A DNA stretch of 64,000 bases from Octopus vulgaris. Taxonomy: Eukaryota. The position numbers and the translations under genes were made by a program. Positions 1 through 64,000 of the stretch are shown here, piece after piece. The stretch is from the NCBI GenBank assembly GCA_951406725.2, contig OX597835.1, forward strand, positions 9,548,001 through 9,612,000. The letters run 5' to 3'. Under the pieces are notes generated by a model. The model was not told where the DNA came from, searched no databases, and was given only the letters and a program-made list of their open reading frames with translations. How positions within the stretch are numbered: position 1 is the stretch's first letter; the number at the start of each line of letters is the position of its first letter.

Positions 1-65
<65 letters not shown>

Positions 66-121
66 TTATATATATGTATATGTATGTATGTATGTATGTT
101 TGTATGTATGTATGTATTTGA

Positions 122-248
122 AAAAATGATTAGAAATGGGTTTTCTGATATTTCCATTTTAATAATTAGATGTTTATAAATTTAGAAGAGAAAACATCTA
201 ATTATTAAAGTAGAAACATGATCAGAAAAATCATTTCTATTCATTTTT
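122..248. repeat. Imperfect fold-back inverted repeat next to a (TA)n/(TATG)n tract
   Basis: tttaataattagatgttt (158-175) is the exact reverse complement of aaacatctaattattaaa (192-209); imperfect pairing extends to aaaaatga/tcattttt. Confidence 0.8.
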
Positions 249-429
249 AAAGACATGCATGTATACACACACACACACACGTACGCACACACGCATTTTG
301 ATATTACGAAACCAATAACCCGATGCAGTGATCAATATACGCGTGTTTCACGTGTATTGCCTGAATTTAGGCCGGTAATTTGAAAGAGAGAAAGCAAAGA
401 TGTAAATGATTATGCCATGAACTACATCA

Positions 430-511
430 GGTCTTACAGTTGTTTCTGCTATAAGATGCAGTGGGATCATAGTTGAGTGCCTGAATCACACTTTATACCT
501 TCATCGGAGCC
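430..511 (-). ncRNA. Degenerate type I hammerhead-like motif (CCGAUGA core, long stem II insert)
   Basis: Minus strand: ggct CCGATGA [54 nt] GAAA caactg TA agacc. Stem I and stem II are imperfect. The same family recurs at about 47060-47185. Confidence 0.4.
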
Positions 512-833
512 TCGAATACGAAGTGCAATTCATCTCGGAAAGTTTAACACTCGTACCCATAAACGGAATGGCATCAACAAAGTTCATAAGATAATCCTTT
601 ATTCCTTCCTCATCTCCCTTTCTTTATATACATACATATATACATAAAATATATATATGTGTATGTGTATGTGTGTGTGTGCGCGCGTGACGTGACTGCG
701 TGTGTATTCGAGTGGTAATACATGCGCTAGCTGTGCGAAATTACATCATATGGGTTATGCCCCAAGATAGCAGGAGCGTTAAACTCACTGAATTGCATCC
801 GATGGATGTTCAAACAAATCGCTCTCTCTCTCC

Positions 834-1221
<388 letters not shown>

Positions 1222-1672
1222 GTATATAATATATATCACCTTATGTAACCACGCGTGTTTGCGTCGTTGAAACAACTGCAATTTTTTGTTATTTTTCGAT
1301 TTGTTTAATTTCTGAAATGCTAGTTTATAATGGAAGCCACATCATGCTTCAAGATATTGTTTATGCAAACAAAGCATAAATGTGGAGAAATCAAAGCAAA
1401 GAGCAGCAAAGGTTAGAACTGTTCTTAGCTTTTTACATTGAAATTTCCTCTTAAAATAATGAAAACAACTACAGCATAAATACGTACATATATTTTATGC
1501 ATCTCCATATACATATATAAATATGCATGCACCCACACACATTTCCCTACACATACACATACATACAAAAATACATACATAGATACATACACACAAACAT
1601 ACATACATACATACATACAAACATACATACAAACATACATACATACAAACATACATGCATACATACATACAA

Positions 1673-1715
<43 letters not shown>

Positions 1716-2160
1716 GTCTGTACATATATGTATAAATGCTTGTAAATTTGAATTAATAAATTATAATGGAGTTGACGGTCCAGTGAGTGGTGCTTGCTAA
1801 AAAAACAATAAAACTATAATCAGTCCGTCTATAGCTCAGTCAATTTTGTTTTGAATAGATACAACATTAGACTTGATACAGATATGTTTGGTGAACAACA
1901 TTTTTTTGTTTTTCACCGGGAAAAAGGTGTCGCCATATTAAAGTATTTGCTCTTCTCTGCTTGCAACCGCAACCGATTTAATTTTGTTTCTCTTTCCCTC
2001 GCTTCCATAAATATATAATTTTCAGCTTTTGCTGTTTAATGTAATTCGAAGTCAGCTGCAACTGCCTGGGTAGGTCATCAAATGCATTCCAGCTATGACC
2101 ACCATGTATTTCAATAATGATTTCATATCAGTAACATCTTGTCTTCTAATTTAGGAAAAC

Positions 2161-2197
<37 letters not shown>

Positions 2198-2564
2198 GAG
2201 TTTTGATTCAATCTTGCAAATGCGTATTAATGGAATTGATTCTAAATGAAACAGACCAATTTCATTTAGTCTATGTTTTGTTTCCTCTGAACGAAGCCAG
2301 ATCTACAAGCAACAGCATGTTGTTGATTTATACAGTTGTCTGGGTTTTACAACCATTCGTTGAAGCAAGCTAAAGAGAGAGCGTCAACGCAGCCGATAGA
2401 GCGACCAGAAACGGCAACCAATCTTTTCTCGCAAGACAGTTAGTCATACAATGGAAGTTATAAGATTTATTTATGTAACGATGCCACTGAAATCTAGCGA
2501 AGCTACATAAATATTTGTCGCGTAGTATCGACATTACAAATGAGTTTTACTAAATGAGTTGTAG

Positions 2565-2780
2565 GTAACTGTAAACTGGTAGAACCGTTGGCGTGTCTGA
2601 TAAAATGTTTAGCAACATTGCTTCCGGTTTCGTTATGACCTCATATCCCGCAACGTTCAGTTTAGCTTTTTTATTTATACGAGCGATCGGATAAATACCA
2701 GTCATGTATTGGGGGTTGATTCAAACGACGTGCTTCCTCTTCTTGAAAATGCTGGCTGTGAGACAACATTAGAAGTATTA
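2565..2780 (+). mobile_element. Old, diverged SINE family B copy
   Basis: Residual similarity (ctggtagaaccgttggcg...taccagtcatgtattggggg) to the copies at 15063 and 15888. Confidence 0.5.
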
Positions 2781-3427
2781 CTAAAAGTTAAAGAAAAGGG
2801 AAATTTATGTCACATTGGGGCAGTAGAGTAAACGTGTCTTTTCCGACAATGCAAAAGAAAGTTCTTAACCAGAATTCGTTTACATACAGCGTCAGTCTGT
2901 CTGTTAGAGAGAAATAACCGGATTGCATACTTCCCCTGATGTGTCAGCAATGATAGACTTTAAAAGTCTTTGATAATGTCAGGTTTTATTTGTAAGATGG
3001 AAAGGTATTGAATCTTTGTCGAATTCAATCACTCTTAGGAGTCTATTTTAGTTTGGGGTCAGGCTGTCTATCCATACTCCACGCACAAGATGGATGACAT
3101 ATGTTAGTTCCTCTCTGATTTATCGGATATGGTGATGTCCTGAGCACGCAGTGAGCGGTAGACGCTGACTGGGCTGCCAATATCAGATTATATTTGATTT
3201 GCACTGACATGAATGTAACACGAACAATACTGATACACAACATAGATATGTGAACATACATGTGTGCGTGTCTGTATCTATGTGTGTGTAAGCGCACACA
3301 TACACACATGCAGGTATACAAATATGCATACATACACATATACATACATACACACACACATATATATATATATATATGTATATATATATGTGTGTGTGTG
3401 TATGTATATATATATATATATATATAT

Positions 3428-3496
<69 letters not shown>

Positions 3497-4464
3497 CATA
3501 CATACATACAATATACTTGGCACACCAGAATGTAGAAAAACATATTTTTTGAAGACGATGAATTGAGGACATTTGGAAGATAATTTTAGTAGGTCAAACT
3601 ATCACTTGGAGCTTTCCGGATTTATTTGACAGATTTTGCGGTCCTCAACCCATCGTGGTCTAATATTTTCTAACATAAGTATGGATTATGGCATAAAGTT
3701 TTAGATTCGCAAAACTAACGGCTACAATGATAAATGAGAAGAAATGAACGGGTAGATTTCATTAAACTCCATGATCGCTAAATCTTGGATTTCAGATTGA
3801 AATTAAACTTGTAAATGGAGAAATTAAATACGATAAGATATTTAATTGAGAATTCTAAAATTTCCACCAAATCACCGTCCCCTTCACATATTAATAATGA
3901 AGATTAGAAATAGATTGGTTTCAATAAATAATATTAAAATGAAACTAGAAATAGATAATCATGATCAAGAAATATCTTAAAGCTGAATCTCAAGAGAAAT
4001 GTTATTTTAGACTGTAACAGAAGACCTCTAAAAATCATTGCGTTATTTAGAATATAGAGACATGCGTCTACTCTAATCGCTTCAAGGCATCGATCTATAT
4101 ATTTTTAATTATTTATCTCAGATTATTCTATTAAATACAACATTACTGAAATTAGAAAACGAGATATTATCACTTCATATCCTTTTGGCCGGAATAAAAT
4201 CTATTGTGTATCTTAATTTGGCAAATAACAACTTAGTTACAAGCTAATGAGGGTACTTTTATGCAGCCAGTTGACCTGTTAGAAATAGCTGTAGCAATTT
4301 ATACAGAGCACAATTTTACAGGAAACTTGCATATTGTATAACGAACCCCGTGATCGATACCCTAGGGCTAAGAAATAGATTGGATTGTCGCGTATTAAAT
4401 GTCATTGACGGCACAGGTGTCTAAGCGAAATGGACATCCTCTTTCAATATCGCTGTCTGATAAT

Positions 4465-4514
<50 letters not shown>

Positions 4515-4808
4515 CGCATATATATATATAAATTAGAAAACCCCCCCACCTTTTATCAATTCAAAATGAACGATTAAATTACACCATCTAGAAAATTACA
4601 TATAATAGAAATATTAAAATTAAAATAACAATAAAATATCAATAATTAAGTAAATTGCAAAAAATTGATATTGTGTGAAATCTGATTTTGTATTTCTACA
4701 TTGAATTTTTCTCCCTGTAATTTTGGATTAATATTCCCTCAAATAATAATTATTATATATATATATAGGTGAGAAAGTTGGTGTGTGAAAGCACGTGGTT
4801 GGATATAT

Positions 4809-5157
4809 AGAGAATAGTAAAAGGTGAAGAAACTACAGAAGGCTTGTTTTATAAGGTAAAAGAATATATTTAAGTTGTTATGTTAGAAGAATGTTATAAA
4901 ATGTTTTCATACAGTGACATAGTTTTTGAAGAAATTACCGGTTTCGTGTTAACTTTTCAAATTTCTCAAGTGTCTTTACCTACATCATGTTATGTCTTCG
5001 TTATGAAGGGCACTTCATAACGAAGACATAACATCTTCAAAAACTATGTCACTGTATGAAAACATTTTATAACATTCTTCTAACATAACAACTTAAATAT
5101 ATTCTTTTACCTTATAAAACAAGCCTTCTGTAGTTTTTTCACTTTTTACTATTCTCT
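4809..5157. mobile_element. Fold-back (palindromic) PLE/retrozyme-like element between microsatellite tracts
   Basis: The arms are reverse complements around a hairpin with loop ggca (5009-5012). The left arm carries an HHR; the right arm lacks that segment. Confidence 0.75.
4926..4969 (-). ncRNA. Minimal type I hammerhead ribozyme, U3-A8 core variant
   Basis: Minus strand: ttgagaaat TTGAAAA gt-taac-ac GAAA ccgg TA atttcttcaa; identical to the copy at 8296-8339. Confidence 0.65.
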
Positions 5158-5170
5158 CTCTCTCTCTCTC

Positions 5171-5223
<53 letters not shown>

Positions 5224-5229
<6 letters not shown>

Positions 5230-5655
5230 GGACTGAACACGAAAAGTGGACAGTCAACATGCTAGATATAGACGTCAAATCGTCATTCTCCACAAAGAGT
5301 ATGTTCTCAAATAAAACTCAGCACAAAACATTATTATTATCCGCAAGGATAAACTGTAATTACAGTTTATCCTTGCGGATAATAATAATCGAAACTGATT
5401 CAGTACATGGGTAATTATTTTATTTCGTATATTTTCATTTGTCTTGTTTAATGCTTTGGCTTTGTGCTGAGTTTTATTTGAGAGCATACTCTTTGTGGAG
5501 AATGGCGATTTGACATCTATGTCTAGCATGTTGACTGTCCACTTTTCGTGTTCAGTCCTTAATTGGTATATAAAAATATTTTAATCTTCGGATTCTTTTT
5601 AATATGCTAGACCACTGGTTTTAATTGACTAATATCAATTTCTACCCTTAATTAA
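5224..5655. mobile_element. (TA)n-embedded fold-back element with about 104-bp inverted arms and a 60-bp perfect palindrome
   Basis: 5224-5327 is the near reverse complement of 5461-5564. 5330-5389 (attattattatccgcaagg...ccttgcggataataataat) is self-complementary. (TA)n lies on both sides. Confidence 0.75.
5369..5412 (+). ncRNA. Degenerate minimal hammerhead-like motif
   Basis: atccttg CGGATAA taataatc GAAA ctgattcag TA catgggt: stem I 6/7 paired, good stem III, two core mismatches, stem II decayed. Confidence 0.4.
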
Positions 5656-5661
5656 TTATAT

Positions 5662-5692
<31 letters not shown>

Positions 5693-5892
5693 CTTCTTTA
5701 CATGTTTGTTATTTTTATGCACACTGTCCTAAGCGTTTTGGGGCCCCTAACAACATATACCACATTTCCATAATTTTTTTTTTACTTATTTATACCAAGG
5801 GTTTTATGAGGTCAGAGGGCAAATCCTCCCTCACAGTCGTGAGTGTGTCACCCTAACCACCCGGCCCCTGGCATATTTATTCAATATTTCTG

Positions 5893-6268
5893 TGGCATAA
5901 CTGGGAGGTTAAGAATCTCGCTTTACCACCATCTGGTCAGAGGTTGACCCTTATTGAGCGTCACAATGGGCCAGATTCTTCCCACTATATTTCTAGGTTC
6001 ACCAATGCCTTGTTTGTCAGTTTTGTAGAAGGGAACTATGTGTATATAAGTGTTTCTTTGCTTACGTTTCTCTCCTACCACCACTTCATAGTCAGGGTTG
6101 ATTTGTTTACGTCTAGTTAACCTACTTTTCTAACAAAATGTAGAATAAGTACAGAACATTAAAAAAAAACTTCAGTACCGTGCCCAATTGATTTCTCTCC
6201 TCCTTAGCAGGGTTTGTCACAGCATGGCTGCCGTGCATGCAATGACTGCAACAATTAAAAGAGGGAAG
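5893..6268 (+). mobile_element. Old, diverged SINE family A copy
   Basis: Residual blocks accaatgccttg, gtttacgtc, tagaataagtac, cagcatggctgc and aatgactgcaaca occur in consensus order. Confidence 0.55.
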
Positions 6269-6501
6269 ATAATTTATCTATAAAGAATCCCTTTAGAATT
6301 TTCCAGTAAAATAGTCAATTGCCTGCGGTTCTTTTTTTTTTTTTTTGTATTTTCAAATTCGTGTTTGATATATTTTTTTCCGTGTTCTTTATAAAGCACA
6401 CACACACACACACACACACAGACACACACAAACACGTAAACACACACACACAAAAATACACAAACACAAACATACATACTCACAAAATCATAAACACGTA
6501 T

Positions 6502-6541
<40 letters not shown>

Positions 6542-7009
6542 GTATGTATGTATGCATGTGTGTACTCGCAAAATCATAAACACGTATACATATATATATA
6601 TATATATATATACATACATACATACATACATATATATATATATGTATGTATGGATGGATGGATGGATGGATGTGTGTGTGTGTGTGTTTGTTTGTTTGTG
6701 TGCATAATACGAATGTAATGTTCTTTTAGTTGGGTAGAGTTCATGTTTAATGACAGAGATGTTTGCGAAAAGACTCTTTGAACCAGCACCAAACGCTTAG
6801 TTCCAGAACAACACAGTAATAATAAAAAATGAAGTGAAATCAATATCGTATAACATTTCGATGGATGGTACAGCATTTATAGTATCTATTTTTAAGTTAT
6901 ACAATTTTACCATTTTATAGATTTGGAAATGTTCAACAACTACTTAAGAGAAGACACACGCGCTCATACACATAAGAGTGTGTATACATACATGTATATA
7001 TATATATAC

Positions 7010-7058
<49 letters not shown>

Positions 7059-7083
7059 AATATATACACATACATATGTATAC

Positions 7084-7341
7084 ACAGAATTTATAGTCAA
7101 AGTATCCTTCTATAGGGGATCAGTAAAAACACAGCACTGTGCTGTGTTTTTACTGAGATCCCCTTTTAGTAGAAGGAATAGCTATATCTCTTGACTGCTA
7201 TTTCTAAATATTCGTTGCTAAACCCTTAATTACTTAGTATTACTTAAATTTTCCTCGAATGGGGATTTTACATGCCGAAATCTACTTGGTGTAATTGATA
7301 ATTATCCCTAATTAATTAATTTCACCCTTTATTATTACTGA
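7084..7341. mobile_element. (TA)n-embedded element with fold-back hairpin and long flanking direct repeat
   Basis: 18-bp perfect arms at 7120-7137 and 7139-7156 with imperfect extension; tatacaaatatatacacatacatatgtatac is repeated at 7053-7083 and 7362-7392. Confidence 0.6.
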
Positions 7342-7399
7342 TATATATATATATATATATATATACAAATATATACACATACATATGTATACTTATATG

Positions 7400-7443
<44 letters not shown>

Positions 7444-7750
7444 GGAGAGAGAGAGGGAGAGAGAGAGAGTAGTTGTACAACAGGGCACCAATGTTTACTG
7501 AAAATAGCAGTCGATAAATTTATGACGCTAAAGTAAAGCTTTACTGTGCATATACAGGCAAAGGAGTGTGAGGTCAGCGAACGCCAAAAATTTCGTCTTA
7601 CCTCTAGGAAAAACATTACACAAATGGACGACATTTTAAGTGTTGCTACATCAATGCCAGTATTCTCGTCTGAAAGCCTAGCCGTTAACAGAACCGAGAA
7701 CATAAATACATAAATACATACATACATATATACATACATACATACATACA

Positions 7751-7786
<36 letters not shown>

Positions 7787-7806
7787 TATGTGTATATATA
7801 TATATA

Positions 7807-8104
<298 letters not shown>

Positions 8105-8243
8105 GAACATTAAGATGTTCGTAGCTTTATAATATACGTGATGTATGGCTACGAAGTTTTGTACTCTACACGCCGAGAATAAAAAGGTTAAACGTTTTAA
8201 ACGTTTTAAATGTCCGAAGCCAATAGTGTCTGCAATACGAAAT

Positions 8244-8495
8244 GTTATGAAGTGCCCTTCATAACGAAGACATAACATGATGTAGGTAAAGACACTTGAG
8301 AAATTTGAAAAGTTAACACGAAACCGGTAATTTCTTCAAAAACTATGTCACTGTATGAAAACATTTTATAACATTCTTCTAACATAACAACTTAAATATA
8401 TTCTTTTACCTTATAAAACAAGCCTTCTGTAGTTTCTTCACCTTTTACTATTCTCTATATATCCAACCACGTGCTTTCACACACCAACTTTCTCA

Positions 8496-8568
<73 letters not shown>

Positions 8569-8745
8569 ATTATTATTTGAGGGAATATTAATCCAAAATT
8601 ACAGGGAGAAAAATTCAATGTAGAAATACAAAATCAGATTTCACACAATATCAATTTTTTGCAATTTACTTAATTATTGATATTTTATTGTTATTTTAAT
8701 TTTAATATTTCTATTATATGTAATTTTCTAGATGGTGTAATTTAA
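8244..8745. repeat. Near-identical inverted duplicate of 4574-5021
   Basis: The reverse complement matches by eye throughout, apart from the length of the internal (TA)n tract. Confidence 0.9.
8296..8339 (+). ncRNA. Minimal type I hammerhead ribozyme, U3-A8 core variant
   Basis: Stem I ttga-gaaat/atttc-t-tcaa, core UUGAAAA (8305-8311), stem II GU-UAAC-AC, GAAA, palindromic stem III ACCGGU, predicted cleavage GUA| after 8329. Confidence 0.65.
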
Positions 8746-9039
8746 ATGTTTACATTGTATTCGATGCATTCAGTTCAATCGTATGAGACTCTCATCTCCA
8801 CTTTGCACGCCTATAATTTCGTTAACTGCACTCAATTCCCAATACTTTCGCCTTCATTCAATCGTTCGCTCGGTTAATTGAGTCACTCTCTACATCACTA
8901 AGACACATGTGCAAGTATTACATTAAATATTTCCTCACTACAAATACAGTTAAATACACAGAGCTGATTTTTCTTTCCTTGGTTAGATTACTTGCCGCAA
9001 GCAAGTGTCCTTTACAGTGGGACGATATTCTTATTCTCA

Positions 9040-9428
9040 GTGGAGGCGCAATGGCCCAGTGGTTAGGGCAGCGGACTCGCGGTCATAGGATCGCGGTTTC
9101 GATTCCCAGACCGGGCGTTGTGAGTGTTTATTGAGCGAAAACACCTAAAGCTCCACGAGGCTCCGGCAGGGGATGGTGGTGATCCCTGCTGTACTCTTTA
9201 ACCACAACTTTCTCTCACTCTTACTTCCTGTTTCTGTTGTACCTGTATTTCAAGGGGCCGGCCTTGTCACTCTCTGTGTCACGCTGAATATCCCCGAGAA
9301 CTACGTTGAGGTTACACGTGTCTGTGGAGTGCTCAGCCACTTATACGTTAATTTCACGAGCAGGCTGTTCCGTTGATTCGGATCAACCGGAACCCACATC
9401 GTCGTAACCGACGGAGTGCTTCGAACCA
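9040..9428 (+). mobile_element. Full-length tRNA(Arg-like)-derived SINE family C with 13-bp TSD
   Basis: tRNA-like head (tggcccagtggtt...ggtttcgattccc); TSD attcttattctca at 9027-9039 and 9429-9441; highly similar copy at 56124-56507. Confidence 0.92.
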
Positions 9429-10169
9429 ATTCTTATTCTCATGCATTTATACCTAAAAGAATCAGAACTAGTGGGGGAAAAATTCATGGATTAATGTGAT
9501 TCTAAAAGCTATTAAAATTTATTCTGAATTAAGAGGCCGGGTTGGTAGTGGTGATGATGCAGTGTATAAGCGCAAAATACATCAGAAGAATTGACAATAT
9601 TTTACTCCATGCTACGCTTTTAATATCATTTATCTGAAATGAAATTACCCATTTCCATTGTAAAGAGAAGAGAGCAAGCAGCACTTGTAGAACGTCAATG
9701 ATATGGCGAATGTCCAAGTGCAGAATGTTCTAAGCAGAAAACAAAAAGAAGCAAATCTCATTTGCATGAGAGGAGGAAGAGCAACTTGTCAATTTCACGA
9801 AAGCTTAGCGTTCAACAGGGATTACCTTTGAGAACAAGCTATTGTGTGTGTGTCTGTGTGTCCTTGCATATACATGTATGTATGTATAGATGGATGGATG
9901 GATGGATGGATGGATGGATGGTCACAAAGAAAGTCCCAAAGATCCATTATTAGAATGTAGATCACAAAAACAAATTGAAATTTCTTCATTTTTTTTTTGT
10001 TTGTGCGGGTATATCATATTTTAGACCGTTGTGGCCACTGAATGACACCTCGCGGAAAGATAATACCTGGAAGACATTTCTTTGCAGCAGTTGCCCGTGG
10101 TATTGTTGCTGACCTCAATCTTGGTATTGTACGGCCTACATTTCCTGTCTATCAGTGTTTTCTGCCTTT

Positions 10170-10790
10170 TATGTATGTATGTGTGTATGTATGTATGTAT
10201 GTATATATGTATGTATGCATGCATGTATGTATATATGTATGTATGTATGTATGTATGCATATATGCATGTATGCATGTATGTATGTATGCATGTAGGCAT
10301 GTATGTATGTATGTATGTATGTATGTATGCATATATGCATGTATGCATGTATGTATGTATGTATGTATGTATGTATGTATGCATGTATGCATGTATGTAT
10401 GTATGCATGTATGTATGTATGTATGCATATATGCATGTATGCATGTATGTATGTTTGTATGTATGCATGTATGCATGTATGTATGTATGTATGCATGTAT
10501 GCATGTATGTATGTATGTATGTATGTATGCATGTATGTATGCATGTATGTATGTATGTATGCATGTATGTATGTATGTATGTATGCATGTAGGCATGTAT
10601 GTATGCATGTATGTATGTATGTATGAATGCATGTATGCATGTATGTATGTATGGATGTATGTATGTATGTATGAATGCATGTATGCATGTATGCTTGTAT
10701 GTATGTATGCATGTATGTATGTATGTATGTATGTATGCATGTATGTATGTATGTATGCATTTATGTATGTATGTATGTATGTATGTATAA
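10170..10790. repeat. Long (TATG)n/(CATG)n compound microsatellite
   Basis: Read directly; it accounts for the 200-260 aa MYVC/HTYI pseudo-ORFs. Confidence 0.95.
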
Positions 10791-11287
10791 ATATATGTGT
10801 ATATATCACGTGATCACGTGACCGACCAGACCATCAGATGTTGTTACATATCGCTGGTCACAATGCGTTCGCATTGTTTTAGCCTTCGAATGACGCCACC
10901 CCGCTGGCTAAGCGAGCAGGCCATGTGTATATATAGTGAAAGATATATATATATATATTTCTCGTTGTCTGTAAAAGCAGTAGGGTAGATGAAATTCCTT
11001 AACAATAGATATCGACTATTCCGAAAGAAGTAGCGTTTCTCCAGTTCAGTGAATAAAGTTAGTAAATGACTAAAAGAATTCGTGATGCTATGGAGATAAA
11101 TACCCACGTCCGTTATCTGAAACATTTGACGATATGCTCAGTCAAAAAATAGTAAAACCATTTCCTAAATAAATTTTCAGGCTTACATAAAAAAAAGAAA
11201 CAAAAACACACGAAATGGTATTTTCTGCAAAGTAAACGATGTTTGTAAGGAAGGAATAGAAAAATGGAAAGAATAAGAGTTCGTGTA

Positions 11288-11328
<41 letters not shown>

Positions 11329-11527
11329 GTGTGTGTGTGTGTTTGATGGTATTGTGTTCGGTAAGGAAATGTCAATTGCAGACGATGCATATCTGTTGTT
11401 GTAAATACAAAATATAATAACGATTTACTGAAATTATCGACAAAACCATATAAGGACATCTTTTCACATCAGAGCTATTTTTCAAATGGAGAAACGGAAT
11501 GACACTTAGATACTGATATACGACTGT

Positions 11528-11628
<101 letters not shown>

Positions 11629-11710
11629 CATTACATTATATAAAAGGGCTTAGTAAAATAAATTACTTTGCCACATACTGAACTCTAATTAATTTTACCC
11701 TCAATTGTTG

Positions 11711-11761
<51 letters not shown>

Positions 11762-12507
11762 TTAGATAGATAGATAGATACATACATACATACATACATA
11801 CATACATACACATCTTTACTCCTAGATAGATTAAAAACGGAGAGGATGTGAAAAACTTGGATTGAGTGTCGGTGGTTGCTATATTTGGTAATACATCGCC
11901 ACCTGCAGCCTCCCACGTTATCTACGGTTGTTTTTAAGTGGCAAATACAAAATCTAAATAAAGGAAGATGTACAGAAGCCTTTTTTTGCAGAACTTCTTG
12001 GAGGTCAGCTATGGAATTCTCACTATCTTTCAAGCGATGTGTGCCAAGATACATTACCACAATTAACCCGAATTTCCGACGCATGCGCACAAACACACGT
12101 ACTGATATGTATATGTCGGTTGTATTCTGTGTACGTTTGATCTATGAATGTAAATATCAATTTATTTTTTTACTTAAATATACATGAAAATCTTCAGTCT
12201 ATGTTTCGTTTCTGTTCGCATGTATGCACATGCATACACACAAACACACACACACATGTGTATATATATGCATATATATATAAATAATTATAAATATATA
12301 TATATATATTTATATATATGTATATATATATATATATAGCCGAAATTGCGAAGATGATCCGGTTCTTGACTGAAGATTGAAGGCTTCGAATGTCCCGTCC
12401 GTGTTTTTTGTATCGTCTTCTAAATGTTCCACGTTCTTGTCCCAGTTTGTATTTTTTTACATTTACATATATATATAATGGATTTGTTGGGCGGAAACTA
12501 GTTCGTC

Positions 12508-12550
<43 letters not shown>

Positions 12551-13024
12551 ATCTGTGTGTGTTTGTGTGTGTGTGTGTGTGTGTGAGTGTGTGTGTGTGA
12601 GTGTGTGTGTGTGTGTGTGTCTATATTTGTTCTCCCGCTATCGACTGACACACAGAGTGTGATTTAGACCAGTCGAACAAAAGACGGCTTTGAGGGTCAA
12701 GCAGACGAGAATAATGGGTAATGGTTAGAAAATGTCTTGAAGGATGGAGGACGGAGAGATAGAGAATTTGCGAATTCTCAGCTCTGAGAAAAAAAGAAAA
12801 AGGGGGACTGGGCGTTGGTCACTTGACAGCAGCAGGCATAGGAGAAAGACAGGATTTTTTTTTTTAATTTGTGTTTCAAGAAAAAGAAACTCACATGCAC
12901 ATACACATCGCATGTCCGATTATAAACGTATTTATCGCTGTATCTTTTTATGGTCCTCTTCTGGCTTGTAAATGGCCTCCACCCTGGCTTGACAATGGCC
13001 TGGCAGAGGAATGTAGTTAAGTAG

Positions 13025-13145
13025 AGTACATCAGCCCCAGTGCTCAACTTGTACGTATTTGATCGACCCCGAAAGAATGGAAGGCAAAGTCGGCTTCTGT
13101 GGAATTTAAACTCAGAACAAATGGACGGACGAAATACCGCTAAGC
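13025..13145 (-). mobile_element. SINE family B fragment
   Basis: atcgaccccgaaagaatggaaggcaaagtcgg...gaaataccgctaagc matches the reverse complement of the family B core. Confidence 0.75.
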
Positions 13146-13554
13146 CCCCTTGTCCTGTAGTGGACTGAACATGGGCAATCTAATTCAGTCCTATTCTAAT
13201 ACACGAATGAGTTGTCGTGATGAGAACCTCGTACGGCCAGACATATTCTTTCCAATAAATCCGATGCTAACACAGATATTGCAAATGGGGGCCGCCATTA
13301 CTGTCTCCATTGCAAGAAAGAAGTGGTTCCTGATGTCGACATATATATGGTAACCAGGTTAACTGATATCGATATTGTTCTTTGATTTGCTTGTTTGTTC
13401 TATTTTCTGGCTTTCTTATGTTTTGGATCGAAGATCTCTCGTGTAAATAAACCATGAGGAAGAAGGCACATTATAATCATTTCCGCTAAGATGGTATGTC
13501 TAAGCGAGCGTGCACAATCACACATGCATGCACAGAAATGGAAATACATACGTT

Positions 13555-13650
<96 letters not shown>

Positions 13651-13672
13651 ATATATATATATATTTATATAC

Positions 13673-13710
<38 letters not shown>

Positions 13711-13979
13711 CGCTCATATATACATACATGCATGTATACATATGTGTGTTTGCGCGCGTGTGCGAGTGTCTCATATTCAAGTTTTAAAACTGTGATAAAT
13801 AGGTTTTTAAGCGGATGCGTGCGCGTATGTGCAAGTTACTTTCTTTTTCTTTAAAAAAGAATTAGAAAACATTTATCGACAGATAAAATGTGTCAGAGAG
13901 GCTAAAAGTTCAAAACAGTCACCTTATCTTCAAGAAGATTAAAGGCCATATGTGTATCGGTATGTGATCATGAACGCCA

Positions 13980-14054
<75 letters not shown>

Positions 14055-15062
14055 GTGCATGTATGTATGTATGTATGTATGTATTGTGAGAGAGAGAGAG
14101 AGTCCATATATGTCTATATGTAAAATGATAAGCGTATATTTGTGTTTTCTCAGAAAACTTGGATTGAGAACTTTCCGTTATATTTATTGATGTTTTCTTG
14201 TTTTTATTTTGTCATATTTACTTTTTATTTTGTGCTTCTTATTTTCCCTCCTTCTTAAATCTTATATTTTACGTTCGTTTATTGTCAGTATTTATTCTTG
14301 AGCGTGTATCTTCTAACTTTTTGTATTTGTTTGTTACTATATTTTTTTATCTGTTTGCTTCTATATTTTTCACTTGATAAGACACGAATCGTCATTGATA
14401 AGGTAAGCCTAAAATCAATAGATACATGATCGACACATCTTTGAAAATATTTTCCCATAATCCCCGATTTTATCATGGCCGTTCATAGGTGCAAATCTAC
14501 AATTTTACATTTTGTTTTTCGCGAGTGATTATGTAGCTTATTCATGTTCTAATTGTTATTTTACTAATACGAAGAACGATTGTAAAATATTCTCAATTGA
14601 CTGATATATACACTTTTCATTCAGAAACTACAAGCCTAGCTTAACCCAGATGAAGTGATGTTGTGAAGTTGATCTAATCTAGCATGTTACCCGTCCTTAT
14701 TCAATTGTAGCTCGAGACAAAATTATATTTACTCGTGAAACATGAAATCAGGAATGAGAACAGAAATAAACATTTTGTATAAAGTGACATCTCTCTACAT
14801 ATATATTTACCTCTCTCTCACTCTGCATATAGGGAGACAGACAGAGACAGATATACATATATTTATGAAAACAGGCACACACACACACACAAATGCACAA
14901 ACACACTAAAATACTCTCCTTCTCTACCCCACCTTCATGTGCCATGCCTCCACATCACAGCAAAATAGACCTCCATATCCAAGTCAGAGACCACATTATT
15001 TATCTTCGGGAACATACTACAATGTCTTCCCTTTGTCTTCTGCTTTTGCGGTATAATAATTA

Positions 15063-15299
15063 AGGCGGCGAGCTGGCAGAAACGTTTACACGCCGGGCGA
15101 AATGCGCAGCCATATTTCGTCTGCCGTTACGTTCTGAGTTCAAATTCCGCCGAGGTTCACTATGCCTTTCATCCTTTCGGGGTCGATAAATTAAGTACCA
15201 GTTACGCATTGGAGTCGTTGTAATCGACTTAATCCGTTTGTCGGTCCTTGTTTGTCCCCTTTATGTTTAGCTCCTTGTTGGCAGTAAAGAAATAGGTAT
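15063..15299 (+). mobile_element. SINE family B (tRNA-derived, central domain resembling the Meta-SINE domain)
   Basis: aggcggcgagctggcagaaacg...gagttcaaattcc (B box)...gcctttcatcctttcggggtcgataaattaagtaccag; many copies in the window. The Meta-domain assignment is from recall. Confidence 0.88.
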
Positions 15300-15887
15300 A
15301 ATCTGATCGTCTCCTGTCCTTTCAAGCCTGCTTTTGAGAAAAAGACCTGTGTAAACCTTATACAGGGTTGATATTTAGGCGCACCAACACACAGGTGGGA
15401 CTATGTGACATTTGTCTGTGGGCTACTCTAAATTTAAACTCCTTGCTTCAAGGCAATTTGCTGCCATCTGACCCATAACTTGAGCCCATGACAAGTTCTA
15501 TCACCCAGGGCAAGAGAGGGCTCGTGAGTATTAGTATTTAAGGGTGAATTCCATATTGCTCCAAAATAACTAAATGTCTGTGCTGGAATCTCATCAATGT
15601 TTACCATTATTAATTCTGATTCTATATTCTTCTAAAATCTAAACTATTTAGACTAGTGACTTTGGAATTGACACCGGTTAGCAAACAAAATGAGAAGAGT
15701 ACTACATTTAAAGAGACTGAGAAGGAAGGAAAACAAAAGACGGCATCTTCGTGGACAACTGATAGTTAAATGGCCGCTAGTATGCATAATTAAGGAAACC
15801 TAAATAAGGAACATTACGCAGTAATTCTTGATAGAAACGTCAAGTGAAATAATCCTATATTTACATTAATTATATCTGTCTTGAATC

Positions 15888-16105
15888 AGGCGGCGGGCTG
15901 GCAGAAACGTTAGCACGCCGGGCGGAATGCTTAGCGGTATTTCGTCTGTCGTTACGTTCTGAGTTCAAATTCCGCCGAGGTCGACTTTGCCTTTCATTAT
16001 TTGGGGGTCGATAAATAAAGTACCAGTTTCGCACTGGGGTCGATGTAATCGATTTAATCCGTTTGTCCCCTCTATGTTTAGCCTCTAGTGGACAGTAAAG
16101 AAATA
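15888..16105 (+). mobile_element. SINE family B with 16-bp TSD
   Basis: TSD tatatctgtcttgaat at 15871-15886 and 16106-16121. Confidence 0.92.
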
Positions 16106-16440
16106 TATATCTGTCTTGAATTCTGTTATTTCAGCTATTTCAATAAGTGAGGTCTGGATCCAAAGGCATTGACTCAATATGTGTCTTAACAGTAACCTGG
16201 TTTCGATTCTAAGTTGTTTCAAGTGCACACCATTTGCACGAACATTCGGAACAAACACCGGAACAATACAATTTGCGCTGATACAATACCTTCAAACATA
16301 ATAATTATCATACACACGAACGCACAAACACATGGATGTGTGTGTCAGTATGTGTGTGTGTGCGTGTGTGTAATTTGATTAAAATGTCCTGCACAGTAAA
16401 TTGATTCAACCCTTCTTATAAAATAGACTCCACCACCCTC

Positions 16441-16865
16441 TTTTACTCTTTTTTACTCTTTTTTTCTTGTTTCAGTCATTTGACTGCGGCCATGCTGGAG
16501 CACCGCCTTTAGTCGAGCAAATCGACCCCGGGACTTATTCTTTGTAAGCCCAGTACTTATTCTATCGGTCTCTTATGCCGAACCGCTAAGTGATGGGAAC
16601 GTAAACACACCAGCATCGGTTGTCAAGCAATGTGCTAGGGGGACAAAAACAAACACACACACATACATATATATATACAGTATATATATATATACATATA
16701 TACGACAGGCTTCTTTCAGTTTCCGTCTACCAAATCCACTCACAAGGCATTGGTCGGCCCGGGGCTATAGCAGAAGACACTTGCCCAAGATGCCACGCAG
16801 TGGGACTGAACCCGGAACCATGTGGTTGTTTAGCAAGCTACCTACCACACAGCCACTCCTGCGCC
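16441..16865 (-). mobile_element. Full-length SINE family A with internal (TA)/(TG) microsatellite
   Basis: Head at 16865, internal microsatellite at about 16650-16700, and an (agtaaaag)-type tail at 16441-16470. Confidence 0.92.
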
Positions 16866-17627
16866 GTTTATGTCTACGAACATTTGTAATTAGTATTTTA
16901 AGTTCGGTGTTTACAGTTTAGCACACTACAAAAATAAAATGAAATAAAATAATAATATATTAAGATATGGCAATGTTCACTTACCTTAATGTGTCATGTA
17001 TATTAATAAACATTGATTTTACTGATGAATAAATTTTATTTGGCGACGAGCATTTCTGAAATTGTAAAAATAGATATATATTACATTATGTTCGGAAATG
17101 AAACAAGGAAGGAAAGAAGGGCTGATTCATTCGCATTAATATTTATACAAGTGGATGTAAATATGCGTAAATAAATTATATTTTCAAATATTCTATTAAC
17201 AAATGGGAAAGTTTAGAAGGTCTTATACTGATATGATTAACACTAGCAATGCTTGTATCAAAATGTACTTGACTAACCATTAAATTATATTAGGATATAC
17301 TTAGCTAACACTTTAATGAATGGTTGAACGGGATTAATGAATGGCTGGACGGGGATAATGAATGGTTTAGTGAGCGTCTGGATTGAGTTCAGTGGTGGAA
17401 ATAATGCAATGGTGTAATGAGCGACTGAATTGATAATGAGACGAATCTATGTTTAAATTTATCTTTGAAAATCTTCCAACCATAGTTTACAGAAATGTGA
17501 AAGTGGAACATTTCTAACACACTTACATATAGATATGCATTTATATATACATATATAAACATATATAGTTATGCATGTATATATACATATATGAGGGTGC
17601 AGGCATATTTACAGATATGTGCATACA

Positions 17628-17960
17628 TCTATATAAATAAATGTGTAATTGTGTCTGTCCGTGTGAGTGTTTGGGGTTACTCTAACTCCTTCCACACTGT
17701 CCAACCGATGCCGTGAAGTTCAAATAAACCCGGAATTTTCTGAAAACTCGATAATGCTGAGTTGGCATCGATTTTTGTGAACTCAATCGGGCGTTTGAAT
17801 AGAAATACTCATAAAGATGTTATTTTTCCTGCACCTTTTTCATTTTTCACGCAAAATTACGAGATCGATAGAATACTCTCTAAAGAAATGCTAATTCAAT
17901 AGAAGGTCAGATGTGGGCTTCAACACGGAAAATACGAGCGACGCTGGGTCTAACAGCTAG
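17628..17960 (+). mobile_element. Non-autonomous Helitron
   Basis: A|TCTATATAAATAA 5' end, decayed 3' hairpin (acgagcgacgctgggt), CTAG|T end, no TSD. Confidence 0.7.
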
Positions 17961-18099
17961 TATGTACATATGTATGTGAAATCATATATATGCGTATAGT
18001 TGTGTATGTATGTGTGTGTGTGTGCTTTATAATTGACGTTACGGTTTATTGTTGATTGGCATATAGCTATCAGTTTATCTATTTATTTATTGATAGATA

Positions 18100-18430
18100 T
18101 TGGGTCATCCCATAAATAATGCGCTTGTTTCAGTCGCATGAACTAGAAGTCGGAGGGGTATGGGATAAACTATCTGCATCAACTTGCTATAAAAGAAAGT
18201 AGTAATTTTACCTCGTCAGTATTCTTAGTGCTATTTTTCAAAGCTGTAATGGAAGTGACAAAGAAGCATATTCGGCATATTTTGCTTTATGAGTTCAATA
18301 AAAGCAACGACGCAACGGAAAGTGTGAGGATTCTTAATGAAACTATTTTATCGATGGACTTAATCGTATTCCACCCAGTGAAGCCCCAGCAAATGGATGT
18401 TGCTGAAAAATATTTAACTAAAGAGTAGTT
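18100..18430 (+). mobile_element. Internally deleted mariner relic (5' TIR plus transposase N-terminal HTH)
   Basis: TA|ttgggtcatcccataaataatgcg end; from 18249 MEVTKKHIRHILLYEFNKSNDATESVR, typical of mariner N-termini; no right TIR seen. Confidence 0.75.
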
Positions 18431-18571
18431 ATAAAGAACAGCCTTTTATAATGATATATGAATATAAACTCAGCAAGTTAGAGCTGGGTGTATGTGTGTG
18501 TGTGCGTGTATGTATATAGATAGATATGTAGATAGATACATAAATAAATAGAAAGATATATATAAACATAC

Positions 18572-18613
<42 letters not shown>

Positions 18614-18737
18614 GTATACATACATACACATGGAAACGTTAAGTGTCGCCGGAGAGGTCACAGGTGTGTGACGAAAGGTTTCCGGCCAGTGGATATAAAA
18701 TACATGCACGCACGCACTCACACACACACACACACAC

Positions 18738-18875
<138 letters not shown>

Positions 18876-18876
18876 C

Positions 18877-18909
<33 letters not shown>

Positions 18910-20103
18910 TGTATGTGTGCAAGTTTCACAATAAGAGAACAACATACACACGTATATAAACACACGGAACACATATACAAACATTTATGCTCTGACATAC
19001 ATTGTAGCCAAACAGACGTGCTTTAAGATACATACGCACCTCCAACAACCTCATTCAATCAAGCAATGCATTGTCTGTTGAAATCGTTCTCTGTAGTATT
19101 GTCTGTAGCAGTAGGTACGTAGTTTATTGCTGCACGCTGGTGTCGAAACAATGGCATGCTTCAGAGCTTTGAAAATGCATTAATAACTCGTTACTTGCTT
19201 CGCTCTTGAGAAGATATCTTAATACAGATAATTACAGATTATCAGGTATGACGTATAGACACATCTCGTTTTCCAATCTATTTCAATTAAATTTTAATAA
19301 GATGTTCAGCAGACTTCCATCTTTTTATTTATTTTATTTATATTTATATAATGTTTTGTACAATGGAGAAATTTATCAAGACACTTTTATATTTTATAGA
19401 ATTATATTCTTTGTTTGGTAAATTTATATTCTGTGTTTGGTAAAATTCCTACAGTATATGGTAAATAGCTTCAAAGCGTCAAAGGATTATGACATAGTTT
19501 TAGTGCGGCTTCATGATCACTCACTAATTCATACAGATATCTTATCACTACAATCCTATATTTTACGTAACGTGAGATAAAACTCTATTTTCTTGATATA
19601 TTACAAGAAAAGAAATGACGTGAGAATGCTGCTCTTCCCTTAGTTCTTTCTTTAAAAACAATCACAGGAATATGAGAGATAATTGCTTTATGATTCGTAC
19701 ATTTGACAAATAGCTTAATTAACGTTTCTTTTTAACTCTATATTGAAAAGCTCAAGTGGTTGATTGGCAGCAATCTGCTACTGGTATTACAATATATTTG
19801 AAGATAAAATACTTAATCCATGAGAAACGAAACTACTTAGATTTATATTGAGGTCAAAGCAATTAACGTTTACGTCTCGGTTCAGCAGCGTAACGCTGCG
19901 ATCACTGTTCGTCCAGCAATGAACTTTTCTGCCATTTTAAATCATGACAATGTGTTGCTAAACCTACATTGTTCCAGTTTTCTTTTATTTTTATTATTAT
20001 TTTAGTGAGTACAATGTGACCTGAGATGCCTTCGGCTCATATATTTAACAGTTCAGGTGACGAAGTAGATCACAGCTTGTAGATTAAAGAGAAAGAAAGA
20101 GAG

Positions 20104-20141
<38 letters not shown>

Positions 20142-20294
20142 GATCAGAAGTGTTTCCATCGTCAAATACAAATACATCTTTTGAACTATAGAAAATAAAT
20201 TACACTTACGTACATTTAAAGTAATATATGAAATATGAGTGTATATACAGAACACATACACACATATACATATATACATACATACGTGTATGTG

Positions 20295-20325
<31 letters not shown>

Positions 20326-20372
20326 GCATATATACATATATGTATATATATGTATATATATATATATATTTA

Positions 20373-20433
<61 letters not shown>

Positions 20434-20959
20434 GCGTCGATACATTAAAATCTACTGAAAAATTTAGTGAGAAAATATTCTATTCTAAAATTTTGGCAAT
20501 TTATAATGCGTGTTCATAACATTTTTTTTTTCCATATACATTTCCTTAATATATAACTATTTCTCCCTCTAGTGTCAGCGCTGAATGGATTCCTTCCAAA
20601 CAGAATAAAAGTTTTATGGCAAAAACAAACGCGTTCTTTTTCGACCTTCCAATAAACTACTAAAATCTTTCATAAATCATGAACCTTCTGTAGTCACTTG
20701 ACCATTACGAAATGAATATATAGCAGACACTCCACCACTTTTTTTTTATATTAAGCAGAATATGTGTGGTATTCATGCACTCAGATATAATATGTCTTTT
20801 GTATACGACCATACATCAAAATTGCAAATCGATATCTGGAACGGAAGACAACGGAATACATTTAAGACGAATACAAAATTAATTTTCCCAAAGTTTGACA
20901 AAAACTTCCAAGTTTTACTGTGTTGCGGCTTCACATCTCTCTCTCTCTCTTTCTCTTTC

Positions 20960-21026
<67 letters not shown>

Positions 21027-22074
21027 GTATGTATGTATGTGTGTGTGTACATATATATACATATATATATTTATTTATAGATAGGTAGATAGATAGATAT
21101 AGAGACACACACATACACACACGCACACGCATATTTATATAGATATATAGATATATATCTATGTATGTATGGAATACGATATATGCGTGTATGTATGTAT
21201 ATATATATATATATATATATACATCAGTACGTGTTTGTAGTGTGATTGTAGGTGGAAAAAGGTTTCTGTAACTGTTGCTATAACACACCTATCGCTAAGG
21301 TACACGTTACAGTGTATCATAATTGTCTGACCGCTGAACATTTTGAATAACATTTTGTAGCGTCACTGGTTTTATTCGTCTAACTAGAGCTTTATTCTCA
21401 TTCAATTCAGCAGCTGCAAGGTGGAAGATGCCTTGTGGCAGGTCCCGCACCAGTTGGCTGGGGGAAAATACCGAGCAAGATGTTAATAGATGGTAAATTT
21501 TTTATCATAAGTGTATCTGATGAGAGCTGAACTTATCGACTACAGCAAGACTACCTAATAAGTTGAAGAATGTTTTCTAAATGTACAAGACAATACATAT
21601 AAAGGAATATTTCACCAAAACGTTACTGAAATGAACGATGCAAACCGTTTTCAGCAGAAATCAACACCGAATTACCGATATTAATGCCCATAATGTTACC
21701 TGCTACTGGATAATAACTACCTCAACGTAATTATAAATTCTTTAAAAAAGATTAGATGGTTTCCAATAGGAAACCTTGAATCTCCAACCAGCAATAACAT
21801 CAAACCCCCTAATCACTGTCACTTCACGCTTTAAACACTCCCCTATTGCCTGCTACTTATCGATCTTTTAAAATACTCCTTTAGCAAGAAAATATATTCG
21901 TCAAAGGAAAACCGACATTTAGATCAGCTAGCTTTCAAAAAATAGCTTTCTTATTTCCCCCCAGGCAGTGTCTTATGTCGCCTTTCTAGAATCCGTCTCG
22001 GAAAATGTTGAGTGGGGAATAAGAGATCATTCGTGAAAAGATACAGAGATGTGATGGGAAATGTTCGAAAGAGA

Positions 22075-22135
22075 ATCATTGAAGCCTCATCAATAATCAT
22101 AATGGGGTGACCTGTCAAGAATGAAATTTCTTGCG
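22075..22135 (-). pseudogene. Possible Helitron PIF1-helicase relic (Walker B-like IIDEASM)
   Basis: Translation SFLTGHPIMIIDEASMI; the flanking motifs are not convincingly conserved. Confidence 0.25.
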
Positions 22136-23129
22136 CATATGAGCAATGGTGGGCTTCATAGAAACATCGAAACATTTGTTTTATATCGAGGACAATGTTT
22201 GAATTGGCAGATCAGTGGGGTGTGACATATATATTACTTTCTGTATTTCACATCAACTTCACATATATAAAAAGAAGCTAACTTCAGCAAATATCAAAAT
22301 AGTGCAAGAAATTCTTTTCATCACTCAATCGAATATGGTTTGGTGATTCTTCCATGCTTCCTTTCTGTCTTTGCTTTATCTGTAAAATTCGTCTTGAAGA
22401 AATGTTAAATGTCTTTCGCTTAAAATAAACACATTTCCACAATACTGTCGGAATTTATTTAGTAAATATAAATGCCAAAGTCTTCTTTGGGTAAGAGCCA
22501 ATAAAAAAATGGTTGAGGAAGTAAATCAATCGATTTTAAATTCTTGTAAGAGTTTGCTAGTTGCAGGAATATATACAAGTATTCTCTCACATAAAAATAT
22601 TTCACATTTGATATTGACACTAAAGGGGAGATCAATTAACCTTCAAGAAATATAATTACTTTTACTCTAAAAAGGGCTGCTATAAACGAGAATAAACGAG
22701 ATTTATAAGGCTGTTATATTTATGAGATTGAGACGACGATAAACGACGGAATTAGATTCTATTTTTAATCCGGTTGGCATCTCTTAAATATATCATACTA
22801 ATGTATTAGATGTAGGAGAACTCCAAAGATCCTTCACTTTTCAAAGGAAGAACTGCACTAGTAAATTAAGGATGTTATACGATCAAAAATTTCACCGGAA
22901 ACTAGATAACAACTTCTTCCTCAATCGATCGGTTAGTAATGCAACTCCCTTTCAAAAACAAATCATCTTTTACTCAAATCACTTCAGTCTGAATAGCATG
23001 AGCTTAACCTGAAGATGACAAAATAATTACCAGTAATTTACTTGCGTTCATTCGGTGGCCTGTGGATTTTTCTCATAATTCGCACAAATTGTACTTTAGA
23101 ATATACTATTACTGTTACTTCTGTTGCTG

Positions 23130-23139
23130 CTAGTAGTAG

Positions 23140-23194
<55 letters not shown>

Positions 23195-23246
23195 CAGCTG
23201 TAGTAGTAGTAGTCGTAGTAGTAGTAGTAGTAGTAGCAGCAGCGGC

Positions 23247-23295
<49 letters not shown>

Positions 23296-23363
23296 ATAGT
23301 AGCAGCGGCAACAGCAGCAGAAGCAGCAGTAGCAGTGGTAGCAGCAGCAGTACTAGTAGTAGC

Positions 23364-23417
<54 letters not shown>
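23130..23417. repeat. (TAG)n/(CAG)n trinucleotide microsatellite
   Basis: Read directly; it produces poly-S/L/T/V pseudo-ORFs. Confidence 0.95.
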
Positions 23418-23770
23418 TTTGCGATCGCTGCTTTTTTTTCTGCCGCTGCTACAACACTTTTCCTTTCTAAGTCTTCCGTTACCACGACAACCAATATTTA
23501 ACATTAACACTAAATTTACAATAAAATAAAAGAAAAGCAAGCAACACGGTTTCGGACAATCAGCTGAAAACCGATGGGGTTTGTTGTTGTTATTCTTGTT
23601 GTTGTTGTTCTGGGGGTCTCTAGACTGGAACTAATGGTGTGGACGTTAATCAGAAGCATTACATCCGGAACAAGCCTGTCTGTTTTATCATCCACTCTAT
23701 TTAGAATATGTCCTTCCTCTTCATCGTCGGTTGGATGCGACGTGAAGGAGATTTAACTGTTATTTAAGCA

Positions 23771-23958
23771 GGCGTAGGAGTGGCTGTGTGGTAAGCAGCT
23801 TGCTTACGAACCACATGGTTCCGGGTTCAGTCCCACTGCGTGGCAACTTGGGCAAGTGTCTTCTATTATATAGCCAAGGGCCGACCAAAGCCTTGTGAGT
23901 GGATTTGGTAGACGGAAACTGAAAGAAGCCCGTCGTGTATATATATATATATGTGTGT

Positions 23959-24000
<42 letters not shown>

Positions 24001-24200
24001 CTGTGTTTGTATTTGTCCCCCCAACACATCGCTTGACAACCGATGCTGGAGTGTTTATGTCCCCGTCACCTAGCGGTTCGGCAAAAGAGACCGATAGAAT
24101 AAGTACTGGGCTTACAAAGAATAAGTTCTGGGGGTCGATTTGCTCGACTGAAGTCGGTGCTCCAGCCTGGCCGCAGTCAAATGACTGAAACAAATAGAAG
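23771..24200 (+). mobile_element. Full-length SINE family A
   Basis: Head ggcgtaggagtggctgtgtgg, internal (TA)(TG) tract, 3' end ...gcagtcaaatgactgaaaca. Confidence 0.92.
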
Positions 24201-25042
24201 AGGATACATTGATTGCTCTTATTGTTGTTGTTGTTGTCGTTGTCGTTATTGTTGTTGCTATTGTTGTTGTTGATACAAGGTCAGAGTTGGTTATGCATCG
24301 TTGTTGTTGTGAGGTCAGCCTCTATCGAACCATTCCAACCGCGACCATCGATATTATCGTCTAGTTGTGAACTACGACTACAATGTCCAATATGTCCCTC
24401 TACTTTTATGACGAATTGGTGTGAACTAACAGAGACTGGTGTTACTTAAAGGTCACATGACAAGCTAGTCTTGTTTATCGACTTTCTGAGCAGTAATACG
24501 TCACAGCAACTATGTTACTTCCGTGGCCATCACCATGGACACTCATATTTAACATTAAAATGTGTTGTAGAGAATTAGTAATAATGGTACACTCCTACCA
24601 CACGACGAATGGAATAACCTAGTCACTATAAGTAAAGAGAAGTACCTGAAGTGCCAGAGTACGTAGTAGGAGGTCAGAAATAGTCGTGTCTCTACTATTC
24701 TTACTAAGTATACTGTATACCGAAGTGAGCGTTATAATAATCCGGCATTTTTAGGGTACAACAGTAAGGCCATCCCCTCGAAAGAGCAGCATTAGTTGAT
24801 TCAATTCAATCCCCTCCTTAAGACAAGATATTTTCCATACAAGCAGTCCCAAACCACAGGGATGCATAGAAAGAATATATTTTGTTAAAAAATGTCTTTT
24901 TCTTTCATTGTCTACGGCAGTGTGCAAACGTAGTTTTGCATTTTATATGTATTACATTAATAATATGCTCGTATTAATTTTCATTCCTAATTTATTGACT
25001 ATTGCAGTCTGCCGGGTGTTTTTGCATTACATACATACTACA

Positions 25043-25441
25043 TCTTTATATATAAAAGTGAGGTTGTGTGCTGTCTGTCTCCTATGATTTAGATTCCTAA
25101 CTACTCCCACATTTTGCGGTGCAGTGTAACCAAAACCGGGTATCTTATAGTCGTGATTCATATCGAGCCCTTCTGGGTATTAGCGCGCGTCTACGATGAG
25201 TCTACGATTTAAAAAAAAATTACCATCAATTTTTCCCATTTTTAATGCATTTTTGGCATATATAAGGGAAGTAACTCTCTAAAAGTTTATTATTAAATCT
25301 CAGAACGTAAAAAGCTACAGTAACATCCCCCCTCCCTTTGTGGTTAACCATATTGAGATGGCTATTATACTTTACATCTCTAAAAATGCTTATATAGTTA
25401 TTTCCCTTACAAACCCGAGCAACGCCGGGCGATACTGCTAG
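25043..25441 (+). mobile_element. Non-autonomous Helitron
   Basis: A|TCTTTATATATAAAAG start, 3' hairpin cccgagcaacgccggg, then CTAG|T; no TSD. Confidence 0.85.
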
Positions 25442-25749
25442 TATGTAATAATTAAGTTATGTATTATGCATTGTAGTGTGTTTTGTTACGCTCGTAATTC
25501 CCCGGTCCGTGCAAAAATTGTGTTGCATGAAACCGATCCGTGGTACCAATGGAAGTCGGTGATTGTTAGTTTAAACCGCTTGTCTGTAATGGATTTAGAA
25601 TCAAATACAAATATTTGGTTTTTGCCAAATTTAATTCGTAGTACGTATCCCGTTTGAACAGGGTTGGTAAAAAGAATATATTTTCAATGTCGGAACAAAA
25701 TATTAAAACTTTGTTAGTAACATGAGTGGGGAATTAATAAACCAACTGT

Positions 25750-26068
25750 GCGTAGGAGTGGCTGTGTGGTAAGTAGCTTGCTAACCAACCACATGGTTCC
25801 GGGTTCAGTCCCACTGCGTGGCATCTTGGGCAAGTGTTTTCTGCTATAGCCCCGGGCCGACCAATGCCTTGTGAGTGGATTTGGTGAGTGGATGCTGGCG
25901 TGTTTACGTCCCCGTCACTTAGCGGTTCGGCAAAAGAGACCGATAGAATAAGTACTGGGCTTACAAAGAATAAGTCCCGGGGTTGATTTGCTCGACTAAA
26001 GGCGGTGCTCCAGCATGGCCGCAGTCGGATGACTGAAACAAGTAAAAGAGTAAAAGAGTAAAAGAGTA
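25750..26068 (+). mobile_element. SINE family A with internal deletion
   Basis: Head and tail intact; the central microsatellite region is missing, with the junction at about 25885-25891. Confidence 0.9.
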
Positions 26069-26229
26069 TGATATTTTAAAAGCATTCTGAAGATTCGCAA
26101 CTAAATTCAATTAAACTAGATTTCTGATATATACATGAGTTCAGTTCACAATTATTCGTAGTTCTAGGAAGAGAGGAACTAAAACAGACAAAGGACAAAA
26201 TAATTGATTTTTTTTTTAAATGTAGTTAA

Positions 26230-26658
26230 TCTCTCTCTATATAAACGGCAGTTTGTCTGTCTGCGTGTCTGTGTGCCTGTCAGGTTGTACCCTCACCCTG
26301 ACCACGGCTTTCAACCGATTCTGATGAAACTTGACACACACATAGCCCAATGTCATAATTCAAAACTAACGCAGCGAAAAGTTTGAAAAGTTCCACGAGT
26401 TCTGAAAAAAATTCGATAAATTCGACATGGGGTCGATAATCTAAGCTTTTTATATGCAACACATTTTCTGTCTAGGGGACACAACTCGACCTTTTTATCG
26501 CCCAAAGGGACAGCTAGGAATATCGTATTCGAGTGAAGAGAAGACATTGCAACCTACACATGCGCCTTCGTTCCCTAGAGGGAAAGGACTAGATTGGGAT
26601 TAGTCGTTGCCTACTAGGGGCTCTTACATACCCGGGCAACGCCGGGCTATGCTGCTAG
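26230..26658 (+). mobile_element. Non-autonomous Helitron
   Basis: A|TCTCTCTCTATATAAA start, hairpin cccgggcaacgccggg, CTAG|T end. Confidence 0.85.
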
Positions 26659-26814
26659 TCGTATCTAAACCTCACGTAACAGTATTGTATTGTTTCAGTC
26701 ATTTGAAATGTTTTACTCCGACTGTTTGTCAGCATTAATGTAAAATAGGACTCGTCTATAAACTGTACTGTAGCTCTAACTGCAGAATTTATGATGATGC
26801 AGGGCATATAATAT

Positions 26815-26977
26815 GCTGGTATGGCTGCGTGGTAAGAAGTTCGCTTCCCAACCATATGGTTCCAGGTTCAGTCCCACTGCATGGCGCCTTAAGAAGGCTC
26901 CTTCTATTATGGCGTCGGGTCAACCGAAGTATTCTGAGTGGATTTAGTAGACGGAAACAGAAATAAACCCACCACAA

Positions 26978-27035
<58 letters not shown>

Positions 27036-27185
27036 TTCAGCAAAATTTAGATTCAGATGAATATGGTACTTAAGTTAAAGGCACCAGAATTTGGTATGGT
27101 ATTATCCATATAAATCAAATGGGATGATTATAATCAAAATACGCAACAAGGATATCCACGGTAGTGTAATTCTTGTTGTTTATTT

Positions 27186-27268
<83 letters not shown>

Positions 27269-27520
27269 TGTGTGTGTATGTATATGTATGTGTGTATGTG
27301 TGTGTGTGTGTGCCTGTGTCTTTATGTTCGTGTTTCTTCGCCCTTACCGCTGGACCAGCGGTGCTGGTGTCTTTACGTCCCCGTAACGTAGCGGTTAAGC
27401 AAAAGAAACCGTTTAAAAATAAAACAGGTGTAAAAAGGAAATAAGTATTCGGGGTCAATAAGTTCAACTAAAAATTCTTCGAGACGTTGCCCCAGCATGG
27501 CCGTAGTCCAACGACTGAAA
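26815..27520 (+). mobile_element. Diverged SINE family A with an insertion of about 155 bp (27033-27187) in its internal (TA)n
   Basis: The 5' half (26815-26970) and 3' half (about 27320-27520) are separated by TA tracts flanking an unrelated segment. Confidence 0.75.
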
Positions 27521-28165
27521 AAAATATATATATAAACAGCTGCAGTTCTGTTTGAGATTTTCACATGATTAAACTTCGAATTAAATTTTAAAATTTTGTG
27601 TTGTATACTTATGGACTTCAATTGTACAACATAATTTGCCTTTAGTTCCAATGACAAAAGCATTGGTTTAAGGTCCATCCACTAAAGATCCATCCACGTT
27701 GCTCGGAGAACTGTGCAAGAATATATGAATATATTCTCTGTTGGCGCCACGTTGAAACGGAACCAACCCTTGAAACGGAATAAACTCCATTCAATATTAA
27801 TCTTATTGGTGCAGTACCTGGCAATGGTACTGGAATTCTTTGCTATACAAATACTCGTAACTGAAGATGAAATTTAAATCCATATAAAAGATTGTATAAA
27901 TATTTGAGATACCTACAGGCTTTTAGTCAAAGTTGAAACATTAATCAAAACAGCAGTAGCCATATTGAAATCAATATAGACACAAGACTCCATATACGCA
28001 AAATAAGTCATGAATATAAAGTGGCGGGTGAAGGTTATGCAATTAATTTATCTAACTTATAGTACAATACTGGGAGAGTTGGAATGAGGACATACGATTT
28101 GGGAATTTAATACTGAATATATACTTCAATTTTTATTATATTAAAATGGATGTCAGCTGCAATCT

Positions 28166-28204
<39 letters not shown>

Positions 28205-28438
28205 TGCGCGCGCTTGTGTTTGTTCGAAATTGATTCCTTACAAACTGCCGTGTATGTTACGCTCATATAATCTTATGAAGCCAAGAACGTTGGCTCCAAA
28301 TTTATATGCACATACACAAACTCATAGACACACACATATAAATACGTGTACATATACATATATATATATATACATATACATACATATATATATGTGTGTG
28401 TGTATATATATATGTGTTTATATATATGTATATATATA

Positions 28439-28482
<44 letters not shown>

Positions 28483-28506
28483 CATATATATGCGTGTGTG
28501 TATATA

Positions 28507-28615
<109 letters not shown>

Positions 28616-30165
28616 AAATCGAAAAGTAAGAAATATCAAAGGATGTACACGGGAAATGCATTTTCTTGGTGCTCCTAATAAGGTGCGAAAAAGAGTGGGT
28701 GTATAGCATTTCATGCATGCTTCTTCGTCAGAAAGACTCGAGAGGAAATGTCCAGAGACGGAAATGTCTTGGCAGTAAATGTAGGAGTGCCCAGCAACGA
28801 TCACAGATTAAAGCTCAGTTTCGCTTTCTCATCTTTATTCTAGATTAATGTCGTTCTTCTGCGAGTATTTCAAATATTTCTACGAATGTAATTTGAATAT
28901 TTGTAGACAATTTGATGAGCGAACGGGTGGCGGTTTGATTCAGACCAGTGAAGGTTATTTTATCAAATGAAGACTTTGGGTATTTTTATGTCGTCAGAGT
29001 ACCTTTTCTTGTCCATGGTGCACATTGCGTAAATGATGTAACGTTGCCCTGACATGTGTATGGCCTGATAATGCGACTAATCATTCCCAATCGTCCAATC
29101 AAGCTATCAGATTTGATTTAAACAGTCAACGATCACTTCAGGTGTCTCAATTTTGGTTATGTTCTCTTTTACCTTTACAAGTCGACATGCATTAATATAA
29201 TGGCTTCACTGTCGAAGCGGATTTGAAAAGTAGCGAAAACAAGAATTATATCATAATTGTTTGACCATAAAATGCTTCTTGTATCCGGGGACACATTTTC
29301 TTAGCAACAGCAATTTTATTTTCAATGGAGTATATTCAGTGCTTCCCAACATTTATTACTGGATTATGACCTCAAACACTTTCACGAGAACAAAGGCTTT
29401 GTCCTCCTCTCATTCACCAAAATGGTCTACTTTACTTTCACTCACGTTTGATTTCATGTTTGTAGGCGCAAACCGTTTAATGTTAGAATTGGGATGAAAT
29501 GAAGAGTTGCTTTTGTAGGTTTTGTCCAAGTAGAGTTCTTTCGGGAATATAGTAACTTCTGTCAGGTGTGAACACGCAGCACTATCACATGCATTTTAGG
29601 AGCCAGGAATTTATTTACATTTTCTAACATATTTCGTATAGCTTCTTGTATAGAATAGTGCGACCAACTCGTCCTTGTAACTTCCTGAAGCATGAAACTA
29701 TATCTCTAGATAATATCCTTTTATTAAAGAATACAATATATATTCTATATTGCAGAATATGTGCTTAAAGAAGTATCTTATGTTCCAAAACTCTGTTGAT
29801 TTATGTTAAGATCTTTATTTTCGTGTTCGCTATTAATTTCATATAAAATCATTTCTATAAAGTGTTCGGAATTTTGTTTGCCAGGAGGTAAAATAGTTAA
29901 TAGTGACTTTCTACTCAATGTCTGACCATAGAGCGTGTGAGAAAAATCTTTCTAATATAAAACACGCATGTGGAGAACTAGCGGCGTTACAACTTGACAA
30001 CAGCATTGTTTTTGAATAGGATCCGAGACTTTTACTCCTTGTTTAACTTTCTGACAGGCAATGATGATATCTTTCCCTATAAATTCAATACCGCTATTTA
30101 TGTCTGTATTTTTCTTTACTTCAGTTACGTCAGAGATTTTAAATGAACATCATAAGAAATGATGA

Positions 30166-31366
30166 AAAAGAGATTATATGTTTTCCTTTCGGGACACATT
30201 ATTCATTTCTTAAGCACCATGTTTGAATGACGTATTTACCTGTTACAAGGAAACTGTTGACAAACAGAGGTGTTCGTTTTCTTTTTCTAACAAAGATGTC
30301 AGCGGCCTTTCGGCCTTTTCTTTCTTTTATATTGTATCCTTCTTCCTTCTTATTTATAAAACTAGACATGTTTTGTCATTTGCATAAGATTATTTCGAAT
30401 TCTCCAATTATCTCTTTCATGCCTTCGTTTTCATAACTTGATGGAAATTCCAATTTAGATTAGGTTCAATACAATTATTATAGATTCACCCTCTTAGAAA
30501 TTCACACTCAAAGTATTTACTCGATGTATTTAATGTATTTAAATTGTACTTTCCCAAAGTACTGTCGGCAATTTAATTCAAATTTGCACAAGCTTCTATG
30601 GTTTCTAATAAAGAGCGGAAGACTTCACTTTCGATTACAAATCGTGGCTGCCTGGTTGAGTTTATTTTATTTTGATCTCGTTAAGAAAATCGATGGAGCC
30701 GAATGAAGATATATTTCCCTATAAAGTCAATCCCGCTATTTATGTTTGTAACTTTTTTTTTTTACCTCAGTTACGTCAGAGATTTTAAATGAACATTATA
30801 AGAAATGATGTAAATGAAATTATATGGTTTCCTTTCAGGGCATATTATTCAATTCTTGCTCACGACGTCTGAATGACGTATTGGATGTCAAAATATATAT
30901 CCACATCAGTAAGGATATTTTGCAACAATATGCTGCAGATTGCATTGAGGGTTTTTTGGTGAGTTGTTGCGCGATCCTGTGTAATTTGAATGCACCTTGA
31001 GCCCGGACATTTCGCCTGTTAAGTTATGGAGTGTTCATGTTGTTATTAATTATCTATAATAATTGTTATTAATTATCTATAATTGGAATTTCAATCAAGT
31101 TATGAAAACGAAGGCATGAAAGAGTTAATTGGAGAATTCGAAATAATCTTATGCAAATGACAAAACATGTCTAGTTTTATAAATAAGAAGGGATAAGGAT
31201 ACAATATAAAAGAAAGAAAAGGCCGAAAGGCCGCTGACATCTTTGTTAGAAAAAGAAAACGAACACCTCTGTCAACAGTTTCCTTGTAACAGGTAAATAC
31301 GTCATTCAAACATGGTGCTTAAGAAATGAATAATGTGTCCCGAAAGGAAAACATATAATCTCTTTT
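30166..31366. repeat. Inverted repeat pair of about 300 bp (30166-30485 vs 31052-31366), overlapping an older direct repeat (30066-30238 vs 30708-30882)
   Basis: Direct comparison; also visible as the near-identical 69-aa ORFs at 30227(+) and 31309(-). Confidence 0.9.
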
Positions 31367-32749
31367 ATGGTATTTCTAATTTGGATATAACCAAAAAGAA
31401 TCTTGTAACAATAAGTTGAGATGTGATCACAATTTTTGTTAAATGGGGAAATACATGTAATGAGAAACCTTGGTCACAAAACAGGGGAAAATCTGCAAAT
31501 GGATTTGCATGCGTATCTTTCATGAATATACATTTATCTTTGTTGTAAAAATTCGCTACATTAAATAACTCACCATGACGCCTGCCTAAATACTATTTTG
31601 CAATGGAAAAACAAAACAACCTTTGCATTTTTATATGCAAAATCATTTGCAAATTTGATATATACTCAAAAGTATTCATAAATTTCTATCCTTTTGTTAC
31701 AATATTCTTCTGAATAATCTTTTGAATAGCCTTAAACCTCAACTGTATTCAATATAGCGACATTGTTTTAAAGTATTTAACTATAATACTAAATGATAAG
31801 ACTTCCCCTGTTTCATTATCAATAGTCTGCTAGTGGACAACCCCTTAATTATCAGCTAACATCTTGTTTTAAGTTTTCCCTTACTAAATCTCAGGACATT
31901 GCTTCTAATAAATCTTGATTTTAATGATTATACCATCTAGAATATCTGTCTACTCCCTCAACCCTACCCCCGAACAAATACTGCCCTCTGTTTCTCTCAG
32001 CGTTAAATATACAAGGGATTTGATAAACTAGTCTATAAATTAAAACGGACCCTATGAAAAAACAAAAACATCAGTGAGAGACAGTGTCCCCTTGAAAATT
32101 TTAGTTATGACTATGCTGTTGTAGGTACAACATGTTCTTTGTATATCTTCTTAACCTCTTGGAGATTCTAGGTTTAATTATACTAATGTGTCCATCTGTT
32201 CTAATTCAATTAAATTCTATGTCTTTCTGCAGCTTAAGATTGCTCTACATTTCAAATTGATGTAATGATTGCATTGTTCAATTAAATGGGGTTGCATGAA
32301 ACGCAGTCAAATGGTTGAAACAAATAAATGAATATAAGTATACATATATTTCGTCCCACGCCGGAGCATGCTACAAGTCTATGATGTGTGTCAATGAATG
32401 GATGTCTTGTATAAGAATGTACATAATATACGAATGCATTTGCTTCCGAAGAAGTCAAAAAGAAGACGACAACAACAACAACAACAACAACAACGGCAAC
32501 AGATGGAGAAGATGTTGGAAATGAACATGAAAAAATGTAACTAAAGCCTTAATGAGGAGATATTCAGATGTAAGTCATTGTATATAATGTGTGGAATATA
32601 ATGATACGACGCCATAAGTCTACGCTAGAAATCCCTAGAAGTATGAGGAGATGCCTTCAGGGAACGAAAATTAAATATTCACTCATAGGACATATTTATA
32701 CAGCTAAATCATTAATAAGTATACTACTACACAAATGTAGATCGATAGA

Positions 32750-33300
<551 letters not shown>

Positions 33301-33389
33301 TACACACCTATACACGCAGATTTCCGTTCACACACACACACACAGACACACACATATATATATGTATATGTGTATGTGCGTGTGCATGA

Positions 33390-33435
<46 letters not shown>

Positions 33436-34144
33436 ATCTATATATCTACCTCCCTCTCTTTCTCTGTTTCTCACTCTATGTGTGTGTATATTTTAGACAA
33501 TGCCTTAAAAATCCAATAATTGTTTCCTGTCCATTTACAGATGTATTCATTTTTACATCTGCCCTCTTACAACCTGTGCAAATGGAGTATAATAACAATA
33601 ATAACGATAAGCAATTACCTCCCCTTATTTTTCCACTTGTGAAGTCATTCACTCGTAAATATCATCACACACAACATGTTGCATCTCGTCAGGTTACACG
33701 TTTTGTATAAGATACTTTGCTATACATACAGATTTTTGCTAAGCATATTGTAGTCGAGTCAGTATAGCAAATATCCTACAGGTGACCACAACATACCAAG
33801 TGAAAATCAGTATATGAAACGAAGTATCTTATTTAAAACATTCAGATATGCAACCTGTTAGTATGGATGCAATTGCAATATCTCACCCGTAAAGGACAGA
33901 CGCAGGACGCGTCGTAACGATCGTTGGGTTGAATAAAGATTCTTGCTAACTCCATTTTCTGTTTCCCCCCATTCCTTATAAACGCAACAAACACTGCAGA
34001 ATTCTTGTAGTTCCATTGACAATTTGCCACAACCGTAGATAACATCATGTAGCCTAAACGGTGAAAGTGCTTTAATCGGCATACTACTAGACATCTACCC
34101 GAAGTCCAAATAATTATATATATAATTAATAATTATATATATAC

Positions 34145-34472
34145 CTTATAAAATAAAGGCAAAAGAAAAAATTCTAATGTCAAATATGCCGAAAATAGAC
34201 AAATTGTCAATAACCATTATAATTTATTACAATTAACATGCGTTTCGAAACAAGCCGATAGAAATTCCTAGAAAATTCCGTTATTACTGTATTGGTCCAA
34301 ATTTCAGAGTTAATTCATAAAAATTTTCTCCTCCTCGGCGATAAATACGTAAGACATAAATAAAATACTTACTCATACCCATGGAAAAAGCAAGCACTAA
34401 GAACTAAGTACCCCAAAATATATCCACAATAGAAAATCTTCAGCACATCTCGAGACACGTGCGATTCGAACT
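34145..34472 (-). mobile_element. Diverged copy of the 464-bp HHR-bearing pLTR/retrozyme-like unit
   Basis: Colinear with about 39717-40036 and ends in (TA)n. Confidence 0.8.
34284..34344 (-). ncRNA. Type I hammerhead motif, diverged (CCGAGGA core)
   Basis: ttatcg CCGAGGA ggag-loop-ctct GAAA tttggaccaa TA cagtaa; stem II covaries relative to the 40303 copy. Confidence 0.55.
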
Positions 34473-34574
34473 ATATATATATATAATACAAAATACAAGG
34501 TAAAAATTATATACTTTGTATTAATTGGTTTTCCACGCTAGCTACTTGATAAATCTTATATAGATTTTATCCTC

Positions 34575-34640
<66 letters not shown>

Positions 34641-37619
34641 TAAAAGCAAACACATTGTTATACATTTATTTGTGTGTACCATGTACACATAAAAGCTTAG
34701 AACGAATAAACAATAGAAATATGTAGAATCAATACAGAAAAGTTCTACTTTAGCTTCCTAACATTTTTTTGTGTTATTCTTCTATTAAATCACCAGCAAA
34801 CTGTTTACATGAATACCTTACAAAATGTCTACGCGCGTATGTGTGTGTCTGTGTGTCCTGATAAAATAAAAAAAAACAAACAAAAATGTATTTTGTCTGC
34901 ATAATTACAGAAAATACAGTGCCATGTAAAAGCAATTGAGCTGCTAGTTATTGTAGTTAAGAGTAAAACAATTGTATAATCACGTATTAAGTAACAAAAG
35001 CTTCTTCAGATTGCAGCAAAGGAAAAGGTTTGCGCTATTTGAAAAAAAAAAAAAAGTTCGAGAAAGTTTTGAATCATTGCAATTATTATGAACATAAAAT
35101 AAAAGAAAGCAATCTTATTACGTTGTTTTTCCTAATCCATATTCTTGCGCCGAACAGTTCAATAATAGTCGAACGATATTTCTGGAGCCGGATGATGGCT
35201 GTAGCGGGGGGAAAACACTTGTACATAAAGACGAGCAGAAGTAAATGCTAACGTATGCTATATTTAAGTTCCTTGAATAATTCATGTGCTTATTTTTTTC
35301 TTTTTACATAAACTGGAACATAATTCCTGGCTTTAGCATAAAACACATGCGTGAAATAACATTTGGGAATACATCTGACATAAAGTACATATAGGAAATA
35401 ACTCTATTACCAAGGAATATAGATTTCGCTCATATAATCATTTTCCTAATATTTTAAAATTTTCTTTGACGGAATATGACCTGGAAACCGATATAATATG
35501 AATATATTGTATAAGATGAAAGCACATATGCATAATTAAGTAAGATGCATGTTTTACATGAATTCGTCCCCCACATTCTCCGTTCTGCGTTAGAATCCTG
35601 TTAAAATTATTGCGCCTCATATGCCGACTGGCATCCACGAGGAAATATTTGAAAAGGATGCCGAGACATATCAGAATTAATCCACACCCTACTGCTTTAA
35701 AATTAAGGAGGGTAAGACCAATAATTTAGTCCTAAAGAAATAAAACTTAGGGTGGTCACGATAAGAGCGCGTTTCAACAAAGAAAAGGTATGTGACTCAG
35801 CAACAACTAATATCAACAAAATAAGTATTAAATATTTGAAGTCTGTTTCAAATTTTATGCACTTTCTGCAAAATCACGTGGTTGTTCTTTAAAAGGATAT
35901 CATAATTTGCGAATTTTCTGGAAGATTGGAACAATACGGTGTTGATCTAGAACTGATAGATGGGTAGCTTTTGACCAGTGGGTACATAGACGATGCCTAT
36001 GTTGTAATCATATTCATCTTTCAATCACTTTCTCCCGCTTTCTCTCTACCTTAGAATTTAACGTAGATTTCTTTGTAAATGTTTAACGAGGTGTACCGCA
36101 TTTCTGGTGCAACTGGAGGACATTTTGTTTCACATATGTCCAGATGCCAAATCTTGCCAAGATTTCAATGAATCGTAATGGCGTGCTCAGAAATATTTCT
36201 GTAAACCAAATAAACAAAGATACAAACAGGTAATACATCTAGGATATTCCAAATGTCATCTAGTGTTTTAAAATGTCATAATATGTCAGATCCTGAGAGA
36301 TGTTATCTATTTGTGTATTTCTGTACATCTATAGACATGTCAGAACTTACTCATTACATAAAAACTGAGTTCACAAGGTGTATTTGCCCCGATGCTCAAC
36401 ATCAGAACTAAAAGCCCTTTTGCCCAATTTTTTTTTAAATTTGTTTTGTTAATCTGTTACCCGAAGATAATCGTCTCATTTAATTGGCTCGCACAAGCTT
36501 ACTAATAAATTACTACTGTGTCCCACGTATAAAAAAGAAATTTTCTGTATCGTAAAGATTTCTATGTGGAGTGGAATCTGAAACAATAAGTGTATTTTTT
36601 CATAACATACACGAGTCATCATGAATACATTGTCGTCATAAAAAGAAATTGTTCTTCTGTGACGTACACATCGGCGACTAGCATATTTGCTTTCGAGAAT
36701 AAATACCCAAATCTTCGTTATTCTATCTACCACATTTGTATTCTTCTACAGTTCATTCCTACATAATACCCGAGATATGAAAGTTTAATGCTGAGATATT
36801 CATCTAATGAATGATGCGTGGTGATGTATAAAGGTGATCACGTATATTGCCAACTCAGATAGCAACAACGTTAATTTATATGTTTGGCAGTATGGCCTGT
36901 ACCTGAATAGCAACAGAGCAGTAGACCAAAACCCCAAAATGTGAATGCATTTCGTAACCGGGCGTAGTGAATTTATGAAACCCTTTTATTGTGGTAATGT
37001 TCGATAAGTATTATGTAGCTTATATACGAAAAGTAGTTTAAACCAACGAGATTAAAAAAGCATGATTCATGACCAAATTAAACGAGGAAGTCAAGTTACT
37101 GCTTATATATTTCAGGTAATGCACGCATATACAGACAGAGAGCCTGAAAGATTGCTTTAAGATATATGGATATTGGAACGTCTGTTCCAATATCATAATA
37201 GCATGACACTTAGCTCTTTCGGTTGTATATCTAATTTAATATATATATACATATAAAGGGTGAAACATAAGTAATTTAATAAAATCAATAAATTTCATCT
37301 AGTAGTCTTTTGGTATGGAACGGACCATATTCGGTAAGAATTATATAATTATGATAAAGGGTTTTTGCAACAAGTTGCTTAAACCACGTACCGAAAATAT
37401 TAGAAGTAGCAATCAAATGGGCTACTATTACTATTACTACAAAAATAAGTCTCCACAAACAACAGTATTTGGGTTACAAATACTTCCGCTCGGTGGGTGC
37501 CACGTCACCTGACACCTGATCAAAAGCGCACCAGATCGCACCACGGGAAAATCTGGCATTGTTTCAGGCAGATCCAGCTGGTTTCCTTCATTACTTTGAG
37601 CTAGAGATAAAGAGATAAT

Positions 37620-38194
37620 TAATGGAGTGGAAACAATTCTCCTTACCTGCTCCAAGGAAGTCCAAGGTCGCTTAATCAGTAAGGAAGGCAATTCCCTCAG
37701 AGTTTCGACTTGCAAAACAATATTATGTTTATTGACTGCTAATGAGCCGCTGCATCGATGGAGAGTATTATGACAAGTTACTGAGGCGGTTACAAAAGCT
37801 ATCAAGGCCGAATTGCCAGGAAAACTAACGGAATGACTTTTGTTTCTTCAGGACAGTACTCAGGACACTTTCTTCCAATGGCAGCTGGCAGTGACTGTAG
37901 CTTTGAAATAGATTATCCCTGTCCCTATTTTACTTATTAGGCCCGATCTGACATATTATTTGTTCTCCAACATGAAAAAGCACTAGGCCGGGAACAAGTA
38001 ACGCAGTGGTCATATCTGCTGTTGATGACTTTTGGCCAGCAGGATAAAAGCTTCTTCACCAATGGGATTCACTCACTGCAAAACCGATGGAAAAAGTATG
38101 GATGGCAAGTGGGGCTATGTTGGAAAATAAAGTTCATTTGGTCACTGTCCCTGAAAGTATCTTGGTCAGCCTACGACCTTTTCAGTTGACCTTC
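37620..38194 (+). mobile_element. Decayed mariner transposase, catalytic/C-terminal part plus right TIR
   Basis: Frameshifted blocks MEWK, PRKSKV, IDGEYYDKLLRRL, LLFLQDS, YLFSNMKKH, QQDKSFFTNGIHSLQNRWKK and GYV; the end cttttcagttgaccttc resembles a mariner TIR. Confidence 0.8.
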
Positions 38195-38205
38195 AAGAAT
38201 GTATG

Positions 38206-38248
<43 letters not shown>

Positions 38249-38914
38249 ATACACACACATGTATGTATATATATATATATACACGTACACATGCACACAT
38301 AAAGTAATGAGTGATTAAATGGGAAGTGTGCAACGTTGGTCACTTAATCTGCAGCAACAATGGATGCATTATACGCTTGACCAAAACACAAATTAGTCGA
38401 GTGTATACATATTTATGAGTAAACACTGAATCCATCAACATTTATGATTCACATCCATTTCAATTGATCCATTGAAGAGATAGCGTTGAAATATCTTTGT
38501 TTCGTCATCAATTATCTCACATGTGATATCGATTCGTAAATATATAACATTATTGCGTAACTTGACGAAAGAAATCAAATTATCTGAGCGGATTATATAA
38601 TTGAATGAGTGAATAAATAAAAGACTAATTTTCTTCATCTTATTCCCCATAATTAGGAGGTGTTCCTAGGTACTCAAATGATGCCGTTGGAATCGAATAA
38701 GAGGATATGCAAATAATGGATAAATTGAATAACTGTGCAACCGATGATATACAAGGAGCATGATGTTACAAGGGATTTATGAGAACGCAATTCTGAATAC
38801 ATTTGTTCGTCTTTGGTATATACTATAAAACACATCGGTAATTTAATAGATATATATGTATATATGTACATTTATATAAATTGATGTACATAAATACATG
38901 TATTTATGTGTATG

Positions 38915-38962
<48 letters not shown>

Positions 38963-39296
38963 ACGAAATTATATATATATATCATATATATATATATATA
39001 TACCACGAAATTATATTTGTGCGCGTAAGCATGATTACGCTCGTATATGAGGGTATGTACCTCAGGGAAATTTCTTCTTTGTTCATTCTGGTTAGTAAGA
39101 CAATATACGCTCACACAGACATTTCTGTATTATGCATCTATCCATCGATCTATCTATATCTATCTTTATATGTGTGTGTGTCTATATGCGTGTGTGGTGG
39201 GTATGCGTGTGTGTATGTGCGTGCGTGAGTGTGTGTATGTGTCTTTGTGTGTGTGTGCGTCTGTGTATTTTATATTAAATCCGAAAAATTCTTCAC

Positions 39297-39339
39297 ACTC
39301 TGCTACTCAAAGTTTCACGTTAGCCTTCGTCGGAGAGTT
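39297..39339 (-). ncRNA. Minimal hammerhead-like motif (CCGACGA core), decayed stems
   Basis: aactct CCGACGA agg-ctaa-cgt GAAA ctttgag TA gcagagt. Confidence 0.45.
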
Positions 39340-39345
39340 GTGATA

Positions 39346-39385
39346 ACTGTCCGAAGAACGATAACGTGAAACTCTGAGTAACTGT
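39346..39385 (+). ncRNA. Minimal type I hammerhead motif (CCGAAGA core, U4C)
   Basis: actgt CCGAAGA acg-ataa-cgt GAAA ctctgag TA actgt; 3-bp stem II, stem III A-ctc-t-gag-U, GUA| site, stem I 4/5 paired. Confidence 0.6.
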
Positions 39386-39666
39386 CGGTGAAGACTTTTT
39401 CGGCTTTAATAAAAGGAATATTACACTGTCATTCGTAACTAAATCCTAAATTTTCCCCTTTTTCCAAATTTATGTGCTCGTTGTTGTTCGAGGCTTTTGT
39501 CGTTAGAACTGGCGTCGTTGATACTGCTACGTGCTGCGCCTTTATTTTGCATATATATATATATATATATATACATATATATACATATATATGTATACAT
39601 ATATGCATATACATATATATACATATTAATGCACACACACATATATTTATTATATTAATATATATG

Positions 39667-39714
<48 letters not shown>

Positions 39715-39838
39715 ATTTACAAGATAAGGGCAAAAGAAAAATTCTAATGCCAAATATGCCGAAACAAAATATTGTCGATAACCATTGTAATTTATGCGTC
39801 TCGAAACAAACCGATAGAAATCTCTAAAAAATTCGTTA

Positions 39839-39899
39839 TTACCGTATTGGTCCAATTTTGGGGTTAATTCATAAGACATTTTCCCCTCTACAGCGGCAA
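39839..39899 (-). ncRNA. Type I hammerhead motif, core-mutated copy
   Basis: ttgccg CTGTAGA gggg-loop-cccc AAAA ttggaccaa TA cggtaa: stem I fully paired, but A6U and G12A changes. Confidence 0.55.
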
Positions 39900-40302
39900 A
39901 CACGCGAGATATAAGTGAAATACTTACTCATACCCATGGAAAAAGCAAGCACCAAGTCCAGAGCAGACCTAAGTACCCCAAATATATCCAAAATAGAAAA
40001 TCTGCGGCACATCTCGAGACACGTGTGATTCGAACTAGAAACTTTCACAGAGTTACAAAATCCGTGAGTGAACACAATTCTATTTATAATTAATGTAGGA
40101 TCAAATTTCTTTCGGGAAAAAATTTTTATCAATGGCCAGCATATCAAAAAATACCTTCAAAGGTTAAATTTATAAATAATTTACAAGATAAGGGCAAAAG
40201 AAAAATTCTAATGCCAAATATGCCGAAACAAAAACTTGTCGATAACCATTGTAATTTATGCGTCTCGAAACAAACCGATAGAAATCTCCCAAAAATTCGT
40301 TA

Positions 40303-40363
40303 TTACAGTATTGGTCCAATTTCGGGGTTAATTCATAAGAAATTTTCCCCTCTTCAGCGGCAA
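40303..40363 (-). ncRNA. Type I hammerhead ribozyme, canonical core
   Basis: ttgccg CTGAAGA gggg-(19 nt)-cccc GAAA ttggaccaa TA| ctgtaa; all core nucleotides present, one stem I mismatch; predicted cleavage between 40309 and 40308. Confidence 0.8.
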
Positions 40364-40423
40364 ATACGGTAATAACGAATTTTTTTAGAGATTTCTATCG
40401 GTTTGTTTCGAGACGCATATATT

Positions 40424-40517
<94 letters not shown>

Positions 40518-40520
<3 letters not shown>

Positions 40521-40735
40521 TGATTTCTTGCTAATAGAGAAAGACCCGATTTCCAACTTAGATCCAAGGCTCATTGATTGGAATTTCATCAACAACGGAG
40601 TGTTTTTGTTTGTATGTATGTATGTATGTATGTATGTATGTATGTATGTATGTATGTATGTATGTATGTGTGTATGTACATGTGCAGATATTTATGCTTT
40701 TGTTATGTATGTATTCTCATGCAAATAGTTGCATA
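40518..40735. repeat. Interspersed repeat; second copy in opposite orientation at about 57770-57967
   Basis: gatttcttgctaatagagaaagacccgatttccaacttagatccaagg... matches the reverse complement of 57865-57935, and the gtgcagat...gtattctc block is also shared. Confidence 0.7.
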
Positions 40736-41098
40736 TCTAGACATTCTCATATATATTTAAATGAGAAACTTCTGGGAGTTTTATACATTTTTACAGTTCT
40801 AATGATAGATTGGAGCTGTAATCGTCGAATCAGCTTTCTCCTTTCTGGTTTTGAGAAGCTTAATTTCTCATGATTGTTATTTAAGCGGTGTGTTACATAT
40901 CCGGGAACACCAATAATTAGAGAAATAAACCAGAACTTGTAATTTGGATAAACTATCTACAGATTTCTCAATAGTTCAGCCTAAATATTCTCTTTTCCAC
41001 TTATCTTCAGCTTTGTTATGTATGCATATATGTATGTATGTATGTAAGTATGTATGTATGTATATATGTATGTATGTGTATGTATGTAGGTATGTACA

Positions 41099-41203
<105 letters not shown>

Positions 41204-41217
41204 ATATATATAATTTA

Positions 41218-41331
<114 letters not shown>

Positions 41332-42263
41332 CGCATATATATACGCAAGATATATACTTGCTTGTGGTGTATCGATTATGCGTGTATTTATGTATTTATG
41401 CGTATTCATATATGCGTATAAGAATTGTTCGTACCAACACATGAAAACTGTCCATGCAGCTCTTACGTAGATTAGTTATGATGGAATATCATGTTTATGT
41501 CTCCCTTAGAATCTCAATTTATAATACCTAAAACATTTTTTACTGATATTCATAATAAAATGTTTGTCATTGGGAAACTGGAAAATTTCATACATAAAAA
41601 ATGAAGGTTTTATATTCTTACACTGAAGTTCTCTCCCTTCTTTATCATTGTCATTATGAATTTTATTGTTCATACTGTACAATGGAATTCTGGGTAAATT
41701 GCATTTTGTTCAAACGTTAAGCAATCTCTCTTACACTACTATCTCGCACACACATATATATATATATATAAACAATTTTGATGCCTAATTCCTATGATGG
41801 TTATAGCTAAATCGAAAACAACGTGAATATTAAGGTGTTTTATTAGTTTTACTTCGTTATTTAATGCATTTCCTCTGAGTTAAAGACCGATCAGCTCTGT
41901 ATTTGATACATCAAGGAACGATACGTTACGGTATTAAGTAATAAGCAAGAGATATTACAAGATGTATTATTCGTGTCAAATTATAGATTTAAACTCTGAA
42001 TTGTTAATATTCATAGTTTGGCAACTATAATCTTCGAAAAATTTCATTACGTCAAGGAAAATTCTATATAAAAATGTTTGACATTTTTGCATTAAACTTC
42101 ATTATCATCTTAGCTTAATGGCACAGATTTCTCAGCCGGAATTTGCTAGGTATGGTATTCTAATGTCTGTGGAACCTTGCTAGCCATTTTTTCTCTATTT
42201 TCTGAAGAGTTTTTACCCGGTTTTAGCCGAAAGATTCAGGATTAAGACTTAAAGAAATCCTGA

Positions 42264-42479
42264 AGGCGACGGGCTGGTAAAATCGTTAGCAAACCACGCA
42301 AAATACTTCGCAGCATTTGGTGTGTTTTCACGTTCTGAGTGCAAATTCCGCCGAGATCGACTTTGTCTTTCATCATTTCGGGATTGATAAATTAAGTACC
42401 AGTTATGCACCTGGGTCGGTGTAATTAACAATCCCCCTCCCCCATAATTTCAGGTCTTTTGCCTACAGTAGAAATGATT
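42264..42479 (+). mobile_element. Diverged SINE family B
   Basis: aggcgacgggctggtaaaatcgttagc...gataaattaagtaccag. Confidence 0.8.
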
Positions 42480-42484
42480 CTTAT

Positions 42485-42760
42485 CGTGGCCTAGTGTTTA
42501 GGGTGTTACACTCACGAACGCAATATCGTGGTTTCTGTTTGCAGATGGGGTGGTATGTGATTTTCTTTAGCAAAAAGTTTCACCTCACGTTGTTCTGCGA
42601 TCATTTAGACACACCTGGGGCGTGGCACACCATGACCCTGTTCCAGCAACATCAATTTGAATGAGGGGCTGAACTAATGTACAGCACGAACATTTCATCT
42701 CTATAAACAAATCATTTGTGCAGATCATTCGGCGTATAACAAAAACCCATTCGTCATCTT
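42485..42760 (+). mobile_element. Probable old tRNA-derived SINE of another family
   Basis: A-box-like gtggcctagtgtttagggtg head resembling family C; only one copy in the window. Confidence 0.4.
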
Positions 42761-42765
42761 CGATG

Positions 42766-43155
42766 GGTAAGATGCTTACTTCCCAACCACACTGTTCCAG
42801 GTTCAGTCCCACTGCGTTGCACCTTGGGCAAGTGTCTTCTATTATAGCCTCGGTCCGATCAAAGACTTGTGAGCGGATTTGGTAGGTGGAAACTAAAAGA
42901 AACCCGTCGATATATGTGTGAGTGTATTTGTGTGTATGTGTGTCGGTGTGTCCGCCTTCCCCTCCCGCCATCACGTGACAACCTTTGCTAGTGTAGCACA
43001 GCGGTTCGGCAAAAGATAACCGATAGAATACGTACTAAGCTTACAAAGAATAAGTCCTGGGGGCGATTTCTTTGACTAACACCCTTTAAGGTGGTGCCTC
43101 AGCATGGCCGCAGTCAAATTACTGAAACAAGTAAAAGAAGAAAAGGAATAAAAGA
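42766..43155 (+). mobile_element. SINE family A, slightly 5'-truncated
   Basis: ggttcagtcccactgcgttgcaccttgggcaagtgtcttc...cagcatggccgcagtc. Confidence 0.88.
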
Positions 43156-44033
43156 CTATATATTTTCATTGCGTTTTTCTTTCTTCCAGAAATTCTGCAA
43201 CGAAGCCCGACAGGATAAGGTTTAGAACAAACAGAACGTATCCGATCAAATTACGTCTTAATATCAGAAAAAAAGTTTTTGCCTCCTGATATGACGGAGC
43301 AATAATCCTCGCTTCAGCACACTCTTTGTAATTATCAGCTGCACTGTTACGTTGAAATTCTGTAGCTCTGACAGTGATGGAAGCATTAATAACATATTTG
43401 CTGTTTCGTTATTACCTACAGTTTTGGCTCGGCATCCGAATCTCTTGTAATTAAACTAGTCGAAGAGATCAGCCTTGTTGTTACCAGTCTCCAAAGACTT
43501 TATGCTAATGATTGCAGTAGTGGATTCTGTCAATGACGCCCAACGAGTAAAGACAGTGAACTGATGGCATTGAGTAGATCCAAGTCTTGGGAATGTCTTA
43601 AAACGAGTGATGGATTATGTCTATGAATGAACAAACATGTTTATTGCAATGAGATTTCGCACAGATGTTGCCAACCAAATTGGCTGACATTCACAAGATT
43701 TGGATCGACTGGATACTATGTTCGAAAATAGTTGATGAATGACGAGCGGAATGGAATGAAATCATGGCGGCTTGCCTGCGTTTAGATAACTTTTTATCTT
43801 TCCTTTCTAACTTTTGGCAATGATACAAAAATAGTTTAGGCTAGTGTACAGAATCATACAGATGCACCGAAATAATACTTTAAAAGTTTCCCTTTGGTTT
43901 CTCTGTATATTCAATATTTCAGATTGATGACGAGAGTGAATTTGTCAATGAAAATGCGTTTCTTTTTTAGTTTCTGCACATATGATTTTCGAGTCAAACA
44001 CAGAGAAATATATGCATATTTTTTCTGATATTA

Positions 44034-44440
44034 AGGAGTGGCTGTGTGGTAAGTAGCTTGCTTACCAACCACATGGTTCCGGGTTCAGTCCCACTGCCTG
44101 GCACCTTCGGCAAATGTCTTCTGCTATAGCCTCGGGCCGACCAAAACCTTGTGAGTGGATTTGGTAGACGGAAACTGAAAGAAGCCCATCGTATATATCT
44201 ATATATATGTATATATGTATGTGTGTGCGTGTTTGTGTGTCTGTATTTGTCCCCTTAGCTTTGCTTCTCAACCGATTCTGGTGTTTTTATGTCCCCGTCA
44301 CTTAGCGGTTCGGCAAAAGGGACCGATAAAATAAGTACTGGGCTTACAAAGAATAAGTCCTGGGGTCGAGTTGCTCGACTAAAGGCGGTGCTCCAGCATG
44401 GCCGCAGTCAAATGACTGAAACAAGTAAAAGAGTAAAAGA

Positions 44441-44443
<3 letters not shown>
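44034..44443 (+). mobile_element. Full-length SINE family A
   Basis: Head, internal microsatellite and (agtaaaag)n tail all present. Confidence 0.92.
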
Positions 44444-45369
<926 letters not shown>

Positions 45370-45955
45370 GAAGTATAAGGAACAGTGTAGACGATCTCTA
45401 GTTCATGATTCAGTTTAGTACAGAAACAGTATGTATTCTACAAATTTGTTACGATTCTAATTAATTCCAAAGAGAAAAACGAAAAATTCTTCTAGAGATA
45501 AAAATTAGATTCTTCGTCGGGAATTACATACTGGTATAAACAATTAAGACCAACAAAAATATACAAAGACCTTTTATAACCGAGACAGGTACGAAGAAAT
45601 AATAATAGGATGAAAGATAACTAGAACACCGGATAATTTAAAACCAGAAAAATAAATATCAAAAAAACACTCCAACGTTTTATTAACATTACAATTCTCA
45701 TTGTGTAAATTTTTATGAAACAAAAATTAAACTAGAAAAATAATAGGGTTATCTAATCAAAAATGAAATATTTATACCTACAAATCGATATATTATGCAC
45801 TAAAAAGCAATAAATGTCCTAATTCAAGGTTAATAGTATAGTAATGTGAAACGAAAAAAGAAAAAAGCAATTATTTTGTTTACATAAAAGCCATATACGA
45901 GTAAAACAGTAAAACAGAGAAAGAGAAAGAGTAGTGAAGCGAGGGGAGAGAAAAT

Positions 45956-46039
45956 AGTAATACAGTGAAGGAGAAGTAGAGAGAGTAATACAGTGAAGGA
46001 GGAGTAGAGAGAGTAATACAGTGAAGGAGAAGTAGACAG
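45956..46039. repeat. 28-bp minisatellite x3
   Basis: agtaatacagtgaaggagaagtagagag at 45956, 45984 and 46012. Confidence 0.9.
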
Positions 46040-46580
46040 AGAAAGATTAAGAGAACGTAATAACTGTTTGAGAAAGAAGAAAGCGGAGTATCTCTTCTGT
46101 TTTGAACATATGAATGTGAAAAGAAAGGGTGAATAAAGTAAAAAAAAAACAGCCATTCAACTCTGTGTGAGTATATATGTATATGTATGTGTGTGCTTGG
46201 GAAATATGTGAATGCCTGTATCTGTGATTGTTCTGTACTTCAGTTTGTACCTTGTTTAAATAACAATTAGCCATCAATTATAAACGGTACAGGGTCAGCT
46301 AATAAATAAATATATAGAAATATCAAAACGGTAGTAAGATAATTAAATGATTTAAATGTAAAATCAACCGTCTCACAATCACAGATGAACCAAAATTAAA
46401 ATACAATATCTTAAAAATTTAATTAAAAATTAGAATTTCAAACATTTCTTCAAATTAAAGATTAAAATAAACGATGCGAGAGGAACCAACATGAGTAGTA
46501 AATACAAAGCATGAAACAGAAATTCTCAAACTCTCAACAACGACAAAATCAAAATGAAAGCAGATTGAATAAAACACCTA

Positions 46581-46693
46581 TAATAGATATCCTTAATTAC
46601 AATTAATAGATATCCTTAATTACAATAGATATCCTATAATAGCTATCCTTAATTACAATAGATATCCTATAAAAGATATCCTTAATTACAATT
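46581..46693. repeat. Irregular tandem repeat of aatagatatccttaattac
   Basis: Read directly from sequence. Confidence 0.85.
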
Positions 46694-47057
46694 TATTAAA
46701 CAGACATTTATTTTTATGAACACAGAAAAATACGCCTTTCAGATTTAGTGTTTAACAACCTTCTTCTAGGAAATAAAATCAAAACTAATTTCTCAGAACA
46801 AAGAGAGTAGAACCTATTACCAAACTAGCCAGGGCCGTCCCTAAAATGCCCATTCAATAAAGAACGTTTTATTCTTATTTTTAAGATTCCAGATGAAATT
46901 ACTAAGACTATTTGAAGCCCTATTCCTTTTACTAAAACCCCTTTTTTTTAAAATATAATTTGTAGAAGATCAAATATCAATGTAATCACTACCTTCAGAA
47001 ATAACTCAAAATACAAGGCTTCAGAATGAAGCGTTAGTCAAGGACACTTCCTTAGCT

Positions 47058-47184
47058 TACTGCTGTTTCTTATTCAGTAGATTTATTGTTGAGTGCCTGA
47101 CTAACACCTTATATAACCTGTGAAGTGATATGGTGGTACTCAGGCACTCAGCTACGAATCCACTGCTTCATAGTAGCAGAAAAA
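47058..47184. repeat. Fold-back copy of the element seen at about 430-511
   Basis: gttgagtgcctga / tcaggcactcagc inverted arms, homologous to 443-500. Confidence 0.7.
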
Positions 47185-47271
47185 TTTAGAAGAAAAATGG
47201 AGTTCAATAGATGATGGAGTATTCTAGTCTTTTATAAGTGTAAAGTCTATCTATCTTTATATATATAGCTG

Positions 47272-47317
<46 letters not shown>

Positions 47318-47318
47318 C

Positions 47319-47361
<43 letters not shown>

Positions 47362-47428
47362 CAAACATACATACATACATACGTACGTACATACATGTAT
47401 ATATATATATCTGTGTGTGCCTATGCGC

Positions 47429-47499
<71 letters not shown>

Positions 47500-48104
47500 C
47501 ATGCATGTGTGTATATATATGTATGTATATGTTTTGAAATTTCTAGAATTATGTAACGTTCATGAAATCATTTTACATTTATTTATTTATTTATTTGAAG
47601 ACCAGTATGAAATAAAATGAAATGGTTAGCAAGTCACGATTTTCTTACAGAGAAATATTTTATTTTGCGTTGTTCTTTATATAATAAAATTATTCGTGAA
47701 TATAACATAATGCAACAAAAGCTGCTACACAAGAGTCTTAGGTTGGTGTGAAATGTCATAATCAATACGGTCACAGCAGGAATACGAACGTCTTCTAACT
47801 TCATATTATTGTGTGCTTCCCAGAGTTATGCTAGACATTGCTAAATTTCAGTTCATCGTTACCATCGATAGAATATTTGTTTGAAAATCATTTTAAAGTA
47901 TGTTAATACATCATGTGCTTCTAAAGAGAATACAATCAACTCGCCGCGAGCTTCGATTTATTCCTATATTTGTTAATATTGTATAAGATATTTATTTACA
48001 TCATGCTGAGGTAATGGAAATAATTTCTTCGAATGAAATGAGGTTAATTCAAAGTATTATATTCTGAATGTATTAATATTAAACCTTCACTCTGAGTGAG
48101 GATT

Positions 48105-48315
48105 AATTATTTCAAATTTTTGCCACAAGGGCAGCTTGGGGGAGGTGGAGATGAGTCGATTTAATCGACCCCAGTGTTCAACTGGTACTTATTTTATCGA
48201 CCCCGAAAGGATGAAGGGCATAGTCGACCTCGGCGGAACTTGAACTCAGAACATAGCGATAGGCGAAATACCGCTAAGCATTTCGTCCAGCATGCTAACC
48301 ATTCTGCCAGTTCGC
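48105..48315 (-). mobile_element. SINE family B
   Basis: Reverse complement of the family B head and core. Confidence 0.85.
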
Positions 48316-49253
48316 GAGGATTACGTCCATGTCATGCATTGCCTCAGATTATATATTTGGTGTGTGACCACATTTTTAACACTCTATACTTGGATAAGAA
48401 TCTAAAACCTCCATCAAAAAGTTGGTTGTCCATAGCTCACAATAAGTAATTTTTTTATTTATTTTTTTTATTTTGCATTGTTAAATTAAATATTCAATGT
48501 GAATAGAGATCAACGATAATATTCTAAACTTTATTTGATTACTTCAGACACAGAGCAATATTATTAATACTTAAGTTATATTACAATTAATTATGTAAAC
48601 AATATTGAAAGCGATCGAATATCAGTGTAAACAACATTAGGGGATTAGACAGTTGATGTAATTTACTTAAGTTATCAATTTTTAATTACGCTTCAGAGGA
48701 CCACTTACCCAGACCTAGGTCAGACCTGTCATATTTCGAAATCCGAAGCTTTTCAGAATATTATAAATTATTTGTAAACATACAAATCTAGAGAAGAAAA
48801 TATAAAATTATTTTTTTCACTAACAGACGTTAAAAATACAGGAAAGTATTTAAATATTATATAATATTGAAATATTATATAATATTAAGTCTGGTGGCGG
48901 TGTACAGTTTCTGTCAATCTACCATCTAAGGAAATCATGAAATATAAAATTATATTAAAAGAGAAGAAAGAAAATTAATCTTGGACGACAACGAAAATGA
49001 GATATTCACAAATCATCTGAGAATTCAATGTATGTTCCAATTACTTTTCAGAATATAAATATTGTGGACAATACAATAATGCCATATGTTCGATTCCAAA
49101 ATAACTTTAGTCGATAACAGTTTAAATTACTGAACAGACAAACAATATCATTTTAATTTACAACTGGCATTTTAATGACTTCATATCGAATACACTGCTT
49201 TCTGCGAAATTCCATGGAATTGTTAATGGATAATAGACTCACATATACATATG

Positions 49254-49322
<69 letters not shown>

Positions 49323-49443
49323 CAATTGAAAGGCAGAAGATGGAATATACGAGAATATATTATTAATCACAACAATTGTTCCGACACATCTAGCATCGAC
49401 GCTCAGGAGCATATACATACTATATATATATATATATGTATAT

Positions 49444-49516
<73 letters not shown>

Positions 49517-49563
49517 CACATATATATACACATACACATACGTGTATATATATATATATACAC

Positions 49564-49607
<44 letters not shown>

Positions 49608-49693
49608 GCAAACATGTATATATCTATATAATCACGTACCTGTACATATGCGTGTGAATATGTGTGTGTGTGCGTGTCTCTGTGTGTGTATGT

Positions 49694-49732
<39 letters not shown>

Positions 49733-50236
49733 CGTGTGTGTGTGTGTGAACAGCTCTCCAATATAAGCGGTTAGATAACTGATCTCATTAAACCTTTGTC
49801 CAATTTCTAACAAGGATACAAGGACACAAATGTTGTTTAGGAGAAATAGAATAGCTTCAACAGAATTTAATACGTGACTGGATAGGTTCCATATTGACCC
49901 TGGGTAGATATAAGTCAAATACAAAATTAGCAGTATTTGAAACTGGCAAAAATTCCAATTTCGTATGGAGTTTACAGATTAACTGTTACTGCGTATCGAT
50001 GTTATTCTATTGTCGATGCTTAAAATTGATTAAATCACATAAGTGTTGAGGAATGGAGGTTTGTGAGAGGCGTATTCCTGACAGTTTGAAAATGGTGTGA
50101 TGGAGACAAAGCTGCATCCAGCAAATTTTATGAGAGACAAAAAATTGAAGCGAAGTAGTTCGTCTGACTCTGTATAAGAAAATTCGCCACACATCCGGAC
50201 ATTTAAGAGATTTATTTTTCTAGATAAGAACTGATA

Positions 50237-50861
<625 letters not shown>

Positions 50862-51814
50862 CTTACAACATGTTCAAAGGTTTTTGTTAAACAAGTAAAA
50901 TGTTAATTAAATATCGTGTATACTCGAGTATTCGTTACGAAGGTTTGTATTTACACACAACTAAAACTGTGGTTGCCATTAGCATTATAGTCTAACTGCC
51001 GAGCGGAAAAATCAGGTTCCCTTGAAAGAACGTGTATGAGTACTGAATAGCCAACCCTGAAAACAGCCACTTGAGCACATGTAATATTATCATGGAATAT
51101 ATTTATTGTTCTATGACGTCAAATTGAAATTAGCGCACAGAACTGAATGCTGTGTCCCAGAAGAGGGCCAGGGACATATTTCCCGATATTTTATGTCCCA
51201 GATGTTCAATATACCAGCCACATCTGCATGTTACTTTTGTAGTAGGTAATCGTTTATTGCAATGATGATAAATAAATTGAACCGTAAAGAAACAAGCAAT
51301 CTTTGGAACAAATTGGCAAAAAGAATATGTTTAATGTGCTGTAATAAAAGGTCATAAAACAAATACACTTGCAAAGACTACAGACCGCCTAAGTAGATTA
51401 ACCAAATGTCAGATCGTAAAACTGTGCAACTTTTCACCGACAGATTAATATGATAATAGAGCAGCATAAAGGAAGCGACATGAATATTTCGAAATTAACA
51501 GAAGTAATGTGTCTATATTGAGGGATTTGGGGTTGCGAAGAGATTATTAATGTAGGAAAAAGAGAGATAGAGAGGGCTTAGATAGATTCTTGCTTACAGA
51601 GAAGAAAACAAGGAAATAAGTACAAAATGGAGATAAATGAAAGAAAGAAATTAGTGAAGAGAGGATTTAAATGGTTTGACCTGTCCCACATTACATATGG
51701 TACAAGTTTGCATACCAGCGTTTATGTTGTAATAAGTGGATAGTCAATGTTTTAGAAGATTAACTTAACAACAACCATATGCATATATCTTTATGAACAT
51801 ATACATGCATAGAT

Positions 51815-51899
51815 TATATATATATATATATATATTATTTATATGAATGTATATATATATATATGTATGTATATATATTTATATATATAGACTCATATA

Positions 51900-51950
<51 letters not shown>

Positions 51951-51993
51951 GTATATATATATACAAATATATGTGTATATCTATATGCATGTG

Positions 51994-52035
<42 letters not shown>

Positions 52036-52124
52036 TGTGTATATATATATGCATATATATATATATATATACATAGACATATATTTATATATATACATAC
52101 ATACACGCACACAAACACACACGC

Positions 52125-52219
<95 letters not shown>

Positions 52220-52234
52220 CATATATATATATAT
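51815..52234. repeat. Long degenerate (TA)n tract
   Basis: Read directly from sequence. Confidence 0.95.
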
Positions 52235-52791
52235 GATCATACAGCTCTCGTTCGTTTCTCTTTTCTTCTATTTCATATTGGCAGTAAGTAACGACCTCTG
52301 GCGTACGTTGTTATAAATTATTACGTTATTACATCTCGGTTACAGAAATATCGTTGAGTAAAACTAATTTGTTTCAAGATTCCGGCTATACTACGGAATG
52401 AAATTTCTGGTATCATTTGATTCTATTAGTGTGTTGCCTTGGTAACGAACTCATAAACCTGCAACGCTAGCCATATAATTCGAGAGAAAACTGCTCGAAT
52501 AATAGTATACCATGTTCATAGTTCCCCTCTATATGACACTTCTAAACAAGAGTTTGCAGTTTCTGCGAGGCGAAGAATAAGCAATGCGTTCCAGATGATA
52601 CATGCGATGCACTATTTCAATAAACGGCGCCAAATATATTAAATATTGACATTACATGAATAGGTTATCGGAAAGGATGAAACTAATAGCTATTCACGAT
52701 GTAAATGCTTGAGGTTCACCTCAAGAAATGATTCTATAAATTCTATTCAATAGGAATATATTTTCTCCATAAATATATATATGTTTATATG

Positions 52792-52858
<67 letters not shown>

Positions 52859-52872
52859 GTATGTATATATAC

Positions 52873-52910
<38 letters not shown>

Positions 52911-53256
52911 TAATACATAAGACACACACAAACACATATATGTATATATATATATGTATATATAATATATAACTGTGATAGGTCTCGGCCAGTGTAGTCC
53001 CACGTGATATCTAACATAATGGCATTACTTGGCGAAGTCTTTAAATCATATGTGAGGCACCATGGCCCACACTAGCAAAGAGCTATTATGACATATATAT
53101 AAATACATATACATATATGTATAAAAATATATATATATATTCACACATATATGTATATGTATATATATGCATATATGCCTACATGTATGTCTGTGTGTAT
53201 ATCTAAACATATATATATAGATATATGTATATAAACATATGTATATATATATATAC

Positions 53257-53295
<39 letters not shown>

Positions 53296-53335
53296 CGTTA
53301 ATATATATATATATACGCTAATATATACATATATA

Positions 53336-53409
<74 letters not shown>

Positions 53410-53946
53410 TACATCCATACACATACAAAACTCGCAACAAGTGGCAGGAGATACACAAATATGATGATGTCTGCTTCTTAAGATTTTGCTGTGAGCTTGA
53501 ATTATAAAGCGATAGGTAAGTAGATATACGTACAAAGTAAGACGCACACACACACACAGCCGCACCTATTGAAGTACGTCTGCGAATAGAAATAAAAAGA
53601 GAGGGAAGGAAAAAAGATGCGTAATTCACGTGTGTGCATATATTTAAGATGTATATGGAATGAAGAGTATATTCCAGGGAGGCAATATTGGATTAAAAAT
53701 TAAAATCGAAATAAATTGTAACTGTCAGCCGAATGTTATATCCTCAGATATGTCAGTCTGCATAAAGCTGATAGTTTATAGTAAGTGTATTATTAAATGG
53801 AGACTGTTTGATTGGTATTGTAGATACTTTAACTTCTATCTATCAGAAAAGAATCAAATTACGGTACAGTTTCAGCGATGAAGTAAACGTATGAAAACCG
53901 ATATGTGTGTCTGCCATATAAGTACGTACACGTGTGTGAATGTGTG

Positions 53947-53977
<31 letters not shown>

Positions 53978-54151
53978 ATGTGTGTGTGTGTGTATGTGTG
54001 TGTCTGTGTCTGTGTCTGTGTCTGTGTGTGTGTACGTGTGTATATATATATGTATACATACATACGTATATACATAAATATATTCATACATATTCATGTA
54101 TGTATAGACGGATAAATAGATAGATAGATCGAACGATCGATAGATAGATAA

Positions 54152-54197
<46 letters not shown>

Positions 54198-54214
54198 GGA
54201 TAGATAGATAGATC

Positions 54215-54295
<81 letters not shown>

Positions 54296-54333
54296 TTATA
54301 TAGATAGATAAATAAATAGATAGATTGATAGAG

Positions 54334-54373
<40 letters not shown>

Positions 54374-54742
54374 CTATGTATACATATGTATATATGTGTG
54401 TGTGTGTATCCATAAATATACGTGTATAGAAGCAGAGAGGCACATACAGACGTTTATACGTTGGGTGTATGTATGTTTAAAGATATATGGACACTTGTGC
54501 ATGCTTTTATATGTGTGTATCTGTATATAAAAGTATATATGCCTATAAATACTTAAATATGTGTATGTATGTGTCTGTGTGTTGGGGTTGTGCATGTGCA
54601 TGTGTGTGTATACATTTACAGTAATTTGAAAGAGGAGTTGATGCATGGCTTGACACGAAGATTGTGTCCGATACAGACTAATGCTCACAAACCTACACAC
54701 ACTTACATATAATACATGTAGATATAATTTTAGATAGATAGC

Positions 54743-54848
<106 letters not shown>

Positions 54849-55034
54849 GACTGGCAGATAAATGGATAGATAGATAGCTAGGCAGATATATAAATAGGTA
54901 CTTACATACACATATTTATACATACATATACACACACATATAGATACGCATATTTATTTTTATATACTCATACATGGCTAAGTATATATTATATCTGTCT
55001 ATCTACCCATGTATCTACACACACACATACGCAC

Positions 55035-55081
<47 letters not shown>

Positions 55082-56123
55082 CATATGTATTAAGTTTCTG
55101 CATCTATATTTATATATACACCCACACGTATACGCATTTGTATAGTTTTCCCTAGATATTTGTTACAACCACATAACTGGATTGTTTTTCCACATAAATC
55201 GAATATCGATTACGTAGGAAACAATACCTTAGAGATATATTGATATGGTATGTGAAATGAAATTGTGTATGGTTATTATTATTATTTTCAGGAACATGAA
55301 ATTGTGTACAAACTCTTTAAAAGAAACAGACGAGCTAACGGACATAAAAACCATGTTTTGATCACTTTTGCTGTCATTTTGTCGAATCCCTGAAGTGTAA
55401 AAGTTATAGTCCAGTGAAAAATGATTGGATGCTAGTAATGGACATTCGATGTGGGTGTCATGGTTTATGAAGGCGCATTTTTTTTTTATTGTGTTTTCAT
55501 TTAATAGTGTCGCGGATTCAGCTATTCATATTCCTAGAAATACTAGTAAATCTCTCCCAAAGCACGTGCCAATGCGGATGTTTCTATATATTTCTTCGTT
55601 GAACGAACCCCAAGTAGCAGCCGACCCTTCGTGGCTTCTCAATGCCTGTATTAAAAAAAAAAAAACCAGCAAAGATCACAACGTTTGTCTTGTTTCAGTC
55701 TACAGCAAGATTACTCGGTATTTGGTGGCAGAATTGTTAAAAAGAAACATCAATGCCAAATTCTTGTTAAGTATTTATATTTGCCTTAAGCACAACTGTG
55801 AAAAACGTCACAGCGATGCATAAACAATAAACATTTGTAATGAAAATGCTACAATGACAGTTAATATTACTAAGGTTAATATTAACAACGGTTGACGTCC
55901 TTGTCCAAAATACTGATATCTGACAGCGTCACGACAACCGGATGTCTAGATTAGAGAATTCATTCTATGAACCGAGCCAAGATTTCACTTTATTTTATGA
56001 GCATTAGATGGATAGGTAGCAAATTTGACACCAAGATGACAAGGTGCTTATTATTCAATCATAAACAGAGGTACTATATTGTGTCACAAACTATTTCCTT
56101 CAGTGTTCAGTCATCTCCTCAGT

Positions 56124-56507
56124 GGAAGCGCTCCGTCGGTTACGACGACGAGGGTTCCGGTTGATCCGAATCAACGGAACAGCCTGCTCGTGAAATTAAC
56201 GTGTAAGTGGCTGAGCACTCCACAAACACGTGCACCCTTAACGTAGTTATCGGGGATATTCAGCGTGACACAGAGCGTGACAAGGCCGGCCCCTTGAAAT
56301 ACAGGTACAACAGAAACAGGAAGTATGAGTGAGAGAAAGTTGTGGTGAAAGAGTACAGCAGGGATCACCACCATCCCCTGCCGGAGCCTCGTGGAGCTTT
56401 AGGTGTTTTCGCTCAATAAACACTCACAACGCCCGGTCTGGGAATCGAAACCGCGATCCTATGACCTCGAGTCCGCTGCCCTAATCACTGGGCCATTGCG
56501 CCTCCAC
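56124..56507 (-). mobile_element. Full-length SINE family C with 13-bp TSD
   Basis: TSD tcatctcctcagt at 56111-56123 and 56508-56520. Confidence 0.92.
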
Positions 56508-57167
56508 TCATCTCCTCAGTACCTTAGCGGCAAAGCTTACTCCGAAAATTAGACATATCTTGAAGTATCAGAGTTCCAAGATGAACACCGGGTAATACGT
56601 ATAATTTGACGCATTAAATATTTATCTTGCTAAACGTTTATCAGCATTGAAGGTTTGAACGGTCTGTTTATGAACGGTCAACTTTGTGTAAGAAAGCTAA
56701 GCTTAAATCTAAGGATATAAAACAGGATTACAACTGAGGGAATGAATTCTGTAAGAAGTGAAACTCTCTTTTCAGAGTTGTCGAAGCACAATCGAATTAT
56801 TGATAAAAAGCTTTAGTGAGGTGCATAAATTGATAATTGATTTATTTCTATGTCCCTTGTCAATTATCATTTATGAACACAATCAATTCCATTATATAAC
56901 AATAAATCTATTTTATCATACCCTGAAGAAACATAAAATTATCATCCGAATTTGAGATGAGAAATCTGGAAATAACTTCTCTAGGGTAGAAAGTCACGTG
57001 TTGTGTTTTTCTTTCATATTTTACAATAAAACAACTCCCCTGTTCACTCTCATAACACAGACCAATGCTCACAATGTTGCACACTCATAATCGCACATAT
57101 ACACACACGCCATGCATGCGTAAATACACACACACACATACATACATATATATACAGAAATGCATAC

Positions 57168-57226
<59 letters not shown>

Positions 57227-57244
57227 CGGTAGAGAGAGAAAGAG

Positions 57245-57315
<71 letters not shown>

Positions 57316-57381
57316 CGATCAGACATACACACGCACACTCACATACCTATATTTATAATAATACACATATATAATGTGTGA

Positions 57382-57423
<42 letters not shown>

Positions 57424-57447
57424 ATACATATATATATACATACAGAT

Positions 57448-57598
57448 GTGGAGGCGCAATGGCCCAGTGGTTAGGGCAGCGGATTCGCGGTCGTAGGATC
57501 GCGGTTTCGATTCCCAGACCGGGCGTTGTGAGTGTTTATTGAGTGAAAACACCTAAAAGCTCCACGAGGCTCCGGCAGGGGATGGTGGTGATCCCTGC
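57448..57598 (+). mobile_element. SINE family C, 3'-truncated
   Basis: Matches 9040-9190, then breaks at atccctgc. Confidence 0.88.
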
Positions 57599-57762
57599 AG
57601 TGGTCTCAATACAGTGCCCTGTGGAACACCACTAACCATTTGTGTTTGTTTTTCTTTTTAGTTGGCTCCATTGGCCACTACTGCCTGTCTTCTATCTTTC
57701 AGAAAGTCATGTAACCATTCTCCAAGTTTTCCAGCTATGCCGAGATCATGCAGTTTGTGGCA
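57599..57762 (-). mobile_element. CR1-group LINE reverse transcriptase fragment
   Basis: CHKLHDLGIAGKLGEWLHDFLKDRRQAVVANG, then a stop/frameshift, then TQMVSGVPQGTVLRPL (the SGVPQGxVLGP motif). Confidence 0.85.
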
Positions 57763-58010
57763 CGCTACGATATGCAAGAGAATGAATACATAAAACAAAA
57801 CAATAGAAATCTGCACATGCACTAAACACATACATATCTACATGTGAATATAACCTGTTTGTGTTGTTGAAATCCCACTGACGGAACATTGGATCTAGGA
57901 TAGAAACCGGGTCTTTCTTAATTGGCAAGAAATCTTAAAATAAAACCGAATAATGACATTCATACATGAGTTTGTACGTCCGTATTTACGTTGATATTTC
58001 TGAAATAGTA

Positions 58011-58407
58011 AGGCGGCGAGCTGGCAGAAACGTTAGCACGCCAGGCCAAGTGCTTATCGGTATTTCGTCTGCCGCTACGTTCTGAGTTCAAATTCCGCCG
58101 AGGTCGACTTTGCCGTTCATCCTTTCGGGGTCGATTAAATAAGTACCAGTTATTCACTGAGATCGATGTAATCGACTTAATCCGTTTGTCTGTCCTTGTT
58201 TGTCCTCTCTGTGTTTAGCCCCTTGTGGGTAGTAAATAAACAGGTATTTCGTCTGCTGCTATGATCTGAGTTCAAACTCTGCCGAGGACGACTTTGCCTT
58301 TCATCCTTTCGGATCGATATATTTAGTACCAGTTGCGTACTGGGGACGAGTCTATCGACTGGTCCCCTCCCCGCAAATTTCCGGCCTTGTGCCTACAGTA
58401 CAAAAGA
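58011..58407 (+). mobile_element. Dimeric SINE family B with degenerate 16-bp TSD
   Basis: The core is repeated from about 58243 with a different tail; atatttctgaaatagt (57994-58009) vs atatttctaaagtagt (58408-58423). Confidence 0.88.
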
Positions 58408-58979
58408 ATATTTCTAAAGTAGTTGAGTATTAGTGAAAGTGAAATTACATTTTATCATCACTGTGGAACAGATTTGTCTATAACTGTGATGATGATGGCT
58501 GTAATGACACTTTAGTCAAAGCAAACACTATTAGTAGTTCCAATCGCAATATTACTTGTAATTATATTTTCTAAATGTGATTTTAGCAATGATGTAAGCA
58601 GAAGAATTGGTACATTTTATGATAATCAAGATGTTATCTTGCATGTTTGAAATATTTGAAAACTTAAATCGAAACATCAAAGAATACGGTAACCGAAGCA
58701 GCTGCTGTTTCATTGCTGATCGCTGTAATCGATAGTTCGATGATGAGATTGATTTAGATTTGTTTTTCTTTAACTAAGCAGCTATTCATGTTTAAATGTC
58801 GCCAACACTCACAGGCCGAATAATATTTACCTTTGGTGGAGTTTATTGATTTTTAATTTAGTGTATAAATAACATTGAAATGTAATTCTAGAAACATCAT
58901 TACTGAAACAGTGAGGTATGTAATGAAAAGAACAGTGTCAGCGCTAAGGAGGCAATGTGAACAACTACACAAGTATTTA

Positions 58980-59020
58980 TAACAACAACTGCAATAATGA
59001 TAATAATAATAATAATAATG

Positions 59021-59057
<37 letters not shown>

Positions 59058-59089
59058 CAACAATAACAATAATAATAACAACAACAATG

Positions 59090-59171
<82 letters not shown>

Positions 59172-59175
59172 CAAC

Positions 59176-59241
<66 letters not shown>
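58980..59241. repeat. (TAA)n/(CAA)n microsatellite
   Basis: Read directly from sequence. Confidence 0.95.
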
Positions 59242-59242
<1 letters not shown>

Positions 59243-59480
59243 TGTGTGCGTGTGTGTGATTGTGTTTGTGTATGACACCCACCGCTCGACAACTGGTGTT
59301 GGTTAGTTTACATTCCTATAAGCTAGTTAGTCGCCAAAAGACCCCGAGAGATCAATGACCGACCAGACTTTAGAAAGTAAGCGCTCGAGTCGATTTCTTC
59401 AATACAAAACCATTCAATTCGATGATGTTCCAGCATGGTCGCAAACCAATGACTGAAACAAGGAACAGAACAGAACAAAT
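59242..59480 (+). mobile_element. Diverged SINE family A, 3' half
   Basis: accgctcgacaactggtgttgg...ccagcatggtcgcaaaccaatgactgaaacaag. Confidence 0.65.
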
Positions 59481-60253
59481 ACAAGCTATCCCTCCCTTTA
59501 ACTTTCACTTTCATTTTCTTTCATGTTCATTAGTTATTCGATGTTTGTTTCGGGATCTTTGTATTTTACTGTTTTCGTTACATGCTTTTTGCCACAGTGC
59601 AACACTTGTTACAGACGTGGCGCTTTGTTTCATTGTTCTATGTTTTATCGTCATACATGTTCTGACGTTTTTAATCTGACTTTTCTTTTCAATCTCTTTT
59701 GTAAGACGCCATCTTGAAAAACCAACTCAACAATTATATGGACAACTAAACTCATAAGTCTGCAGGGAAACACCTGGTTCTTGCAACATAAAGTAAATGA
59801 GATGTACATTCAAAGTAGCATTGACTTTTACTTGTGAAGTTATAAAAAGAAAACTTCTTTCATAAAATACAATGCAATAAAATCCATTCCATTGAACGAA
59901 CTTGAAAACGACTGGACGCAGAAGATAATGTTAACAACATATTTTCATTTTCTCTCACAAAGGTCAATACATGCACAAAACAACTTGTTCCAAATGCGCT
60001 TACAGTGTGTTTGAGTATCACAAAGGGTGTTGTTTAAAAATTATGGCTTTGCAGAAAATTTATACATTCTATAGGGACATATGCTGAAATGTATACATTC
60101 TATAGGGACATATGCTAAAAGAAAAATGCAAATATGTGCTCCAATACGAAGAATAAATAAAGAATTATAAACACACACACATAAATGTATACATATCTGA
60201 GCGCAGCTTCATTTTGCTGAAGCGAATAAAAGAAATCTTCCGTCTTTCATTTA

Positions 60254-60289
<36 letters not shown>

Positions 60290-61394
60290 GTGAGTCGCGT
60301 AAAAGTCCATAAGTCCGGAAAAAGATTCGCATATACACACATACACACACAAACACATATACATATATTATGTAACTGCCCAACACCAGCTCAGGTGTTT
60401 CTAGCTCGTTAACACATGTTCAGAGGTGAAGCTGTTCTTTCAGAAATATTGCGCAATATTTTATATATAAACCGTTCTTATAAAAACATATTAGAAATGC
60501 AAAAAAAAAAAAAAAAAAAGAAATATGAAAATAAAAAGCCTCCTTTTGATAACGTATTTACCTAATTTAACACTCTAAAAGAAGACTATTATTGATTTTT
60601 ATATATTGGATGTTATAATAGAAATATCTTGCGAGAGAACAATAACAGACATCTATGTGGAGAGAATGAGCGAATGAGAGAGAGAGGGTGAGAAAGAGAA
60701 AATCACACAGAAGAGGAGAATACATGATTAATATCTTTATCTCTTGAGTAAATAGTTTAACCGTGAAATGAACCATATGAGATACCTTCTCATTGCTTAC
60801 TCTGAGTCATTCTCTCTTCCTTCTATTGTTTGCCGTCTAGATATTTCTGTTATTTCATACATTCTTATAAAAAAATCAATAAAAGCATTCATCCCTTATA
60901 TAGTAAATTAGGTAAATCTGTTAGTATTTCATATCACATCCAATATTATGCATTCATATTTTAACTTGCATTATTCACCTGTTGCTTTTTTTCTTCAGTG
61001 ACTTACATATATTCTATGAAACATTTTTGTAAAAGTTAGCTTGACCTTAGAATATGTGTTAAAAAACAACAACAACAACGCTATAAATGACAGACGTCGC
61101 CATCTGCAATAAATGTAAGACTTCCCATTCACCTCCTGTTCGCCGATTATTGCGGCGAGTATCTCATTGGGTTTAGGACTGACCACAAAACTAACACTGA
61201 CGCTAATCAGGAAACAACAAATCCTTGCATCATGCTCTCTGATTCTATCTTTGGCAGGTTTTATACTTCGGGTTTTCTGCCACCGCAAAGCAAAAAGCCC
61301 TCAGGGGTTTTCTACCCAGCACCACTAGAGTGAATAACGCATCCTCTTGTTCTCTGGGTACAGTTTTGGAATTGCCCTGCATTCTAGAAATATC

Positions 61395-61621
61395 TATTTC
61401 TTTATTACCCACAAGGGGCTAAACATAGAGGGGACAAACAAGGACAGACATAGGTATTAAGTCGATTACATCGACCCCAGTGCGTAACTGGTACTTAATT
61501 TATCGACCCCGAAAGGATGAAAGGCAAAGTCGACCTCGGCGGAATTTGAACTCACAACGTAACGCAGACGAAATACCGCTAAGCATTTCGCCCGGCGTGC
61601 TAACGTTTCTGCCAGCTCGCC
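61395..61621 (-). mobile_element. SINE family B with 9-bp TSD
   Basis: agaaatatc at 61386-61394 and 61622-61630. Confidence 0.92.
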
Positions 61622-61637
61622 AGAAATATCACAAATA

Positions 61638-62010
61638 GGCGCAGGAGTGGCTGCCTGGTAAGTAGCTTGCTTACTAACTACATGGTTCCGGGTTCAGTCC
61701 CACTGCGTGGCACCTTGGGCAAGTGTCTTCTACTAACCTCGGGCCGACCAAAGCCTTGTGAGTGAATTTGGTAGACGGGAACTGAAAGAAAACAACCCGT
61801 CACATATATATATGTGGGTGGGGTGGATGGATGTGTGTGTGTATGTGTTTGTTCCCCCCACCCCCCATATCACTTGACAACCGATGCTGGTGTGTTTAAG
61901 TCCCCGTAACTTAGCGGTTCGGCAAAGGAGACCGATAGCATAAATGCTAGGCTTACAAAGAATAAGTCTTGGGGTTGATTTGCTGAAACAAGTGCAAGAG
62001 TAAAAGAGTA
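61638..62010 (+). mobile_element. SINE family A, head-to-head with the family B copy
   Basis: Head ggcgcaggagtggctg; small deletion near the 3' end. Confidence 0.9.
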
Positions 62011-62139
62011 AATAGATGGTTGCTCGAAAAAGACACCCGCACGAGTAAATGTTGTTCCTTTTTAGCTCTGTTCTCACGGTCAACCAGTACAGTCGTTCAG
62101 GACTGATGACCAGCCAAGGGTCACATCACAGAAAAGACA

Positions 62140-62265
62140 GAAGAAGAAGAAGAAGAAGAAGAAGAAGAAGAAGAAGAAGAAGAAGAAGAAGAAGGAGGAA
62201 GAAAAGGAGGAGGAGAAGAAGAAGAAGAAGAAGAAGAATAACAACAACAACAACAACAACAACAA
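62140..62265. repeat. (GAA)n/(CAA)n microsatellite, followed by an old SINE B relic to about 62440
   Basis: Read directly; the relic retains atcgacccc...aaaggcgaagt...gctaagca. Confidence 0.85.
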
Positions 62266-62959
62266 CGGTTTCAAATTTAGGCCCGAGACAAGTCAGTTAA
62301 GGGAAGGAGTTAGCTTGATTCCGTTGAGTGCAAAGCTCAATCGGTTCTTATTTCATCGACCCCCGACAGGAGGAAAGGCGAAGTTCTCTGCGGCAGAATT
62401 TGAGCTCCGAAGGCAGGAACGGAAGGAATGGCGCTAAGCAAACTTACTATGCAAAAATTGCCGTGTTTTCCATGTATACCCTTACATCTACAATAGATAG
62501 GAGTGTCATCCATGTTGGGTATAATACTTGTATATTTAATATATGTGCGCTATTACGTAAGAGCTGTTCTATTATTCATTAAATCATATAACTATTAAGT
62601 TCTGGAGACATACTGATGCTTATTTGAGAGTTCACGTGAGAGGACATCTCTGAATTCGCACTGACTCACAGCTGGAATTTCTGAATAACAGACGTTATAA
62701 TTTATATTGTGTTCTAACAACCGGTTATTCGACACGCAATAGTAAATCAGAATTTTATACACACACATACATCCATACATACATGCATACATACACACAT
62801 ACTCAGACACATATATATATATATATACATACATATAAATATATACATATATGCATGCATACATTTATATTTATATAAATACTTACGTATACAGTATATA
62901 TATATGTATATACATATATATATATATATACATATACATACACACACACACACACACAC

Positions 62960-63009
<50 letters not shown>

Positions 63010-63739
63010 GACAATATATATATATATATATATATATACACACCTACACACACATGACAATAAGCAGTACTTACTGCTGGAAAAGGTTAATTAAAACTAT
63101 TTCATTGCATTCCTCTCAGCCAAACATCATCGACCACACGCCTTTGCTATTTACCTGCTCTGGTGATATCTTGGCGATGGAACCAGCAACCCTGCAATTT
63201 ACTGCTTGAAATATATTATAACGTGTCTGAAATAGCTTTCGTATGTTTCAGTATTTGGAGAAAGCTTACGACGACATTGCGACGTGCTTGTTATCTTCTT
63301 TCCAACCTTGTCTCATTGGTAATCTAAATAGCTTGAAATGGAATTGCGTATGTTCGGGATGTGCAGCATAGAGGGTCCTGTTATATTGCTTGTGTGTATG
63401 TTCAACGACGAAATGTCTGTGGATATTGGTACGTGCCTGTGTGGTGAGCATGGAACTCTCGCGGGGTGGGGAGGCGTTTGTGTAATTGAGTTTGCTACTC
63501 AAAGAATTGGCAGACTCTCTGCGAAATTACACTGGAATCTTAATAGTTAATTGAAGTTTGGAATTGAAATTGGGCCAATGAATACTATAGATAGACGCCG
63601 CCAATTATCATCGGCATCCGCATTTATAGAATTTGAAGAAGTCCTACAACTGTAATGCCGAGAATAATTGTAACACTGTTTCCTTTACCGAACAAATAAC
63701 GTAGTTCAGTACAATTCCAGAGTAACAGCACTGAGAAAT

Positions 63740-63933
<194 letters not shown>

Positions 63934-64000
63934 GCAGTACCAGGCAGTGGCTCTCATGGCTTCTGATCTTAACTGATTGGAAGTGTTATCATGTACATTG
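63934..64000 (-). mobile_element. Possible 3' end of a (TAA)n-associated LINE (Dong/R4-like), cut by the window edge
   Basis: Unique sequence abutting a long (TAA)n tract; Dong-type elements are known to target TAA repeats; no coding evidence in the window. Confidence 0.3.

Follow-up and report, generated by a model that had tools for sequence, protein, structure and literature searches.

A motif of 44 nt at positions 8296–8339 of a stretch of Octopus vulgaris DNA (64,000 nt in full, hereafter the window) has the architecture of a minimal type I hammerhead ribozyme with U3-A8 where the textbook core has C3-G8. The motif belongs to a dispersed repeat family. This family probably represents the pseudo-LTR region at the 3′ end of a Penelope-like retrotransposon. 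On this reading, to which we give a probability of about 0.65, the motif is a conserved U3-A8 minimal hammerhead whose predicted cut, after position 17, is slow and occurs only in a dimer. The U3-A8 core is rare but has been published before, and the motif adds one more case to an established kind of hammerhead.

Anatomy of the motif and chance controls

The motif is built from the following parts:

8296–8339 (+), minimal type I hammerhead, copy A, by sequence and descriptor match
8296–8304 (+), 5′ strand of stem I, nine Watson–Crick pairs with 8330–8339
8305–8311 (+), core U3 U4 G5 A6 A7 A8 A9 (UUGAAAA), by sequence
8312–8319 (+), stem II with a 4-nt loop, G10.1 (8312) pairing with C11.1 (8319) and U10.2 (8313) with A11.2 (8318)
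8320–8323 (+), G12 A13 A14 A15.1, sequence GAAA
8323–8328 (+), palindrome ACCGGU, predicted helix III of the dimer
8327–8329 (+), triplet GUA, with U16.1 and A17 at its end
8329–8330 (+), A17 and the predicted cleavage site (8329/8330); A, C or U in the repeat family
8330–8339 (+), 3′ strand of stem I with U8335 bulged, in a shifted register also pairing with the core

Every part named in the sequence-only reading of this DNA was found at its place. The core is that of a type I hammerhead—a Watson–Crick 3-8 pair, GAAA, and U16.1 followed by H17—in its U3-A8 variant. Helix I is open at both RNA ends and has a pair adjoining the core (nine pairs in all, with one bulge). For helix II, the letters of the closing G10.1-C11.1 pair are present, but the second pair is broken in 24–48% of family depth, and the predicted pair probability in the monomer is 0.05. 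The sequence of the motif contains no stable monomer helix III, only two pairs around a 2-nt loop. Because stem II is too short for the usual contact between loop I and loop II and a stable helix III is lacking, the motif is minimal and not canonical. The earlier interpretation as a minimal hammerhead is supported by the type I architecture and by a core that is kept across the repeat family. Stem-loop II also contains a 6-nt palindrome, GUUAAC (8312–8317), which is lost in the loop II subfamily described below.

A strict descriptor—allowing all four Watson–Crick 3-8 pairs and requiring G10.1-C11.1 and a palindromic stem III—matches the window at two places only, the motif and a copy at 4926–4969 on the reverse strand that had escaped the sequence-only reading. 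In 60 block-wise dinucleotide shuffles, scored with at least five pairs in stem I and at least two in stem II, the same descriptor gave 0 matches. With a loose descriptor, which requires neither stem II nor the palindrome, the window holds 2 matches against 0.06 per shuffle when stem I has at least five pairs, and 3 against 0.83 when it has at least three (200 shuffles each). Rfam returned nothing at gathering score in the window and nothing at E ≤ 10 in 8200–8497, which agrees with the earlier expectation that standard CUGANGA searches would miss the motif. The minimum-energy fold of the monomeric 44-mer is not a hammerhead and is no more stable than shuffled sequences (z 0.06), so that folding energy alone gives the motif no support. 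Pattern scans with either core version of the motif, and with a 3′ stretch, found 0 matches in metagenome contigs, and a scan of prokaryote genomes also gave 0; in viral contigs, 16 loci match a looser pattern without stem I, the three checked have a stem I of 4, 0 and 0 pairs, and all 16 were left out of the argument.

It is very improbable that a short tandem duplication of stem I 5′ strand and core in AT-rich DNA only mimics a hammerhead. The window has a GC content of about 33% and many microsatellites, the 9-mers at 8296–8304 (stem I 5′ strand) and 8305–8313 (core) are alike and compete for the same stem I 3′ strand, the loose descriptor finds its 0.06 matches per shuffled window, and the two copies in the window go back to one event. 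Such mimicry is hard to reconcile with the absence of the full descriptor from all 60 shuffles, with family variation that follows the hammerhead model, and with the presence of the same core in a published element (PMC4209133).

Copies in the window

Repeat comparison places the motif within larger fragments:

8244–8497 (+), repeat fragment A with the motif, starting in a 9-bp hairpin (8244–8265) and running into (TA)n, putatively the 3′ end of a Penelope-like element truncated on its 5′ side
8498–8565 (no strand), (TA)34 microsatellite at the 3′ end of fragment A, the putative target
8566–8745 (+), second repeat segment, exactly common to A and B, set off from the first by (TA)n and without a hammerhead
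4926–4969 (−), identical hammerhead motif, copy B, by repeat comparison and descriptor
4574–5021 (−), fragment B, the same as 8244–8745 in everything but TA-run length
5013–5174 (+), inverted arm C, followed by (TA)n

Fragment B and arm C are joined head to head by a perfect 22-bp hairpin (4987–5034). A gap of 55 nt in arm C takes out most of the hammerhead, and the sequence picks up again at the position that corresponds to 8334; a spliced intron was rejected as the origin of this gap, which has no GT..AG ends. The point of resumption, 5035, lies 4 nt past the predicted cut, as if a cleaved 3′ product had served as the template. This possible trace of RNA cleavage is a single event with no family depth step at the same place, and it was kept as a hint only.

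Fragments A and B agree with each other at seven places (4812, 4823, 4829, 4858, 4876, 4903 and 4970) where more than 90% of the family depth has a different letter, and arm C carries the family-majority letter at two of the seven. Given these shared minority letters, the motifs of A and B constitute one observation, and the two window copies were discarded as independent support. One insertion likely gave rise to B and C together, and a later local inverted duplication of B would then have given rise to A. As motifs A and B lie on opposite strands 3.3 kb apart, they could not pair within one transcript. We infer that the window copies are truncated passengers.

Variation across the repeat family

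Contigs of four sequencing runs (X1, X4, X5 and X6; four of the 24 listed) were compared with the window at 4540–5030, with at least 80% likeness required of a contig and 3% of depth for a variant to be listed. The runs were picked for four different organism labels and come from four studies; X1 may be the window's own sample. Matched contigs numbered 2691 in X1, 1943 in X4, 1935 in X5 and 726 in X6 for a stretch that includes the second repeat segment, and the depth over it is not a copy number. Their near-identical spectra mean that the four runs are not independent replicates.

The family is large, with a constant core and variable loops among the 40 of 47 variant rows listed. In these 40 of 47 rows, the variable places inside the motif are 4929, 4936, 4948, 4950, 4951 and 4952, and the core places 4954–4960 show no change. 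Place 4929 lies in stem I and varies in 2–14% of depth; places 4948, 4950, 4951 and 4952 make up loop II and U10.2, which are variable in the family. At place 4936, which is position 17, A is the commonest letter, with C in 21–39% and U in 8–21% of depth. The T>C tally is 3 per run and all three such changes are listed outside the motif, so that G8 and G17 both stay below 3%; the position-17 pattern (A, C and U, with G below 3%) fits the NUH rule. Since the only changes from C are one C>A and one C>T, at 4699 and 4711, G5, G10.1, G12 and both G's of the palindrome are unchanged. At 8295 (place 4970), the family majority is U, in 92–97% of depth, which would add a tenth pair to stem I. The sequence-only reading had proposed checking that U3 and A8 are fixed in the family. 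A8 is fixed at the 3% level, and U3 only probably so, since at least one A>G row lies outside the 40 of 47 listed and could be C3.

Listed variable places amount to 1 of 35 in core and stem I against 5 of 9 at the motif's unconstrained positions (p 0.0006 by Fisher's test, 40 of 47 rows listed); the same contrast would give p 0.098 if all seven remaining of the 47 rows fell in the constrained set. Compared with the 3′ tail (23 of 155), core and stem I (1 of 35) give p 0.086 and the core alone (0 of 17) p 0.13, both with 40 of 47 rows listed. In stem II, 24–48% of depth carries another letter at U10.2 with no matching change listed at its partner, leaving one pair. The changes at 4948, 4951 and 4952 occur at nearly equal depth (24–48%), which suggests a single subfamily that would have lost U10.2-A11.2 and would form stem II with a single G-C pair.

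In the sequence-only reading, the joint change of positions 3 and 8 was taken to argue for selection on catalysis. What the family data support is a kept core in which, at the 3% level, G8 does not replace A8; the joint change itself is a comparison with the textbook core. No C3-G8 member was seen in the family, so that covariation is not observed within it, and as a sign of selection the 3-8 covariation was overstated. Relatives less than 80% alike are invisible to the comparison, and a C3-G8 sister family could therefore exist. The claim is further weakened in that each of the two core changes is a transition from GC to AT, in a window poor in GC, and that folding may offer a non-catalytic reason for A8, as set out in the next section.

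These observations also bear on a reading, unlikely in our view, in which the motif is a non-cleaving hammerhead relic that master copies keep as a folded or protein-binding signal or by inheritance, with U3-A8 as a product of AT-biased drift. The direction of both core changes agrees with such drift, and the contrast between core and tail (p 0.13 for the 40 of 47 rows listed) is not significant. Moreover, the four runs show no depth step at the predicted cut: across the bins 4914–4930, 4931–4947 and 4948–4964, depth is 116k, 80k and 103k in X1, 14k, 12k and 12k in X4, 54k, 55k and 43k in X5, and 3.7k, 4.7k and 6.4k in X6. What a relic does not account for is that position 17 is A, C or U and not G, that loop II varies, and that the flanking core G's are constant—a pattern that fits selection on cleavage among the founders of subfamilies. 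U3-A8 cores are also stated to be active in vitro in PMC3088659, which cites earlier work.

Predicted misfolding and the U3-A8 pair

Core and stem I 5′ strand closely resemble each other, and the 3′ strand of stem I is predicted to capture the core if position 8 is the textbook G. For the natural monomer, folding in three contexts gives probabilities of 0.51, 0.93 and 0.82 that G5 is trapped by this strand; G8 raises the monomer trap to P 0.99–1.00, with either C or U at position 3. When the sequence carries U8295 and C17, the letters of the family, trapping is 0.04–0.12 for the natural core and 0.95–0.99 for the C3-G8 form; two-strand folding agrees, with C3-G8 trapped at 0.95–0.98. The loop II subfamily is still trapped at 0.73–0.95 with A8. 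These values come from a folding model without tertiary contacts, and a contrast of this kind may arise in other hammerheads as well.

On the strength of the model, a tentative and rather doubtful explanation would see U3-A8 as a remedy for misfolding. With G8, the trap between core and stem I would abolish ribozyme activity. First, A8 would weaken this trap; second, U3 would restore the tertiary pair. The residual trap would then keep single copies off, and two copies would refold into an active double hammerhead whose stem II has only one or two pairs. If this holds, the C3-G8 form would cleave worse than the natural variant. The assay put forward with the sequence-only reading is altered accordingly: C3-G8 may not serve as a positive control here.

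Predicted dimer folding and proposed mechanism

With a loop of two nucleotides, helix III is not expected to close within one copy, which should therefore be inactive by itself. In a tandem transcript, two copies would join through ACCGGU, forming a six-pair helix III, and would swap their stem I strands. The tertiary contact usually made by C3-G8 would be made by U3-A8, and the cut after position 17 would be slow and would occur only in the dimer. Cleavage of this kind would process multimeric or tandem RNA of the element. The palindrome on which a dimer helix III depends is present as ACCGGU, and a dimer helix III arrangement has been described for metazoan minimal hammerheads (PMC4209133). 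Two-strand folding of the natural 44-mer yields the double-hammerhead helices, with P 0.97 for the palindrome and 0.95 for the exchanged stem I; about 10 flanking bases at either end lower these values to 0.37 and 0.28, and the form with the family letters U8295 and C17 gives 0.75 and 0.80. Predicted occupancy of stem I in the monomer is 0.06–0.47. By analogy with G17, which pairs with C3 (PMC3884650), A17 could pair with U3, yet A17 is the commonest letter.

Published minimal hammerheads cleave weakly even as dimers (PMC4209133). In the anole Penelope-like element PAc, the ribozyme cut in vitro and hammerhead mutants did not affect in vitro insertion (PMC11167929). Both results make a modest role likelier than an essential one. 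That the hammerhead is dispensable for in vitro insertion in another element speaks as well for a non-cleaving relic, as do the stem II of 1–2 bp without evident tertiary contact and the predicted misfolding of the monomer, in which the core is trapped with P 0.5–0.9.

Comparison with known hammerheads

U3-A8 is not a novelty: natural cores of this type were reported in 2011 (PMC3088659) and, in 2014, in about 1,300 minimal hammerheads of Schistosoma mansoni (PMC4209133). Perreault et al. 2011 describe covariation from C3-G8 to U3-A8 in several natural hammerheads and find a two-pair stem II to be common and a stem II of one pair in one case (PMC3088659). Their tested one-pair example needs a pseudoknot for speed, and no such contact is evident in the motif.

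Cervera and De la Pena 2014 report U3-A8 in Cercyon Penelope-like elements, with a dedicated descriptor that retrieves the S. mansoni motifs (PMC4209133). Like the motif, the S. mansoni Cercyon hammerheads are of type I with U3-A8, G10.1-C11.1 and a palindromic 15.2-16.2, and they occur, as here, as dispersed and mostly single motifs and as opposite-strand pairs. The row S. mansoni(4) of Fig. S3 has the same UUGAAAA core. Despite this likeness, several differences exist between the motif and the two S. mansoni U3-A8 rows shown: helix II has 4–6 bp there and 1–2 bp here, an extra nucleotide between 9 and 10.1 is present there and absent here, helix I has 3–4 bp there whereas stem I here has 9–10 bp with a bulge, and helix III is without an insert there and carries a 6-nt palindrome here. 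Among the rows seen of the 56 published metazoan examples in Fig. S3, helix II is longer than in the motif. The 2014 consensus comprises the extra nucleotide between 9 and 10.1 and a helix II of at least three pairs; the motif has neither.

Small Penelope-associated variants with a very short palindromic stem III and cleavage as dimers, as proposed here, are, according to its title and citing reviews, the subject of Lunse, Weinberg and Breaker 2017; that study may already cover the short-stem-II architecture of the motif. Searches of the literature on U3-A8 and on cephalopod Penelope hammerheads, mostly outside subscription papers, turned up no description of the family.

The carrier element

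The shape of the family is that of a Penelope-like element—5′ truncation, an adjoining inverted truncated copy and a microsatellite target—which is suggestive and, taken alone, not diagnostic. Hydra-clade Penelope-like elements show 5′ truncation, adjoining inverted truncated copies and (TA)n targets (Craig et al. 2021, PMC8557442), and share with the present case (TA)n targets, 5′-truncated and inverted copies and, in addition, a palindromic helix III. In these elements, including Hydra-1_Obim, the hammerhead lies about 100–210 nt from the 3′ end; here, the distance from hammerhead core to fragment 3′ end is 193 nt. In contrast to the motif, the Hydra hammerheads listed there have CUGA cores and a helix II of 3–7 bp. 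Two family strings gave 0 matches to the Hydra entries of the PMC8557442 supplement, in which line breaks can hide matches, and 1 match to a Chlamys element that is unrelated. Upstream of the motif, the reading frame ends in MKCPS-stop, which loosely resembles the CxH end of Hydra-clade proteins but would need a frame change to fit.

A Pfam scan of the window's non-repetitive frames with at least 50 codons, covering the longest 145 out of 198, gave no match to a reverse transcriptase or GIY-YIG domain, as is expected for truncated copies. The Penelope-like identity is therefore read from shape. By analogy, the motif would work like a Penelope-associated minimal hammerhead; membership in this group is likely, and the assignment to the Hydra clade, and even to the Penelope-like class, is tentative.

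Quite improbable, by comparison with the end of an autonomous element, is a functional hammerhead on a non-autonomous retrozyme-like or SINE-like element mobilised by Penelope-like proteins. No coding frame lies nearby, the family is known here over about 250 nt only, and depth drops off in the roughly 50 nt that precede the core; animal retrozymes have also been proposed as derivatives of Penelope-like pseudo-LTRs (bioRxiv 10.64898/2026.07.22.740005). However, head-to-tail tandem units with a type I hammerhead, the mark of non-LTR retrozymes, are absent from the window. The inverted 5′ arm and the (TA)n end fit ordinary truncated insertions, and the fall in depth may be an effect of the edge or of the hairpin.

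Other repeats in the window

The second repeat segment (4530–4755 and 8566–8745) lies between TA runs and has a longer end in B. Its family depth peaks at 4557–4624, at several times the depth over the hammerhead, and fades inward, as the 3′ terminus of a different truncated retroelement would. A MITE-like element with terminal inverted repeats of about 108 bp and an inner palindrome (5226–5562) is located next to the (TA)n right after arm C. A further repeat family adjoins (TA)n at 34115–34473, 39685–40037 and 40165–40420; the descriptor finds no hammerhead in it, and one copy has a fold-back inverted arm at about 40363–40418. One repeat is present as partial copies in both orientations within 1.3 kb, at 30060–30882 and 31052–31380, where 30166–30485 and 31366–31052 are 95% alike. 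A young SINE-like repeat with a tRNA-like head, its copies 96% alike, is present at 9039–9422, 56125–56508 and 57448–57601, and it may resemble octopus SINEs. The frame at 18147–18425 (+) matches the HTH domain of the Mos1 transposase (PF17906, E 1.8e-07), a mariner remnant. Two abundant families of short repeats complete the picture, one at 875–1056, 16438–16865, 23770–24204 and 44034–44441 and the other at 13012–13145, 15061–15299, 58009–58250 and 61387–61621.

Implications

The finding is mostly one of annotation, in that it adds a hammerhead-bearing repeat family that is missed by Rfam and by CUGANGA searches, and one more lineage to the known U3-A8 class. If the form with a short stem II and U3-A8 cleaves, it would be among the smallest natural hammerheads. 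If C3-G8 performs worse in this context, a testable reason for natural swaps of the 3-8 pair would be at hand. The natural subfamilies, with A, C or U at position 17 and a stem II of one or two pairs, would provide a panel for asking whether Penelope-associated hammerheads are kept for cleavage.

Follow-up and report, generated by a model that had tools for sequence, protein, structure and literature searches.

The locus described here raises the question of why a tandem repeat that carries hammerhead ribozymes turns back on itself across a predicted self-cleavage site. An earlier note on this DNA, a stretch of 64,000 nt from an Octopus vulgaris contig that was analysed as a whole (the window), had suggested that the inversion may record template switching at the end of a self-cleaved RNA. 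Our analysis indicates a single insertion, by now slightly decayed, of a non-coding tandem repeat that is abundant and carries a predicted type I hammerhead. In our judgement, which is not a computed value, pairing between the arms is a considerably better explanation of the junction than cleavage.

The features of the locus are given below in window positions; unit position 1 corresponds to 39712.

34146-34473, minus strand: older one-armed copy, about 80% alike, from about unit 6 to 326, between TA-rich runs
39551-39711, no strand: AT-rich microsatellite, left target flank (TRF period-2 array at 39551-39714)
39712-40175, minus strand: unit 1, complete 464-nt repeat (repeat alignment, and joint 40175>39712 in public runs)
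39834-39904, minus strand: hammerhead 1, type I, predicted inactive, predicted cut between 39845 and 39844 (core and helix matching)
39845-40308, minus strand: predicted cut-to-cut monomer of 464 nt
40176-40368, minus strand: unit 2, partial, unit positions 1-193, stopping at the 5' edge of the hammerhead domain
40298-40368, minus strand: hammerhead 2, type I, predicted cut between 40309 and 40308 (core and helix matching)
40363-40368, no strand: 6-nt junction overlap, unit 188-193 forward and unit 137-132 reversed, spanning the predicted cut
40363-40428, plus strand in RNA sense: inverted arm of 66 nt, unit positions 137 to 73
40427-40518, no strand: (AT)46 microsatellite, right target flank (tandem-repeat listing)

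The earlier note had described a 464-nt unit repeated at 39712 and 40176, and the alignment bears this out: the direct repeats 39712-39904 and 40176-40368 are spaced by 464 nt and identical at 184 of 193 letters. The locus therefore holds 1.4 head-to-tail units, one of 464 nt and a second of only 193 nt. The inverted arm differs from unit 1 by one mismatch and one extra A and from unit 2 by four mismatches and one gap, and the repeat matches lie beyond chance (blastn E values of 6e-86 and 1e-25). The sequence inverts just past stem I of the second hammerhead, as had been claimed, and the arm opens with the letters quoted in that claim, which cross the scissile bond. The microhomology proposed to have joined the arms is also seen, as the overlap at 40363-40368 that includes the cut position. 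Because the RNA sense of unit 1 is minus, 39712 lies on the RNA 3' side and was likely the first start of reverse transcription. The element is surrounded by microsatellite-rich, animal-type DNA.

The unit has a G+C content of 0.34 and is non-coding, with stops breaking all six frames. Its three longest stop-free stretches gave no Pfam match above the cut-off and two weak matches below it, and a reading frame for RT or the GIY-YIG endonuclease is absent from the element. Folded as a circle, the 464-nt unit is predicted to be more stable than its shuffles (z of -2.9, 60 shuffles); the linear cut-to-cut monomer has a predicted energy of -114.5 kcal/mol (z of -2.66), and none of 100 shuffles was equally stable.

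The two hammerheads lie exactly 464 nt apart on the minus strand, in agreement with the earlier note, with C3 at 39893 and 40357 and the predicted cuts between unit positions 134 and 133. Each comprises a stem I of 6 bp with a 3-bp extension, the core, a 4-bp stem II, GAAA and the triplet AUA; stem III is short and palindromic, with a predicted energy of 0.0 kcal/mol alone and -10.3 kcal/mol as a dimer. Hammerhead 1 has intact helices and a core altered at A6U (39890) and G12A (39859), while hammerhead 2 has an intact core and a mismatch in the second pair of stem I (40307). A strict scan for type I hammerheads on both strands of the 64-kb window returned a single match, hammerhead 2, and a relaxed scan that allowed one core mismatch and required at least five stem I pairs returned none, as expected for damaged copies. 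Rfam gave no hammerhead at gathering level in the window, nor at E values up to 10 in 39600-40600, so that the identification of a ribozyme is based on matches to the core and the helices; sub-threshold Rfam matches, including microsatellite-driven miRNA ones, were all rejected. Over the three copies in the window, 49 of the 51 cells of the hammerhead helices are paired, against 25-51% in slid controls, and one change is two-sided. Covariation among these three sequences did not rise above that of shuffles (167 of 500).

In the predicted fold of a minus-strand transcript, the arm and unit 2 form a long hairpin that covers the cut, and hammerhead 2 is accordingly modelled as sequestered by the inversion hairpin. 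Both ribozymes were likely intact at the time of insertion. Given the two core mutations of hammerhead 1 and the stem I mismatch and hairpin at hammerhead 2, the locus in its present form is predicted not to release a 464-nt RNA.

The repeat family was assessed from contigs of public sequencing runs. Part of the stretch is contained in 20 of the 24 listed runs, which belong to 10 studies under four organism labels, and none of them contains half of the stretch's words. A search with unit 1 in four runs (three organism labels) returned 4,386, 4,413, 3,567 and 2,535 contigs. In each of these runs the joint with the most support was the head-to-tail one, 40175>39712, with 4, 8, 8 and 7 contigs. 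A further search extended the family to a fourth organism label. Summed depths come near a million, against depths of 30-60 for single contigs, a figure that is not a copy number. These results suggest that the family is very abundant. Its copies are many and dispersed, as seen from the second insertion in the window and from thousands of variant contigs per run; that second copy, at 34146-34473, starts near the same unit position as the element at 39712 and reads through the cut site. An additional run (X11), which is RNA only by guess and may be DNA, gave 110 contigs over all 28 bins and was excluded from the counts. None of the runs on record as containing part of the stretch is listed as RNA, which speaks neither for nor against expression. 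In metagenome and in viral contigs, the ribozyme pattern had no match.

The majority letters of the family restore A6 (39890) and G12 (39859) of hammerhead 1, and the stem I pairing letter at 40307 accounts for more than 99% of depth. The majority letter at 39901 restores, in unit 1, the six-letter match seen at the junction, which is hence built into the unit. Among variants at 1% or more, none is listed for 40309-40334 or 40337-40368, and where variants are common, in stem I (39896-39897) and in stem II (39862), pairing is preserved. By these letters, the family is predicted to carry an intact ribozyme.

The earlier note had further proposed that cleavage at successive hammerheads would release a 464-nt unit RNA. 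For the family, this stands as likely: the cut-to-cut RNA corresponds to the published model of non-LTR retrozymes (PMC7229834), the tandem joint occurs in all four runs, and the hammerheads are intact by majority letters. For this locus, release was rejected, both hammerheads being damaged. The junction of a circle would have the same sequence as tandem DNA.

Several further observations were made on the family and the window. The opposite-strand joint 40052/40161 occurs in three of the four runs at depths of 50-456, above the depth of single contigs, and this inverted junction may have been amplified as a subfamily. Skips of 117-125 nt that end at 40117-40118 (within 39992-40118) are accompanied in three runs by numerous loose ends before 40116-40117, a pattern suggestive of subfamilies, shorter or divergent, in which the unit is only partly represented. 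On the minus strand, 39927-39824 opens with a perfect 5' splice-site hexamer (39927-39922) and closes with a T-rich AG ending at 39824; these signals, noted by eye, would frame the whole of hammerhead 1 in a 104-nt intron and may be due to chance, and a skip matching the putative intron was absent among the joints listed in the public runs. A Penelope intron has been described as ending at helix I, in the text of PMC4209133.

Elsewhere in the window, 39270-39414, some 300 nt upstream, is an inverted repeat of another kind, head-to-head, degenerate and about 80% alike, in which each arm has, by eye, a hammerhead-like motif with a U4C-type core; neither arm ends at the cut, both stopping some 10 nt 5' of the core. 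Another tandem-plus-inverted repeat occupies 30060-31380, with direct copies at 30060 and 30702 and nearly identical inverted copies at 30151-30455 and 31080-31380. It includes a GC stem and GAAA adjoining a CTGA motif at about 31220-31240, possibly a rearranged hammerhead. Nested inverted repeats lie at 4558-5579 and 8244-8761 (4768-5021 is identical to 8497-8244 over 254 nt, and 5330-5389 is a perfect 60-nt palindrome); these represent either a young two-armed element or an assembly feature. A young dispersed repeat has copies that are 96% alike at 9039-9422, 56125-56508 and 57448-57601. Two abundant short interspersed families of 150-400 nt have many window copies each, among them 42766-43145, 44034-44439, 15061-15299 and 61387-61623, and one of the families is often split by microsatellites.

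As to how the insertion was made, we consider it fairly probable that a non-LTR retrozyme entered a (TA)n target with the help of a Penelope-type enzyme acting in trans, and that its arms were joined by pairing at the six-letter match built into the unit. A nicked (TA)n strand would have primed reverse transcription near unit position 1, and the cDNA would have run 657 nt through both cut sites. Since the long arm crosses two cut sites, its template must have been an uncut multimer, a circle or a jumped monomer. The cDNA would then have stopped at about unit 193, where the hammerhead domain has its 5' edge and transcription may start, and its last six bases could have annealed to their sole perfect complement at unit 132-137. 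They may have paired in this step with a second cDNA, for which the other target strand served as primer at unit 73, or with their own strand by fold-back. Repair would have fixed the junction, after which the three segments would each have gained 2-3% private changes that disabled both ribozymes. A fixed start at unit 73 is inferred, as is the enzyme that acted in trans.

Considered as first-strand cDNA, each arm starts at a (TA)n end, and the arms meet at their RNA 5' sides. A start near unit 1 recurs in the 34146 copy and in loose ends from the public runs that have TA-repeat letters before the start of the unit, while unit 72-73 is a boundary in few contigs only. The locus shows the PLE-type footprint of a partial tandem, an adjacent inverted 5'-truncated copy and a (TA)n target, and the earlier statement that partial tandems with inverted ends are typical of PLE insertions agrees with the published descriptions (PMC8557442, PMC3846280). 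Within the text of those sources, PLE insertions comprise a partial tandem, an inverted 5'-truncated copy and an extension on one end (PMC8557442), and their head-to-head junctions show overlaps or palindromes, with 5' joins through microhomology (PMC3846280). A purified PLE protein is reported to cut and extend both strands at AT-rich DNA from two internal starts (PMC11167929). When the cDNA strand over hammerhead 1 was folded as DNA, its predicted stability did not exceed that of shuffles (z of -0.75), which gives no support for fold-back; the copy used, hammerhead 1, has a private change in the six-letter match.

The junction itself is well matched to pairing. A forward arm that ends at unit 193 has a single six-letter complement in the unit, at 132-137, and because this only perfect complement of its last six bases spans the cut, pairing alone predicts the junction seen here. 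On this reading, the junction lies on the cut site because the ribozyme leader is complementary to the cut region. However, only about 2% of the inverted matches of at least 4-5 nt within the unit touch the cut position (unit 133), so that purely random pairing makes the junction unlikely unless unit 193 was a favoured stop.

That the tandem and the arm arose in a single insertion can be judged from their letters. Both units and the arm carry G at unit 76, where A makes up 78-98% of depth across runs, and private changes amount to 5 of 193 letters in unit 1, 4 of 193 in unit 2 and 2 of 66 in the arm. An origin of the tandem or inversion in misassembly or in a read folded back on itself is very improbable, and we rejected it, even though the window's own inversion junction is absent among the joints listed in public runs, microsatellites lie on both flanks and such structures are described as troubling short-read assembly (PMC8557442). 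A folded-back read would copy its neighbour; the arm differs from neighbouring unit 2 by the four letters and the gap noted above and carries the family majority at three of the differing letters, which argues against such a read, and the units differ from each other at 9 of 193 places and are linked by a joint found in every one of the four runs. It is also quite unlikely, if slightly less so, that two separate events took place, in which a short second copy was inserted or repaired in, reversed, at the end of an existing tandem. A PLE endonuclease is described as able to nick AT-rich DNA in its own repeat (PMC11167929), and the arm resembles unit 1 more than it does the adjoining unit 2; but the minority letter at unit 76 is common to all three segments, whose private divergence is similar, no TA remnant is found at the junction, and the layout is the usual form of a single insertion.

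A more serious rival, though one we still hold to be unlikely, is that the hammerhead cut ended the short arm: cDNA primed at unit 73 would have run off the template at unit 133 and been joined through 2 nt. The cut lies inside the 6-nt overlap, which so few inverted matches touch, and the family ribozyme is intact by majority letters. For an arm that ends at the cut, the best match in the unit is 3 nt long; of its 16 CG partners, only one has the four extra matching letters, so this rival requires a 1-in-16 coincidence. Seven distinct opposite-strand joints are listed in the public runs (five among the 15 rows shown from the full-unit search, whose listing had five further rows, and two among five from another search); six of them rest on a single contig in one run, and they are given without polarity. 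One of the seven lies at the cut (P of 0.13-0.19 by chance, with the window junction excluded). This joint, 39844/39893 (run X2, one contig), is independent of the window; one of its ends coincides with the base that directly follows the cut, and its partner is a best 3-nt match for such an end. The partner is stem I, so that pairing explains this joint too. Four of the five full-unit joints have exactly one end at or below unit 133 (P of 0.08), but short arms give the same. An eighth inversion joint, read by eye from a loose end at about unit 119/220, lies away from the cut. Among the top loose ends listed, none falls at the cut, which excludes a dominant hotspot and is compatible with a tenfold excess; in run X4, the weakest loose-end entry shown is 4 of 402 partly aligned contigs, and the private change at 40307 weakens this test at hammerhead 2. 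A modest enrichment of breakpoints at the cut would be compatible with these counts. Against run-off at the cut, moreover, neither the long arm nor the 34146 copy stops at the cut sites that it meets. In the text of PMC11167929 the purified PLE protein used uncut RNA in vitro without needing cleavage, and for that element RNA reads ending at the hammerhead cut were absent. The earlier reading of the inversion as the record of a self-cleaved RNA end is thus not shown by the locus, given that pairing alone predicts the junction and that one of the seven listed joints lies at the cut.

Joining by pairing at the built-in match draws attention to unit 193, the outermost base of the extended stem I and the point at which the long arm stops. 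If unit 193 is a start site, the junction follows by pairing alone. Joint 40234/40368 also ends at unit 193, but at the edge of the reference; joints with an end in unit 182-193 number two of the seven listed (P of 0.046, post hoc) and one of five in the full-unit search (P of 0.23). By analogy, unit 193 may be a transcription start. Transcription of newt satellite 2, likewise a tandem hammerhead repeat, starts about 47 nt before the hammerhead cut; in the present unit, a start placed at the ribozyme's 5' edge would fall at 193. The newt repeat is described as having an snRNA-type promoter (PMC2220036).

In a test RNA assembled from the undamaged halves of both hammerheads, the six letters of the built-in match are predicted to form a competing helix over the scissile bond, present in about 25% of the ensemble and less stable than the stem I fold by 0.9 kcal/mol. 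As modelled, this leader helix may compete with stem I and hold the ribozyme off as a switch. It is then conceivable, although we think it rather doubtful, that both arms ended at natural RNA 5' ends, the long arm at the start (193) of an uncut transcript and the short arm at the cut (133) of a processed one. If true, inversion junctions would be a genomic record of hammerhead cleavage in the germline, and one Penelope-type complex would use cut and uncut RNA together, with the leader helix over the scissile bond as the switch.

In LINE-1 twin priming, a 5' inversion is joined by microhomology after priming from both target strands. The element described here differs in having neither a poly(A) tail nor a definable target duplication, and its arms overlap in unit coordinates and so cannot be neighbouring parts of one monomer, unlike those of LINE-1 twin priming. 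With EN+ PLEs and pseudo-LTRs, it shares the partial tandem and the adjacent inverted 5'-truncated copy (PMC8557442, PMC3846280), and with EN+ PLEs also a head-to-head junction with overlap, an extension at one end and a (TA)n target (PMC8557442, PMC3846280, PMC4209133). Opposite-strand hammerhead pairs 100-700 bp apart have already been noted in Schistosoma (PMC8557442, PMC3846280, PMC4209133). EN+ PLE hammerheads are described as minimal, whereas those here are canonical, with a 6-bp helix I and a 4-bp helix II; EN+ PLEs encode RT and GIY-YIG, for which the element has no frame, and on this ground we rejected the possibility that it is the end of an autonomous PLE. The one-sided extension of EN+ PLEs is given as 30-40 nt, and the offset between the arm starts here is longer, at 72 nt, a point against our preferred explanation.

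In PAc (Poseidon, Anolis; Frangieh et al. 2024, PMC11167929), both target strands are cut and extended at an AT-rich target, and two internal starts lie downstream of the hammerhead; as reported, these features would be sufficient for the layout seen here. PAc is an autonomous element whose ORF begins in stem II (PMC11167929), whereas the majority of the family described here has no such start (39877). A PAc-like ORF start in loop II was rejected, since the Met of copy 1 is a private change (39877). The one reconstituted PLE needed no cut (PMC11167929), which bears on whether PLE and retrozyme hammerheads cleave the transposition template in vivo. We found no paper that maps inversion breakpoints against hammerhead cuts in a search of mostly open-access literature that covered main texts. 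Since the hammerhead has its own inverted matches at the cut, a breakpoint there is evidence of cleavage only against a null matched for microhomology. Arm ends are numerous in an abundant family whose insertions have two arms, so that the question can be approached from an assembly alone.

The closest likeness is to the metazoan non-LTR retrozymes, in which the unit is likewise tandem and non-coding, with a single canonical type I hammerhead and a low G+C (34% here); abundance and a compact predicted fold are also shared (PMC7229834, 10.64898/2026.07.22.740005). The unit of 464 nt exceeds the 170-400 nt range of Cervera and de la Pena 2020 (PMC7229834) and falls inside the 51-972 bp of Li, Clavereau and Pollet 2026 (10.64898/2026.07.22.740005). 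Active retrozymes in the latter account have two consecutive units with complete, intact hammerheads, which this copy lacks (10.64898/2026.07.22.740005). Mobilisation of retrozymes by PLEs from multimers or circles has been proposed (PMC7229834), as have the release of a unit-length RNA, its circularisation and its reverse transcription over more than one unit by PLEs (PMC4209133); inverted arms are not discussed in the main text of the 2020 paper, where the word 'inverted' has no match (PMC7229834). With its canonical type I hammerhead, head-to-tail units, small non-coding unit of low G+C and many dispersed copies, the element is a decayed member of the animal non-LTR retrozymes, a described class, and neither an active copy nor an autonomous PLE.
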